A stretch of 64,000 nucleotides of DNA from Lophium mytilinum (taxonomy: Eukaryota): NCBI GenBank assembly GCA_010093605.1, contig MU004191.1:666816-730815 (forward strand). The letters run 5' to 3'. Shown here one piece after another: positions 1 to 64,000 of this stretch. Below the pieces are notes generated by a model. The model was not told the DNA's origin. It saw only the letters and a program-made list of their open reading frames with translations, and made no database searches. The translations under genes and the position numbers were made by a program. Position 1 is the stretch's first letter. Every line of letters begins with the position of its first letter.

Positions 1-873
1 TTCAGTTTGTGTTTGACGAGGCATGTGGAAGGCTGATAGGTTGAGTGTATAGCGTGAGTTCAAAGTCTCGGAAATACGTTGGGATTCTACGATTGTCCAT
101 CTACCAGCTGCTTTCATGCAGTTGCTTTCATGTTACCCTATCTTTCTTTTGACAACATACTCAGTATCATTTAGTCGTTTGGTTTCGCTCGTATTCAAAC
201 CCTAACCCGAGGACCAGTCTCCGCGTTGCGCATACACAGTTATTGCAATGCCCGTCCGCCTCTGGTGTACATTCAGATTGGCGATACATGTGGCAATGCT
301 CTACTACATAATCGGAACAAGGGCCATAATTCTCACTCCTGCCATCATCATTTCTCCGTCTTCAGTTCAAATCTCACTTATACGTTCTTCGTCAACGGCC
401 TGAAGTAGTACGGTTTGCCGGCTCCGATCTGCGGTAAGCGAGCTTACGCCTGCCCATTACGATCGCGTAAGCCATGAGGCTGACAGCTTTTACAAGTAAG
501 ATTGTTTCGTGGCTCGCTAGTGACGATCTGATTCCTCCATTTTTATATGTAGGATACCCGTTTGTGCTATGGCTGCCGAATACCAGGGATGGTCCGTTCA
601 GTCTGTTGCACGAGCTGCTAACGCGACTTTGTAGTGAATCAGTGAGCGAGTCTTACTTCATGACCCATTACTAAATATACTCATGCGCTCGGCCGTGTCT
701 GCCCGGCGGTAAGTGAAGCCTTTCTCGTCGATTTTCTTTGATATGCCTCAAAAACCGATTTACATTACGATACTACACATTCTAAACACTAGCTTCTCAA
801 TCTCCCCCAGAGGAGGCTGTTTGCCACCATCATTCTTATTATCTTTACAGCAGCAGCTACTTTGCTCTACAAC

Positions 874-2565
874 ATGCTGCTCTTCAATTCCATTTCTATT
901 AGCTTCATCTTCATTGCTATAACTTACTATCTATACTCCCGAGCTACCCTATACCTCCGCCGTCGAGCTTTCCAGCGCCAAGATGGCTGCCAAGCAGCCC
1001 AGATCAAGTACCCACTCAAAGATCCCTTCTTCGGTATAGACCTCATTCTTGACACTATACGCAACGCGAAGAACCACCGTCATCTCGAGGGGACATGGCA
1101 CCGTTACGAAAAATCTGGCAATACATTCACATGCCGCCTCATCAACTGCCCTACTGTCTTCACTATCGACCCTGTAAACATCAAGACGATACTAGCTACC
1201 AAGTTCGAAGACTTCAAGCTATCCACTATCCGTGTGGATGCTATGGTCCCAATCTTCGGCCACGGTATCTTCACTACAGACGGAAAAGCCTGGCAATACT
1301 CTCGCGCCCTGCTCCGTCCCACTTTTACCAAGGAGAGTATCTCCAATCTAGATACGGCAGAGTTCCACTTCCAACATCTTCTTAGATGCATCCCGAGCAA
1401 TAATGCTACAGTCGATCTGCAGGAGCTCTTTTTCCGCTATACGATGGACACCGCGACCGAGTTCCTCTTCGGCCACTCTGTCCACAGCCAAACTCGGGCG
1501 CGTGAGTCAATCGCCGCAAACTCAGTGGTCCCAGACGCAGAGTTCGTGACGCATTACGCGTATACGCAGCTTGAAGCGAGTCACAACGTCCGCTTAGGCC
1601 CTCTGAACAAATTTCACTACAATGCCAAGGCGAACATTGCGCGGGATAAAGTCTTTGCATACGTTGACTCGCTTATCGATGCCCTTTTCGCGAAGCGCGC
1701 TGCTTTTCCAACACTTCCCCCGAAAGCGGAAAAGATTGATCATGATGGCGGGGCCAAGGAGAAGTACATCTTCCTTGAAGCTCTCGCTAACGAGACATCC
1801 GATCGCCAGGTGCTCCGGGATCAGATTCTCAACGTCCTGCTTGCGGGTCCGACACCACTGCTAGCCTTCTAAGCAACCTTTTCTTTGAGCTAGCGCGGCA
1901 TCCAAACGTATGGGCGAAGCTGCGTGATGAAGTCAAGGCTTTGGAAGGTAGACTTCCTACCTACACTGATATGCGGAATATGAAGTACCTCAAGTGGTGC
2001 ATCAACGAAAGTGAGTATCTCACTCATATCCCTCCTCAATATTCGCTAGAGGACTTAGCCCCAAATCTAGCCCTCCGCCTTCGCCCTGTGGATCCCGCCA
2101 ACACCCGCGAAGCTGTTCGCGACACCTTCCTCCCGCACGGGGGCGGACCCGACGGCACATCGCCCCTCTTCGTCAAGAAAGGCACACAGGTGCTCTACAG
2201 CGTCTACAGCATGCACCGCCGCCGCGACTTCTTCGGGCAAGACTCCGAGGTCTTCCGCCCGGAGCGGTGGGAGGGGCTGCATCCGCGATGGGTAAGTTCC
2301 ATTCTCCCGCTTCAGAGAAAATGTAGCTCCCGGTTTAACCGCTGACTTTGAAATGTAGGAGTACCTCTCCTTCAACGGCGGCCCGCGCATCTGTCTCGGG
2401 CAGCAGTTCGCGCTAACGGAGGCGTCATTCGTAGTAGTGCGTTTGCTGCAGGAATTTGCGGGGATTGAGGCGAGGGATGAGGAGCCGTGGATGGAGCTTT
2501 CTACGCTGGTCGTTTGCTCGAAAAATGGGGTTCAGGTGGGCCTTACGAAGGCGGAAGAGCAGTAG
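874..2565 (+). pseudogene. Cytochrome P450, CYP52-clan (alkane/fatty-acid hydroxylase-like), with a 1-nt frameshift in the I-helix (pseudogene or sequencing error)
   Basis: N-terminal TM anchor; GIFTTDGKAWQYSRALLRPTF; DLQELFFRYTMDTATEFLFG. The I-helix reads GCG GGT CC GAC ACC ACT (AG[R]DTT, one base short at ~1849). ETLR is split by intron 2011-2070; FRPERW; intron 2292-2358; heme motif [13 protein letters not shown] at 2563-2565. Confidence 0.85.
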
Positions 2566-3178
2566 TGAGGAAATGGTTCTTAGCTGACTATTCTTATCAT
2601 AGGCAGCTAGGGAAGCGGAGATGCCCCTGTGATTACTTCTGCTAACTTACATTCTCTCTAGATTCCATCTCCTTAGTCCTCTAAACGTTGCACCATTTAA
2701 AATCAAAGACCATGAGAGAATTGAGAATAGACACCGTATGAGATTCCTTTCTACATCTAGGCCTATGTTCAAAAACTGCAGTCGCAATCTAGGCCATGTG
2801 CGAAGCGGTGCACAGACCGTTCTACAACCTAGCCGTTAGACCTTAAGTGGTCTCCAAGGAACACCAGTCAACCATTGCCTAAAAGACCAATCTTCAAATC
2901 CTCGCACGGATGATATCAAAGAAAGAGATTAAGCCGAACTACGTATGCAAGCTGTCTAGGCCCAAGTCGGGATGAGCAATAGGCTGGTCGTTGGCCAAGG
3001 AGTGGCCCACAAGAGCGCTTCGATTATGGTCTACGGCATCGGTGACATTAGCGTCAGCCCTCCAAAACGTTCATCCCACTGCAAGGTCGGTGTCAGGCTG
3101 TTGCCGGCCAAAGTAACATTGCCGCATCCTGTGAGTGGTGTTCTCTCCTCACCTTGCCTGAGCGGATCGAGTTGGCAT

Positions 3179-3857
3179 TTAACCCTTGCGGAAGACGTCG
3201 CCAATCGCCATGATTGAGTCCATGACCTTCCGTCTGGGCTTTCTTTCCTTCAGACTCTTCTCTTGGGGCGGCTGAGTCTTCACAACCGGTGCCTTCTTCT
3301 TCCAGTTCGTGTAAGGATTTCTCTCTTCCTCTGGCTCCGCTTCCGCCTCTTCCGAGACGGCCTCTTCCTCAGCCGAGCCTCCCTTTTTTTTCTTCTTGTG
3401 GCATCCCTTCGTCTCCTTGAGTTGGTCTCTGTAATGCCGGTTCCCGCCGTCACGATACGAATGGCCGGGCTTCATGCACCCGCCCTTCGATTGAACAAGG
3501 AAACGCTCGCCACATCGGCGTTCGGTCTCGTGGTTCTCGTCTGGAGGCATCATCACGTCGCAGTAGGCCATATGAAAATCGTCGTAGCATGTATTAGAGA
3601 TAGGGCCTCTGCAGACAGGGCTGATTCAGAATTAGTTTCATATGTCGCTTGTTAGTAGATAGGGGTATCAGAACTTACCAGTGATGCGACTTAGAAGAAG
3701 TAGCCCCTGTCTCGTCATTGCGGAGAACACGTACCGAGGCTTTGGAAGCCTTGGACTTTCCTTTCGACTTTCCGTTCGCCTTGCCGTTCGTCTTTCCGTT
3801 TGTCTTTCCATTCTTGTCGTCGGTGGCGTCGATTTGAAATGCGATTTTCTTAGCCAT
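3179..3857 (-). CDS. Small basic Cys/His-rich hypothetical protein (possible zinc binding)
   Basis: Exon 1 MAKKIAF... joins via a GTAAGT..CTAAT..CAG intron (3621-3678) to give HCPVCRGPISNTCYDDFHMAYC...CGERF...GGCMKPGH; Lys-rich C-terminal half. Confidence 0.6.
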
Positions 3858-4426
3858 TGTTCGGATTCTGAATGGCTTAGGTGTGACCTATGTGGAAGCG
3901 AAGCATAAAAGTTGTGTCAGCGACGAGATGTGATGTCTTCGAAGTGCCGTTACTGTGGAAGCAGGGGTAGCTGTGGGATCAATGGTGGTATGGGTGGTGA
4001 TGGTGAGTCCGAATTGGGACTTCGGGAAACAGTCTCCATGATTTTTATATCCCTAACGGAGCGTGGAAGCGCTCAGGCAGTGACTTGGGACCGCCGTCGC
4101 CATAATGAATGGATGTGAGTTGCCCCTGAATTCAGTGTCGTTATTGTTCTATATATTGACAGTGAATGCTGATCTAACCCCCTATAGTATATCACGTTGT
4201 TCTCACGGGTTTTGAGGGACACTTTAGGTGCCCTTGATTCACTCACCATGTGCGAGGGTAGCCCTACAAAGTACTTAAACACCCTAGGTTTGCGCGTACA
4301 AGCTCCAACGCAAACTTACCTCACTCACACCACACGCACCCACCACCTACCTACATCAAGTCTGCCTTGTCCACACCACATCTACATCTACGAGCTTCAG
4401 CCCGCTCAGTTGTTGATCTCCACAGA

Positions 4427-6313
4427 ATGGCCTTCACCTGCTGCCAGAAACTGCATAGCCTCCGGAGCAGCGTCCAAGCAGCTGCGCGCGGCGTTCAACG
4501 AAAAGCCAGAGGCGCTGTGAAGAAAGCCAAGCGCAAGGCCAAGGTCGGCACACAGAAGCCAGCCGATTTCAGCATATCTGATGACCTTGCTTGCCCTGAT
4601 GAAACGGGCAAACTGCTTAGCAGGTCATCTCCAAGCCAAAGTTCATTGCAAACCGCCGGCGTATTCACCTCCCCAAACGCCAATTTGGTAGTATCACACC
4701 ATGAGCACAAGCAGGAAACTCCCTTTCTTTCTCCCGCCGCAAATGAGGAAACGCTCCCATCTCTAGGGAAGGGGGCTCACGAGTCTTTCGAGTCGCGGTA
4801 CTGGGGTCGAACCAGCGATATTCCATCAACCGACCTCAGGCGTCTTGCATCGAAAGTACTAGACCCTGAAGGGCAGCTTGGAGGACTCGGCGTGTGGGTC
4901 TCAAGCAAGAAACAGGGGTCCTACAACACTGTCTACATCGTCCAGTTCATTCATGGTTACAAGCTTGCTATCAAAGTTCCTTCCGCAGGGCACGCCTCCC
5001 GATGGAGAAAGGAAGACGCGTCCAACCTTCGCTCAGAGGCCCTTACTATGCAATACATTCGAAAAAATACAAAAGTCCCTGTCCCTGACGTCTACCGCTA
5101 CTCAACAGTCCTAGAAAATGAGATTGGGGCACCTTATATTGTTATGGACGCAATGGAAGGAGTATCGGCGCATCAAATCTGGTACCCCGATGGACACGTT
5201 ACGGAAGAGACTATTGAAACTCGACTTAAACTCTTGCAGTCCATCGCAGGATCCATAGCGGGGCTGCAAACTCTTGAGTTCGACAAGGCGGGCATGCTCG
5301 ACTTTGAGAATGACGACCTGGAGAAACCAACAGTCGGCCCCGTACGCATGTGGCGCGAGCCTTCCGGCTTAGAGCTATACGAGGAGAACTACAAGGAATT
5401 GCTGCTCATGCGAGACACTCGAAGCTTTCCACCAGCGTCAACGGCAAAACAATACTTCTCGTCCGTCCTCAAACCCTGGAACTACGATAGTCACGACGAG
5501 GACCGAGGTACAGGGGTGATCAAAATGGCCGCGAAAGCTTTGGAATGCCATCCCTTCCGGAAATCCCTGAAGTCACCAGATGACGAAACTGAAAGCTTCG
5601 TCATCCAACATCCGGATTTTAACCTTCAGAACATCCTTTGCGATCCTGAGACTCTTCAGATCACAGGTGTAGTCGATTGGGATCTTGTAAGGACAGTACC
5701 TAGGTGTGTTGGCTTTTCTGCGGTTCCAATATGCCTTCGCGAAGATTGGCTACCGCACTATATGTGGCCAGTATCTTCTATTCTAGCTGTTAACCAGCTG
5801 GACATGTACCGCGATCACTACTCGAAGTGCCTTTCGGAGGCTATGGGCGGTGAAGGGGATTGCGTTTTCACGAAGAAGAGCCAGATCTACACTGCGTTGG
5901 ATGCGGCAATGTCTACGAACGGCTCGCTCGGGGTTGCGGACTTTGTTGACAAAGTCTTGCAATACATTTTTCCTTGCCAATCCGCTATGGTTCTGACCTG
6001 CCATCTTGGTGACGAGGAAGATGGGGGCCCGTGTGAAGAATGCATAATGGAACGTATGCCAGCATTTCTGGATCCTGAAGGCCGGGATCCGAACGACGAT
6101 TCAGATGAGAGCGACTTTGACACCGACGAGTCCGACACACAAGCATCTCACGTAGAGTCTCAAACAACTGTATCGGAGGGAACTAGCACTGGAGAAGGGT
6201 ACTCTGTACCCTACGCCGAAGCAGGCTTGGATAGCTCGATAGTCGAAGCTTGTGATGAGATACATGAAGAGATGAAGTCAGGACTTCAGGGCTACTTGGT
6301 GACCATACTATAG
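4427..6313 (+). CDS. Aminoglycoside phosphotransferase (APH)/kinase-like fold protein
   Basis: Long intronless ORF; GSYNTVY Gly loop, LAIKVP, SEALTMQYI, PVPDVY, Brenner motif HPDFNLQNIL, VVDWD; acidic C-tail. Confidence 0.85.
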   Translation: MAFTCCQKLHSLRSSVQAAARGVQRKARGAVKKAKRKAKVGTQKPADFSISDDLACPDETGKLLSRSSPSQSSLQTAGVFTSPNANLVVSHHEHKQETPFLSPAANEETLPSLGKGAHESFESRYWGRTSDIPSTDLRRLASKVLDPEGQLGGLGVWVSSKKQGSYNTVYIVQFIHGYKLAIKVPSAGHASRWRKEDASNLRSEALTMQYIRKNTKVPVPDVYRYSTVLENEIGAPYIVMDAMEGVSAHQIWYPDGHVTEETIETRLKLLQSIAGSIAGLQTLEFDKAGMLDFENDDLEKPTVGPVRMWREPSGLELYEENYKELLLMRDTRSFPPASTAKQYFSSVLKPWNYDSHDEDRGTGVIKMAAKALECHPFRKSLKSPDDETESFVIQHPDFNLQNILCDPETLQITGVVDWDLVRTVPRCVGFSAVPICLREDWLPHYMWPVSSILAVNQLDMYRDHYSKCLSEAMGGEGDCVFTKKSQIYTALDAAMSTNGSLGVADFVDKVLQYIFPCQSAMVLTCHLGDEEDGGPCEECIMERMPAFLDPEGRDPNDDSDESDFDTDESDTQASHVESQTTVSEGTSTGEGYSVPYAEAGLDSSIVEACDEIHEEMKSGLQGYLVTIL

Positions 6314-7709
6314 CGCTAGGTCTTTAACCCACGGCGTCCGGGCAATTGCCGAAGCATCCGGCACTCTTTCACACGCGTCTCGGCAAGAAAAGGTGAGTGA
6401 GCTAGCAAGCAGCCATTCTTCACCATGGTACCAAGACAGCTGACTATGATAAGGAAATGGATCGGAGGAGACTACGGACAGGCCTTAACATGAGGAAAAG
6501 AAAGAATTTCGGGGACTACAGTGGGCACTACTTATTTACTCTGCCGAATCTTGCCCGTTTATGTTCTAGCCTTTCCCTCTGCAATTAGATTCCTCTATCA
6601 TTAATCAACCAACAAAAGTTACTCTTCTCTCCACTAGTGAAGGCAAGAGGGTCTTAATAGACCCGAATACCATGCCCCTTTTGCAAATCTGCGCTGTGTT
6701 CGTCGAACCCGTGACCTCGCATATCCTCGGCACGTTTCGTTCTGACTATGTACCACAGCTCAATCCCTCTTCCTTGGGATATAAAACCCCTCCCCCGCTT
6801 CATCGACTTCGTTCGAGCAAGGGGAGGAGAGGTTGGAGGCATCAAATCATCGATGGAACAGACTCTGATATCGGTCCTCCGCTGTCGGAAACCAAAATGA
6901 AGACTGCGAAGTGACTTGGAAACGTGCGGTGCTCTGCAAAACTACAAAGCCTCACCTTTGATGGAGAGGCTTTGTGGTGTTTGAAACTCGGAAGCAGAGC
7001 GCACGGTACACTTCTTCAGCATGCGTAGATGATGAACCTCACCAACCTACCGATTAACTCCTTGTGCTTTTGCCCCAAAGCAGGAGAAGAGTATCAGCAC
7101 CTGGAGTGCGAGCACCGCCCATATGTAGAGAGTGATAAGCTTCAGCAGCAGCACTTCCACTAACCTCCACCATTCGTAGGTTTCTACGCATAAGTCGATA
7201 CCCACAGCCATCGCAACCTGCCGCCTCTAATTTTGCCAAACCCAGCCCCGCACCATAAAGATGTTGCCTTGAAGAGTTTCCTCCAAGACAGCCATAAAGC
7301 AAGGTGGGCTGCAGTTTTACTCCCACCGCGGAAACAGTGATGCTACTGAGGAAAAGAGGTTGGAGTCTGTTGACAAAGGCAATTATACTCTGAGACAAGG
7401 AGGAGTCGGAGGAAGTCGGACCGAGTACTTGAGACACGTGAGGGATAAGGAAAGTAGCGTCTCGGAGCTTGAATCTAGAGACCGAAGCGGTAGTGGGTCT
7501 AAGTACTAGCCAGTACAGAGGAATTGTAATGATCAGTCTTTCTCTACCCCACGATAAGAGCAAAATGTACCTGATATGGACGGAAAATTGGGGATTTTGC
7601 TTTGAGGGCTCTGTAAATGAGATGCAAGATACCTAGTACATCCATCGCGAGAGAATCCCTCCTAATCCAGAGAAGTTCGCGCCAACACCAGTCTCCTCGT
7701 TCTCAAACC

Positions 7710-8777
7710 TCACACCCTTACCCTCTTCCACCTCACAACCCTCACCTCAAATGGTCCCTGCTGCCACTCCACCCTCCGCTCCTGAGCCCCTGACCTCCTG
7801 TGCCACCTCAACTTCCCCTCCTGAACCTCAACCCCCTCCCCCCAACTCCCCCTCTCCACCCCAACACACCTCAGCACAAACCCTTGCCCCATCCCAAACT
7901 CCCACGTCTCCGCACACCCCACCACCTCCTCCAACTGCGCCCTCTTCGCCGCAAAACTCTCAAACACAATCTCCAGCCCCCTCAGCCCCGGAAACGCCCT
8001 CTCAACCCCCCCGGCCCACCCAAACCCTAACCCCCTCGCGTGCTCTGCCGACAAAACCCTCCCATCCCGCACCCCCTCCCTCCGCTTCCTTGCCAGCTCC
8101 CGCATCACCGCCGCCGTCGGCCGCCTTGCCACGCTCCCATCCCCAACATTCGGATCCACCGCGAGCCCGCCATCCCGCGCCACCTCGCCCGGCGGCGTCT
8201 CCCACGTCCACCAGTCCGTGCGCTCGAGGCGCAGCGTGAGGAACTTGATATTGCGCGACGGGGCGTGGAGGAAGGTCTGGAAGTGCGCGCTCTCCAGGAA
8301 CGTCTGCTGGATGGTGTAGTCCGCGGCTTGGATGTTGTTGCGGAGCAGCTGTTGGCCGAGTCGGCTCTGATTGCGGGAGGGGAAATTGATCGCGGGGCTG
8401 CCGACGAAGATGGCGTTGAGCGAGATGGGGAGGTGCTGGGTTTCGATGTGGATGGCGCGGCAGGTGAGGAGGAGCGGGAGGGCTATGTCGTGGCGCTTGG
8501 GAGCCCTTGCTGATTGGGAGAAGCCGCGGTGGAAGGGGTCGTGGCAGGTGTTGAGGAGGGCGTAGGAGAAGATTTCGTCGCGGAGTTCGCGGGGGAGGCG
8601 GCTGAAGATCGGGCATTGTTGTTGCGGGTTTACTTCTCCATTAGAGTCGGCGCGGACATCGAGGACGTTGTCAGAGTTCTGGGGATGTTAGCTGGCATCG
8701 ATGAACTGTTTGGGAGGGGCCTTGAGGCTCACGAAGTCCGAACCTCTTCTAGAAGGTACGGTGAACATTTGCTCCAT
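7710..8777 (-). CDS. Fungal hypothetical protein with N-terminal F-box-like motif
   Basis: ATG 8777; intron 8679-8732 (GTGAGC..GCTAAC..CAG); spliced frame reads QQCPIFSRLPRELRDEIFSYAL...LLLTCRAIHIET...LTLRLERTDWW and continues into ORF 7710-8183. Confidence 0.7.
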
Positions 8778-9413
8778 TGTATGCGACTGTTTCTTCTGAC
8801 TTCGACAGACCTATTTGTCTGTTGGAGGTCTGTAGTGGTGGGGTACCGGCGATACCTAATTTATGTTGTGGCTAGAGGCACAGCTTACCCCTGCATAGCG
8901 GCACGGCAGCTAGGCAGCCACTTTTAGAGCCAGTAAGTTTTGCATGGATTACATTCCTTCAAGTCCTTCGAGTCCTCCTATGCTGTCCACAATCCCCAAT
9001 CTCAAGTATCATGCCATTCATCCAGGGTATCGAGGCACACAAAGATAACGCTCTTGGAACATGGTAAATATAGATAGCCATGGATGTGTGAAATTCTCTT
9101 CTCCACCGCGAAAGAAGTCGAGGAAGAAATCTTCCTGTGCATTGACATATGAAAGCGTCCCTAGGCTAAAATGCAGATATGTAAAATGCTGTTAGATGGA
9201 ACATTGAAAAGGAAGACCCTCAATCTCCACCGCAAAAGCAGATTGAAATCAAATACTTCCATACATGGACACGACAACACTTTTTGACGTTAAAATACGA
9301 CGGGTATAAAAGATATAGGAAATTTTCATCAGATGCGTCCTCCACATGAAACAGAATGTTCGAAACAATGCAATCAAAATCGGCCGAGATCCTCGATTAG
9401 TGTCCGTGCGAAA

Positions 9414-10894
9414 TCATGCCTTCTCTGGGTCGTTGATACCGCCGTTGGTGATGATGTAGGTAGCTTCGCGCTCGGGACAGTCTAAGGAAGAGTGATTAGT
9501 AAATGCTAGAGATGCATTGGACGTATTTTATGTCATACCCGGAGAGTCCTGGACTTTTGCAACACGTTCTTCACCGCGGCCTTTGCGAAGAAGGATTCGA
9601 GTGGTAGAGGCATGGGCGAGGATGTGACCACCGACTGGCTTGCGACCGTCGGCACCGGCAAATAAAGCGCTGGCACCGGGATCGCTCTGTACTTGGTTGG
9701 TCAAGAGGACGGCGATGTTGAAAGCTGGAAGACGTAAGCGGCCAAGATCTCGATTGATTTCTGCAAAGTCCTGCTCACCTTCAGCGAGGTGGGTCAGTCT
9801 AGAGAGGAATTGATTCAGCTTCTGCTGGCGCTCATTGAGTTCTCCACGACCAACGTAGTCTACTCGGAAAAGAGAGATGATACTGTCGATGACCAGAAGG
9901 CGGTACTCGTTGTTGACGAAGTACTCTGCGACTCGGTTGAGCAGTTCCATCTGATGCTCGCTGTTCACTGCTCTGGCATAGCTGATGTTCTCGAGGGCGT
10001 TCTCGGGATCAACGCCGAAGCGCTCGGCAATCTGGGTGATACTAGAATGAATCAACATGCGGCTAAAAGGAATTGAATTGAAGGGCTGGCTACCGCTCTG
10101 GTCGGAACGTTCCCTCGGTGTCTAGAGTACTCGTTAGACAGACTGCAGTCAATGTTCAACCAGGAAGACTGACCAATGTATGCAACCTTGCCTTCCGCAC
10201 CACCCATATCCTATGTTGTCAGAAGAAGTCTGGGTGGTCCGACGGAATATATACCTTGGGAAGTTGAGCTATGACCGACATAGTATGCGCGATCTGAGTC
10301 TTGCCGCAACCTAAGCTTCATCAGGCCCGTTCGCTAAGGAACCCATGAGTATGACTTACGAAACTCTCCAAAGACCTCGCTGATGCTCATCGTCTGAAAT
10401 CCTCTGCAACGCAGTCAGCACCCATGAAATCCGTCAAGAGCCTGGGCCATACCCTCCAATGATCGCATCAAACTGCTTGCTACCAGTAGAGATCTTAAGA
10501 ACCCGCTTGCGCTGCTGGCCAAGCTCCTGGGCGGTGACGAATCCGCCTCCAGACGGCTGGCACTTCGCAATAGCATCCTTGACTTTATCAACCTTGATCT
10601 CCGAGAAGCCCTTGATCTTGAGCAGATTGCGACGCGTCGCAGCATGGACGGACTGCCACCCTGTTAGCATACTGAGTATCAGCGTTCATCGATGACGAGA
10701 GGCATACCGCAATGGTATAATACCCACTCGTCTTCAACTTCGAGATGTCCACTGCGCCGATGCCGTGGGCCTGGATGGCATCAATATCGACGATGAAGCC
10801 GTCCTGAGGCAGGTCAGTACACCGTCATCGAGATCATTCCAGATTGGCGGCCTACATCGTTCAGAGAGTCGTCGCTGGCAACGGAAGAAGGCAT
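9414..10894 (-). CDS. DMC1: Meiotic recombinase Dmc1
   Basis: Multi-exon: [36 protein letters not shown], Walker A GEFRCGKT (DMC1 type), [56 protein letters not shown]; stop at 9414. Confidence 0.95.
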
Positions 10895-11857
10895 CGTAGG
10901 ACTCGGCGGAGCGGTAAAGGGGTGCACTAGCAAGTGTTGAGGGGGATGCGATGAGTTGGGATAGCTGTTGAATCATACAGGAAGAGATGAGATGGGAAGA
11001 AGAGAAGGATGGAGGTTGAAAGAAGGTTTGGTGAAATACGCCAAGCCGAGGCCTTAAATATAAAATAAGGCTAGTGGAAAAATTACCGTCAACCTCTTGA
11101 CGTCGGCAACGCCCTCGCATGAAGCGCAAGAGCCTGAGAAAGGATTGCATGGCTGTTGCAATGGCTATAGTCGTGATAGAAACCCTGCCCTGGTGCGTCA
11201 AGACCTCACAAACTTCCGGTGAAGATAAACGCTACTTCTGGATTTGATGGAGTGGAAATATGCACACGAAAAGGAGAACCACTTCAACAAGCAGCCACAC
11301 GCCTCAACAAGCAAATTGAGGTGCACTAGAGGGACAAAAAAGCACCACGATAGACATGCCATTGGGTGCCAAACAACCTAGAAGTAAACAAACCACACCG
11401 ACAGGCGCTCACTGCTCTACACACCATCCCTCCAAGCCTTTCCCAACTTCGCTGCTTGCCACCCTCCATTGCTTAGGCGTCGCCTCATTTCTCTTCGCCC
11501 CCATCTAACTGCCAAAACCCGTCAGTGGGCTCCGGTATCCAGACGCAGGCGCAGAAGGAAAAAGACAGCCTCAATCCAATCCGGTTCGAAGGTTTTCTGG
11601 GAATGCTAATTTCATGGGGTATCGGAGATGTTTATTCGTGAAATACTTTTGCGGGGTCGTTACAACGTGAAGAGATAATGTCGGTGCCAGCGTGTAGGGA
11701 GAAATGGCTGCCGCAGGCAAGGGAAACGATTGTGGATATGGGGAAAAATTATAGCTGAACATGGGATAGTAGGTTCCGGGGACGTCGCAGTCCTCGGAAG
11801 ATGTACTTGCAGTATCATGTTCCCATGGGACATGCAAGACTAGATCGGGTGTGGTGT

Positions 11858-12784
11858 TTATGCCACGGCCGTCGTAGGAGCTGGAGGTGCAACTCCTGCG
11901 CTGGCGGCAGGGGCAGGCAGACCATCTCCATTGACCTCAGCTTGCGGGCATTCTCGGGAGATATGACCGGCCTCGCCGCATCGGTAGCAAGTCTTGCCAG
12001 CCGTGTTGAGGGGGCCTCCGTTGGGCGCGGTGCAGTCGCGTGAGATATGGCCAAGCTTACCGCAGGCGTAGCACTTCATGGCCTGAGCCTGGCAATCACG
12101 AGCGTAGTGATTGGGTCCGCCACACTTGTAGCAAGTGGCTGGTCGTGGACCGCCAGCGAAACCTCCTCGGAAGCCGCCGGCAAAGCCGCCGCGGGGGATC
12201 CCGGCACCGCGTCCAATTCCAGCGGCACCTGGGTTCGGGCAAGAGCGCTTTGGACGTGTTAAAGGAGTGTATTTGGGGGAGCTTCGAGTTTCCTTACAGC
12301 AAGATGTCCGGGCTGGCCACAGGAATAGCATCTTCCGCTGGTTCCGGCACCGCTCAGACGGAGAGTCGGGCAGTCAGCCTGGACGTGACCAAGACCCTGG
12401 CAGTGGTAGCACTGCTTGGCTGCAGAGTATGTTAATGAAGGAACACTATGTGCATGCGTGATAGGAAACCGTACTCTCGGTCGTGCGGGGGTGTGGGCAT
12501 CCATTAGACTCGTGGCCTTGGTTGGTGGTTAGCTTTCGCCTCGATGTTGGTCCATACGGGTGTCAGGTACCTGGTTGCTTGCCTATAGTTGCAAATTAGT
12601 ACTTGGCGCATATACTTGGGTAGTTCGGAGTAGCTCACAGTTGTAGCACAGCCTCTCAGACGAAGAGCAGACCTCTATCGCAAAGCATCAGTATTGGCGC
12701 TTTGTCGCAGGCGCATCCGAGCATACCAGCGTAATGGCCGACGTTGCCGCACTTGTAGCACGCACGACGTGATAGGGACGACAT
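11858..12784 (-). CDS. GIS2: CNBP/Gis2/Byr3-type multi CCHC zinc-knuckle RNA-binding protein
   Basis: MSSLSRRACYKCGNVGHYA start; seven CX2CX4HX4C knuckles over several short exons, including a 12-nt micro-exon (12571-12582); RGG box. Confidence 0.9.
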
Positions 12785-14235
12785 TTTATTTGATCCTCCC
12801 GTGATACTTTTGTGTCCAGTGTTAGTGCCAATACTTCGTTTGTAGGTGCCTGAAATTTCGGCCGAGTGGAGAATACGAGGAAGGAAGCTTGTAGCTGCGG
12901 GAATCTTCTTGCGCAAGGTGATCGGGTCGTTCGGTGAATGGCGGACGGGCAGGGAGTGTCTAGAAGAGCTCTCGTACCTCTTTTCTTTCTGCAAAACCTT
13001 CTCCTAGACCGGTCAGCGGGATGTCTCTACGAGGCGCAGAGGAGGGGCGGCCGCGACAGCTTAGAGCAGCGCGGCGAGCAGAAGAAAGCGCGTACTCACA
13101 GTCTCCTATCCTTCCCTCGACGCAGCTTCAACCTTCCGCCTTTCAAACAGAGTGCTGGGAGTTTATAGGGATTGGTGGTCGAGGGTTGGTCAGGCGAGAG
13201 AGGAAAATGGGAAAGGCATTGGCATGGGGCGACCCATGGCCCGAGGTGCTTGTTTAGCGTTGGAGCAAATTCTTCTGCAGGCCACCAACCCGGCCTGTCG
13301 ACGGCGACGTGGAAGCGCCCGCTGCTGTGAGCTGTGCTTTGCTGTCTGTTCGCCACGCTGGCTGCTGGCGCCGCACCCGCGAGAGCCCAGGAGCTGGTGG
13401 AGCGGCGACTTGCCGCTCTGGTCGACGCTGGACGTGCTCCGCAGCACTATTGGGGGCTCGTTGTAGCCATAGCGGTTGACAGCAAGCGGGCAGAAAGGCC
13501 CCGGAAGCGTCATAGATGCGATATCCCCATTCCACCGGGCTGTTCGACGTCTCACACAGAGCCTCCCCGCCTCGGGCCACGTTCCGAGAAGGACCGGGAC
13601 GCTGCCTCGTGCGCCACTTTCTACCGTGGTTCTTCGATGAAGCCGCAGGGCCTTGGACCCCAACTTCCATCCGACCCCAGATCGATGCCCTCAGCACCCA
13701 GATCCGCAATCTGATTGGCTGGCAGTCCGGAGATTTGGGCGGTGCGTGCTCGAGTAAGGCTGCTCGGGATCTGGTCACTTCGGGGCAGGATATCAGGGCA
13801 TGCAGAGTCATGTGGCGGGAGGACAAGTGAGAGTTGCATGCAGGAACCCTTTGCGGAGCGGCACCCCAGACCATGGCCTGCACTGGTGCCCGAGGTGTCA
13901 CTGACCTAACCTGTGTGGGAGAGCCTTGATAACGGCCTGTTGTGCGCTCATGCAGCCGCTCCTGATTCGGGGGATTATGTGGTATTGTGCCATTTGTTGC
14001 CCTTGTTATTGGTGGGAGCGCGCCATTTATGTGCATGTATACTTGAGTGGTTCAAAGGACGGTTGATAAGCAGTTGGCGACAGTAGCACATGTTGGATCT
14101 CCAGAACTGAAAACTTCATATTCATGCAGCAGTACATCTATATCCGTACGCCGTGTGTTTTAATCGACCTCTTGGTCGCATCATTTGAATTCGTCAATCG
14201 ACCCAGGAACCATTCTCTGCTCTATAGTGTTGGAC

Positions 14236-15870
14236 CTACTCATCCTTTTCGATGACTGCCGGCGCCTTGATAGTGCGGTCCTTGAGGAAGTCGAGTCCTT
14301 CGCCGCCCTGAAAGAACATTAGCAATGATTCTGGACTGCGTAGGGAGCATAGTAGACTTACGTAGCTGATCAACGGCGAAACTTCAACGCCAGTATCATC
14401 GCCCTCGCTCACAACCACACCACCTGCAGCCTGTACCCATTTGGCACCCTGCGTCAGGATGTCCTTCTTGCTAGTATCCGGATCGTCCTCCCCGGTGCCT
14501 CGAGCATTCTTCAGCGGCGAAAACTCATCCTCACGCTTCACCTCCATGCATGCAAACTTGTCCATCGTTAGGAACGGGAAGCAATCGAAGACAAACTGCT
14601 CGAGCTTGATCCCATTCGGCTTCTCCGGCTTGACCGTCTCGCCCTTCTCGGTATCCACGTAGGGGATCTTCTTCCTGGCGACGTGGTGAGGCAGCCGCTT
14701 CGACCATTCCGGGATGCTCTCGAGGAAACGGTACGAGTAGTAGTGGTTGACGATGTTGGCGGCCCTGAACTTGAGTAGGTCGTGCTTATTAGGATCCTTC
14801 GCCTCAGCAGTTGCTGCATCGATCTCAGAGTACTCAACAACGTCTGGTTTGCCGTTCTTTTGTAGGATAAGTCCGACGGACTCTTTGGCGTTGCGCTTCC
14901 GGACGACCTTGGTTGCAATGTCCACGTCCTTCGAAGCTGCGAAGCCGATGAACACGGGGTCGGCGACCTTGACTAGGCAGTTGTCGACACAGTATGCATG
15001 GATGTGCTTGATGCCTCGCTTTCCCATGTCGGCGACAACGCCCGAGGAGATGAGGGCTTGGTAGAGACCACCGTTTCCGTCTGGTGCGACAGCGAGCTAC
15101 AACACCAGTTAGTAGATTGTAGGAAGCTTTGCTTTCCGCTGAGTACGTACCTTGGACTTGCTCTCAAGCAAGATCTTGCCATCATTGGAGATGCAGGGCA
15201 GCACGCCTTGCTCAAACACAACCACGTCCTCCTTCTCAAGACCAAAGAAGTTGTTCTCGCTCAAAAACTTCTCCGTAGGGCCTCGAGTTGGTCCACTAGT
15301 CATCACGTACCAGGGCACAGTGACGTGCTCCTTGCCGTGCTTCTTCTTCGCCAATTGCTGAACCTTGTAGATTCTCTCAGCCTGGAGCTGAAAGAGGGAC
15401 TTCTGGCTGGGCAGTCCAATGTCATAGCACCCCTTCGGTGCACTGCTTCCCAGCCGCGTGCCCTGGCCTCCTGCCATTAGCACAACGGCCACAGTGTTGT
15501 CCGCAATCAGCTCCAGCCCCGAGTTGTACCATTTTGTGAGGTCTTCGTCTTTCGAGTCGAGGATCGAGGAGGTCGCATTGTCGGGAAGGGGGTCGAGGGT
15601 CGGCTCGGCGTCTTTGGCTTCTGTCTTTGGCGGGTTCAGGGCTTTGTCGGCTAGCTCGTTGATGTAGGTAGGGTCGAATTTGGAGATCTGCTCGTAGAGA
15701 GCTGCTTTCTGGGCGGTGTCTAGCTCATCGTAGAACGCGAAGACTTGGCCTTGGCCGGCCTTGTCGTACTTCTCCCTGAGCTCCTTGACCTGTTCCTCGC
15801 CAGGCTCTTTCACGCTGTCAGAGTGGCCGGAAAGATGCAGCTTCTCAGCTAGGGTATTGAGGGCCTGCAT
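14236..15870 (-). CDS. UAP1: UDP-N-acetylglucosamine pyrophosphorylase
   Basis: [64 protein letters not shown]; two introns. Confidence 0.95.
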
Positions 15871-16296
15871 GGCTATGATGCAACTTTGGCGGGGTATACG
15901 GCTGAAGAACTTGGAATTGAATTATAAAGGCAGAATGAGAACAGTCGGGCTCTTGAGCTGATGATTGAGTATGTAGTGGGTTCCTGAAGGGAATTGGTCT
16001 TTATGTGTAGTCAGTGTCAGACAACAAGAGCTGAAGGAGGTTCGAGACACCAAACCCCTTGAGGTGGGGATCGTGGCGCAAGCTCAGCCAGAATGCTGCA
16101 TTTGCCTCTCACCGTCCCTTGCGTCAGCACGGGCACCCCATGTCAAAGCATTTAGCGCAAAATCACTAAAAATAGGTAATGTAATTCGCCATCCATTCGC
16201 TAGTCGGGAAGGTTCTTCGCGAAATATATGTATTATAGATATTGGGTGGCGGTGAAGCTGATCGCTACGCTTCGCACTCTAAAAAACTACAGCCTC

Positions 16297-17675
16297 TTAC
16301 GCAGAATGCCCATTGACCTCCCCATTCACCGGAGTCTCATCGGCAGGTTTCAGAGATCTTGAAGGTGCTGGGTTCAAGATCGATGCCGCGTCGATCAGCC
16401 GAGCTGCTGGGTTTAGCTCCAGTCCAAACCCAGGCTTGTCGAGGTCCGATACATTGAGGAAGCCTTTCGTGGGGATGGGTTCGTTGAGGAAGAGGTCTCC
16501 AAATACTGGCAGCACCGATTTACCGTCGGGCGAGTTTGCCAGGTACTCTTGGAAGGGCGAATTCGCCTGCGAGACGACGAAATGATAGCTGTACGGTCCG
16601 CTGGCATGGGGCACCACGGGGATGTCGTATGCAGATGCCATTGCAGCAACCTTCAGCAGTTCCGTCATGCCTCCTACCCACATCACATCCGGCTGGAGAA
16701 TGTCCAAGTTGCGGCTTTCAATTAGCTTTCGAAACCCGTACCTCGAGTACTCGTGTTCTCCAGTAGTGAACTTCATCCGGGGATGGGCACGCTTGATCTG
16801 TTCGAATCCGTCCGAGTCATCGGGGGACAAGCACTCTTCCCACCAGTTGATGTTGAACTCCTCACACGCCTTGACCACCTCGATGGTGTAGGGAACGTTC
16901 AAGCTCATATAGCAGTCCACCATCAGAGGGAAGTCGGGACCAACGCTTTCCCGGTGCTTGCGCAAGAATTCTACGTTCTTCTTGAGGCCCTCAACGCCCT
17001 CCCCTGGTCCATACGGAAGGGGGACTTTGGCTCCGAAGAATCCCATGGCCTTCGCAGCTGCCGGTTCCGGGCCGGTACAATAGAAGTCTAGCCTTTCCCG
17101 GGTGGCACCACCTATCATCTTGTATACGGGCTCGTTCCTAATCTTCCCAAGCAGATCCCAGATGGCCAAGTCAATGACCGAGATCACGGCCACGGGTAGT
17201 CCCTTCCGTCCATAAAACATGGACGCCCGATACATCTGCTCGAACAGGTGGTTGGTGTCTCTCGGATCTACGGGCATTGCGTCAGAAAATGACCACATCG
17301 GCGGGTGTATATCGACAAAAGTGGCACGTGAAGGAAGTAAATGAACCCACCAGCGCCAATGAGAAACCGTTCAAAGTGCTCTGCTACAAGCCAGCATGCA
17401 GGAGGCCCTCCAAACCCGGTAGCGAAGCCTTTTGTACCATCGGTGGCTTCGAGCTCTACACAGAATGACCCCAGCACATTGATGCCCCAGCTTGTCCGGG
17501 ACTTCCGATACTGCTCGTACTGTGACATGGGCGTCGAGATCTTCGAGTCTATCAACCAATGGCCTCCTTTGACATTGTGGTAGTCTCCGCCAGAGCCAGG
17601 CCCTTGCGTGATGAATGTTCGGATCGCCTTGATGGTCGGGAAGCTTCGCACGCCTGAAGACGCGGAGGACGGCAT
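16297..17675 (-). CDS. lraC: L-rhamnonate dehydratase (enolase superfamily)
   Basis: GGDYHNVKGGHWLID, SRTSWGINVLG, LMVDCYMSL, WWEECLSPDD, GEHEYSRYGF, DILQPDVMWVGG, VVPHASGPYS; one intron. Confidence 0.9.
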
Positions 17676-18081
17676 TGTCGATCTGCGGAGATACCCACGC
17701 AATACTTAGATGAAGGAAGGGCTGTGGAAAGAGGAGACGGTGGGCTGAGCTTCACGGGTTGCTTCAGTATGGTGGTACCTAGTACCCGGATACACGACGG
17801 CAGCGTCCATGTCTTTATATCGGGACAATGATGTCCTCTCGGGCAGTATTGCTGCGCTGCGATGAGCAGCGGGTGCTACAGTTAGTCTAGGCCCCATGGA
17901 CGAGTGGAGGAATCACAACGGTGCGTTTAGAGGAGTCTCATGTCATGCCCCATCAATGAGGCCGGCCGGCAGCTGTCGAGTGCTAGCTCTGGCCGATCCC
18001 CGCCTACCTCGGGTCATCTCCAACAGCGAGATATCCCGCGCAACGAGCTCTCTTCGCAAAAACAAAGCAGCAGTCTCCCAA

Positions 18082-20650
18082 ATGGACTTGGGCGCCGTTC
18101 TCGCCGGCCACCAGGCCTACGGAAGCCCGGAGTCCAGCTCTCTTCCAAAACTCTCCCAGCAGTCTCCGCCCGACGACGATGACCAGGACAATTGGAGTGG
18201 TGGAGAGGGCTCCAGTGCCGGTGGCGGAACACAGAATGGCTCCTCCGGCAAACGAAAGCGCCCCATGAGCGTGTCTTGCGAACTTTGTAAGACTCGAAAA
18301 GTAAAATGCGACCGAGGACAGCCCAGTTGCGGATGGTGTGTCAAGAACACCCATATCTGCGAGTACAAGCAGCGAAAAAAGCCGGGTCTCAGAGCCGGCT
18401 ATGGGAGGGAGCTTGAAGCTCGTCTGGGTGCGTTGATCCTTGAGTCTCTCCAATTTCTTCCCCACAAATTCCCCGGATTGAGGCGCGCAAGGTCTTAGAA
18501 CACTTGGTGTCTGATCGTTCACACTTCGCAATTTCAGTTTCGAAGCTTCAAAATTCTCTGTACAATGCCTCTGGACGATGCTGACTTGCAAGTGCAGATC
18601 GGCTGGAAGATATCATTCAAAAACAACAGAATCAAATCAGCCAATTGTCAAGCCACAGCAACCCTCCGTCTCACTCTTCTCCACCGCAAGAGTCGTCGCT
18701 GTTCAGGAGTCCGCCGATGATACACACGCCCCATATCCCACGCCCTGAAACTGCCCTCTTCATACAAAAGCCTTCGACTTTCCCCTCTCAGCCCTCCTTA
18801 CAATCTGACTTTGGTTACACGGCGCCCATACCCCAATCGCCATTCGAGACGGACCGATTCGCAGGTTCAGCGATACATCAGCCAATAGCGCAGCAGAGCG
18901 ACAATGGCTTCCCACCTTACGATCTTCTATACGGTCTGGCCGACCTGTTCTTCAAGCATATCAACACGTGGTGTCCGATATTGCATCGCCCGAGTACCTT
19001 GAACTCCCTATTCGGGCCCTCCAGTCTCGAGGAAGCGGACCGCATTCTATTACATGCCATCGTGGCCACCACGTTACGGTTCTCGACTGATCCTCGGCTT
19101 ACTCCGGAGAATCGCGAGCGGTACCATCAGACATCCAAAGAGAAAGTACTTCTATATGGGCTCGAAAACAGCTCAGTGAAGTCCCTTCAGGCTATGGTCA
19201 TCCTCGCATTGGATCTGGTTGGATGCTCAAACGGGCCTCCCGGATGGAATTTGCTCGCTTTGATCACACGTTCTGTGGTACAACTAGGCCTAGCGACTGA
19301 GTCCAGCTCACCTATGGTTGCTCCTCAGCTTGCATCTATCTATACATTAAGAGCGATGGTCTTGCCAGAACCAAAAGACTGGATTGACGAAGAGAGTCGC
19401 CGGCGCCTCTTCTGGGCAGTTTACATCCTTGATCGCTACGCCACGATCGCCACCGCCTTCGACTTTGCCCTAGACGAAAAGGAGATAGATCGCAGGCTCC
19501 CCTGTCGAGATGATCTCTTTGGCCGCAACATGTCTGTAGAAACGAGATGGTTCGCGACACCTGAACGAACGGACTCTTCTGTGGACAAAGCAGAGAATCT
19601 GGGATCTTTCTCCTATTATGTTGAGATCATCGGCATACTCTCAAGAATTCACAAATTCTTGAAGAAGCCGGTTGACATTACATCGCTTTCCAGCGTTGAG
19701 GGTTGGCAGACCGAATACCGCGACCTCGACCGTGAGATTGAAACGTGGAAATACAACCTACCAAGCGAGTACGGGAATGCTGCTCGGCTCTTTTCGGCTT
19801 CAGGAACGAACAAGCTTGCGAATAGCGGTTGGGTGATGCTTCACACAGCTTACCATACGTTAGTACTTCCAGCTCCGTCTACATTTTCAAGGTCTTGGTA
19901 GTATACAGGACCTTCAACTAACCATGAACCAGGGCTGTGATTCGGTTGCACTCATCTGCTGCATACCCTACCCATCGATCTCCAATCTTCACACCATCCT
20001 TCAGCGCAAGCCAGCGATGTCTCAGCGCCGTCGAAAACATCACTACTCTATGCGGGTACGTGAACGAAAACAACATGCTGACCAAGCTGGGGCCGCCATT
20101 TGCGTTTTCCCTTTGGGTCGCAGCTCGTGTGCTACTTGTCCATGGCTCCACCATCGACCACCAAGTCAATCCCTCAATCCACCTTCTCGTGAGCACCCTG
20201 CGAGAAATGGGACGCTACTGGGAGGTCGGGAGCAGATACGGCAATCTGCTTTCACGTGTCCTGCAAGAATACCAAGACTCGCAGAGAGCACCGGCTGGTT
20301 TCAACGGAGAGAGAGCCACGCCATCGACTGTGAAGATTCTGGCAGACATGCGCCGCTGTGCGTTCGACTTGGACTTCCTGATATCCCGCCAACCCAAGCA
20401 CGCCGCAACTAGGGCTCCGTCCATCACCCCGGCTCGGACGCCGGCTCCTAATGAACTGGAGTATCTCGACGTGTTCGATTTCTTCAACATGCCGCGGCTT
20501 CCCGTCTCGATGGATGGGCCCATGAGCTTCGCGAATGGTGCGGTGGCAGATCAGTTGCAGGTTCCAGACGGTGGGCCGAGCAATGAGTTCAATATCACGA
20601 ATTTCATGGTTGATGCTAATTCTGATTGGTTCATGAAGAATCAGACTTGA
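18082..20650 (+). CDS. rhaR: Zn(II)2Cys6 transcription factor with fungal-specific TF domain, probable L-rhamnose regulator RhaR/PDR-1
   Basis: CELCKTRKVKCDRGQPSCGWCVKNTHIC cluster; middle homology region EESRRRLFWAVYILDRY; introns 18428-18597 and 19859-19932. It is divergent from lraC, matching the known rhaR-lraC linkage; the symbol rests partly on synteny. Confidence 0.75.
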
Positions 20651-21399
20651 GGTAGTGTATCCCGGAAGACACAACCTTCAGAGGTCTTTAGTGCGATCTC
20701 CTTAATGAGTAGATACCCATGCCTGCAACCCAAAAACCGTATTCTCGTCAGCCTCTGAATCACTTCGTGCAGTCAGATCCTATGGGTCACATCCTTTCCG
20801 TCCCGCGCCTCATTTATAGAGCCGTTTTGGTTACATCGTGGATTCAATTCTACGGTATGACTGGGGGTACCTCAAAAATACACATGCATCCGCAGATCTG
20901 CTTCTACTTGCGCTCAATTTACGGCCCGTTGCAAAATAACCCTTTTTCATATCGTCCTATTCCGCACGTCCAAGCCACAGCCTCACGTCTTCACATCTTA
21001 GTCTCTGTTTCATAGTACATCTTGGGGGTCCCAGAAGGTACCTGTGCATCCACAGCCCCGTACGTTCTCATGCTCAATCCAAGATTGTTGTCAATTTCAT
21101 ACTATGTTCCGTCATTGGGCGCCGCACGCTTGAGACACAATCTCCGGTCTATGACATCTCAGTTCCAGGTTCAAGATACATTCGGGGGGATCCTGACGAG
21201 ACACCTTCGTGCGCAGATATCGTCCTACGTACGTTTAACTTACGCGCCGTGTCCTTTACCAAGCTAATCACGATGTAAGTGTAGAGGCAGTAGATACCAG
21301 ACTCTCCTTTGCCTAACCGACTACCTTCCAGCCAGGCCGCCCCTTACAGCGTCATCACACTCGTAAAAGCAAAACCCAAATAGTCCTATATCCCCCTCC

Positions 21400-23019
21400 C
21401 TACTTCTCCGCCCCCTCCAAAGCCCCCACCTGCAACTCCCCAAACCTCGACCACTCCACCCTAAACCTGCACCCATTCTCTTCCAACGCCTGCAGCTCCC
21501 CCGGAAACCTCCTCAAAAATCCGACATCATACTCCCACACCGCCCGCAACCCCACAAACTCCAACCTCTCACACCTCGCATCCAACTCCTCAAGCACCCC
21601 CTTCCACCTCCCCTCCCCAACCAACTCCACCCGATCCAGCGTCACCGCCCTCAAACTCCCGCTATGCGCCGTCAGCAGCATCACAATATACTCCGCCGAC
21701 TGCACCCCGTCCAGCCGGATACTCAGCCGCTCGATCCCCGACGGCGTCTCGATCAGCCCCTCAAACAACGGGTACACGTCCTCCAGCCGGTCCGGGTGCC
21801 GGCGGCGCACGCGCGGCGGCGGGCCGCGGAACGTGAGGTCGACGTGCTTGAGCGCCGCGGAGGCTCGCAGCAGCTCCGTCAGCGCGTCGATATCCGTGCG
21901 CTGCGCCGTGCACGCGTAGTCGAGCTGCACGCGGAGGGTGTGGAGGTGCGCGAGCGAGGTTGCCGGGTGCGTGAAGCGGCGGAGGAGGGCGACGGCGCGC
22001 GCGGGGGGGCTGCCGGTCATTTTGTCCTCGCCCCAGGCCTGCGTGAGGGTCTCGAGCTGTGTGCCGGAGGACTCGATGGCGGCGGTGATGCGGAGGGTGG
22101 CGGTGGTGGCTTGGCCGCGGAGGTCGGCGTAGATGCTGTGGTGGGTGGGGGACAGTTTGGGTTTGGCTTTTGGTTGCTTGGGCATCTGGGGGAGGGTGAG
22201 CTGCCAGATGCGGTCGAAGAGGGCGCGGTCGGTGGGCGCGGTGAGCCAGCCGCGGAGGTGGGTTTTGTGCTCGCCGATCCAGTCTGCGGAGTCGATTCGG
22301 AGGGAGCGGAGGCGGGGGAGGGCTTTGAGCGCGTTGGCGAAGGTGGTGGAGCCGTAGGTGGAGTTATGGAAGTAGTGTTGGCCGTGGCATGCGACTTCGT
22401 ACTTCTTGATGAGCAGGCGGAAGGCGGGGATGCACTCGACGATGGAGACGGGGATGAGGGTTGCCATGGTCTTGAGGAAGCTGTGTATGCTCCTGTCGCC
22501 GCGGCCGTTTTTGTCAACCACGCGGCCGTGTTGCCAGTCTTCGAAGGTTCCGGTCCCGAAGGCGAGATGGGTGATGTAAGGAGCAAGCTGAGGGATGGCG
22601 GATATCCTGGTCAGATCTTCTATGTCTTCTGGGATGACTCGGAATTGCAGATCGCCCAGTAGCTTGCCAAAAGACTTCCAGCTGGCATCCCGCAACCCGC
22701 ATGATTGCTGACGGAGATTCAAGATGTCGCGCCGCGAGGACATGGAGAGTGACATCCAGGCATACTGCCGTGCTCGTGGATAGGGCTGTACTACCCTCTT
22801 CGTTGGCTGAGTAGGAGCTTCCTCTAGGTAGCCTACGATCATCATCTTTAGTTCTAGGGGAAGCCCGTCTAGAGTAGCGGAGGCATTCCGCGTAGGTAAA
22901 GCTAGGTGGAGGGATTGGAGTTCGGAATTGCTTCGAAGCCGCTTTGCTGGACAGGTAGAGAGCGATTCATCTGGGCATTTACGCTTGCGAGAGGGTGGGT
23001 CGCAATCCATGGGGTCCAT
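21400..23019 (-). CDS. F-box-like / LRR-like hypothetical protein
   Basis: Long ORF; LDGLPLELKMMIVGYL F-box-like motif; C-terminal LxxLxL repeats. Confidence 0.7.
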   Translation of the reverse strand: MDPMDCDPPSRKRKCPDESLSTCPAKRLRSNSELQSLHLALPTRNASATLDGLPLELKMMIVGYLEEAPTQPTKRVVQPYPRARQYAWMSLSMSSRRDILNLRQQSCGLRDASWKSFGKLLGDLQFRVIPEDIEDLTRISAIPQLAPYITHLAFGTGTFEDWQHGRVVDKNGRGDRSIHSFLKTMATLIPVSIVECIPAFRLLIKKYEVACHGQHYFHNSTYGSTTFANALKALPRLRSLRIDSADWIGEHKTHLRGWLTAPTDRALFDRIWQLTLPQMPKQPKAKPKLSPTHHSIYADLRGQATTATLRITAAIESSGTQLETLTQAWGEDKMTGSPPARAVALLRRFTHPATSLAHLHTLRVQLDYACTAQRTDIDALTELLRASAALKHVDLTFRGPPPRVRRRHPDRLEDVYPLFEGLIETPSGIERLSIRLDGVQSAEYIVMLLTAHSGSLRAVTLDRVELVGEGRWKGVLEELDARCERLEFVGLRAVWEYDVGFLRRFPGELQALEENGCRFRVEWSRFGELQVGALEGAEK

Positions 23020-23337
23020 ATCTAGCGTCTGCAGTGATGCTTGTGTTTGAGGAGGCGGATATAGGTGGGTGTGTGTTTTGAGGTGGAGAGAAAAATATTG
23101 ACTGATGGAATGATAGTCACGTTTGAATGAGTGCGCTGGTGTTATTGAAAGCCGGAACAATAGTGACTCCACCGCCCAGGCGACTTCAAGGTGAGGTATT
23201 GATCACGTGATTTTCAAAAGCCTGTGAATGAATTCAGAGAAAGATGGGATTACTTACTATACACGAAAGAGGAAGATGATTGCATTTCATTCAAAGGAAT
23301 TCATTTCGCTACCAACTTTTGCCTCCATCTCAGACGT

Positions 23338-26300
23338 CTACGACCAACTCAACTCCCACCCGCTCTTCCAGGCGCCCCCTTTCGTCAATTCTTCTAGCCC
23401 AGTAATGCTCAGCACCTTACTCTTCCCATCATACGTCGCCCCCTTTACCGCCTTCCCGTTCAGTTCAACATCTCCACTGCACGCCTCTACTCCCAGCACT
23501 GTAACGTTTGCCAAAGCAATCGCATCCTCAAACTTGCCCTCCACCTGCACCTTCAAGCTCCCCTTCGCAGCTTCAAACCCAACGTCCAGCGTCGCTTCAG
23601 GGGCCACGCTCTCGCCATCATCAACATACAAACTCCCTTCTGCGCTCCCCTGCGCATCAAGTGCCACTATAAGCCCCCACGGATTCCCCCTACTCTCCTT
23701 GGTCGTGTACCCCGGCTCCTGCGTCGGCAAGATCGCACCACCGCGGATATAGACAGGGATATGACCGAGCGGTGCCTCGATAGTCACGTTTTCGCCTGCC
23801 TTAGCGTCAACGGCCGTTTGGGAGTACCAGTCGTACCATACCGTGTCCGGGACACCGGGGAAGACACCACCGACGCTCGTCGCGCCCTGCTCTAGCACCG
23901 GCACGACCATGAGCGACGGCCCGAGGAGGAACTGGCGATCTGCGTTCGCGAGGGCGGGTTCGTTCGGGAACTCCCACGCGAGCGCGCGCATAACAGTATC
24001 ACCACTTGTGTGTGCAGCGTGGAAAAGCGTGTAGAGATACGGCAGCAACGAGTACCTAATCTGCATCGCCGTCTTCGTGGCCTCGGTAACCGACGCCCAG
24101 ATATACGGCTCCTGCGAGATGGCGCTGAGGACGTTATGGTTGCGGTAGAAGGGGAAGAAGGCGGAGAGCTGCATCCAGCGGTTGCAGAGCTCCTCGTCGG
24201 AGTTGCCGTTGAAGCCGCACGTGTCGACGCCGAACATGGGGATGCCGAAGAGCGAGAAGGAGAGGGCTTGCGGGATCGAGAAGTACATGTAGTACCATTT
24301 CGAGGCGTTGTCGCCGCCCCAGTGGCCTGCCCATTTACCGGAGCCGGCGAAGGTGGAGCGGCCGATTATGAAGGGGCGTTTTTTGGGGAAGACGGCGAGG
24401 AGGCCTTGGTAGGTTGCGTTCAGGATCTGGTGGCTGTGGTGGTGTAAGTGGATGTTCTAGTTGTTTGGAAGGGGCAATTACCCGAAGAGGTTGTGGACGT
24501 CGTATTCCTCGATTCCATCGTGGTGAGTAGCATTTGGAGAAACGGCGTGCACAGCTAAATCGCCTTGCACATTGTTGATAACATACGGAGGGTGGTTGAC
24601 GTTCCTGACGCCCGGAGTTGGCGTCGTGCGGAGATAATCGGGGGTAGTCGAAGAGCTTGTAATGACTGCTGTGGCAGTAGCGGTAGCAGATGCGGCGCTC
24701 GAAGAAGCTGCTGAGACCGACGCTGCCTCGGTGGAGTTCGTGATATTGAAACCCTCTGGATAATCGTAGACGATGTTTCCGGGTTCGCCAGGCAAAGAAA
24801 AGGGTGGATGCACAGGATTCAAAGTGACATTTCCAGAACCGCAGCTACCGACGCAGAACGAGGAGACTTCAGACATATCGATCCAGATGCCGTCGAACTG
24901 GATGTTTTTATGCCATTGCACCCTGGACTTGCTATTAGTAATCTATGTATGTGAACTACTGCATTTCTGATCTTACATCTCGTTGGACCACCATGGCACT
25001 GAATCATCACAATGCCAGTCTGGGAAGACTGTATACCCCGGCCAGACGGCACCGATATACTGGCTCCCGTCAGGGTTCATCAAAAACACGTTCGAATCAT
25101 TGCCTCTGGTATACACGCCATACGCATCGCTAGCGTTGTTAGGATTCGGGATATAAATCGCAGAGTCGACGATCGGCACATAGTGCTGACCATTCGCATG
25201 CAGCTGAGAAAGAAATTTTTGCCCCTCAGAGACCGAGAATGTGTTCTCATCATTCGTGAAATCTCTGTACTGGTCCATGTAGTCGATATCCGTCCAGATA
25301 GTCTCTAGCGGAATATCGAACTTCTTGAATGTCTCCACCACCTCGTTGAGTTGGGTCCAGTTCTTATAGCCCCATCGACACTGGTGATACCCGAAGGCAA
25401 AGTACTGTTGCATGGCTGGGAGGCCAATGGCTCCAGTCTGGTAGGCCTTGGTGACCTCTGCTTGGCTCGGCCCATCGAAGAAGAACAAGTCAATGCTTCC
25501 GCCGAGGGTCCTCCAGGTGACGTTCTCAGCCCTCAGAAGGACTTCTTGGCCATGGGCATTTCGAAGGTATGTACCATGAGAGTAAGATTCGTATTCCTTG
25601 CTGGGATCAGTCGCGTTACTCGTGACTAGAGTCTTCTTGCCATCCGAGTCGACTTCGAAGTAGCGGGTGTCTAGGTAGAACGGTTGACTGCCATAGATGT
25701 TGTAGTCAATTGGATCGCCAACATCTGCGGCATAAATCGTAGCCGTATAGTTGTTACCAAGCCTCAATCCGTGAATGTGCTCCCCAAGTCCGTACAGGTT
25801 GTAATTTTCCGGAAGAGAGGACACGAATTCGATGAATTGGTCTTCGTAAACCAAAACACTGCCCTTGGAGCTATAAATTACGTCTCCGGTAGACTTCCGC
25901 GTCACAGTGAACGAGAACGTGGGATCATTGCTCCATGAGAACTGCAAATCATGGTCCTTGATGTCTGATTTGTAGTCTGAATCCCTTGAGGGCCGAGGAA
26001 CCAACTGCTCCGACAGAATGTAATGAGATGAGTTGGACGCATCCTAGCATCTGTGAGCAATCGGTAAACAAGTGGGTTCAACTGGTAATAGGCGCTTACC
26101 ACGTTAGAGGGATATATGTTGACAGACAGCCGTTGCGCAGACTGATATTCCACAGCCAAAGAGAGGGTCTCCACATCCGTGCCGTAGACGTTGCAGGCCT
26201 TGCCCGCCAGTGTCAGGGAAGCAGACAGTCCGTAGTCGTTTGTCTGCACATTTGATGCCGTGTACCCTGGGCAAACCGTCTGCACATCAACCGCTTGCGG

Positions 26301-26453
26301 ATCTTGAATATTCGGAATTAAGAGGGCACCATTCCCTGCTGAAGCTGGAACCGTGAAGATTGTCCTGAAAGGGCTTGTCGAGGTCTGTCCAGAAACAAGG
26401 ATTAGAAACGAAGACAGCAAGACAGCTGCCACCCTGGAAGGAGACCACGCCAT
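23338..26453 (-). CDS. Secreted GH31 alpha-glucosidase (AgdA-like)
   Basis: Signal peptide; LYGLGE, WRTLGGSIDL, GYHQCRWGY, WTDIDYM, nucleophile motif GIWIDMSE, HWGGDN, GVDTCGFNGN, RWMQLSAFFPFYRNHN; three introns. Confidence 0.95.
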
Positions 26454-26879
26454 GCTTGTGAAGCTTGACTTGAGGAGCCCAGGATCCAATTGCGAGCAAC
26501 GATGCCAATTGAACTCGAGGCTCAAGAGAAAGATGGATAGGACGAGTGAAAAAGCTTGTTGACAAAGAAAAGAAGTGGTTTCGCAGAGGGAAGGGTCACT
26601 TCATATACGAAAGCTCCTCACTACAACGCGCCTGCCACAGCTTCCCAGATCCCCGCAATTCACACCCCGGGATGACGCTTTCCACAAGATGGTACAACGG
26701 GGATTTGTTGACGACCTGCATAAGCGACCGCCTAGGTAAGCTTTGGGAGATGATGGTCGATGAACAGATGAGGAGATCTCCGCTTGAGGGAGGAGGAAAC
26801 CCAATGCCTTGCATTTACCTAAGAAACCTCCCATGATTTCTTCCGGGGATCAAATACAGCTTACAAGCAAGTGAATGGG

Positions 26880-26893
26880 CCGTTGCGAAACCG
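26880..26893 (-). promoter_or_regulatory. Candidate AmyR-type site (CGG-N8-CGG)
   Basis: Minus strand CGG TTTCGCAA CGG, ~430 bp upstream of the GH31 ATG. Confidence 0.4.
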
Positions 26894-27152
26894 TTGTCCA
26901 CACGGCGAAGAGGTACAGGTTGAATTGTGCAAGCATGGTAGCGGCGGGAAGATTCACGGATGGTTCGGAGTGGTATGCGGCGGCTCAGGTGATTGAAAGA
27001 AGCTAAGAATGACGCGGTGGAGCTCTGCTTGAGCCTCTTGCGTTGGTTCCCCGGACTCGTGGCCCACGAGGTGGAGACGCTGGGGAGAGGGGTAGGTAGC
27101 AACTAGGTAGAGGTGTGGTGATTCAGCCGAGACTGTGGCCTCTCCCCCCGCT

Positions 27153-27185
27153 GCTTCTGCATGGCTTCTGCATGGCTTCTGCATG
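27153..27185. repeat. 11-bp tandem repeat (GCTTCTGCATG)x3
   Basis: Read directly from the sequence. Confidence 0.8.
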
Positions 27186-27918
27186 GCAGGCATAATGGCG
27201 CCCAACGAGATCGCGATCCAGGGATGCAATTCACGCCGAGGCATAGCTGAAGCGGGACGTCGCCGCGGGAATAATCAAGCTCGCGCTTCCCCACAATCTT
27301 GTTTCTTGGTGGGCGATATGCATGCGGGAGGCAGATCGTCCAGCAAGCCACAGCGCTAGACTCATAGGGGAAGGTTGATCAAAGTTAATTGCTAGACTAT
27401 ACGCTAGATATGTTTTAGAAAACCACGCAACATGCATCCAGTCACTTTCACGGTCAGTCCAGTCTCGAAGAAATCTCGGTAGGAATAACTGCAGAGACGG
27501 CCAGCACTTAGCCCGCGAGTGCGAAATCCTAAGGGTAGAATGAAGTCCCAACCGCTGCGTTCTGATTACAGTACCAGGACATAAGCTTGGGCACAACGTC
27601 TCTGTCGTTCCGTCTGGATCCACGATGAGGTGTTGAAGCACCACTAATAGCGGCAAGTAGGTTGACTGTCAACATATGAGATACCTCTGATTCAAGCTCT
27701 CATGGATTTTACATCTTTTCAAGCCTTTCGGAATGCGCTGAAGCACCCCAACGGTGGGGAACAAGTGTGCGTAGACTTATAGCAACGTATGGTACTATCC
27801 CGGCACTGAGGAGAGATCAGTTCGAATTCCGGCATCATACCACTGAACGCGCCGGGAGGGGCCATCCCAACAGGACTATCTCTCAAATCGTGACGCAATC
27901 GACTTCATCTTCACACGA

Positions 27919-28860
27919 TCACTCATGGCTTCTACGGCCAGGCGACTGCTGCGTAGGCCATCGGAAAAGGGTATAGCTCGAGTCCGAGCCAGGCCGATTA
28001 TCAAACACCGACTCCTCCACATCATCGTCGTCAAGTCTGCGATATGTTTGCGGAGGCGAAACCGTCGGACGGCTAAACGACACATCCGATACTGGAGACG
28101 TCCGGAGTCGGCCTGGGCCGACGGTGTTAGGCGAAGCTACTTCCTCAAACCGACGAGCTCGGGGAGAGAGGCGATGTAGCGGTGGATCGGGTTGTCTAGT
28201 GTCCAATGTCGAGTTGTGGACTTCGTTGACGCGGGAAGGAAGTGTCTTCTTGTCCCATTTTCCGTGATAGCTCACATCGCCTTCTAGTTCCACTAGTTCA
28301 ATAGCATCCGGGTCCCGTCGACGAGTTGAGTCAGGCATCTCAACAGGGGGCTCCTCTACATCTAGCTCATGGCGATACTTCGTGGCGCTTGTCGATGCGA
28401 CGGGGTTTGTGGTGTTTAGCTCAGCCTTCCCAAAGGTGTTAACAGGGTTGTTCCAAGCATGCTGCCTTTCCTTTTTCTTCCGATGAGCACGCCAAAGCAG
28501 ATATATCGCCATTGCTATCACAGCTACCCCCACGGGTCCAGCGACGCTGATGGTAATTATACTTGCTTTCGTAAGCACACGCTGAGGAGCTGGCGCGGGA
28601 GTAGAGGAAGCTGTGGACGAGGTTGCGTGTGAGCTTGCAGCCGCAGTCGTAGAATCCGACGTGTCTGTGGAGGTTGGAGCGCCCGAAAGGCAACATGGTA
28701 CGCAAATTTGGTTTGAGCAGATCCAGTCGTTATCACAATCATTGTCTGAGGCACACGAGTCTCCTAGGCAGTGCCCTAGCCATGTACAAGCAGCTTGTGT
28801 CGCCGAAGGAGTGACGGCGTATGTAGTAGCGTCGGATGCGATCGCGGTGGTTGCGGACAT
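27919..28860 (-). CDS. Single-pass membrane protein with small Cys-rich module and Ser/Thr stalk
   Basis: CTWLGHCLGDSCASDNDCDNDWICSNQICVPCC; S/T-rich linker; TM IITISVAGPVGVAVIAMAIYLLW followed by RAHRKKK; (A/H/V)EL motifs in the tail. Confidence 0.75.
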   Translation of the reverse strand: MSATTAIASDATTYAVTPSATQAACTWLGHCLGDSCASDNDCDNDWICSNQICVPCCLSGAPTSTDTSDSTTAAASSHATSSTASSTPAPAPQRVLTKASIITISVAGPVGVAVIAMAIYLLWRAHRKKKERQHAWNNPVNTFGKAELNTTNPVASTSATKYRHELDVEEPPVEMPDSTRRRDPDAIELVELEGDVSYHGKWDKKTLPSRVNEVHNSTLDTRQPDPPLHRLSPRARRFEEVASPNTVGPGRLRTSPVSDVSFSRPTVSPPQTYRRLDDDDVEESVFDNRPGSDSSYTLFRWPTQQSPGRRSHE

Positions 28861-30448
28861 CTTAGAGAAGACAGATCCTAGGCCTAGAAGTATGAGCTAC
28901 GAGTCGCTGAGCTACCGAGCTCGAGTTGCGACGGGAAGCTAATCATTCGAAGATAACTTCGTCTTGTAGCTTATCGAACGGCCCACGGTCTGCGTCGTCG
29001 TAGATGAGTTATGAGGGCTGCTGGCTGTCCTATTGCGCATGGTTAGAGATAGCAGACAGCTTGCCGTCGCCTTGCGAGTCTAAATACTGGGTCAGCTGTA
29101 AGAATACGCAGTCAGCGCCCGCACGAGGGCCAGGCTCATTGCAGCTACGCGGTGATGGGCTGGCATTGGCAGCTGAATGGGCGCCGAACGCGAAGGCGTA
29201 TGCGGGCTTGGTGATGAGACCAATCCAGACGCATAACCTCTGGTCATCTCGATCTTGAAATATGGTATCAGAGTAACTTTCAGCTGCGTGGTAAGTTAAT
29301 AAGAGCAGCATAGTGGTCAGATAATTAGAGTCAAAGCGTGTGGACGATGGTTGAAGAGGGTAGCTGACGAAGACTAAGTACTCCAGGCTTCCTTGGCCTT
29401 GGGAACGAACTCAACTGTCAACCTCCCAATCTCTATAGATTTAGTGAGCATTGGAAGAATCATGGTATCTCTTCGTGTGCTGAACCAAGCCCTCTGAAGG
29501 TAACTGAGGCATCTTCTCAAATCGTTCATGAATGCTAACATGGATATCGATAGCATAGCCGCGCTTGTTCGTTTTTTCGCGACTGATACGTTTGCCTTCA
29601 AGGATCTGTTGTGGGCCTATTTTATTTGTAAGTGATCGGCAAGTAAGTCCTTAACGAGGGGTATGAAGTCGTGTAAAGCGGTGGTGAGATTTGTTCGTGA
29701 GATAGATGGAATGACGAAGAACGACTGCATGGCGGCGATGCTACTCCAGTCAATCTCGGGAGGGCTGGCACACCTCACAACGAAGCAGGCGAACAGATGG
29801 GGCTCAAACAAATAGTAATAGTATTCGATCTGGTAGATTTCCGAGACTCGCGCCCCAAAAAGCCGAGCCCAAGCCTGGCATCTACAGAGAAGACCCCACG
29901 AGGTGGGATACGATACGTAGGCGTTCCCGTGATTCCTGCCGGTGAACGCCCTTCAAATCCCCAACACCTGAAACTATGCAGACTAGAGACCGTTGACGAC
30001 CCGCAAGCAGCAATTCCTAGCCATAAGGAGATGGAAGCGACGACGCTCTAAAGCTTTCAAATTCGAAGAGCCGACCCAATGGTGACATAGGAGAGGTACA
30101 AAAGAGATAAGTGGCTCCGTGTGGAGTAAGGGTATAGCTGTCATGAGTAACAAGGGTATTGAGCTTTTGTTTCGCGTGAAATTATGTTTGCGAAGCTCGA
30201 GCTCGGCAAAGGGTATAGATGTCGAAGGTAGGGCTCATGGAAATGAGCCTAAATGTAGAGCGTCTGATGAAGTGTAGATAAGCCGAGAGATCCTCGGCGA
30301 GGGCGTACGTATATGGTGATTGGCTGTGGCATGGCCAACTTGAGGAATGTGACGTAAGGCGTAGACCTCTCCTGGGCGAAGAAAGATAGACACTGTGGTG
30401 TGATTGCCAGCAAGGCGACAAAAATCTCGTGGTTTGAGACTTTATGAT

Positions 30449-31249
30449 TTACAGTTCTGTCCAATGGACATCCTCGGCCCGTTCAAGGTCCCTTTGTGCC
30501 GCCTCTTTGGATCTCCGCTTGACTTCGGTCTTTTTCTCTGATTTTGAACCAAAGACGGCCCGGATCGAGCGACTAAATCTCCCCCGGGCCTTTACTGCAT
30601 TTTCTTGAGTAGGGGCAGGGTCGGCGGCAGGTTCAATAGCTTTGGGTGGCGCCTCGAGCTCTGCCCCAGGGTCTTTCTCTATCAACTCAGGGATCCGCGC
30701 ATCAATTTTGACGGTGCCGGGTTCGGCAATTGGAGAGGTAGGAGCACTCGAATTCGGCCCTCGGCTGCGACGCTTTGCGTGTACAGTTTCAATGTTGTCG
30801 AATAGAGGGACCTTCTCGAACTGCACTCTTTCGAATTGAGGAATAGGTGGTAGTGATGGCGTAGGCGCTGGGGAGCCACCGAGCGTGGTTCCAGAGAAGT
30901 GTGAAGGTGACATGGGAGAGTAGGGTGCCCTGGGAGAGTAAGTTCCCTTCGGCGAGGAGGCAGTGTAGTATGAAGATGCCTTTGGGGAGTAGGCAGCGTC
31001 AGAGCCGTTGGAGCTGAAAAATGTAGCAAAAGTTCTGGCAGACATGGGCGGGGATCCTGGGCTGTTGGGGTTGTTGGGAGATTTGTCGCCTTTGTCGAAG
31101 CGGTGCGAGCGAACACTGCCCCCTGGAGAGGTCGGCAATGGGGTCCTCGGCATGCCATGGTTGGATAGAGGCATGAACATGCGGGTCCTCTTGGTGCCGG
31201 TGGTGGAGGCCGAGTTGGGGGGCGACTGGGTTCTTGATCTGACGTCCAT
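30449..31249 (-). CDS. Ser/Pro-rich hypothetical protein
   Basis: Intronless ORF of ~266 aa from MDVRSRT; many SP sites; ends in HWTEL. Confidence 0.65.
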   Translation of the reverse strand: MDVRSRTQSPPNSASTTGTKRTRMFMPLSNHGMPRTPLPTSPGGSVRSHRFDKGDKSPNNPNSPGSPPMSARTFATFFSSNGSDAAYSPKASSYYTASSPKGTYSPRAPYSPMSPSHFSGTTLGGSPAPTPSLPPIPQFERVQFEKVPLFDNIETVHAKRRSRGPNSSAPTSPIAEPGTVKIDARIPELIEKDPGAELEAPPKAIEPAADPAPTQENAVKARGRFSRSIRAVFGSKSEKKTEVKRRSKEAAQRDLERAEDVHWTEL

Positions 31250-32794
31250 TGTGAAAAGTGCGGATTGAAACAATTTCTAGACGACGCAGAAACAGCTGGG
31301 GCGAAGAAAGCTTCAAATAGTGGTGGGCGTCAGAGCAGGAGGGGCTCTTGTCAGGCTGTGCCGCAATAATACAGCGGAGAAGGGCAGCCTTGAATGCGTC
31401 GAGGGTGCAGATCGCAGGTGGAGGACAACGCAGGCGGCTACACACTGGGCTATATCTCGCTGAATGCCTCAGCACGCGTCCCGATGAAACGGACGCCCGC
31501 GACCTCGCAGCGGTGGGCGCACACCACCAGCAAGGGATGGCGGGTAGAGCTGCAGCATGACGGCTGCATTGGGGGAGAGAGAGACGCTGTTCTGTGGGAG
31601 TCGTGCGAGTAGGGCCCCCTCGAGGCGCCTAAGTGATGGCTGCAGGCGTGTGATTGGCGAGAGGACACCGCACAACACCAATCCCCGCCACGCTATTCAG
31701 CCCCCAGCGGCCGCTCATCAGGAGGGCGGCTGCACCGCGCCCGAGTGGTCAAGACAACGGCCAGGGAACCATTGCATGGACAGCCTCCACATTGCCTACA
31801 GCCTATGAGGGCGTGAAGGAGCCATGTCCCGGAGGAATCGGATCACTTTTCTCTGGCCTGTCCGTTCTGGGGCGAAAGCAACACGAAAGCAAGACTTTCA
31901 GCTCAAGCTGGGTGGAAAGAAAGCCTGGAATCTTCCGGTGAGGTCTCCTGCACTGTGGTGTTGTACAACAGCCACGCGGGTCTCTTGAACGAGTGCGACT
32001 CGAAATAGCCGTCACGGCCTTCTCTTGGAAGGCTCGCGCCGTGTTGGCCGCCAAACGAGCTGTGCATGTGATAGGACCGGCTTCTGGAGCGAAACCGCGG
32101 GCGCTAAGATGCCGGTCTCAGCCTTATATCGGCACGGACGCTGAGGCGTGAATGGGAGTGAAAGGCGCCGAATTTGCGGGCCTGTGGTGCTGTGGGCCTT
32201 CGAGTGTGAGCTGGCCATCATCCGGCGCCCGGCGGCAGTTCCAGGTGTCCCTCTGGCCAAGATGTTGACGCCGTTTCGAAAGGCCCGTTGGCATGTTGGA
32301 TGTTTCATGTTTGATGTTGGCTAGCTTTCAGCTCGCCAAGGCTACTAGTCCCGAAAGAACTGGATCCCATATGCAGGCGGCCCACGATGATGACTTTCAA
32401 CATCAGCCTCGAGCATTCCTCGCCAAATACAACATTTGCGTAGTTACACTTCAATCCAAACAGTCATCGCCACCATGTCTCGTCCACGCTGCACTGCATT
32501 GATGAGCCTGATATCACTCCGTTTTGAAACTCGCCCTGGTGTTCCCGCGCGTCGGTACCTCCTAAATGGCATAGTGTGCCCCTGACCTCGCGATAGCCCT
32601 TTGATCTTCGCCCACGGCCTCCGCTCTCCTCCTCTTCACCACACTCAACCGCTCTCTCACAGTCACTCTTTACCGTAGCCTCGCGCTGCACAGTCTCTCC
32701 TTTACTAACTGCATCTCGGCGCGTGTCTGGAATACGCGCAGCCCCCACACTCATTAATTGTCCTTCGTTTTCGCCTATCTGCGCCCTCTCAGCC

Positions 32795-33926
32795 ATGCTC
32801 TACCTAGCCCTCGTCGCAGCCTTGCTGCCCGCAGCCTTCGCCCAGACCTGGACCGCCTGCAACCCGCTCAACTCCACCGGCTGCCCTACTAACCCCGCCC
32901 TGGGAGGAAATGCCACTTTCCTGTGGAACACCACCTCCGCCGATTCCAACGTCTGGAATACTACCAATGGCAAAGTCCAGTACACCCCAGCCGGCGGCGA
33001 GTTCACCATCAACGAACGCCACGACTCTCCTACCATCCAATCCAAGTTCTACATCTTCTTCGGCGTTGTCTCTGTTATCATGCGAGCCGCACCCGGCCAG
33101 GGTGTAATCTCTAGTATCGTTCTCGAATCCGACGATCTTGACGAAGTGGATTGGGAGTTCATTGGCGGCAACCACACACACGTCGAGACCAACTACTTCG
33201 GCAAAGGCAACACTACTTCCTACGATCGCGCCATCTATTACCCCGTCGACAAGCCTCAGGACCAGTTCCACAACTACACCGTTCACTGGACTAAGGACGC
33301 GATTGAGTGGTGGATTGACGACAACTCCGTTCGCACTCTCAAGTATGGGGATGCGCTCGGCGGCAAGAACTTCCCTCAGACGCCAATGAACATCCGTCTC
33401 GGAATCTGGGCTGGTGGTGACCCAGACAATAGCAACGGTACTATCGAATGGGCTGGAGGACTCACCAACTACGGCAAAGGCCCATACACCATGACGGTTG
33501 CGGAGATCTATGCCCAAGACTTCACTTCCGGCAAGGAGTACGCGTATGGCGACAAGACTGGTGACTGGGAGAGCATCAAGATCACTGAGCAAGTTCCCAC
33601 AGTTTTCACAACCCATAATACCTTCACTAACACTGTATAGGGGCCAATCGAAAGCCATCAAAGAAATCACGAGCCCACATGGTGTTACCGGCCGCTGGAA
33701 AGCCCTCTCCAAGACCACCCAAATCGCGATCGCCGCTTCTGCAGCGGGCGCCGCTGTCCTCTGTCTTCTGGCCATTTTATTCTGCTGCATCAAGCAACGG
33801 CGCGCTGGGCGTCGGGAGTACGCTGAGCTCGAGGCTCAGCGCGAAAAGGAGGCCGCCGAGCTTGTAGAGTACAAGACGAAAATGGCGAACGGTGGATTTG
33901 GTCATGGCAGCCACAACAACTGGTGA
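32795..33926 (+). CDS. GH16 Crh-family cell-wall transglycosylase with C-terminal TM helix
   Basis: Signal peptide, QTWTACNPL, catalytic DEVDWE, ETNYFGKG, FHNYTVHWT, PQTPMNIRLGIWAGGD. A GC-AG intron at 33589-33640 joins to the TM exon. Confidence 0.9.
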
Positions 33927-34690
33927 TTGGCGTGACGGAAGCCCCTGTGCCTCGAGAAGCACCAGATGTACTATTCTCTCAATTGTCTATCCTTGTCCAT
34001 TTAGGGTATGGCGCGACTAGCAGGACGTGCGATAGTTGCTTGTCCTTTAGCATGCGCATGACTTTCGACACACCCCATGACCGACACACGTTGTGGTAGG
34101 GGTGTTGTGTACAAAGGAGAGGTGTGCGTAAGGCATAGGTTGCGCCACGTCTCCCTGCAAATCGCGCTGTTCCGGCGCAGACATGTAATCCTTCACGATC
34201 ATACCCCCAATGTGCTATTGGTTTCTAGCGTTTCTTTAGTGCGATATTCAAACATGCGGCTTGATGCCTGCTCTTAACATCAATAAACCTCTTGTGACCC
34301 GTGACTTATCCTGCACCCCATAACTGTTTAATCACAAGCTTCGATAGAAACAATCTTCAGACCATGAATGATATTTCTCCCACATTTTTGAGGGAACAGT
34401 GAACACGAATAATATCATGTTCCAGAACAATTAGCCAATGTGACCCATGGACGTCGCCAAGAAACCCCAACATCCCGCTCCACTCCGCCTCCCGCCCTGC
34501 TAATCTTCATGACGTTCTTTGTAGCCTCCTCCACCACCATAATCATACAATAAACCACATCAATGTGAGATGACGAAGCCTCACACGCCCATGCCTCCAC
34601 CCCACAAACCAGCACTACCAACCCACCAATCCTACCCCCCTTGAACGCTCTCCCGCTTCCCCTTCACAAATCACCATCAACCAACCCAAC

Positions 34691-35593
34691 ATGTCCGGAT
34701 TTCTAGACCACAACCACGAAATCCTAACCCCACCCGCCTCCTCCATCGCCGCCTCGTCCACCATCCAATCCCCCCTCCCCCACCCCCGCGCCCTCCCCCT
34801 CAAAAGAGGCAGCACCAAGGAATCCGAATTCATCCACTACGTCGACGACACCCTCCTCCTCGTGCAGCGCCGCTGGGCCAAGCGCGCCTTCGATGACGCC
34901 CTCGCCGGCCGCGTCAAGGGCTACCACTCCTTCCGCGAGGCGGCGAAGGATCTTAATGACCTGATCGACGTGGTGTGGGTGTCTGCGACGCGTGCGTTTG
35001 CCCCCCTCCCCCTTTCATCTTCCTTGTTCCCTATTCCCTCGGGTTATTGGTGTGTTATGTGTTGTTGAGGCGAGGCTGATGTGTGTGTGATAGCGACGTT
35101 TCAGATCCCGTATTTGCTGAGTGTCGCGCTGCTGCTCACGGAGTTCCTGCCGACGTTTCCCGCGGCGCCGGGGGCGATGTTCGGGATTCTGGAGAAGCTT
35201 GACCAGGCGTTCGCGGCGTTGTTGATGGGGTGTGAGCCGGAGACTGGGGAGGCGCTGCCCGGGATAGCGGTGAGGCGGGTGAGCACGACGGAGAAGATTC
35301 GGATGAAGAGTTTGGTGGAGCGGACGAGGGTGGTTGTGGTGGAGGTGATGGCGAAGCGGTCTAGTAATACTCGTGGGGAAGAGCGGGATGGGGATGGTGA
35401 GGAGACGGATGTTGATGATGGGGCTATGGATGTGGATGCGACGGATACAGAGGGGGAGGGGATCTGGGGGGAGGATGAGGGGGATGAGGAGGAGGGGTGG
35501 GAGATGGCGACGGGGAGGGTGTATGAGCGGACGATTGGGGAGTTGGGGGAGAGTGTGGAGGGGCCGCCGATTGGGATTATTACGAATGGGTGA
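34691..35593 (+). CDS. Tfb6-like protein (TFIIH-associated subunit family)
   Basis: LPHPRALPLKRGSTKESEFIHYVD...RRWAKR, DLIDVVWVSATPTFQIPYLL (intron 34992-35093), STTEKIRMKSLVERTR. The family is recognised from memory. Confidence 0.6.
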
Positions 35594-35970
35594 GGAGGCT
35601 TGGGATATTGGGAGCCGGTTTGATCTGACGAGGACTTGGGATCATGGTTTGACGAAATGATGAAGGTCTGGTATGATTTTATCCGCTATGTGGGTTTACG
35701 AAGTTATGAAGGTTTGGTATGAATCTCTAGGTATGTGCCGATGGCTCGCTTCCAATTTCTTCAAGCCCATTCAGCCAATTTCCGGCGTGCTCTACGTTGG
35801 TGAGGTGCCATGCCAAACGCACAGCAACAAATGGCAAAGAGTTAACCCCAACAGTGTCATGTTGAGAGCGCCAGGCCCGAGCGCCATAGAAAGATGAGAG
35901 AACAGAAAGCAGGTAATCCGCGCCTAACCATGATAAGTCAGTAAATTTTTCAATCCTCCAAATGTATCTA

Positions 35971-36193
35971 AGCAGCGATGGTAACGTCGTCCATCCTGGT
36001 GGGTGTGGGCTAATACGTTTCCTGGCGCCCCGGGTTCGATTCCCGGCGGTGTCAGAGACGGAAAACATGTATTTGCACTTGATAAAAGGCTGCATGCGTT
36101 TCGTAGTGGAGGCGGCCCGATCCTGAAGTGATTCAATGGGGTCCGCTATAACGGTCAGGTTGGGGGCCGTTTGAGAGGGTAAATTCCTTTTTT
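35971..36193 (+). ncRNA. Structured putative RNA polymerase III transcript (not a canonical tRNA)
   Basis: Perfect B-box GGTTCGATTCC at 36033-36043 capping a long hairpin (36016-36060); second hairpin 36111-36171; T6 terminator 36188-36193. G-U pairs favour the + strand. The 5' end is approximate. Confidence 0.65.
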
Positions 36194-36208
36194 GCTCTTT
36201 GTTTTTTT
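36188..36208 (+). terminator. Pol III-type oligo(T) terminator
   Basis: T6 at 36188-36193 and T7 at 36202-36208, downstream of the B-box. Confidence 0.55.
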
Positions 36209-36939
36209 GATTTTTGCTCTTTATAAATAAAAGGAGAAGTGTTCTCTAGGGCGCGTAAGAAGTGCTCCATCTTTGCAGTAGGGAAAGGTACAATTTCTGC
36301 CCCAATGCCTCGGGATGAGTTCCCCTCGCCGTTCTTCCTTTTTAGAAGAAGGGGGGTAGTGCGATGATGCTATTGTGTGGTGCATCCATTGATGGTAGTA
36401 GAGATCTCGCCCAGACGCCAATTGTGAAGCCGTGGTGCTCGCTCCTTTTTCCACAGCATCACACAAAGGAAGACATTCACGTTCTACCAAAACATCTCGA
36501 AGTCCTTGACTTCTGCGCCCATGTCCACTACCGGCTCGCCTTCAGGTCCTCAACGCCGTTATGTCATGGAATTACATTTCTCGTAGAGGGCCGCGCGGCG
36601 CCGCACTTTTGGCTCTGATGACTTCAAGGTGTGATTATGAGTCTGAGGTCTTGAAGAAAGAGTAGTAAAGGGACAATTAGCGCACCTCTATAGCTTCTCT
36701 AAACTATCCCCTATATCACGATCATCACTAGTGCAAACAACGCGTCAAAATGGTTGGGTCTCCGCTGTTCGTCTCAAGGAAGGTGCGAGAGCCCCCCGGC
36801 CTCACCTTGCACTTTCATCAACAAACGCACCTCCGCGCTACTTCCACACTCCTTCAACACCACGCGAGCATCATCGTCCTTCCTTCCACTGGCCTCAGGC
36901 CCTCCTATCGTTCCTTACACGCTGTTCCCGGCCAGCATC

Positions 36940-39900
36940 ATGCCTCGCTACCGCTGCGTCAATGCGAACGTCCAACTCTGCGCCACCAGTCTCGTGGCTT
37001 CCACCACACCGCGACCGACAACACGAAAGGGCCCGGAATCAAATCGATTTGCGGATAACGCGGAGAAAGTGCTGCGCGAAGGGCGGATACTTGCGGAGAC
37101 CAAGGTCGGCGTTCCGCTGGACAATGGAGAAGATGGTGGACTCGTCCACTTCCTCGGGAAATATGGCAACATGCCATTCCTCATGGTACATGCCGGCGCT
37201 GGGCTATTCAAGGATGGACTTAGTCAAGAGATTCACGCCACACGGGCCTCAGAGCGGCGTTCAAGCAACGGCGTGAAGATGGTATCGGCGTCGCCAGCTT
37301 CACGCGACGGGGACAGCAAAGGAGAGAAAGCTAAGGACGGGCTGCAGGACGATGTTGATCCTGTGTCAATCACGACGCGCAGCAAACCATCAATTAACAG
37401 CGTTCCCACAGCTTCCTCCGACGCCGATCTAGCTCCACAAGCATTATGTCTCCAGGTCTACCTCTCCCCTGATACTTTTCTCCTCGACCCAATGGCATCT
37501 GCTAAAGAAACAAACCGCGATATCAAGATCGACGTCTTTTTCAATGGCGTATTCGCCAATTCTGGATTCATCCCTGGCCGAGACCGTTACATCTACAACC
37601 GCGGAACCAGTGCTCTCTTTTCAGGCGAGCGGTTCCACCTCTTGATGGAGCGACCCTGGATAATAGTCCCGCCTGGGCAAGAAGCTGATGGCTCGCTGCG
37701 AGGAACTATCAAGAAGTCAAAGGCCTTGAGCTGTATCACGGCGGAGGAGCGCTGGAACCAGATTGGGGCAGCGTTGTTGGCCGAGGCTGATATTCTGGGA
37801 TACGACAAGCGCGGCGACAGACCTCCGTCGGGTAATTTTCTGGAGAGCTTGGCGAATATGAAGATGCCAGGTGCGGTGGATGCTATGCAAAAACCCGCTG
37901 GGCCAAAGTTTGGCGTGATTGATGTATGTGGTCTCTCTCCACTAAATACTTGCTATGTAAGAGTTTCTAGGCTAATGCTTTTTTAGGTCATCATTTCGGT
38001 TGGACAAGGAAACAAGCATTCGCACACTGCTCCTTATATCAAAGAACCCACCCGGCCCAAAGACGACAACTTCAAGCCTCTGTCTGAAGTGCGGGAGACT
38101 GAGATAAAGGCTAAGCAGAATGTGGTGAACGAGACTGTACTAGATCCCATTCAGTCAGTTCCCCAACCAGATCTAACATTGGAGGAGGCCCAGCGTACGC
38201 AAATCTTACCCTCCAATCCCATTGTGCAACCCCCCGGTCCTCATCCAGATGAGAAAGCTTCACCACCATCGTTCCTGCGGGGATTTCTGCCCTCTTCATC
38301 ATTCAGTGACTACAACCCCAGTCCTGATGATGGCCGCCATAAGAGAGGACAAATGCGAATGGGGACATCTGGAAATAAAGGAACGGTTATCTCCCAGTCG
38401 GCTGGAGGCCCTGAATCTGCCAGAGCTCCCTCAGATCGTCGCTCTTCTCTCCCGAATCCACCACTCAATATGTCGCTTAGGTCCGGACGGAACAGTTTAG
38501 AGCCGATAGGAAGTTCTACTAACCTCATGCTCCCTCCTTTGGCTCCCGCCTCCTCTTTTGCCTCAAGCAGCCCGAACAAGCGAAGGCGTAGCTCGCTTCC
38601 TACACCGGATGGCGGAAGAAACAAACGACAGCGAGTTTCGGAGAGAATCAACATAGCTAGACCTACGGTAGAGCCACTCACTCCACTACCAGACCCAGCT
38701 ACACCCCCTTCTTCGTTGGGAATTTCTCGACGTGGCGTCTTCACTGGGGTCGGAAGTCCTACCGCAATTCCGGAGTTGACGTTACCATCGACAGCGGGGT
38801 CTGATCAAAAAGATGGGAATATTGTAATTGAGAATGATCCTTTCGAGCCGCGGATTCAATTGCCATCATCGTTCACCAACCGCTTTTCAACCCCTTCTGG
38901 ACTGCCCCTTGGCCTCTCGGGAATGCCTCTAACAAAACTGGGCGCACATACTTTCGCTCCTCGAACAAGTGTCGTCGTCCACCGCGTTGTCATCAAAGCA
39001 GGCCAGAGGACTGTAGTAGACAAATTCCTGACGACGGGATATCGTCTTCCATTGCATATGCCGAACTCGTCTCCGCCCAAACCGCCTCCGCCACCTCGTC
39101 GATCTACCCGAATCCAGAGATCGGAGACTCCAGGCTCCGGTGCTTACATGGAACCCTCGGGGAATCGTAGCCGTGCTCCACGAGGCTCAAACAACGATCC
39201 GGGAACCCCTCCTCCATCGTCTTCCCCGTTGAAAAACGCGAAAGGTCGATATTCCAAACCCCGTAAACCTGTCACCGGAGTGGTGCCGACGCCCACGCAC
39301 TTGCTGGCGCAAATTCGAGCAAGACAGAACTCTGATATCCCGCCGACTGAGTCCGCGAAGATGGACCAAGTGGTTAGGAATGTGGCGCAGCAGACGAGCC
39401 AGAATGGGTGGGGTTTAGCAGGGGCAGCTCCGCAGAGCAGTGGCTTTTCACGATATCAGACACCTCAAGGATATGGATCTACCCCGCAGCAGACAGGTCA
39501 GAACATCTTGGGAATGATGGCGCCATATGCCCAAAGCAGCGGCGGTCCAGCACTTGAAGTCCATCCAGGACGAGGGGCTACGCCGCAGCAGATGCACTCG
39601 CACGCATGGGGTTCAACGGGGCCTCATGGCCGGAACAGTAGCGATCTACCGCAACAGATTTATCAGGGACTAAGAACTTCACGACAGGGGCTAGGAGCTC
39701 CATCACATCCGAGATCAGGAGCTTCATCACATCAGGGACGAGGAGCTTCACTACAGCAGTTCGGCTCGAGCGGTGCCGACTCTGTTGATACGTCAGACCA
39801 ATTGATGACGGAAGATTCAGCGCGTCAATGGCTTGAGTCAGAGAAGCCGTCGAGACGCGACAGTGCGTTGGAAGCAGCGGGGGTAGAGAACTTACTCAAG

Positions 39901-41403
39901 CTAGCTGCACAGTCAAAGACACAGAGAGCCTTGACTCCGAATACATCGGCCTCTGGAAACCGTTCTCAGTTGCCACGCCAATTGGACGGCTCCTCTGAGG
40001 AACCGATGCTCGGAGATCTTCCTGCTGGACAGAACCCGTTGCCTCGGGTACCTATGCGAGATGGAGCAGCAAAAGTGGATCCTCTCAAGCAATCTTTAGG
40101 TTTAGAGGAGCAGAGAGGTTCCACACAGTACTTTGGTCCTCCATGGCAATTGGACGGCTCCAGTGAAGATCTCCAACGATTTCCCGAGTTGTCCAACCTG
40201 GAGGTGCCTGGAGTATCCGCGGTCGAAATCGCTGCAGCCCGAGATCTACGCAAGCGTGATGCGGAAGCAAAGATGCATAGAGACACAATTGAGGGGAATG
40301 GGATGCAAGCCTTCGTACAACCGTCTGGTTTTCAACGACGATTGGATGGGCCCGATGACGGTGATTTCTTCCAACAATTGAACCAGGCAGCAGGGCTTCC
40401 ATTGCAGGAATCTGGTCAGCAATGGGGTACCCTCATACCACGATTGCCTCCACCTTTTGATCCTCGTTTCGAGCAGGAATCAAACCAAGCGATGCGCACT
40501 TCTCTCCAACAACCCAACCAAGGAGGGAGTGGTTTTCTGCAACAATCAGGTCTGTCTGTTGATATGCGTGTCATGCAACCCGCAAACCAGACGTTACAGC
40601 AACCCAATCAGAGACAAAAAATATCGCCCAGGCAGGTAAGTGGCAGTACCAGGGTTACTCCTCAACCAAATGTCCCAAGTCTGGAACACGGGAATGTGCA
40701 GACCGAAGCTAGGGCTGGTGGGATGCGCCGAATGAGGAATTCTCATGCCCAAGACACCATCCAAGTCAAACCCAGGATCAGCAGCGCTCCAGATCCAATG
40801 GTCGATGGCCCAACGCTTCTTCCTAGCCCAGTGATCAAGACGCCAAGTTCAGTACCTAGCCGTTTGATTCAGAAAGCCCGCGAATCGCTTGGCAGTGACG
40901 ACTCCCCACTGTCGTCAGGTCCATCGGATGTCTCAACGCCGAGGGACATGCAATTCACCCCTACTAGACAGTTGAACGGGAGGGAGAATCAGAAAGAGAG
41001 TGTGAGTACTGGTGCCAATCTACCTAAGCTGCAAATACAGCCGCACTCGCCGCTCTCATCAGCTCCATCGAACCCCACGACACCCCAGGACATGGGCTTT
41101 GAAATTGCCGCACCTGTGACAGGGACGGAAGAGGAGGTAGAAAATGAAAATACCGAGAATTTCAGACCGCTAACACCTCAGGCACAGGCCTCGACTCCGG
41201 GAAACAGCGTTCAATCCATCACTGACCACGCGCCTTTTGACCCAGCGTTGCTGAGCGAGGACTGCGTTATCACTTATGCCAAAAAGGGTCCGTGGACCGT
41301 ACCGCCGACGGCTGGAGAGGCAGTCAGACAGGTGAGAGGTGCGAAAGGCGGAGTCTTTCGGGAGGAGGAGGTTGTGTTTGGGGTGAGGTTTCTTTTAGGT
41401 TGA
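36940..41403 (+). CDS. Large hypothetical protein with globular N- and C-terminal segments flanking a long disordered region
   Basis: ORFs 36754-37986 and 38089-41403 join via a GTATGT..CTAAT..TAG intron (~37924-37986); DIKIDVFFNG and C-terminal EDCVITYA...FREEEVVFGVRFL segments. The start codon is uncertain. Confidence 0.75.
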
Positions 41404-41901
41404 GTTAGTAGGGGAGTTCTTGAAGCGGGATGAAATCAAGGCGGAGAGAGTGATCTTGCGGCGGATGAGACTATGACGGTGCAATCATGGAGAGGGTCGA
41501 ATAATCTGAGATGAGATTGTTCGTAATTGTAACAGTATTTGTAGCCCTAGGGCAGCATGATTTTATTGCAAAAGCAGAGGCAGACAATAACAGCTCCATC
41601 CGAGTTCTCTACGTGACTCTACTCAGTAGCATCTCACCGACTCTTTCCTTTAGAGTGTTACAGACGGTTTGCAGCGACGAATAGATGCACCTATCCGTGG
41701 AAAACAGGCCACATGATTCTTAGTATCCGTTTCACCGCATCGGATGCGGACGAGAAATCTGATTGGCCTTGCTACGATCCGACTATAAATCCACCACCAT
41801 TTGCTCTATTGACCGTCAAACTAACTCTCATCTCTCCCGTGACCAGGCGTCAGACAACCGAGGCCTCCCGTGTTTCCACACTCGGCCCGCTACGCACAAA
41901 C

Positions 41902-43296
41902 ATGGAGTCTCTCCTGCCCAAGCGCCGAAGAATGACTTCCAGTGGAGCAGCTGCAGCTACCCCAGCTCGTGCAGATCAAACTAGCACCCCACCTCAGCCT
42001 TCTCAGGCCAGCCTTCAACCTCATACATACACCAGCGTAGGCAGCAACAATCATTCTTATCCTTCTTTTATACCAAGCTTAATCACTACGCCGCTTCCTG
42101 GCTTCGAGAAGAGAAAGATGGAGGTCGCAACTCCCCTCGCCAGTCAGAATTCCACCCACGCCCCGCCGTCGACGGATCAGACACGCTCCCTCCCAGGCGC
42201 TCCAAGCGTTCTACAGAACCTCCTCAGCATCGACGAGTTCGAGAAACAACATGAAGCTGCCGTTGCCGCCGCTAAAGCCCAGGCTCAATCCACTCCAACA
42301 CCCCAGCCCATCCCCATATCCACCCGCTCGTCAGCCAACACCCAACTCTTCGTCCAACGCTGCCAGGCCCTCGCCATCCCCCAACCCATCTTCTCGTTCA
42401 ACGGCGACGCCTCCCTGCCCTCCTGGAACTGCACCCTAACCCTCCACGCCGCCGGCTCCCCCCACTCCCTTACTACCACCAGCCCCTTCACCTCGAAGAA
42501 AGAAGCCAAAGAAGCCGCCTCCACCCTCGGCCTCGCCCTCCTCTCCTCCCTCGAAGCCTCGGGCACCCTCTCCACCCCGAGCAAAACCAAAAAACGCACC
42601 CCGACCCCAACTCCCATAACCATTACCCCCGAGGAACCCCAAGAAAACTTCACCGGCATCCTCATGGAATTCTGCCAAGCCTCCAAAATCCCCGTCCCGA
42701 CCTTCGCCGAATTCAAAACCGGCACGTGCTTCTCCGCCGAGCTATCGCTGGCCTCGCACCGCCCGGAGGACGGCCCCTTCGGCGGCCGCGCTGTGCTCCA
42801 CCCCTCCAAGAAAGCGGCTCGTGCGGCTGCGGCGAGGGAGGCGGTGCTCTGGCTGCGCGCGCAGGGACAGCTGCCCGCTGTGCACGAGCCCGCGTCCGCG
42901 AAGAAGCAGCGGAAGACGGCAGGGGGTTCCGAGGACGCCGCGGTGCAGCTCCCCGCTCACCCCGCGGCGGCGCGGGTGCTGGCGCTGGCGAGCGAGCTGG
43001 GGCTGCCGCAGCCGGAGTATCAGTGGGCGGCGCCGAGTGCGCTGGCGCCGGGGCTGTTTACGGTGAGTAGTTTGTTCCCTGGGAGTGGGGTCGGGGGGGA
43101 GGATGGGGTGGTGGCGACGGCGAGGCATGTATTTGGGAAGAAGGCGGCGAGGGAGGAGTGTGCGCGGTTGACGGTGGTGGAGTTGGAGGGGGTGTTGGAG
43201 AGGAGGAGGGGGGTGTTGGGGAAGGTGTTGGGGAATGAGGAGGGGAAGAGGGAGGTGGAGATGGGGGAGGGGGATGAGGAGTATCATTCTTGTTAG
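41902..43296 (+). CDS. Protein with three dsRNA-binding-motif (dsRBD)-like repeats
   Basis: Three helix-PxF/Y-beta-KKxA-helix units: LFVQRCQALAIPQPIF...SKKEAKEAAS; ILMEFCQASKIPVPTF...SKKAARAAAA; VLALASELGLPQPEY...GKKAAREECA. Confidence 0.75.
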   Translation: MESLLPKRRRMTSSGAAAATPARADQTSTPPQPSQASLQPHTYTSVGSNNHSYPSFIPSLITTPLPGFEKRKMEVATPLASQNSTHAPPSTDQTRSLPGAPSVLQNLLSIDEFEKQHEAAVAAAKAQAQSTPTPQPIPISTRSSANTQLFVQRCQALAIPQPIFSFNGDASLPSWNCTLTLHAAGSPHSLTTTSPFTSKKEAKEAASTLGLALLSSLEASGTLSTPSKTKKRTPTPTPITITPEEPQENFTGILMEFCQASKIPVPTFAEFKTGTCFSAELSLASHRPEDGPFGGRAVLHPSKKAARAAAAREAVLWLRAQGQLPAVHEPASAKKQRKTAGGSEDAAVQLPAHPAAARVLALASELGLPQPEYQWAAPSALAPGLFTVSSLFPGSGVGGEDGVVATARHVFGKKAAREECARLTVVELEGVLERRRGVLGKVLGNEEGKREVEMGEGDEEYHSC

Positions 43297-43621
43297 GAGT
43301 GTGGAGAGACATGTGATGGGAACTTGTTTGTAGTTGCTTGATTTGGGTCACGGTAGGGGAAGCATAGCGGAAGCACAGCGAGCAGCGAGCATGATCACTT
43401 CCGCTGATCTTCGCATGAGAGGGTGGTATCAGGAAAATTTGATGAAACATAGAGGTCTGAACGAGCGGTGCCTCGAGTATTACGGGTATTACGGCCGGTA
43501 ACGTCGTAGCTATCTCAACCAGATAGCTCCCTCAAAACACCCTCTAAACAATCATTTCCCCCATTACCCCTTTTCCCCCCCCTTCCTCATCCCCAACCCA
43601 TCTCACAGTAAAACCACACCC

Positions 43622-46062
43622 TCAATACCCCCCCATCCCCACATGATGCCCACGCCCCCCAAACACCCCTTCCTGCCCCTGCCCCTGACCAGCCTCCTCC
43701 TCCTTAACCCTCCCCTCATCCTCCGCAAACGGACTCTGCAGCTTCCACAACCCCACTCCCTCCCCAGCCTCATGCCCCCCCGCCGCCTGCAACCCCTGCG
43801 ACTCCAGCTCCAGCTCCCGCGCCTGCGCCGCCGGGTGGCTCTCCAACCGCTCCATCAGCTCCTGGTAGCTGCCCCACGGCCGCCCAAACGCGCTCTCCAC
43901 CGTAAACAGGTTCGCGCCCGCATCGCCCTGCCCATGCCCGCCGCTCTCATCGAAGCCCCCGAGCTGCTGCTGCTGCGGCGGGGGGTCATGGAATCCGTTA
44001 CCAGGGATATCGAGATCGTGGTAATTCGGCAAGTCGATCGCGGGCTCGAGGTGGATGCTGATGCTCCCGCCTGTGAAATCGAGGTCGTTGTGCGACATTC
44101 CTCCCACGCCGCCGCCGCCGACGACGCTGAAGTGCTGCGAGGCGGCGTGGTCGGGCTGGAGGTCGATGCTCGAGTCGTAGGAGTGGGTTAAGCTTGGGAG
44201 ACCTTGGGAGGGTTCGGGGTACGAGGCCGGGGCGAAGGCGCCTTGGAGGGCCATGGTGGAGAGGGTGTCGAGGTCGAAGGGGTGGTGGTGGTGCTGCGAG
44301 GTCGTGTCGTTCAGGGTTAGATGGTCGTAGATAGGTTGATGCTGCTGATGTTGATGGGGCGGGAGATCGAACGAGAGAGCTGGATATGCAGTCGGGGGGT
44401 GCTGGGATACGGGATAGATCTCATCCACCTCGACAGGCATCGCGGGTTCCGGCGCTCGCTGGACTGGGAGGACCTGCTGTAGTGCTTGCTGCTGCTGTTG
44501 CTGCTGCCGCTGGTACACCACACTCCGCCACACGGCTCTCCCCTCGTCGCGGCCGCTGGTCTGCGAGAAGCGCCAGAAGATCGCAGCAACCCGCACGGGT
44601 TTCTCGCCGCCCTTCGGCACCGCGAAGATCTCTTGCGTGGCGGTTAGCCGCCCCAAACTCGTGCGGACCTGCTGCTCCATCTTCGCGCGCTCCTCTGGGT
44701 CGTGGTGCGCTTGTGCGCGGCGGAAGAGCATGTTGAGGTTGTGGATTTTCTGGGCCCAGAATTTGCTGCAGAACGGGACGGTGTAGTGGGACGGGAGGCT
44801 GCTGTTGTAGCCGAGCTCTGCGTCCGGCTCGTGCGCGTTGATTTGCGTAGCTGAGCTAGGACGGGTGGCGGAATCGGCGTTGAAGAGGCTGGTGCGCGCG
44901 GAGAAGGAGTCGAAGTTGGTGTGGTAGGCTTCGCCCTTCAGCTCGAGCTGGATGGCGAGCTCGGCGTCTTTGGGGAGAGTGTCGGTCATGACTGAGATGG
45001 AGGCGTCGCAGACGATGATGTCGCAGTCCTGGAAATTGTCGATGGGGACGTGGGAAAGGGATGGGTAGAGGGTGCGCCATTGGCGGTTGTTGTGGACGTA
45101 GACGTCTGAGAGTTTGGGGGAAATGTCTTTGGGGAACTTGGTGAAGGTGTAGATGTGCTTCGGTGGATCTTCTTGGGTGTCTCGGACGTACATCTCGAAG
45201 TCGAAGGGAGTGAAGTAGCGGTTGGAGGTGGTCATTCGGAAGTCTGGCTGGAAGGTGTATTGGGTTGAAGGCTGACGATGCCGAGCTGAACTTGCAGCAT
45301 GGCGACTACGGGCAGTGCTTCCATCACCAGCCGCAGGACGGTGACGATAGCTGAGGTCTTCTTTGGACATGTATTTCAGTACTAGAGGACGTTAGTAGAG
45401 CAGTAGCTTAATGAAAGGGTGGTCTTACCTTGTGGTGCATCTTTGAGCTTATCTTTCAACACTTGAATGTGACTGGAAACTTGTTTCCTCGTCCGTGCTT
45501 CGCCGGTATCTTTCTCTATCGAGGCTGCCACAAGTTCGTTTCGTCCTCGAAGTTTGCCATCTAGCGTCAGCTTACGCCGACCCATGGGCTCATATTTGAC
45601 AAGTCCTGTAACGCTTGTCAAGACGGCTCTATCAGTAGCACTAATGACAATAAGTATTCAATCCAAGACTACAAACGAACCTCTGAAGAAGGCATACTCC
45701 ATATGCTCCGGCCACTTCACGAGATCTCGCGTATCCTTGGATGGCTTGTCTCGATACTTGCAATACGCTCCACAGCGCTGCAGCTGTCGCCATACTTTCT
45801 GAGTCTCACTGTTTATCTGCTCCTCAGACTTGCAGTCGGGGTGCGAGGTGATGCCGCCGTGATGCGAGCCAACGTACGTCGAGATGCCGTTACGGTACAA
45901 ATTCTCGACTGGAGACGTTGGAAGATACTTCCTCTCTGGGATGTCTGAGTCAAGGTATTCATGCTGCCGGTTGCCACATCGTTCCTGCAAAACTCGACTA
46001 GAAAAGCTGTCAAACGCTGGGGCATTCGATGGCAGCACGCACGAATGACGACGCAGCTCCAT
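43622..46062 (-). CDS. abaA: TEA/ATTS-domain transcription factor, AbaA-like conidiation regulator
   Basis: [24 protein letters not shown]...GRNELVA...[17 protein letters not shown] domain; two introns (~45607-45680, ~45381-45428); Gln/His-rich C-terminus. Confidence 0.8.
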
Positions 46063-46069
46063 GAGGTAG

Positions 46070-46527
46070 GGAATGCGATGCTAAGAATGAGCGGCTGAGG
46101 TAAGAATGTCTGAAAGCTGTTGAAGTGAACACGGTGGGCGAGTCAAATGTTGAAGGAACGTAGAGAGTTGGGCTAAGGAATGACTTGATGAAGCATAGAA
46201 GAAATGTAGGCGGGGGAGAGGGAATGCACGAGAGCACCACGTCTTGTTTATAATGAGTTCTAGACACCCAGTCAGGAGAGAAGGTGTTGCCTAACCATTG
46301 CGGTTAAGGTTACCATTGAGACGGTCGACACCAGGCTACATAATCTTGCGTCTACACGACTCTTTAATTACTACACTCATCCTCCCTATGATGGAATGCC
46401 AGGCTGCCCTCTATTAAGCACAACTAGCAAGGGCTAAAAGAGTTGCCGTCTTCTCAACCCATCTCTCATTGGCTTTCTTCCGAGGAGACCGCACGTTGGT
46501 GGGCCAGGGATGGGTGGCGGAAGAATG
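46070..46527 (-). promoter_or_regulatory. Cluster of seven CATTCY (AbaA/TEA response) elements upstream of abaA
   Basis: RGAATG on the + strand at 46070, 46084, 46103, 46177, 46221, 46393 and 46522; TATAAA-like element on the minus strand near 46250. Confidence 0.55.
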
Positions 46528-46877
46528 CTTTTGCAGCGGTCAGGAATTCTGGCGAATGTAAACAAGCTACAGGTTACAAGCGTCAATGTGTATCTGACTG
46601 ATGTCTCGCGCGGTCGAGACATATTCAGCAAGGCGGCGAGACGCGCAAAACCGGGCGTGTGCCTGATAAGCTACCGGTCACGAGCAAGCCACTTGAAGAA
46701 GGGCTAAATTATGAGATCGTGCTGGCCGCGTAACTCGTATACCGATATTTGACAGGGAGGGGTACTGTTGGGCCTGGTTATAGTCCGCGTCGTGAACAAG
46801 TGGGGGATGCAAGGAGGACTCCAGGGCGCAACTTGATGGTGTCGCGCTGCAAATTATACTGTACACCCTTGCTACAT

Positions 46878-49692
46878 TTAAGCTTCATCCAGATCGTCGT
46901 TGCCTGACACATTAAATTTCTTCCGTCCCGTGCCAGTGAGTTTTTGCAGCGCAACTTTGTTGACTTGCGAGCCAACTTTCTTCTGCATCTTTTCAAGCTC
47001 TGCCTCTGCATCCTCGCCTTCTTCTTCTGCGTAATCAAGCACAAGGCGGCGACCGAGGAGATGCGTATTTCGTAGAGCATCAAGACAGTTTTCCGCTTCT
47101 CGTGGGGTGCTGAACTGAGCAAAGGCGAAACCTCTCGTTCGATTATCGAGCCGTTTCGGCACCCGGACTGACCGGACTTGGCCATACGTGGCGAGCAGGG
47201 CCCGAACATCCTTTTTGTCAGCTTCGAATGGCAAGTTCTTGATAACAATCTTAGTCTGCTTCCCCGAGCCTTTCTTAGACTTGTCCTCTTTGCGACGCTC
47301 TTCTGCGGCATCGTGTCCTTTGTGTGAGGCTCGAACAAGCAAGTTGTGATCGTCGAGAAGGTAATCATTCATCGCCACCTGTGCCGCTGCTGCTTGATCT
47401 TTGGTGCGGAACTCCAAGAAACCATATCCCATACTCAAGACTCCACGCTTAGGGTCGACTTTGGTTTTGACTTTGGCAGACAAGAATCCGTCCAAAGCAG
47501 AAAACGCTTCTGTGAGACGCTCGCTCGTGGTAGAGAAGTTTAGATTTCGCACAAAGAGCGTGGAGGTGTCGGCCGCTTCGGGCGATGGGTCTTCCTTTTG
47601 GAGCAAGTCAGTGGCAGACAATTTACTTGGCTGTCCCTTCTTGGAATCGACGGTCGCAGCCTGGATTTCGGTTGTAGCACCGAGCGGAGAAGGTGGCTTA
47701 GAGAAAAGGTCCTTTGGCGCTTTTTCGAGGAACAGGATTGAGTCCTTCACCTTGCGGTAGGAAAGTTTCCCAAACGCCTTTTTTGCGTCCGGGGCATTCA
47801 TGTACTCAACAATAGCGAGCGTACCGCTTGGAGGTAGCATAAACCTCGTTATAAGACCATACTCGGCGAACAGCTCTCGTATCTGAGTCCCACTGCCGTA
47901 TGGGAAATTCTTTATGAGGATAGCCTTATCTCCTCTCTCTCGCTTCTTGAAGGAATCCAAGTCAATTCCGTTCTCAGTGAAGTACGCTCTGGTTTCTGAA
48001 ATGAGGTGGGTTTCGGCTTGAGCCTGCTTCACACCAGCATCGGACGAAGTAGGGTCAAGCAGATCAGATTTTCGAACACCCAGCCGGTCGGCAATAGAAG
48101 AAAGAACGGAATCTTGCTGCGACGTATTAGCTTCTGTTCTAGAATACAATATAGTACACGTACGTTCATGTACAGCGAATTCCATTGAAATGTTTGCCTA
48201 TCTGCAGAAGCCTTTTTTTGTATCTTTTTTTGCATTTTGAGTGGAAGTTTTGAGATTTCAAACTCATCTAACTTCGTTTCTCGCTTTGCCTCGGCAGGCA
48301 GTACATGAAGTAAGCGACCCTGGAAAGTCTTCTTGTCTTTCTCGCGATAGGCTGCGACGGCATCTTCGGGATTGGTGTATTGGACGTATGCAAATCCTTT
48401 CCCTTGGCCCGTGGACGCGACCACCGGGACGTGGACCTGATCAACAGCTGTCAGTGACTTCTTTCTGGATTAGACATGAGTGTTTCTGCAGGTTCGGTGG
48501 GCCTTTGGTTTCAGAATACGAGACGCATCTACTAAAATAGTCTCCCTGGTAACATCATCTGCAGTGCATAAGATGTCCCTATCAGGATGTTCATCATATA
48601 AGGCGATAAAAAGAAAATTAGAGCCGCTCTCACCTCTCCAATCTCCCCAAAGGGCGCGAAATCCTTTCGAATTTCTTCTTCGAGATTTTCGCCGCTGGGT
48701 AATTGTATAGCGTATCCCAGATTTCGTAGGTACAGCCGACCGGTGGATAGTATTTTGGTTTCATTCGCATCTTCCCCGTCGTCTTCGTTGGCTCCATTCT
48801 GCTCCTCTGTGACATCGGCAGCGGTGCTTTCGATAACCTCGACCACATCAGGTTGCTGTGCTGGTACTATCGCGTCGGCAGGTCTCGCAGCTTCATTTCC
48901 ATTGTCTTCGAGATCCAGTAGCCTCTTTTTGCGTGAACGAAGCCAGTCGGCATCGGAGACCGGTCCGTCTGGCATCACCCGTACAGGCGCCTCATGAGCA
49001 GGTTGATGCTCTAAACTCTCATCGTGTTCATCTCGTTGGGACTTCCTGATGGCTACCGGATTGCCTGTGTTTTTCTCAGGCAGCTCTACGGACGCAGAGT
49101 TTTTCGACGTCTTCGCCACGACTTGATACTCGTCGTCGCTTTCGGCCGCATCGGCGGCCGGAAGCACTTCGGCGGGTGAGAATGCCTGTTCGACGGTCCT
49201 CTTCTTCAGTTTTGAAGCCGGCTGCATGGCATCCAGAAACTCTTCGAGCTTTGGGTCGGACGGCTGCTGCTGGACCTCTTGACCAGGTCTCTTGCGCTTC
49301 AAGGCATTCTCAATTGGCGCACCATTGCTCCCACTGAGCTTTGGTTGGAATGGGCCATCGTTTGCAGACCGACCTTTTGATTTCGCCGGCGGTTGATCGG
49401 AGATCTGTTGGAGAAAATTTCGTATTAGCTCTAGTTTGGGCTAGAAACACTGGAGGGTGCTCACAGGACGAGCGATCTCGACGTACAGCCTGGACGTCCT
49501 GAGGAACGCCTTGTTGAAGTATTTGACAGCTTTGGCGGCGTCTTCTGGGGATTTGTAGCCCACATAGCCAATCTGGCGGTGGGGCAGCACCTTTGCGTCG
49601 GTGATGGGCTGCTGGGACGAGAAGTAGCGTCTGAACTCGTCCTCCGTAATGGCGGGCGGGAGGCCTCGAACGAAGATGCGCGACGAGGCCAT
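46878..49692 (-). CDS. MRD1: Multiple-RRM ribosome biogenesis factor Mrd1 (RBM19)
   Basis: SRIFVRGLPP...IGYVGYKS, GRLYLRNL, GKGFAYVQY, FQGRLLHVLPA, WNSLYMN, TLFVRNLNFST, SMGYGFLEF, RGFAFAQF, THLLGRRLVLDYA; three introns. Confidence 0.93.
48501..48604 (-). ncRNA. Intronic box C/D snoRNA-like element in MRD1 intron 2
   Basis: C box ATGATGA (48591-48597), D box CTGA (48511-48514) and terminal stem GCCTT/AAGGC, inside an unusually long 197-nt intron (48437-48633). Confidence 0.65.
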
Positions 49693-50011
49693 GGCGGTGT
49701 ATATGGGTGTAATTTCGGGGTCGCGAGTGAAGTCGCGAAAAAGTTGGGCAGTTCCTTAGCGGCAGTATTTCTATGGGCTTGGCACACTGCAAGGTCCACC
49801 CACCCACCGTTTACCGCCGCCTCCAGCCCCCCGCAACGAAGCAGCCCTCCTCGACCGCGCATCCCCGAGAGCAGGCGGCAGCTCACTACTCACTACTACT
49901 CCCACGCCCTTCACATACTAGACCTGCAGCTACTGCACATCCTCCGTCCCACCCGTGCCCATGAATTCTCCCTCGTCGCTCTCTATCAAATCTACCCCGC
50001 GGTCCGCCAAT

Positions 50012-50654
50012 ATGGACTCCAAGGAGAAGCCCGACGGTCAGCTCCGCGATATGCTTCCGCGCAGCAGTCTGTAATATTTGCTAATTCCATCATTTTTAGC
50101 TCAAATCAAGTCCGCCGATATGGTATAGTCTATGCCCATTGAATTGCCCAACACATCTGACCATTCCTGCGAATAGAGCGAAGAGATGCAGCAGGAAGCC
50201 GTTGAAGTTGGTATGTAACCGACCGAAGTCGCTTTACATTCACCCTTCAGAAGCGCTAACCAAGTTAAACAGCTCAAGAAGCCATGGAAAAGTACAACAT
50301 TGAGAAGGTATGACTTATGCTGCCGCATGCGCCCGCTTCCAGCCTCTGTCGTCGAAGTCACCGCAGCTCTAACGCGTCGTGTAGGACATTGCGCAGTACA
50401 TCAAGAAAGAGGTAAGCTAAACACAGTCTGCCCGCACATGGAGAGCAATGAGCTCACAATAAGTCAGTTCGATAGCCGCAAGGGAGCTACCTGGCATTGC
50501 ATCGTGGGGAGGAACTTCGGAAGCTTCGTCACGCATGGTGCGCCACCTTCGATCGCATCACCTCTACGCATACACTGACACTTCTTCAGAAACGAAACAC
50601 TTCATCTATTTCTACCTAGGTCACTGCGCTATCCTGCTCTTCAAGACGCAGTAG
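50012..50654 (+). CDS. DYN2: Dynein light chain LC8 (NudG/Dyn2)
   Basis: Seven small exons splice to [92 protein letters not shown]. Confidence 0.95.
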
Positions 50655-51283
50655 AGGCGGCGTTCGGCGTTCAAAAAGTGGTCGACGGGGCTGTCGCACG
50701 AACGAATTACGATATGGGAGATGACCTCACGCTGTACATGGGACAACGGCATCACGAGCCCGACGAGCCACTACGACTGGTTGATGATGGTAATGAGCGT
50801 CGACGAGGCTAGGGTTTCTTGGCAATACCATTATATTCCACTTCTTTCTGCGATATCACCCTTGATTCACGGGCGCTTACGGAAACTGAGCAAGGTCAGT
50901 CGGGCCTCATGTTGGAATATAGGGGAATCGTTATGGCAGAAATTGCAGTATCTGTTATATCCGTGAGCGGCTACTAGGACTGTTCATAGCACCTAATAAT
51001 TGAAGGCGTACCTCACATACAATTTGAAGATACCTCGGACTAGCTTTCTTCACCATTTTGCTGCGCCACACCATGCCACGCCACCTAGGTGTTCGTGCCT
51101 TTAGGTTGTAGGTAGCTTTGGTCCTCGGCTCTCGTCGTCATACCAAGCACCCGAGACAAACGGCCGCGTAACATCTGTTGCGGCGTGTCAACCCATCACT
51201 GTTAACACTTCATTCACCTTCCTCGCCACCGACCTACACATTAATCCCCGACATTCATATTACGAGAGCTCCTTCGAACCACC

Positions 51284-51791
51284 ATGTGTCTCGTCTTCAC
51301 CTGTGGCAATCACAGTAAACGCGCCACCCTTGACAGATTTAATAGCCACAAAGCTAACGTGATCCCGCGCAGCTTTCCAGAGCCGCCTCGAAGGCGCAGA
51401 AAACCTCACAGTACAATGCCAAAACTGCGGTAACCTCAGCGGCCACGTCTACAAGCGCTGGTAGGACGGCCTCCCCAGTTCCTCAACGCTTGCGACTGAC
51501 AAGTTTGCGCCACAGGCAATGGTTCACCTTCTGCTTCGTCCCTTTGATACCTTACTCTGTGAAGCCTTGGAGGGTACGTATAGCGATTATAGCTGTTCCG
51601 GCGATGTAGAACTTGTGCTAATGATGATCTAGGAAGTCGGTTGCCACATTTGTAACTTCTACCAAGACATCAAATATCGGCCCGACGTGCAAGCGCAGCT
51701 TGGAAACGGCGAAGCAGGCCTTCCGATGCACAACCAGCCAGGAGGGCCACCTAAGCAGCCTGAAGGACCACGGCCGGCGCAATACAAGTAG
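51284..51791 (+). CDS. Small zinc-ribbon protein (missed by the ORF track)
   Basis: Four exons with canonical splice sites: MCLVFTCGNHT-FQSRLEGAENLTVQCQNCGNLSGHVYKRW-QWFTFCFVPLIPYSVKPWR-EVGCHICNFYQDIKYRPDV...; two CxxC pairs flank a hydrophobic FCFVPLIP loop. Confidence 0.8.
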
Positions 51792-52392
51792 GGCGATATA
51801 GCGTGTTGAGGGACTTGGGGTCGTGGTAGTTGACACCTGGAGGCTGATTCGTCGTTGCGGTTGCGTAACTGGAGTATTGGCAATGGAATTCTACACTGGT
51901 GTACGGATTGCGAGGCATTTGCAGGCGGACATGCTCTCTTTCTATCCAGAAACCGAGCTGCCTGGGTTCCGAACTGGCTAAAGCATCTGGACAAGGCGTT
52001 TAGGGACCTGCTTGTAACAATACCCGGATCGGTAGTCTTTAAAACTGGAAAGTGGTTGTACTAGATCTGGTAGATTTCTCTATGAACGACAGCATAGCTG
52101 CTACTCTGTACAACAGAACCAAGCTACTATTTGAATCATAATTTATGTGACTGATCCGTGGAGCTGATTGGCTGGGTACCTGGAGGCGGGACGAAACCCC
52201 GCCAAAATTTCTCTGTCATATTCACCAAGAAAGTTCACATCCACGCCCCATTTCTTTTCTACGCATCTCTCTCCTCTTAACCATCCTCCTCATGCGTATA
52301 CGGTGACCTCACGCCTCCAACTGACGGCGACATCCTTCCTCCGTCAGTCCACACCTCTTCGCCGACAACAACGCGAAGCTAGGTATTCCACG

Positions 52393-53548
52393 ATGGCAAC
52401 GCCACCACCTCCCCCGCCGGACACCAAAGCTTCGAAAATGAGTAAACTCGACCAGCTCTACGAAAAATGCGCCGCGCTACCCCCCGAGACCGTTTTTCAC
52501 CAGCGCGACTTGGCCGACATGCAAGTCACTGACGACAGCAATGGCCTTCTGCTCATCATCCAACAAATGGTCGCGTCTTGGTTGATGCTGACTCTACAAT
52601 GGGATGGAGCACCATGCTGGAAGATCCGACCCCGAGAAGTGGCAGCGGCGTAAGAAGGGATTCGATGTATTCTCCACGCTTCAAAGCTGACATGTCTACC
52701 ATAGTATGAAGACATTGGTGAAAGAGGAGCGGGAAATCTATCTCGCTATCGAAGCAACAGGCACCCAAGCCATCTGGACCAAGAGCCTGAAGTCAAGAAC
52801 CGGCCAAATCAGCCAAACGGTGCTGAATAAGACGCTCAAGCACCTCCAAGCCAAGGGCCTGATCAAGTGCATCAGCAACATCAAGTTCCCTACCCGGAAG
52901 TACTACATCCTCGCCGGCCTCGAAGCCTCCGAGGACATCGTCGGTGGCCCCTGGCACGGCGACGGCGAGCTCGACCTCGATCTCATCGATGCCATCTCCG
53001 AGATCGTAGTCCGATACGTCGAGAAAGAGAGCTGGGTGGAGCAGAAGAGCGCCGTCAACAAGCTCGCCATAGCTAAGAAGCGCGCGGCGGTCCTGAAAGC
53101 ACAAGACGCTGCTGCTGCCAACCAACCTGAGAGTATCCCGGACATCGAGAGCACCCCGCCGCTCTTCCGTCCTTATCTGGGCCAGCACGGCTTCCCTCTT
53201 ATCCCGCAGCCTGCTGGTTACAAGCACTACCCGACGTGCGCCTCGATCCTCGACCACATCGTGGGTTCCGGTCTGCTGAACAACCTTACCCTGCAAGAGC
53301 AAGACCTACAGCAGCTCCTAGACAACATGGTGTTTGACGGAAAGCTGGAACGAATGGGAGCCATGGGCTACCGCACTGTCCGCGGTGCCGCCGCTGAATC
53401 AAGAGGACCTGACGATATCGGAATTGCCAACGGCTTCACAGAGGCTCCTTGTGGAAGATGTCCCGTGTTCTCCCAGTGTGAGGAAGGCGGCCCTGTGAAT
53501 GCCACATCTTGCGTGTACTTCACGGAGTGGCTGGCGAGGAATTTATGA
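52393..53548 (+). CDS. RPC34: RNA polymerase III subunit C34 (RPC6)
   Basis: Winged-helix segments, GGPWHGDGELD, LQQLLDNMVFDGKLE and C-terminal Fe-S motif PCGRCPVFSQCEEGGPVNATSCVYFTEWL; intron 52650-52704. Confidence 0.92.
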
Positions 53549-54990
53549 GTTTGGAGATTTCCTACGTATAGGTAATTTGTCAGGTTTGGGCGGCGTCTGG
53601 TCATCTGACCCTCATTTGGATTGCATAGCATGGTGTCTAAGGCTCGTCTATAATTGGGCATTGGGTGCGTTGGAGGGCTCGCTATATACCAAAATCCATC
53701 AGCTTGTGAGTGGAAAAATTATCACGTTGAAAACTCGTAGTGGCTCTGTATTGTCCTTCTAGGGCTGTCGTCGTTATGTGTAACGGGGATGGAGTTAAAA
53801 ACGTGGCGTTATCTTATCTATCCTTCCTGCTCATCTGTTTGGGGTTGATTTCTTTTGGTGAGACAATCCATCTTCTTCGCTTCTTTAGGAACGCAGCCGT
53901 CCGATCCGACCAACGTATGGAAACAGACAACGAACAATTGAGGAAGAACTAGCAGCAAGACCAATTGGTCGATTTCACCGTGCTTGAGCTGGTGAATGGG
54001 TATTTGGATCATTTCCGAGATATTTTCACAAAGGCGCCTATGGGGAGGCTATCACGTCAAAAACTCGCAGAGTCCATCCGAGCAAGGCCGGCAGCCGGGG
54101 AGACGGAGAAGGCAATTAGTCTGCATCAGTTGATAGGATCTGCGAAACATGTGCGCCAGAGCATGAGTCGTAAGGGTTGAGGCGAACGAAGATAGAAGCC
54201 TTGCAGATGAAGGATTCTAGCCTGCATTGGACCCCCTCTCGCATTCGTATTCTTCTTCCTTGTTCTCGAAGACAAGAACGTGTCTACAAAACGTGACAAG
54301 CATAAGTCACACAACAATCCAACCAATAGCAACACTCTCGCGAAGAACTAGATCAGCCTCAGGGACCGCAACATCCCCGAAAGACACGAAAGGCTACCAA
54401 TTATATTTCGGTCGATCTCCCGAAGACCCCTAAAACAAGGGTTCGAAGTTTCAGATATTTTGGGATCTTGAAACGGGGTTTGCTAGCGCTGATTGGAACG
54501 AGGGTTGGGGGAGGTAAGGAAAAATCATACATAAGGGAAAATTCCCACAGGAAGGGCTGCAGATAAGGCTACCCCCTCTAGCTGAGGAAGATTGGACGTT
54601 GTCCGGGTCTGCGGGACCCTGGGGTCGGATCATTTTCTTCTATGGACCCTGATTAGGAGGATGTGCTGCAATTGGGTTCTTTGGGCTTGGTGATGTGATG
54701 GAATTGATCCGCGCAGGAACTAGAAATGTGATTTGCGTGCATGAGGGGAGATGGTGTGACTTAGGAGGTAGCAGGTTAAAAGCGTTCTGGAAACACTTCG
54801 TGAAAATGATGATGGGAGAGAAGTGTGAACATCTTTGGGTTGGGATATAAACTGCCATGAGCGGCGTCGATTCGAATCCAGCAGCCTTCTCTTCATCTCA
54901 ACACTCTCTTTTTGATTGTTTCAGCAAATAGACTTCTCTTCTTGTACGCTCATTACCATACTTTCCCGTTCAACGGAGGATTTAGCAAAG

Positions 54991-56046
54991 ATGGTTACTA
55001 AGGTTCAGCAACTCTCCAAGGGAGATACAGAGAAAAATAGCCCGACCGAGGTCAGCCACCATCCTTATCCAAAGACACCGCACACCTCTCACACCCCGCA
55101 GGTTCCTAAAGATAGACCATTCGCTTACCACGCCTACACAATCTGGCTCTTCGCCCGCCGCGACATCGCCTCCATCGTCCTCCCAGAGACCTGTTTCGGC
55201 ATCTTCAGCGCCCTTGCCGGGCCCCTTCTGACCACCAACCCCCACCCCACCGTCTTCTCAATCATCTCCCGCATTCCCCTCGTGCTTCTATGGAACTGGC
55301 TCAACGTCCTCCTCTTCGGCATCGCCAACCAACGCCTCCCGCAATCCGTCCTCGAAGACTCCATCAACAAATCATGGCGCCCGCTCCCAGCCGGCCGCCT
55401 AACCCAAACCGACGCACGCCGACTCCTCCTCGCCGTCATCCCCGCCGTCTTCGCAGCAAGCTGGTTCCTCGGCGGCATGCCCGAATCAGTCGCGCTCATG
55501 GTCCTCACATGGATGTACAACGACCTCGGCGCCGCGGACGAGCACTTCCACCTCCGCAACCTAATCAACGCGTGCGGCTTCATGTGCTACAGCTCCGGCG
55601 CAACGACCGTGGCGGCCGGCTACCGCCGCTACGCGCTCAACAACACGGCATACACGTGGATCGGGATGATCGGCGCAATCGTGCTGACGTCGCTGTCGCT
55701 GCAGGACTTGCCGGATGTGGAGGGGGATGCGGCGACGGGCCGGCTGACGCTGCCGCTGCTGCACGGCGATGTGGTGGCGCGCTGGGCGATTGCGGTGCCG
55801 GTGCTCATGTGGTCGCTCGTGTGTCCGGCGTTCTGGGGACTGAGTTGGCCAGGGTGGTTGGTGTCGGTTGGGTTTGGGGCGCTGGTTGCCTTTAGGGTGT
55901 TGTTGAAGAGGGGGGTGGTGGCGGATAAGGTTAGTTGGAAGCTGTGGTGTTTGTGGACGGCGGTGTTGTATTCGCTGCCGCTTTTTAAGAATGGCACCGC
56001 GTTGGTGGAGTGCGGGCTGGGCCTGCTGAAGGGTATGGGGTTCTGA
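54991..56046 (+). CDS. UbiA-superfamily membrane prenyltransferase, probably a UbiA-type terpene cyclase
   Basis: Multiple TM helices; NQRLPQSVLEDSINKSWRPLPAGR, WMYNDLG and QDLPDVEGD...GRLTLP motifs. Confidence 0.8.
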   Translation: MVTKVQQLSKGDTEKNSPTEVSHHPYPKTPHTSHTPQVPKDRPFAYHAYTIWLFARRDIASIVLPETCFGIFSALAGPLLTTNPHPTVFSIISRIPLVLLWNWLNVLLFGIANQRLPQSVLEDSINKSWRPLPAGRLTQTDARRLLLAVIPAVFAASWFLGGMPESVALMVLTWMYNDLGAADEHFHLRNLINACGFMCYSSGATTVAAGYRRYALNNTAYTWIGMIGAIVLTSLSLQDLPDVEGDAATGRLTLPLLHGDVVARWAIAVPVLMWSLVCPAFWGLSWPGWLVSVGFGALVAFRVLLKRGVVADKVSWKLWCLWTAVLYSLPLFKNGTALVECGLGLLKGMGF

Positions 56047-56377
56047 AGAGCTTGAGACGTTTTCGCATAGCAGGCTAGGGTGGTTACGTTTGCGCGCTGG
56101 CACTGCGGAAATGCTTTTTAGGGGAGCTTCAACCCTCTGCGAGGGGAGATGCCTGCGCTGGTTCGACAGGCAAGCATTTAGATCCTAGATCTTACTTTCA
56201 AGATTTGTGGAAGATTCGATGTCATTCCTTTCGTACATGCTCAGACTTTAAATAAAAATACAAAGAGTTGAAGTATAGACTCGCTATGCGGAAAATATGC
56301 GTTTGATATGCAGTTTTGTTCATGAAAGCAGTTCCAGTTTCGTACCTCATCGTCTGGTCATTGAACAATGGAATATC

Positions 56378-57209
56378 TCACGACCTTTTCTCGAGCTTCG
56401 GAGGCTTCTTTCGAGCCTTCTCCGCGCTTTCGGAAGTTTGGGATGCCTCTTCCTTCCGGGGGTTTCGCACTTCGATCTTGCGAGGCGCTTTCTTAGGCTT
56501 TGGTTGCGATGGAGATGACTCATCGGGCTCCGCTTGGTTTGCCCCTTCTGGAGCCATCGGAGAGTCCTGAGGGGAGTTAGCATACGGCAATGAGCATACT
56601 AAGCCCTTCAGCTCGTGCTTTTTGACTCACTTCTCTTACAGAGCCCTCGTCTCCCTCTGGTATTTCGATCTTTTCCCCATCTGAAACCCTATACATCTCT
56701 CCATTCTCCACTTTGACTTCCTCGCCATCAGGTAGGTTCAGTTTCTCCCCACCGGGTATCTTGATTTGCTTCCCGTCCGGCAGCTTCAGCCACGGTCCGT
56801 GTATGACGCCAGTCCCCGCTCCAATCAATATCCCCAACCCCGTCGTTGGAATCGCAGCGAGGCCTCCTACAAGTGTTCCGACGACTGCGCCAATCCCCAT
56901 GCCCACACCGGCTCCAATGCCTCCGCCGCCAAAGCCCCCCTGCCAGGCGCCGCTCTGAAGCCGTTGCGCAGCTTTCCCAAGGCTCTTCGCCTTCTTCTCA
57001 CATTCCCGAAGCTCTTTGAGTGCCTTTTCCTTGGTTTCTGGGTCGACGGCTTCATCGACGCGTCGTTTGGCGTCCTCGGCACCTTTCTGCGCGTCGACAG
57101 ATTGCTGGGCGTACTCGGAGGCTTGGTTAAGCTGTTTCTCTACTTGTTGCTGGCTCATGCTGGAGGGATTGAGTTTGGAGACCATGTTTGCGGGATTCCA
57201 CGACGACAT
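56378..57209 (-). CDS. Glycine-zipper-containing hypothetical protein
   Basis: Coiled-coil followed by GGFGGGGIGAGVGMGIGAVVGTLVGG...GVIHGPW; intron 56567-56630; C-terminal PRKIEVR / PPKLEKRS motifs. Confidence 0.75.
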
Positions 57210-57400
57210 GCTGCTGCTCTGGAAGTACTGTGAGTTTATCAGAGGGTGGAGACTACAGGCGGGTGGAGGTTTGTTGATGCAAAATGTGGTGAACTTGGAA
57301 CGCGATGCGAGATGACGTCTGCAGCTAGATGGATTGGGACCTCGTATTCCAATTCCTTGCGTAGATCTTGCCCGTGACATTCCCTTGCACTTCTATAGCA

Positions 57401-57460
57401 TCTTCATCTCCACCCCCTCATTGTCTTCATCTCCACCCCCTCATTGTCTTCATCTCCACC
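57401..57460. repeat. 23-bp tandem repeat (TCTTCATCTCCACCCCCTCATTG), ~2.6 copies
   Basis: Read directly from the sequence. Confidence 0.85.
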
Positions 57461-57662
57461 ATCTTCATTGCGATTCCTTCGTAGTTCCATGATCACGAAG
57501 GGATTACTTTGACGACTCGACGAGGCTGCCGGTCCCTAGGCGACTCAGCGCGCTCAACGCGCTTCTTCATTCGTTCACGCTATGAAAAGATGTAATGAGA
57601 CGGGAAAATGAAGCAGTATATCTTCAGACATTGAAATACGTAGTCTTCCACGTACACCATCC

Positions 57663-58335
57663 TCACAAGCTCCCCGCATAGTCATAAAAGACCGTCGCAT
57701 TCTTCACGTCCTTCCCCTTCCTCGCGATCAACTTCCGCACATACCGTCTCTCCTTCTTGCCCCCAACCTCCACCTCCGTAAACCCCCAGATTTGCCAGCA
57801 AATCCACCCCTTCTTATCACTAACAACCGCAAAATCTATCGCATCCGCGGTCTCCATCTCCACTCCCCACCCCTTTTTCAAATTCTCCACATCCTCCTCC
57901 TGCACCCCCTCCGGCCCGTCTTCTTTCTTCAAGTCCGCCAACTTGACCCAGCGCGTCCGCCCTTTCTGCTCCCCAAAGACGTAGTCTGACTGCGGCCGCC
58001 ACTCGCCGTCCACTGTGCGCAGCTCTGGGAAGCCTTTCAAGCCACCCGTGCCCATTTGGTCGAGGTCGACGTGGGAGATTTCGGGCTTGGTTGCGTCGGG
58101 GTACTGCTTCACGTGCAATGTGACGGTCGCCACGCTGACGGCTTTGCGGAGGAGCCAGCCGACGTTTTGGAGCGCGAGGACTTCGCCCATGTCGTCGGAG
58201 AGGCTTTTACTCTGCGGTAATGGATGAGAAATGCTAGGCCGGCGGGCTAGGAGTGTTAATAGAGGGGACGGGGCAAAATACCATGACCCATTTGCCATTG
58301 AGATCCTTCGTCGATGCTGAATCTGGAGCTGCCAT
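57663..58335 (-). CDS. Conserved fungal lipid-binding/calycin-like hypothetical protein
   Basis: MAAPDSASTKDLNGKWVM, intron 58212-58281, then SKSLSDDMGEVLALQNVGWLLRKA...WQIWGF...RRYVRK...FYDY. Confidence 0.75.
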
Positions 58336-60194
58336 CTTGCTAGCAGTGCTAGTGCTATTAACAGTGATGCAGAAGGACTGAGAGCGAGTCCAATAGTCTG
58401 AAGAAAATCGAGTCTATCTACATGTAAAGTTGGGCGTCTCTTGTCTTATATGACACGCGCTATTTCCCACTGTTTCAGGTAGCTGGCTCACTGTACTTAG
58501 ATACAATGTCGTTGTCTGATATGTCACTTTTTTGCATGACGGTCCTAAATCCGAATAAGCTGCTACCCTCGTTTCGGGAGCCGGAATCAAGCTAGGCCGC
58601 CACATCCTGGGGATGCAGGCCCGGGGATGCAGGCCCGGGGAAACAGCAGGGCTGCCCCGCGGGTTCGAATGACTGGGTCTGTAACATTATGCCGGGACCT
58701 CAACTCTGAGGCCCGGATGTTTGGGGTTGGGTGGTGGTTGAGGAATTCCGGACGTGCGATTTGGTTGTTCTGTATCGACCCCACAATGTGTGCTTTTCCA
58801 TAGCTTAAAAAACTGACAATGCAAGAACTTATCGAAGCATGGAATATTTAGAAGATGCAGCGTAGCTCTACCACTACTCGGTTCCGAATCTATCAAGGAC
58901 AGGTCTCCGGCTAAATAGGGACTAATGCTGCTCTTGACTACTTGGTTGTACTCCTTAGGCGTAGAGGTAATGCAAGAGAAGATAAGATAACAGGCGAGGA
59001 AGAGAGCAGATTCCATAAATATGTCTCAACTGCGGCATAAAGCACTCTGCGCTACCTCAACTCACGTGCCTTGTTGTGAATCTCTGTACAGGTTTTCGCT
59101 ACTTTGTATGGAACTCGAAAGTACAATTACCTAGAAATTGACGGCGGTGGATACACTTCCACCTGTGCACACCATGCTGATGCTGTCTGGGGTAGCTTCA
59201 TGAATTTCCTAGTCGTTCACAACGCTAACTTGTCGCCCCTCACGCAGCAGCAATTGAACGAATATCTATAAAACTAATGAGGCGTTTCATCTGCATCTTT
59301 GAATGCATCTCACATCATGATTAACCCACAGTTGCGCACTGAGGCTACCTACTCCCTGTCCTGTCAGATTTAATTGTCTGCAGCTCGCTTTCAGGACGCC
59401 TGCCACAATTCCCGCCACACCGCGTTCGCGCTGCGCGGCGCTGTCACAATTTTAGTCGACCAGATACCACTTCAATGTGGCGAGAGGAAACATATAATAA
59501 AGTGTGACCATTCATAGCCTCGGAAATAAAAGAAAGCGCAAAACCAAGCAAACGAAGCCCCCCCCTATTCCCTTGGCGATGATGTAGTGGTTTGTATTTA
59601 GTAACATGATGCTCGTAACAAGGAACTTCCACATGCAGACAAGCGCCAGGAACACGGTTTCAGCATCCGTCCCTTCGCTCCCCACATCTACCACCACAAT
59701 TGCACCCCTTGAGTGTGATTGCCTCGTATCCGACGATCGAAATACTACAATGACGGAGTCCAAAGCCAATCTTTGCCTGCCCGTGGCACCGGTTGGACAA
59801 GCACACAACCACCATGTCACCGGACTCCTGCCTCGGACCGTCGCAAATAAGATGCGCAGTGGCACAGGTGGCATGGTTTCACAAGATGGAGAAGCCGGCT
59901 GCCATGGTACTCTCTTTACGATCAAACTTTCTCTCTTCTCACATTCTCATCCTTGGCTGTCTCTCTTTCATCTTTTCTCACGTTTGAGTTTCATCCCGTG
60001 TTGAGTGAGGATCTTCAAGACATTCCCGGTGCAACAGTTTCGAACGTTGAAACGAGGCCAGAGTGGCACAATCCTCCACTTCCTTGCTTGCATGTGGGCG
60101 TATGGCGTCACTGCCACTTCACCATATCCACTAAATTGAACGGCGAGTTTCTCACTTCAACTTCAACCATCGCGCTCCTCGCTGTGGCTCTGCA

Positions 60195-61773
60195 ATGCTA
60201 GTTCGCGATTCGATATGGCATCGCGCAGTCCTCGCAGCGCTATGCGTGAGCATTGCGCAGGCTACTGATTGCTGTACGTATGAGGACTCTGATCTTTATT
60301 CCCTGGTCCTTCGCCATCAGTTATCGAATCGAACGACATGCTAACGAGATTCTGCAATCGCAGACTATCCCAACGGCAAGCTTTCTCCAAACGCCAACGA
60401 CCAACCATGTAGCACAGCTGAAGGCTCGGCATGCTGTCCGGAGAATTGGCAATGCTTGGACAATGGGCTGTGCTACTATCCCCCAGACGATTACTACGGC
60501 AGGTACGGGTGTACGGACAAGACGTGGGGTAGTCCCTTGTGCCCGAGTAATCTATGCACAGATGGTATGTTCCTTTCTTTGGCTCTTCGGTCAGATTGCG
60601 AGTCCATGAGTATCCTCGAATGTCGTTTTGTTATTCTTTCATTCATGGCGTTTTCGATGGTTGCTAGGGAGCCGATTCATCCAAGGTCACGTCGATTTTG
60701 CAGTCCCTGAATTCTTTTCATTACCTCATTAAGATCTAAATGATGTTTCCATGGATGTATCCGGCACTTATAACTTTCACCGTTCAAGCACCATACAATC
60801 TGTACTTCTTCATCCCTTCCAAAAACCCACCACTGATCATCTTTCAGACCTTACTGCCGTAGGCGACGAAGCCCTCCTCCAATGCTCAAATCAAAACGAC
60901 CAATGGTGCTGCGACGGCGACCGCACCCACGTCCACTGCTGCACAGATGACAACATACAATACTTCGACATGCCCAAAGGCAAAGCCTACGCCACCGTGG
61001 GCAGCGGTTCAACACCTTCCTCCGCACCCACCGTGAACACATTCGGCCCTGGTACCGCCGTCAGCGCTTCCTCCCGCGCAGCCACCTCCTCTTCTTCCCC
61101 CTCTTCCTCCTCTCAACAAGCCTCTGTCGCTGCATCCTCCGAGTCCTCCAGCTCCTCAACTCCAAAACCCTCATCAAAAGTCGCAGGCGTAACATCAGTG
61201 CGCACCTCCCTCTCCTCCGGCTCCAGCGGCGTCGCCACCGTCTTCATCACCATCCCACCCTCTTCCTCTCCCACCACCACTTCATCCTCCTCCAGCAAAG
61301 GCTCCCATACCGGCCTCATCGTCGGCTGCGCCGTCGGCGTCCCAGTCGGACTTGCCCTGCTCGGCCTACTCACGTTCCTCCTTCTCCGGCGCCGCAAGAA
61401 TGCCGCCGCCATAGCCACCGGCGCAGATGGCAAACCAGGCACCGCAGCCTCAACGTCCGCATTCTACAAATCGGAGATGGAGCCCGCGGAGTACGGACCC
61501 GCGCCATCCGAGCTCGCGGGTAACCCAATCGGCACAGCGCGGCCAGTGAGTATGCTGCCGGGCAAGGCGGAGCTGGTGGGCGAGGGGAGTTTGGTGAGGC
61601 CGCGTAGTGAGTCTGGGGGCACGGCGCCGCCGGGGTATGAAGCCGCGGAGGGGATGGGCGGGGCGCGTGTGACGCAGGGCGGAAGGCATGTGCCGTATAG
61701 GCCGAGTATGGAGAGGGTGCAGGAGGCGCCGGTGGAGTTGCCGGCTGGGGATGTGAGGACGCCGCCGGCGTGA
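60195..61773 (+). CDS. Cell-surface single-pass protein (Cys-rich ectodomain, S/T stalk, TM; Mid2/sensor-like architecture)
   Basis: Signal peptide MLVRDSIWHRAVLAALCVSIAQA; CYYPNG...ACCPENWQCLDNGLC...GCTDKTW...CP; introns 60274-60363 and 60565-60847; TM GLIVGCAVGVPVGLALLGLLTFLLL followed by RRRK. Confidence 0.85.
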
Positions 61774-63081
61774 TATAGGGTGTGGGAGTGTTTACTACAT
61801 ACTTTAGAATATATTCAGTGTTTTAAGCGGGTCTGTTTGCTATTGTGGACGTGAATATTTTGATTTGAAGATAATGAATAGCCCCACTATACACAAGGGG
61901 TAACGACTAGCATGCTCAAGCGCTGTAAACCACCACCATATCTAAGCCATACACATCATCATCAACTTTACCCACACACGCCGAATTCCCTCTCCATCAT
62001 GAGGCGCTCTCTAGCCTGTTACACCAGCCAACCATGGCTTCTTTCCAAAGCTCCTTTTGCACAATGCCTACAGCAACCGCAACCAATAATCGATGTTGCT
62101 ATGTCGTTGCTCCCACAGCAACAACAACATAATTCCAGACCTTCGGGCGTGTTGCTGCAGACATTGTACTCGCTCCTACATGATTCCTAGGAGCAGGAAA
62201 TGGGGTGGCTTTTATATGCGAATGGAGGAGAGAAATGTAAGAGGGCACGTGGGTAGCACGTGTTTATATAAGAAACACGTGCAGTGTAGGTATCCTCTGG
62301 ATCGTGTTAGTTTGTGTAATCCAGTGAGTATTGGCTATGGGAATGAAAGTGCTGTTTCGACATCTTTGTTCTATCGCTCTGTTTATGCCCTTGAAATTGG
62401 GTCGTTAAATTGCACCTCCTGCAGCACAAAGGTAGAAGCATGTATCTACTATACCTCGCGCGCCATCAATGTAGTCCGGCCAACCGAAACTTCGAACACT
62501 TAGCACCCTTCGCGGAATCTCACCGACCGAAAATCTCTGCCTCGATCATCTCACATATCGCTGGTCCCGCCCCCTAGTGGAACCCACATAAGCGCAGTCA
62601 TGCGAGAGAGCTCTTCTGCCTAAACGCGGAGTGAGAGGCGCTGTCCGCTGCACCCCGTTCAAAACCTACTGTAGAAATATACTAACCACATCCAAATGTT
62701 CATGCTCGTTCAGTAACATCCACAAACCAGTGAATGCGATTGGTGCCTTTTTGGATTTGCTGAATGGTGGCAATAATGGGACTGCACTGGTCCAGCTTGC
62801 GGATGTAGACGTAGACTGAAGAAGCGACGGCTACATCCTGTGGAATACTAAGATGCAAGGTTCCAAGGAAGGCGGTTCGGCATCCTCCTGATGCTCGCAA
62901 TGAATCATGTCGCCGGTTTGAAAGTGCTCACTACGTCGAAGAAAGTCTATGAGATGTACAATTCTTGACAGCTTTAAATTAAAGAATTATTCTGACGCTT
63001 TCCTCCTCTGCATATGAGTACTCTGCACGGCTGGGAATTCGGATGCCAAGATCAGATCCTGGAAAGTTATCCGGTAACGCG

Positions 63082-63384
63082 TCAGGCCTCATGATCAGTG
63101 ACTTCCACGCCATACTGTCTATCGATGGCGATCTGACCTCTTCGCAGGTCCTCGCTAACCTCGGACATGTCTAAAGGATGCAGTGCTCGCGCGCGATGGT
63201 CTCCGCATGTCTCGTTGCCGTTGAAATTGAAAGGGACCTGAGATGTCTCGGATCGGCGAGGGCTGCTATTGTAGCTCGTTACGCTGCGCTTCATCGCGCT
63301 ATCTGTGTCGGATCTACTTCTTGATCGAAGAGCGTTCATGGACAGCTTGCTAAGGATACTGTTCAGCACGGAGTCCACCTCCAT
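63082..63384 (-). CDS. Short ORF, possibly a gene remnant or 3' exon
   Basis: 100-aa ORF with protein-like composition but no recognisable domain. Confidence 0.25.
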   Translation of the reverse strand: MEVDSVLNSILSKLSMNALRSRSRSDTDSAMKRSVTSYNSSPRRSETSQVPFNFNGNETCGDHRARALHPLDMSEVSEDLRRGQIAIDRQYGVEVTDHEA

Positions 63385-63659
63385 GCAACATAGGTAGACT
63401 CGGGCGGAGAAGCGATATATGCGAATGATGGGCGTTGTTATTCTCGAGTGCCGGGGTGCCAGTCCCGCATGACGGTGCTGTACGCATGAAATATAACGGA
63501 CCCCGACGTCGTTCTCGCGTTATAATCATTCAGGGCACGAGGTTTCGAAAGACGCGAAGTTGTTTGGCATTAGTGTCGATACCACGCGTTTGTGGTGTTG
63601 AGTTGAGATAGAACTGAGGAAGTGGTAAATAAGCTTAGGCTCCCTAGCTCCAAGTAGCC

Positions 63660-64000
63660 GGGCATTAGAAGGCGGCACGGGCTTGTGCACGGGACTAGCT
63701 CATGCACGAGCTTAATACACAACCGAGCGCCACCACCACCAACTTTAAAAAATCACAACTCCATTAATTTTTATCCAATTCTACTAGAAAATGGCTGGAA
63801 TTAAAGCGGCAATTAAGGAGGCTATTACTACTAAGGGAAAAGACCTCTAAGCTATTACTACTAGGAATAGAGTCTATTAATCTATACTCTTATAGCGGTA
63901 CCGCGGTATTACTAGATCTAAAGAGGAAGGCTATAATACTTAAAGTCTACTTAATAGTACTTAAGCTAGTACTCTTCTAGCCTATATTAGCTACCTTATA
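63660..64000 (+). mobile_element. RIP-mutated pogo/Fot1-like (Tc1-mariner superfamily) DNA transposon, 5' end
   Basis: From ATG 63791 the frame has several TAA/TAG stops, with TpA excess and CpA/TpG depletion. Reversing C>T/G>A changes gives roughly AIAARHGVHRSTLSRRYRGVT, a pogo-type HTH. GCACGRG subterminal repeats at ~63675-63710. The left boundary is approximate. Confidence 0.75.

Follow-up and report, generated by a model that had tools for sequence, protein, structure and literature searches.

The question raised by this locus is whether a strongly folded, tRNA-like sequence located behind the TFB6 gene represents an RNA gene standing on its own, as the first-pass annotation had proposed, or a member of a family spread over the genome. 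Within the window (the whole 64-kb stretch of DNA analysed here) no second copy of the element was found; the answer comes from other contigs of the same organism, from the distribution of differences between the copies, and from the arrangement of the Pol III-type signals inside the repeated unit. With a probability of approximately 0.6, we assign the element to a family of “SINE-like” Pol III units that are related to tRNA and present in low copy number.

The repetition is directly observed in X2, a DNA run obtained from the same organism and possibly the one the window derives from; its records 8 and 14 show 0 differences from the window. Besides these, at least five contigs of this run match parts of 35907–36192 at approximately 82–91%, have single-copy depth and are unlike the window in their flanks, i.e., they are dispersed copies of the kind expected for a SINE; the five contigs are among the matches listed, and there are 14 further pieces besides. 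The depth per copy contig is 163–278 versus 164–175 for the single-copy flanks, and the binned depth rises from 164 to 928–1013 in the two bins that cover 36005–36218. The summed depth amounts to 1571 at position 36100 and 1484 at 36141, which equals approximately nine single-copy equivalents, and the assembly graph of X2 is broken at 36119–36127. About 6–9 copies are detectable at a likeness of 80% or more. Since the copies are dispersed, the element is not a stand-alone or unique gene, and the first proposal has to be given up in this respect; it had itself named many dispersed copies (a SINE) as the finding that would overturn it, and the X2 contigs and depths show dispersed copies.

The repeated unit is visible over the extent given in Table 1. 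Its left limit is the alignment start of record 9, whose flank is unlike the window, and its right limit is the end of similarity in the 182-nt contigs of two runs labelled as another organism (X4 and X5, considered below), which are unlike the window beyond this point. Scans for exact patterns gave no match to the 21-mer of the core or to the 26-mer of the B-box block in metagenome contigs, to the core 21-mer or a 23-mer in genome contigs, or to the core 21-mer in viral contigs, the core 21-mer spanning 36141, a position that varies between the copies.

Table 1. Coordinates of the element, its parts, the neighbouring gene and the copies in run X2 (positions are those of the window; events are counted against record 9).
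Feature	Position in the window	Strand	Description
TFB6 gene (TFIIH subunit)	34691–35593	+	Exon 1 to 34991, intron 34992–35093 (102 nt), stop codon 35591–93
GT-AG intron of 124 nt (GTATGT...ACAG)	35731–35854	+	X1 joint 35728 to 35853 (cut +2); not in X2
Repeated unit, visible extent ~300 bp	35907–36205	+	Limits are alignment ends, not proven termini
Left part	35932–36012		15/81 events/nt vs record 9 (19%)
A-box-like TGGTGGGTGTGG, weak	35997–36008	+	3 of 4 invariant positions of TNGNNNANNNG kept
B-box block	36013–36046		2/34 events/nt vs record 9 (6%)
Long hairpin	36016–36060	+	T-arm, 8-bp stem with one bulged C, extension of 5–6 bp
Perfect tRNA-type T-arm	36030–36046	+	CCGGG-TTCGATT-CCCGG; 5-bp stem, loop TTCGATT
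B-box core GGTTCGATTCC	36033–36043	+	Sequence reading
Variable linker	36047–36099	+	13/53 events/nt vs record 9 (25%)
Conserved 3' core, most repeated part	36100–36167	+	3/68 events/nt vs record 9 (4%)
Nested stems inside the 3' core	36111–18/36164–71 (GGCGGCCC at 36111–18) and 36122–26/36155–59 (CCTGA/TCAGG)	+	In MFE
T-runs, Pol III terminator-like	T6 36188–93, T7 36202–08, T5 36211–15	+	Inside a 22-nt tandem duplication
Copy, record 9 (contig of 15,138 nt)	35907–36192		34 other letters, 19 gap letters
Copy, record 10 (contig of 25,435 nt)	36013–36167		21 other letters, 4 gap letters
Copy, record 11 (contig of 191 nt)	36013–36127		10 other letters, 0 gaps
Copy, record 12 (contig of 1,573 nt)	36067–36170		11 other letters, 1 gap letter
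Copy, record 13 (contig of 9,667 nt)	36104–36178		7 other letters, 0 gaps

The most pronounced structural feature of the unit is the long hairpin capped by the T-arm, whose B-box core, as an 11-mer, occurs exactly once on both strands of the window. In the stem of this hairpin, CTGGCGCC (36022–29) is paired with GGTGTCAG (36048–55), the bulged base is C36047, and the extension is formed by CGTTT and AGACG. The hairpin is both the MFE and the centroid structure (−29.5 kcal/mol, z −4.67, 0 of 200 shuffles being as stable), and its helix is also present in the fold of the 238-nt stretch. Direct reading and this stability bear out the earlier description of a perfect B-box/T-loop placed on top of a long stem, and the two pairings given for it, the stem at 36022–29 and CGTTT/AGACG, both belong to the MFE hairpin; the further extensions then considered possible (AATACG/TGTATT and GGGTGTG/TGCACTT) are absent from the MFE. 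The second stem domain of that description is retained in its outer stems, which are in the MFE, and lost in its inner CCG/CGG hairpin, this inner part folding otherwise; the stability of the domain is unremarkable (z −1.74). When the 238-nt stretch was compared with shuffles, z was −3.0 for the + strand and 0.03 for the − strand, in agreement with the + strand polarity assigned to the element before. No Pfam match was found for the three ORFs that overlap the element. The data support a non-coding element whose folding is specific to the + strand.

The Pol III-type signals of the unit are unequal in quality. The T-runs are located at its right end, where TTTTTGCTCTTT forms a perfect 12-nt direct repeat (copies 22 nt apart, 36189–36222, +) spanning them; there is no T4 run within 35951–36187 (237 nt), and a T5 run is present upstream at 35946–50. 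The T6 and T7 terminators claimed at first are thereby found again, with the right polarity. The A box is much less pronounced: the minimal motif TNGNNNANNNG, taken from PMC11724288, was not found in 35930–36030, and the best match to the fuller A-box consensus keeps 6 of the 9 specified positions. The A-box-like site noticed earlier at 35997 is therefore present but weak, with three of four invariant positions, and the AT-rich upstream DNA mentioned with it exists locally (35936–70, ~29% GC) and not in 200-nt windows (~0.49 GC). Judging from such sequence signals, the element may be transcribed by Pol III.

Divergence between the copies is distributed unevenly along the unit (Table 1). Only record 9 can be assessed over the whole element because differences within ~27 nt of the alignment ends go unlisted, and the conservation argument rests mainly on this one copy. 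The conserved blocks differ from the rest with a Fisher p of 5e-4, for blocks chosen post hoc, and the linker also carries most of the listed changes of records 10–12. No listed change of record 9 falls into the B-box core; the arm is changed only at 36030 and 36032, resulting in one U-G pair and one A-C mismatch (the latter at 36032). Changes beside the T-arm (36047–36050, 36056 and 36058) vary from copy to copy, and those in the lower stem of record 9 break pairs and are uncompensated (36058 becomes U-U). The core is changed in record 9 at 36134, 36141 and 36150, all three positions being unpaired in the stems of the first-pass annotation, which has a chance probability of ~0.1; at 36150 the present copy is the odd one, with G in five other contigs. 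The loose end of record 12 keeps TCGATTCCC, the 3' half of the T-loop, at the matching place, and in two of the three right-hand loose-end consensuses of other copies a T5 run occurs at the place where this copy has T6. The listed changes of record 9 comprise 12 transitions and 12 transversions, so the divergence is old and RIP-type changes are not dominant.

This block-wise conservation is to be expected where a promoter and a 3' domain were indispensable to the source copies. We propose that four parts make up the unit: a tRNA-derived T-arm that would also serve as the perfect B box for Pol III, a linker of poor conservation, a structured 3' core and a T-run. TFIIIC would bind the B box, Pol III would start some tens of bases upstream of it and stop at the T-runs, and the RNA, or the unit as DNA, would at some earlier time have given rise to copies at new sites. 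Of the two conserved blocks, the source copies would then have needed one as the promoter and the other as a 3' recognition or structure domain. The present copy would have landed at least 315 bp behind the stop codon of TFB6 and would now be situated inside the longer + strand transcripts running from this gene. It is the transcription by Pol III, the retroposition and the direction of copying that we infer here.

The closest parallel is provided by the tRNA-related SINEs of fungi, which, according to PMC5063351, include MgSINE, Foxy and nrs1 besides AfuSINE2 of Aspergillus fumigatus. As characterised in the same source, AfuSINE2 is 140–493 bp long, is present in 1–5 copies, has an A box more degenerate than its B box and does not fold into a cloverleaf, and its member AfuSINE2-1a carries GGTTCGATTCC. 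Our element is likewise short (~300 bp), non-coding and low-copy, with GGTTCGATTCC as the B box, and it shares with AfuSINE2 the more degenerate A box, the head that is not a cloverleaf, the location in a gene-rich region and the coverage by transcripts (PMC5063351). No similarity to the element was seen in the 13 AfuSINE sequences printed there, compared by eye only.

There are also differences from the fungal SINEs: no target-site duplication and no A/T-rich or trinucleotide tail was found, the end is a T-run, and the similarity to one copy reaches upstream of the tRNA-like part. The flanks share one 7-mer and two 6-mers, a weak test since the true ends are uncertain; the 7-mer, the best flank repeat, is expected ~0.7 times by chance and lies inside the homologous region. 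The 3' end is T-rich and lacks, on the + strand, an A-rich or simple-repeat tail; ending in T-runs is more gene-like than SINE-like. The tRNA-related part lies ~85–125 nt into the unit that record 9 delimits, not at its 5' end, and upstream of the start expected for a B-box-driven transcript record 9 remains similar for another ~80 nt, which fits DNA-level duplication or a longer unit. Other kinds of repeats were considered as well. A MITE was rejected, as terminal inverted repeats were not found (the best arms are 70–73% complementary), and so was an LTR primer-binding site on the − strand, where the complement does not start with TGG and no TG...CA ends were seen on reading.

The assignment to a SINE-like family removes the locus from the candidates for new Pol III RNA genes of single copy and makes it a more ordinary low-copy tRNA-related repeat. 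In filamentous fungi, the cataloguing of SINE-like elements is poor, and the selective retention of the B box and the structured 3' core gives a handle on the parts which such units need.

The missing duplication and A-rich tail, the T-run end and the ~80 nt of upstream similarity together keep alive the explanation that survives best after the SINE-like one, namely functional Pol III genes that form a small family of several copies, each copy having its own T-run terminator and producing a structured RNA of ~200–240 nt. According to it, the B box would lie in the hairpin capped by the T-arm, and the conserved 3' core would be the working part. In favour of such genes one can mention that the linker varies freely between two retained blocks, the B-box block and the core, that T-runs form part of the unit here and in two of three other visible copies, that all three core changes of record 9 are unpaired in the stems proposed at first, and that the fold is specific to the + strand (z −3.0). 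However, the copies differ by 9–18% within one genome, the stems beside the T-arm are broken in record 9 without compensation (36032 A-C, 36058 U-U), and the chance probability of ~0.1 reduces the weight of the three loop changes.

The nearly constant 3' core (36100–36170) is relevant to the same explanation because 36090–36205 recurs with only 2 differences in 116 nt in the runs labelled as another organism (organism C). These runs, X4 and X5, come from one study, and each contains a 182-nt contig of depth ~3 that matches only 36090/36092–36205 and is then unlike the window, the region compared being 3.2 kb; X6 and X7, from the same study, have the same small share of words. The missing cover of X4 and X5 elsewhere is not read as absence. 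The match may reflect a core that is very well conserved in another species. It may also stem from traces of the fungus studied here, or of a close one, of which only multi-copy sequence assembled, and the depth of ~3 counts against the functional genes in this respect. We regard a family of working genes as rather unlikely on balance, and it is somewhat less likely still that the family represents an undescribed structured RNA of ~200–240 nt in ascomycetes with its B box in a hairpin resembling a tRNA minihelix.

Another explanation concerns the DNA and not the RNA. At ETC sites, TFIIIC is bound but TFIIIB and Pol III are not; such sites are known in several eukaryotes, as reported in PMC11724288, and the element might be a TFIIIC-binding sequence of this type, the repeat spreading B boxes that would serve as protein-binding or boundary sites; here, the boundary would be set between TFB6 and the next + strand gene. 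Like the yeast ETC sites described there, the element is intergenic, lying between Pol II genes, and its strong B box stands alone, with no convincing A box to accompany it; its B-box core is kept even in the diverged record 9. The yeast ETC sites are short DNA motifs, whereas the B box of the element is embedded in a 300-bp repeat with a conserved structured body and T-runs; an ETC-like role leaves the better-conserved 3' core, the strand-specific RNA fold and the T-runs unexplained. Read in this way from its signals, the element would be an improbable case of an ETC-like site. The SINE-like unit, in turn, also brings a strong potential TFIIIC site and T-runs into a transcribed region just behind the gene of a general transcription factor, where the element could affect how 3' ends are formed or could serve as a boundary.

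The transcripts of this region were analysed in run X1. The gene in front of the element is a TFB6 homologue, Pfam PF17110 being matched by exon 2 with 138.2 bits and by the end of exon 1 with 26 bits. The intron of this gene has been spliced out of an RNA contig of X1 and is retained in X2. The stop codon of TFB6 is followed, after ~140 nt, by the other intron of Table 1, and both its spliced and unspliced forms occur in X1; it belongs either to the 3' UTR or to a separate downstream non-coding transcript. Run X1 was taken as RNA because these two GT-AG joints are absent from X2. One of its contigs (record 4, 35853–36127) crosses the hairpin and the supposed Pol III start near 35985, and another (36119–36722) crosses all three T-runs. 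Since the putative start and the T-runs are thus bridged, the element lies within a longer RNA that runs on from TFB6. The + strand of this transcript is fixed up to 35854 by the GT-AG intron and is presumed farther downstream.

The X1 contigs cannot show the starts, ends or levels of RNAs, and their depths (326.7 at 35580–35730, 146.2 at 35853–36127 and 19.5 from 36119) are means that cannot rank the parts of a gene; they would fit an ending of most TFB6 transcripts before or inside the element. At 36150, the depth is 19.6 for this copy versus 66.8 summed over four other contigs. The absence of an abundant family RNA would fit the X1 depths too; being means, these depths are not counted as evidence for either reading.

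Several other features were noticed around the gene. The nearest protein clusters are those of ascomycetes. A GH16 gene is located farther upstream of TFB6, and on the other side there are two long open frames in 36703–41400 (+), 427 and 1138 aa from stop to stop, which have no Pfam domain and are covered by an X1 RNA contig from 36740 onward. A B-box-like site with one mismatch, GGTTTGATTCC, is situated inside a downstream ORF (40476–40486, −) and is the only one-mismatch site of the window. Together with the element this makes two B-box matches with no more than one mismatch, a number typical of chance (shuffle mean 1.37, two or more in 42 of 100 shuffles).

The bridging RNA contigs bear on a further explanation, in which the element would be a cis-acting, tRNA-like part of the TFB6 transcript, a minihelix mimic cut by RNase P or RNase Z in the manner of the mascRNA of MALAT1, which would make or regulate the 3' end of the mRNA. 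The contigs run from the 3' region of TFB6 across the hairpin (record 4), and the top match below threshold in a sensitive Rfam scan of 35500–36700 is mascRNA-menRNA (23.8 bits, E 0.039, 35992–36053). With mascRNA/MEN-beta (RF01684) the element shares a tRNA-like module with a canonical T-arm and a reduced anticodon region, located within a longer Pol II transcript. However, RF01684 is a vertebrate family with a gathering score of 42.5, far above the score obtained, and the element is one long hairpin, not a cloverleaf; the acceptor-like pairing of the alignment contains two non-standard pairs out of seven. A helix longer than the 12-bp minihelix disfavours RNase P and RNase Z, and the helix of the element extends 5–6 bp past this length. 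In addition, the element is repeated at other loci, and contigs cannot show the RNA ends that cutting would produce. By analogy with MALAT1 such a role can be imagined, and we consider it very improbable.

The similarity to tRNA genes is restricted to one arm. ARAGORN with default settings found no tRNA in the window, and its scan of the region was likewise empty when introns were permitted or the setting was -ps90. At relaxed settings (-ps80/-ps85) its calls are inconsistent, Pro(ggg) at 35971–36054 or Val(tac) at 35982–36055, and in controls where the T-arm was kept and the upstream 129 nt were shuffled, 143 of 400 sequences still gave a call at -ps80, and 78 of 400 did so at -ps85. The relaxed calls are thus at chance level, and the tRNA-likeness is confined to the T-arm and the adjoining stem. 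In the sensitive scan several Rfam models align the T-arm alone, and the tRNA model (RF00005) scored below the 10.9-bit match of a tmRNA T-arm. In comparison with the tRNA genes represented by RF00005 and the ARAGORN model, the T-arm and its loop are the same in form as the canonical ones, whereas a D arm, an anticodon arm or an acceptor stem is not present beyond chance. An intron-split tRNA was rejected: GTGGGT occurs at 35999 and CTAAT at 36010, but there is no AG between 36015 and 36054, and when introns were allowed, ARAGORN returned nothing beyond a sub-threshold call of 199 nt at -ps80. The view that the element is not a tRNA, expressed from the beginning, agrees with the default ARAGORN result and with a cloverleaf not exceeding chance.

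A tRNA gene decayed at its original site, i.e., a single-locus pseudogene, is hardly credible: the perfect T-arm and the relaxed Pro(ggg) or Val(tac) calls would suit it, but these calls are at the control level, the tRNA model stays below 10.9 bits, and the occurrence at other loci of a repeated unit including ~150 nt of non-tRNA body contradicts it.

Catalogued RNA families did not account for the element either. At gathering scores, Rfam 15 contains no family matching it, Afu_*, SRP, RNase P/MRP, 5S and U6 included, and the body (36056–36215), scanned with E values up to 10, had 0 matches. The earlier statement that hallmarks of SRP, U6, RNase P/MRP and 5S are absent stands in view of this result, and the suggestion of an Aspergillus Afu sRNA family found no counterpart at the element. 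The only gathering-level Rfam match of the window is a C/D-box snoRNA, Afu_335, located at 48509–48601 on the − strand with 84.9 bits versus a gathering score of 50.
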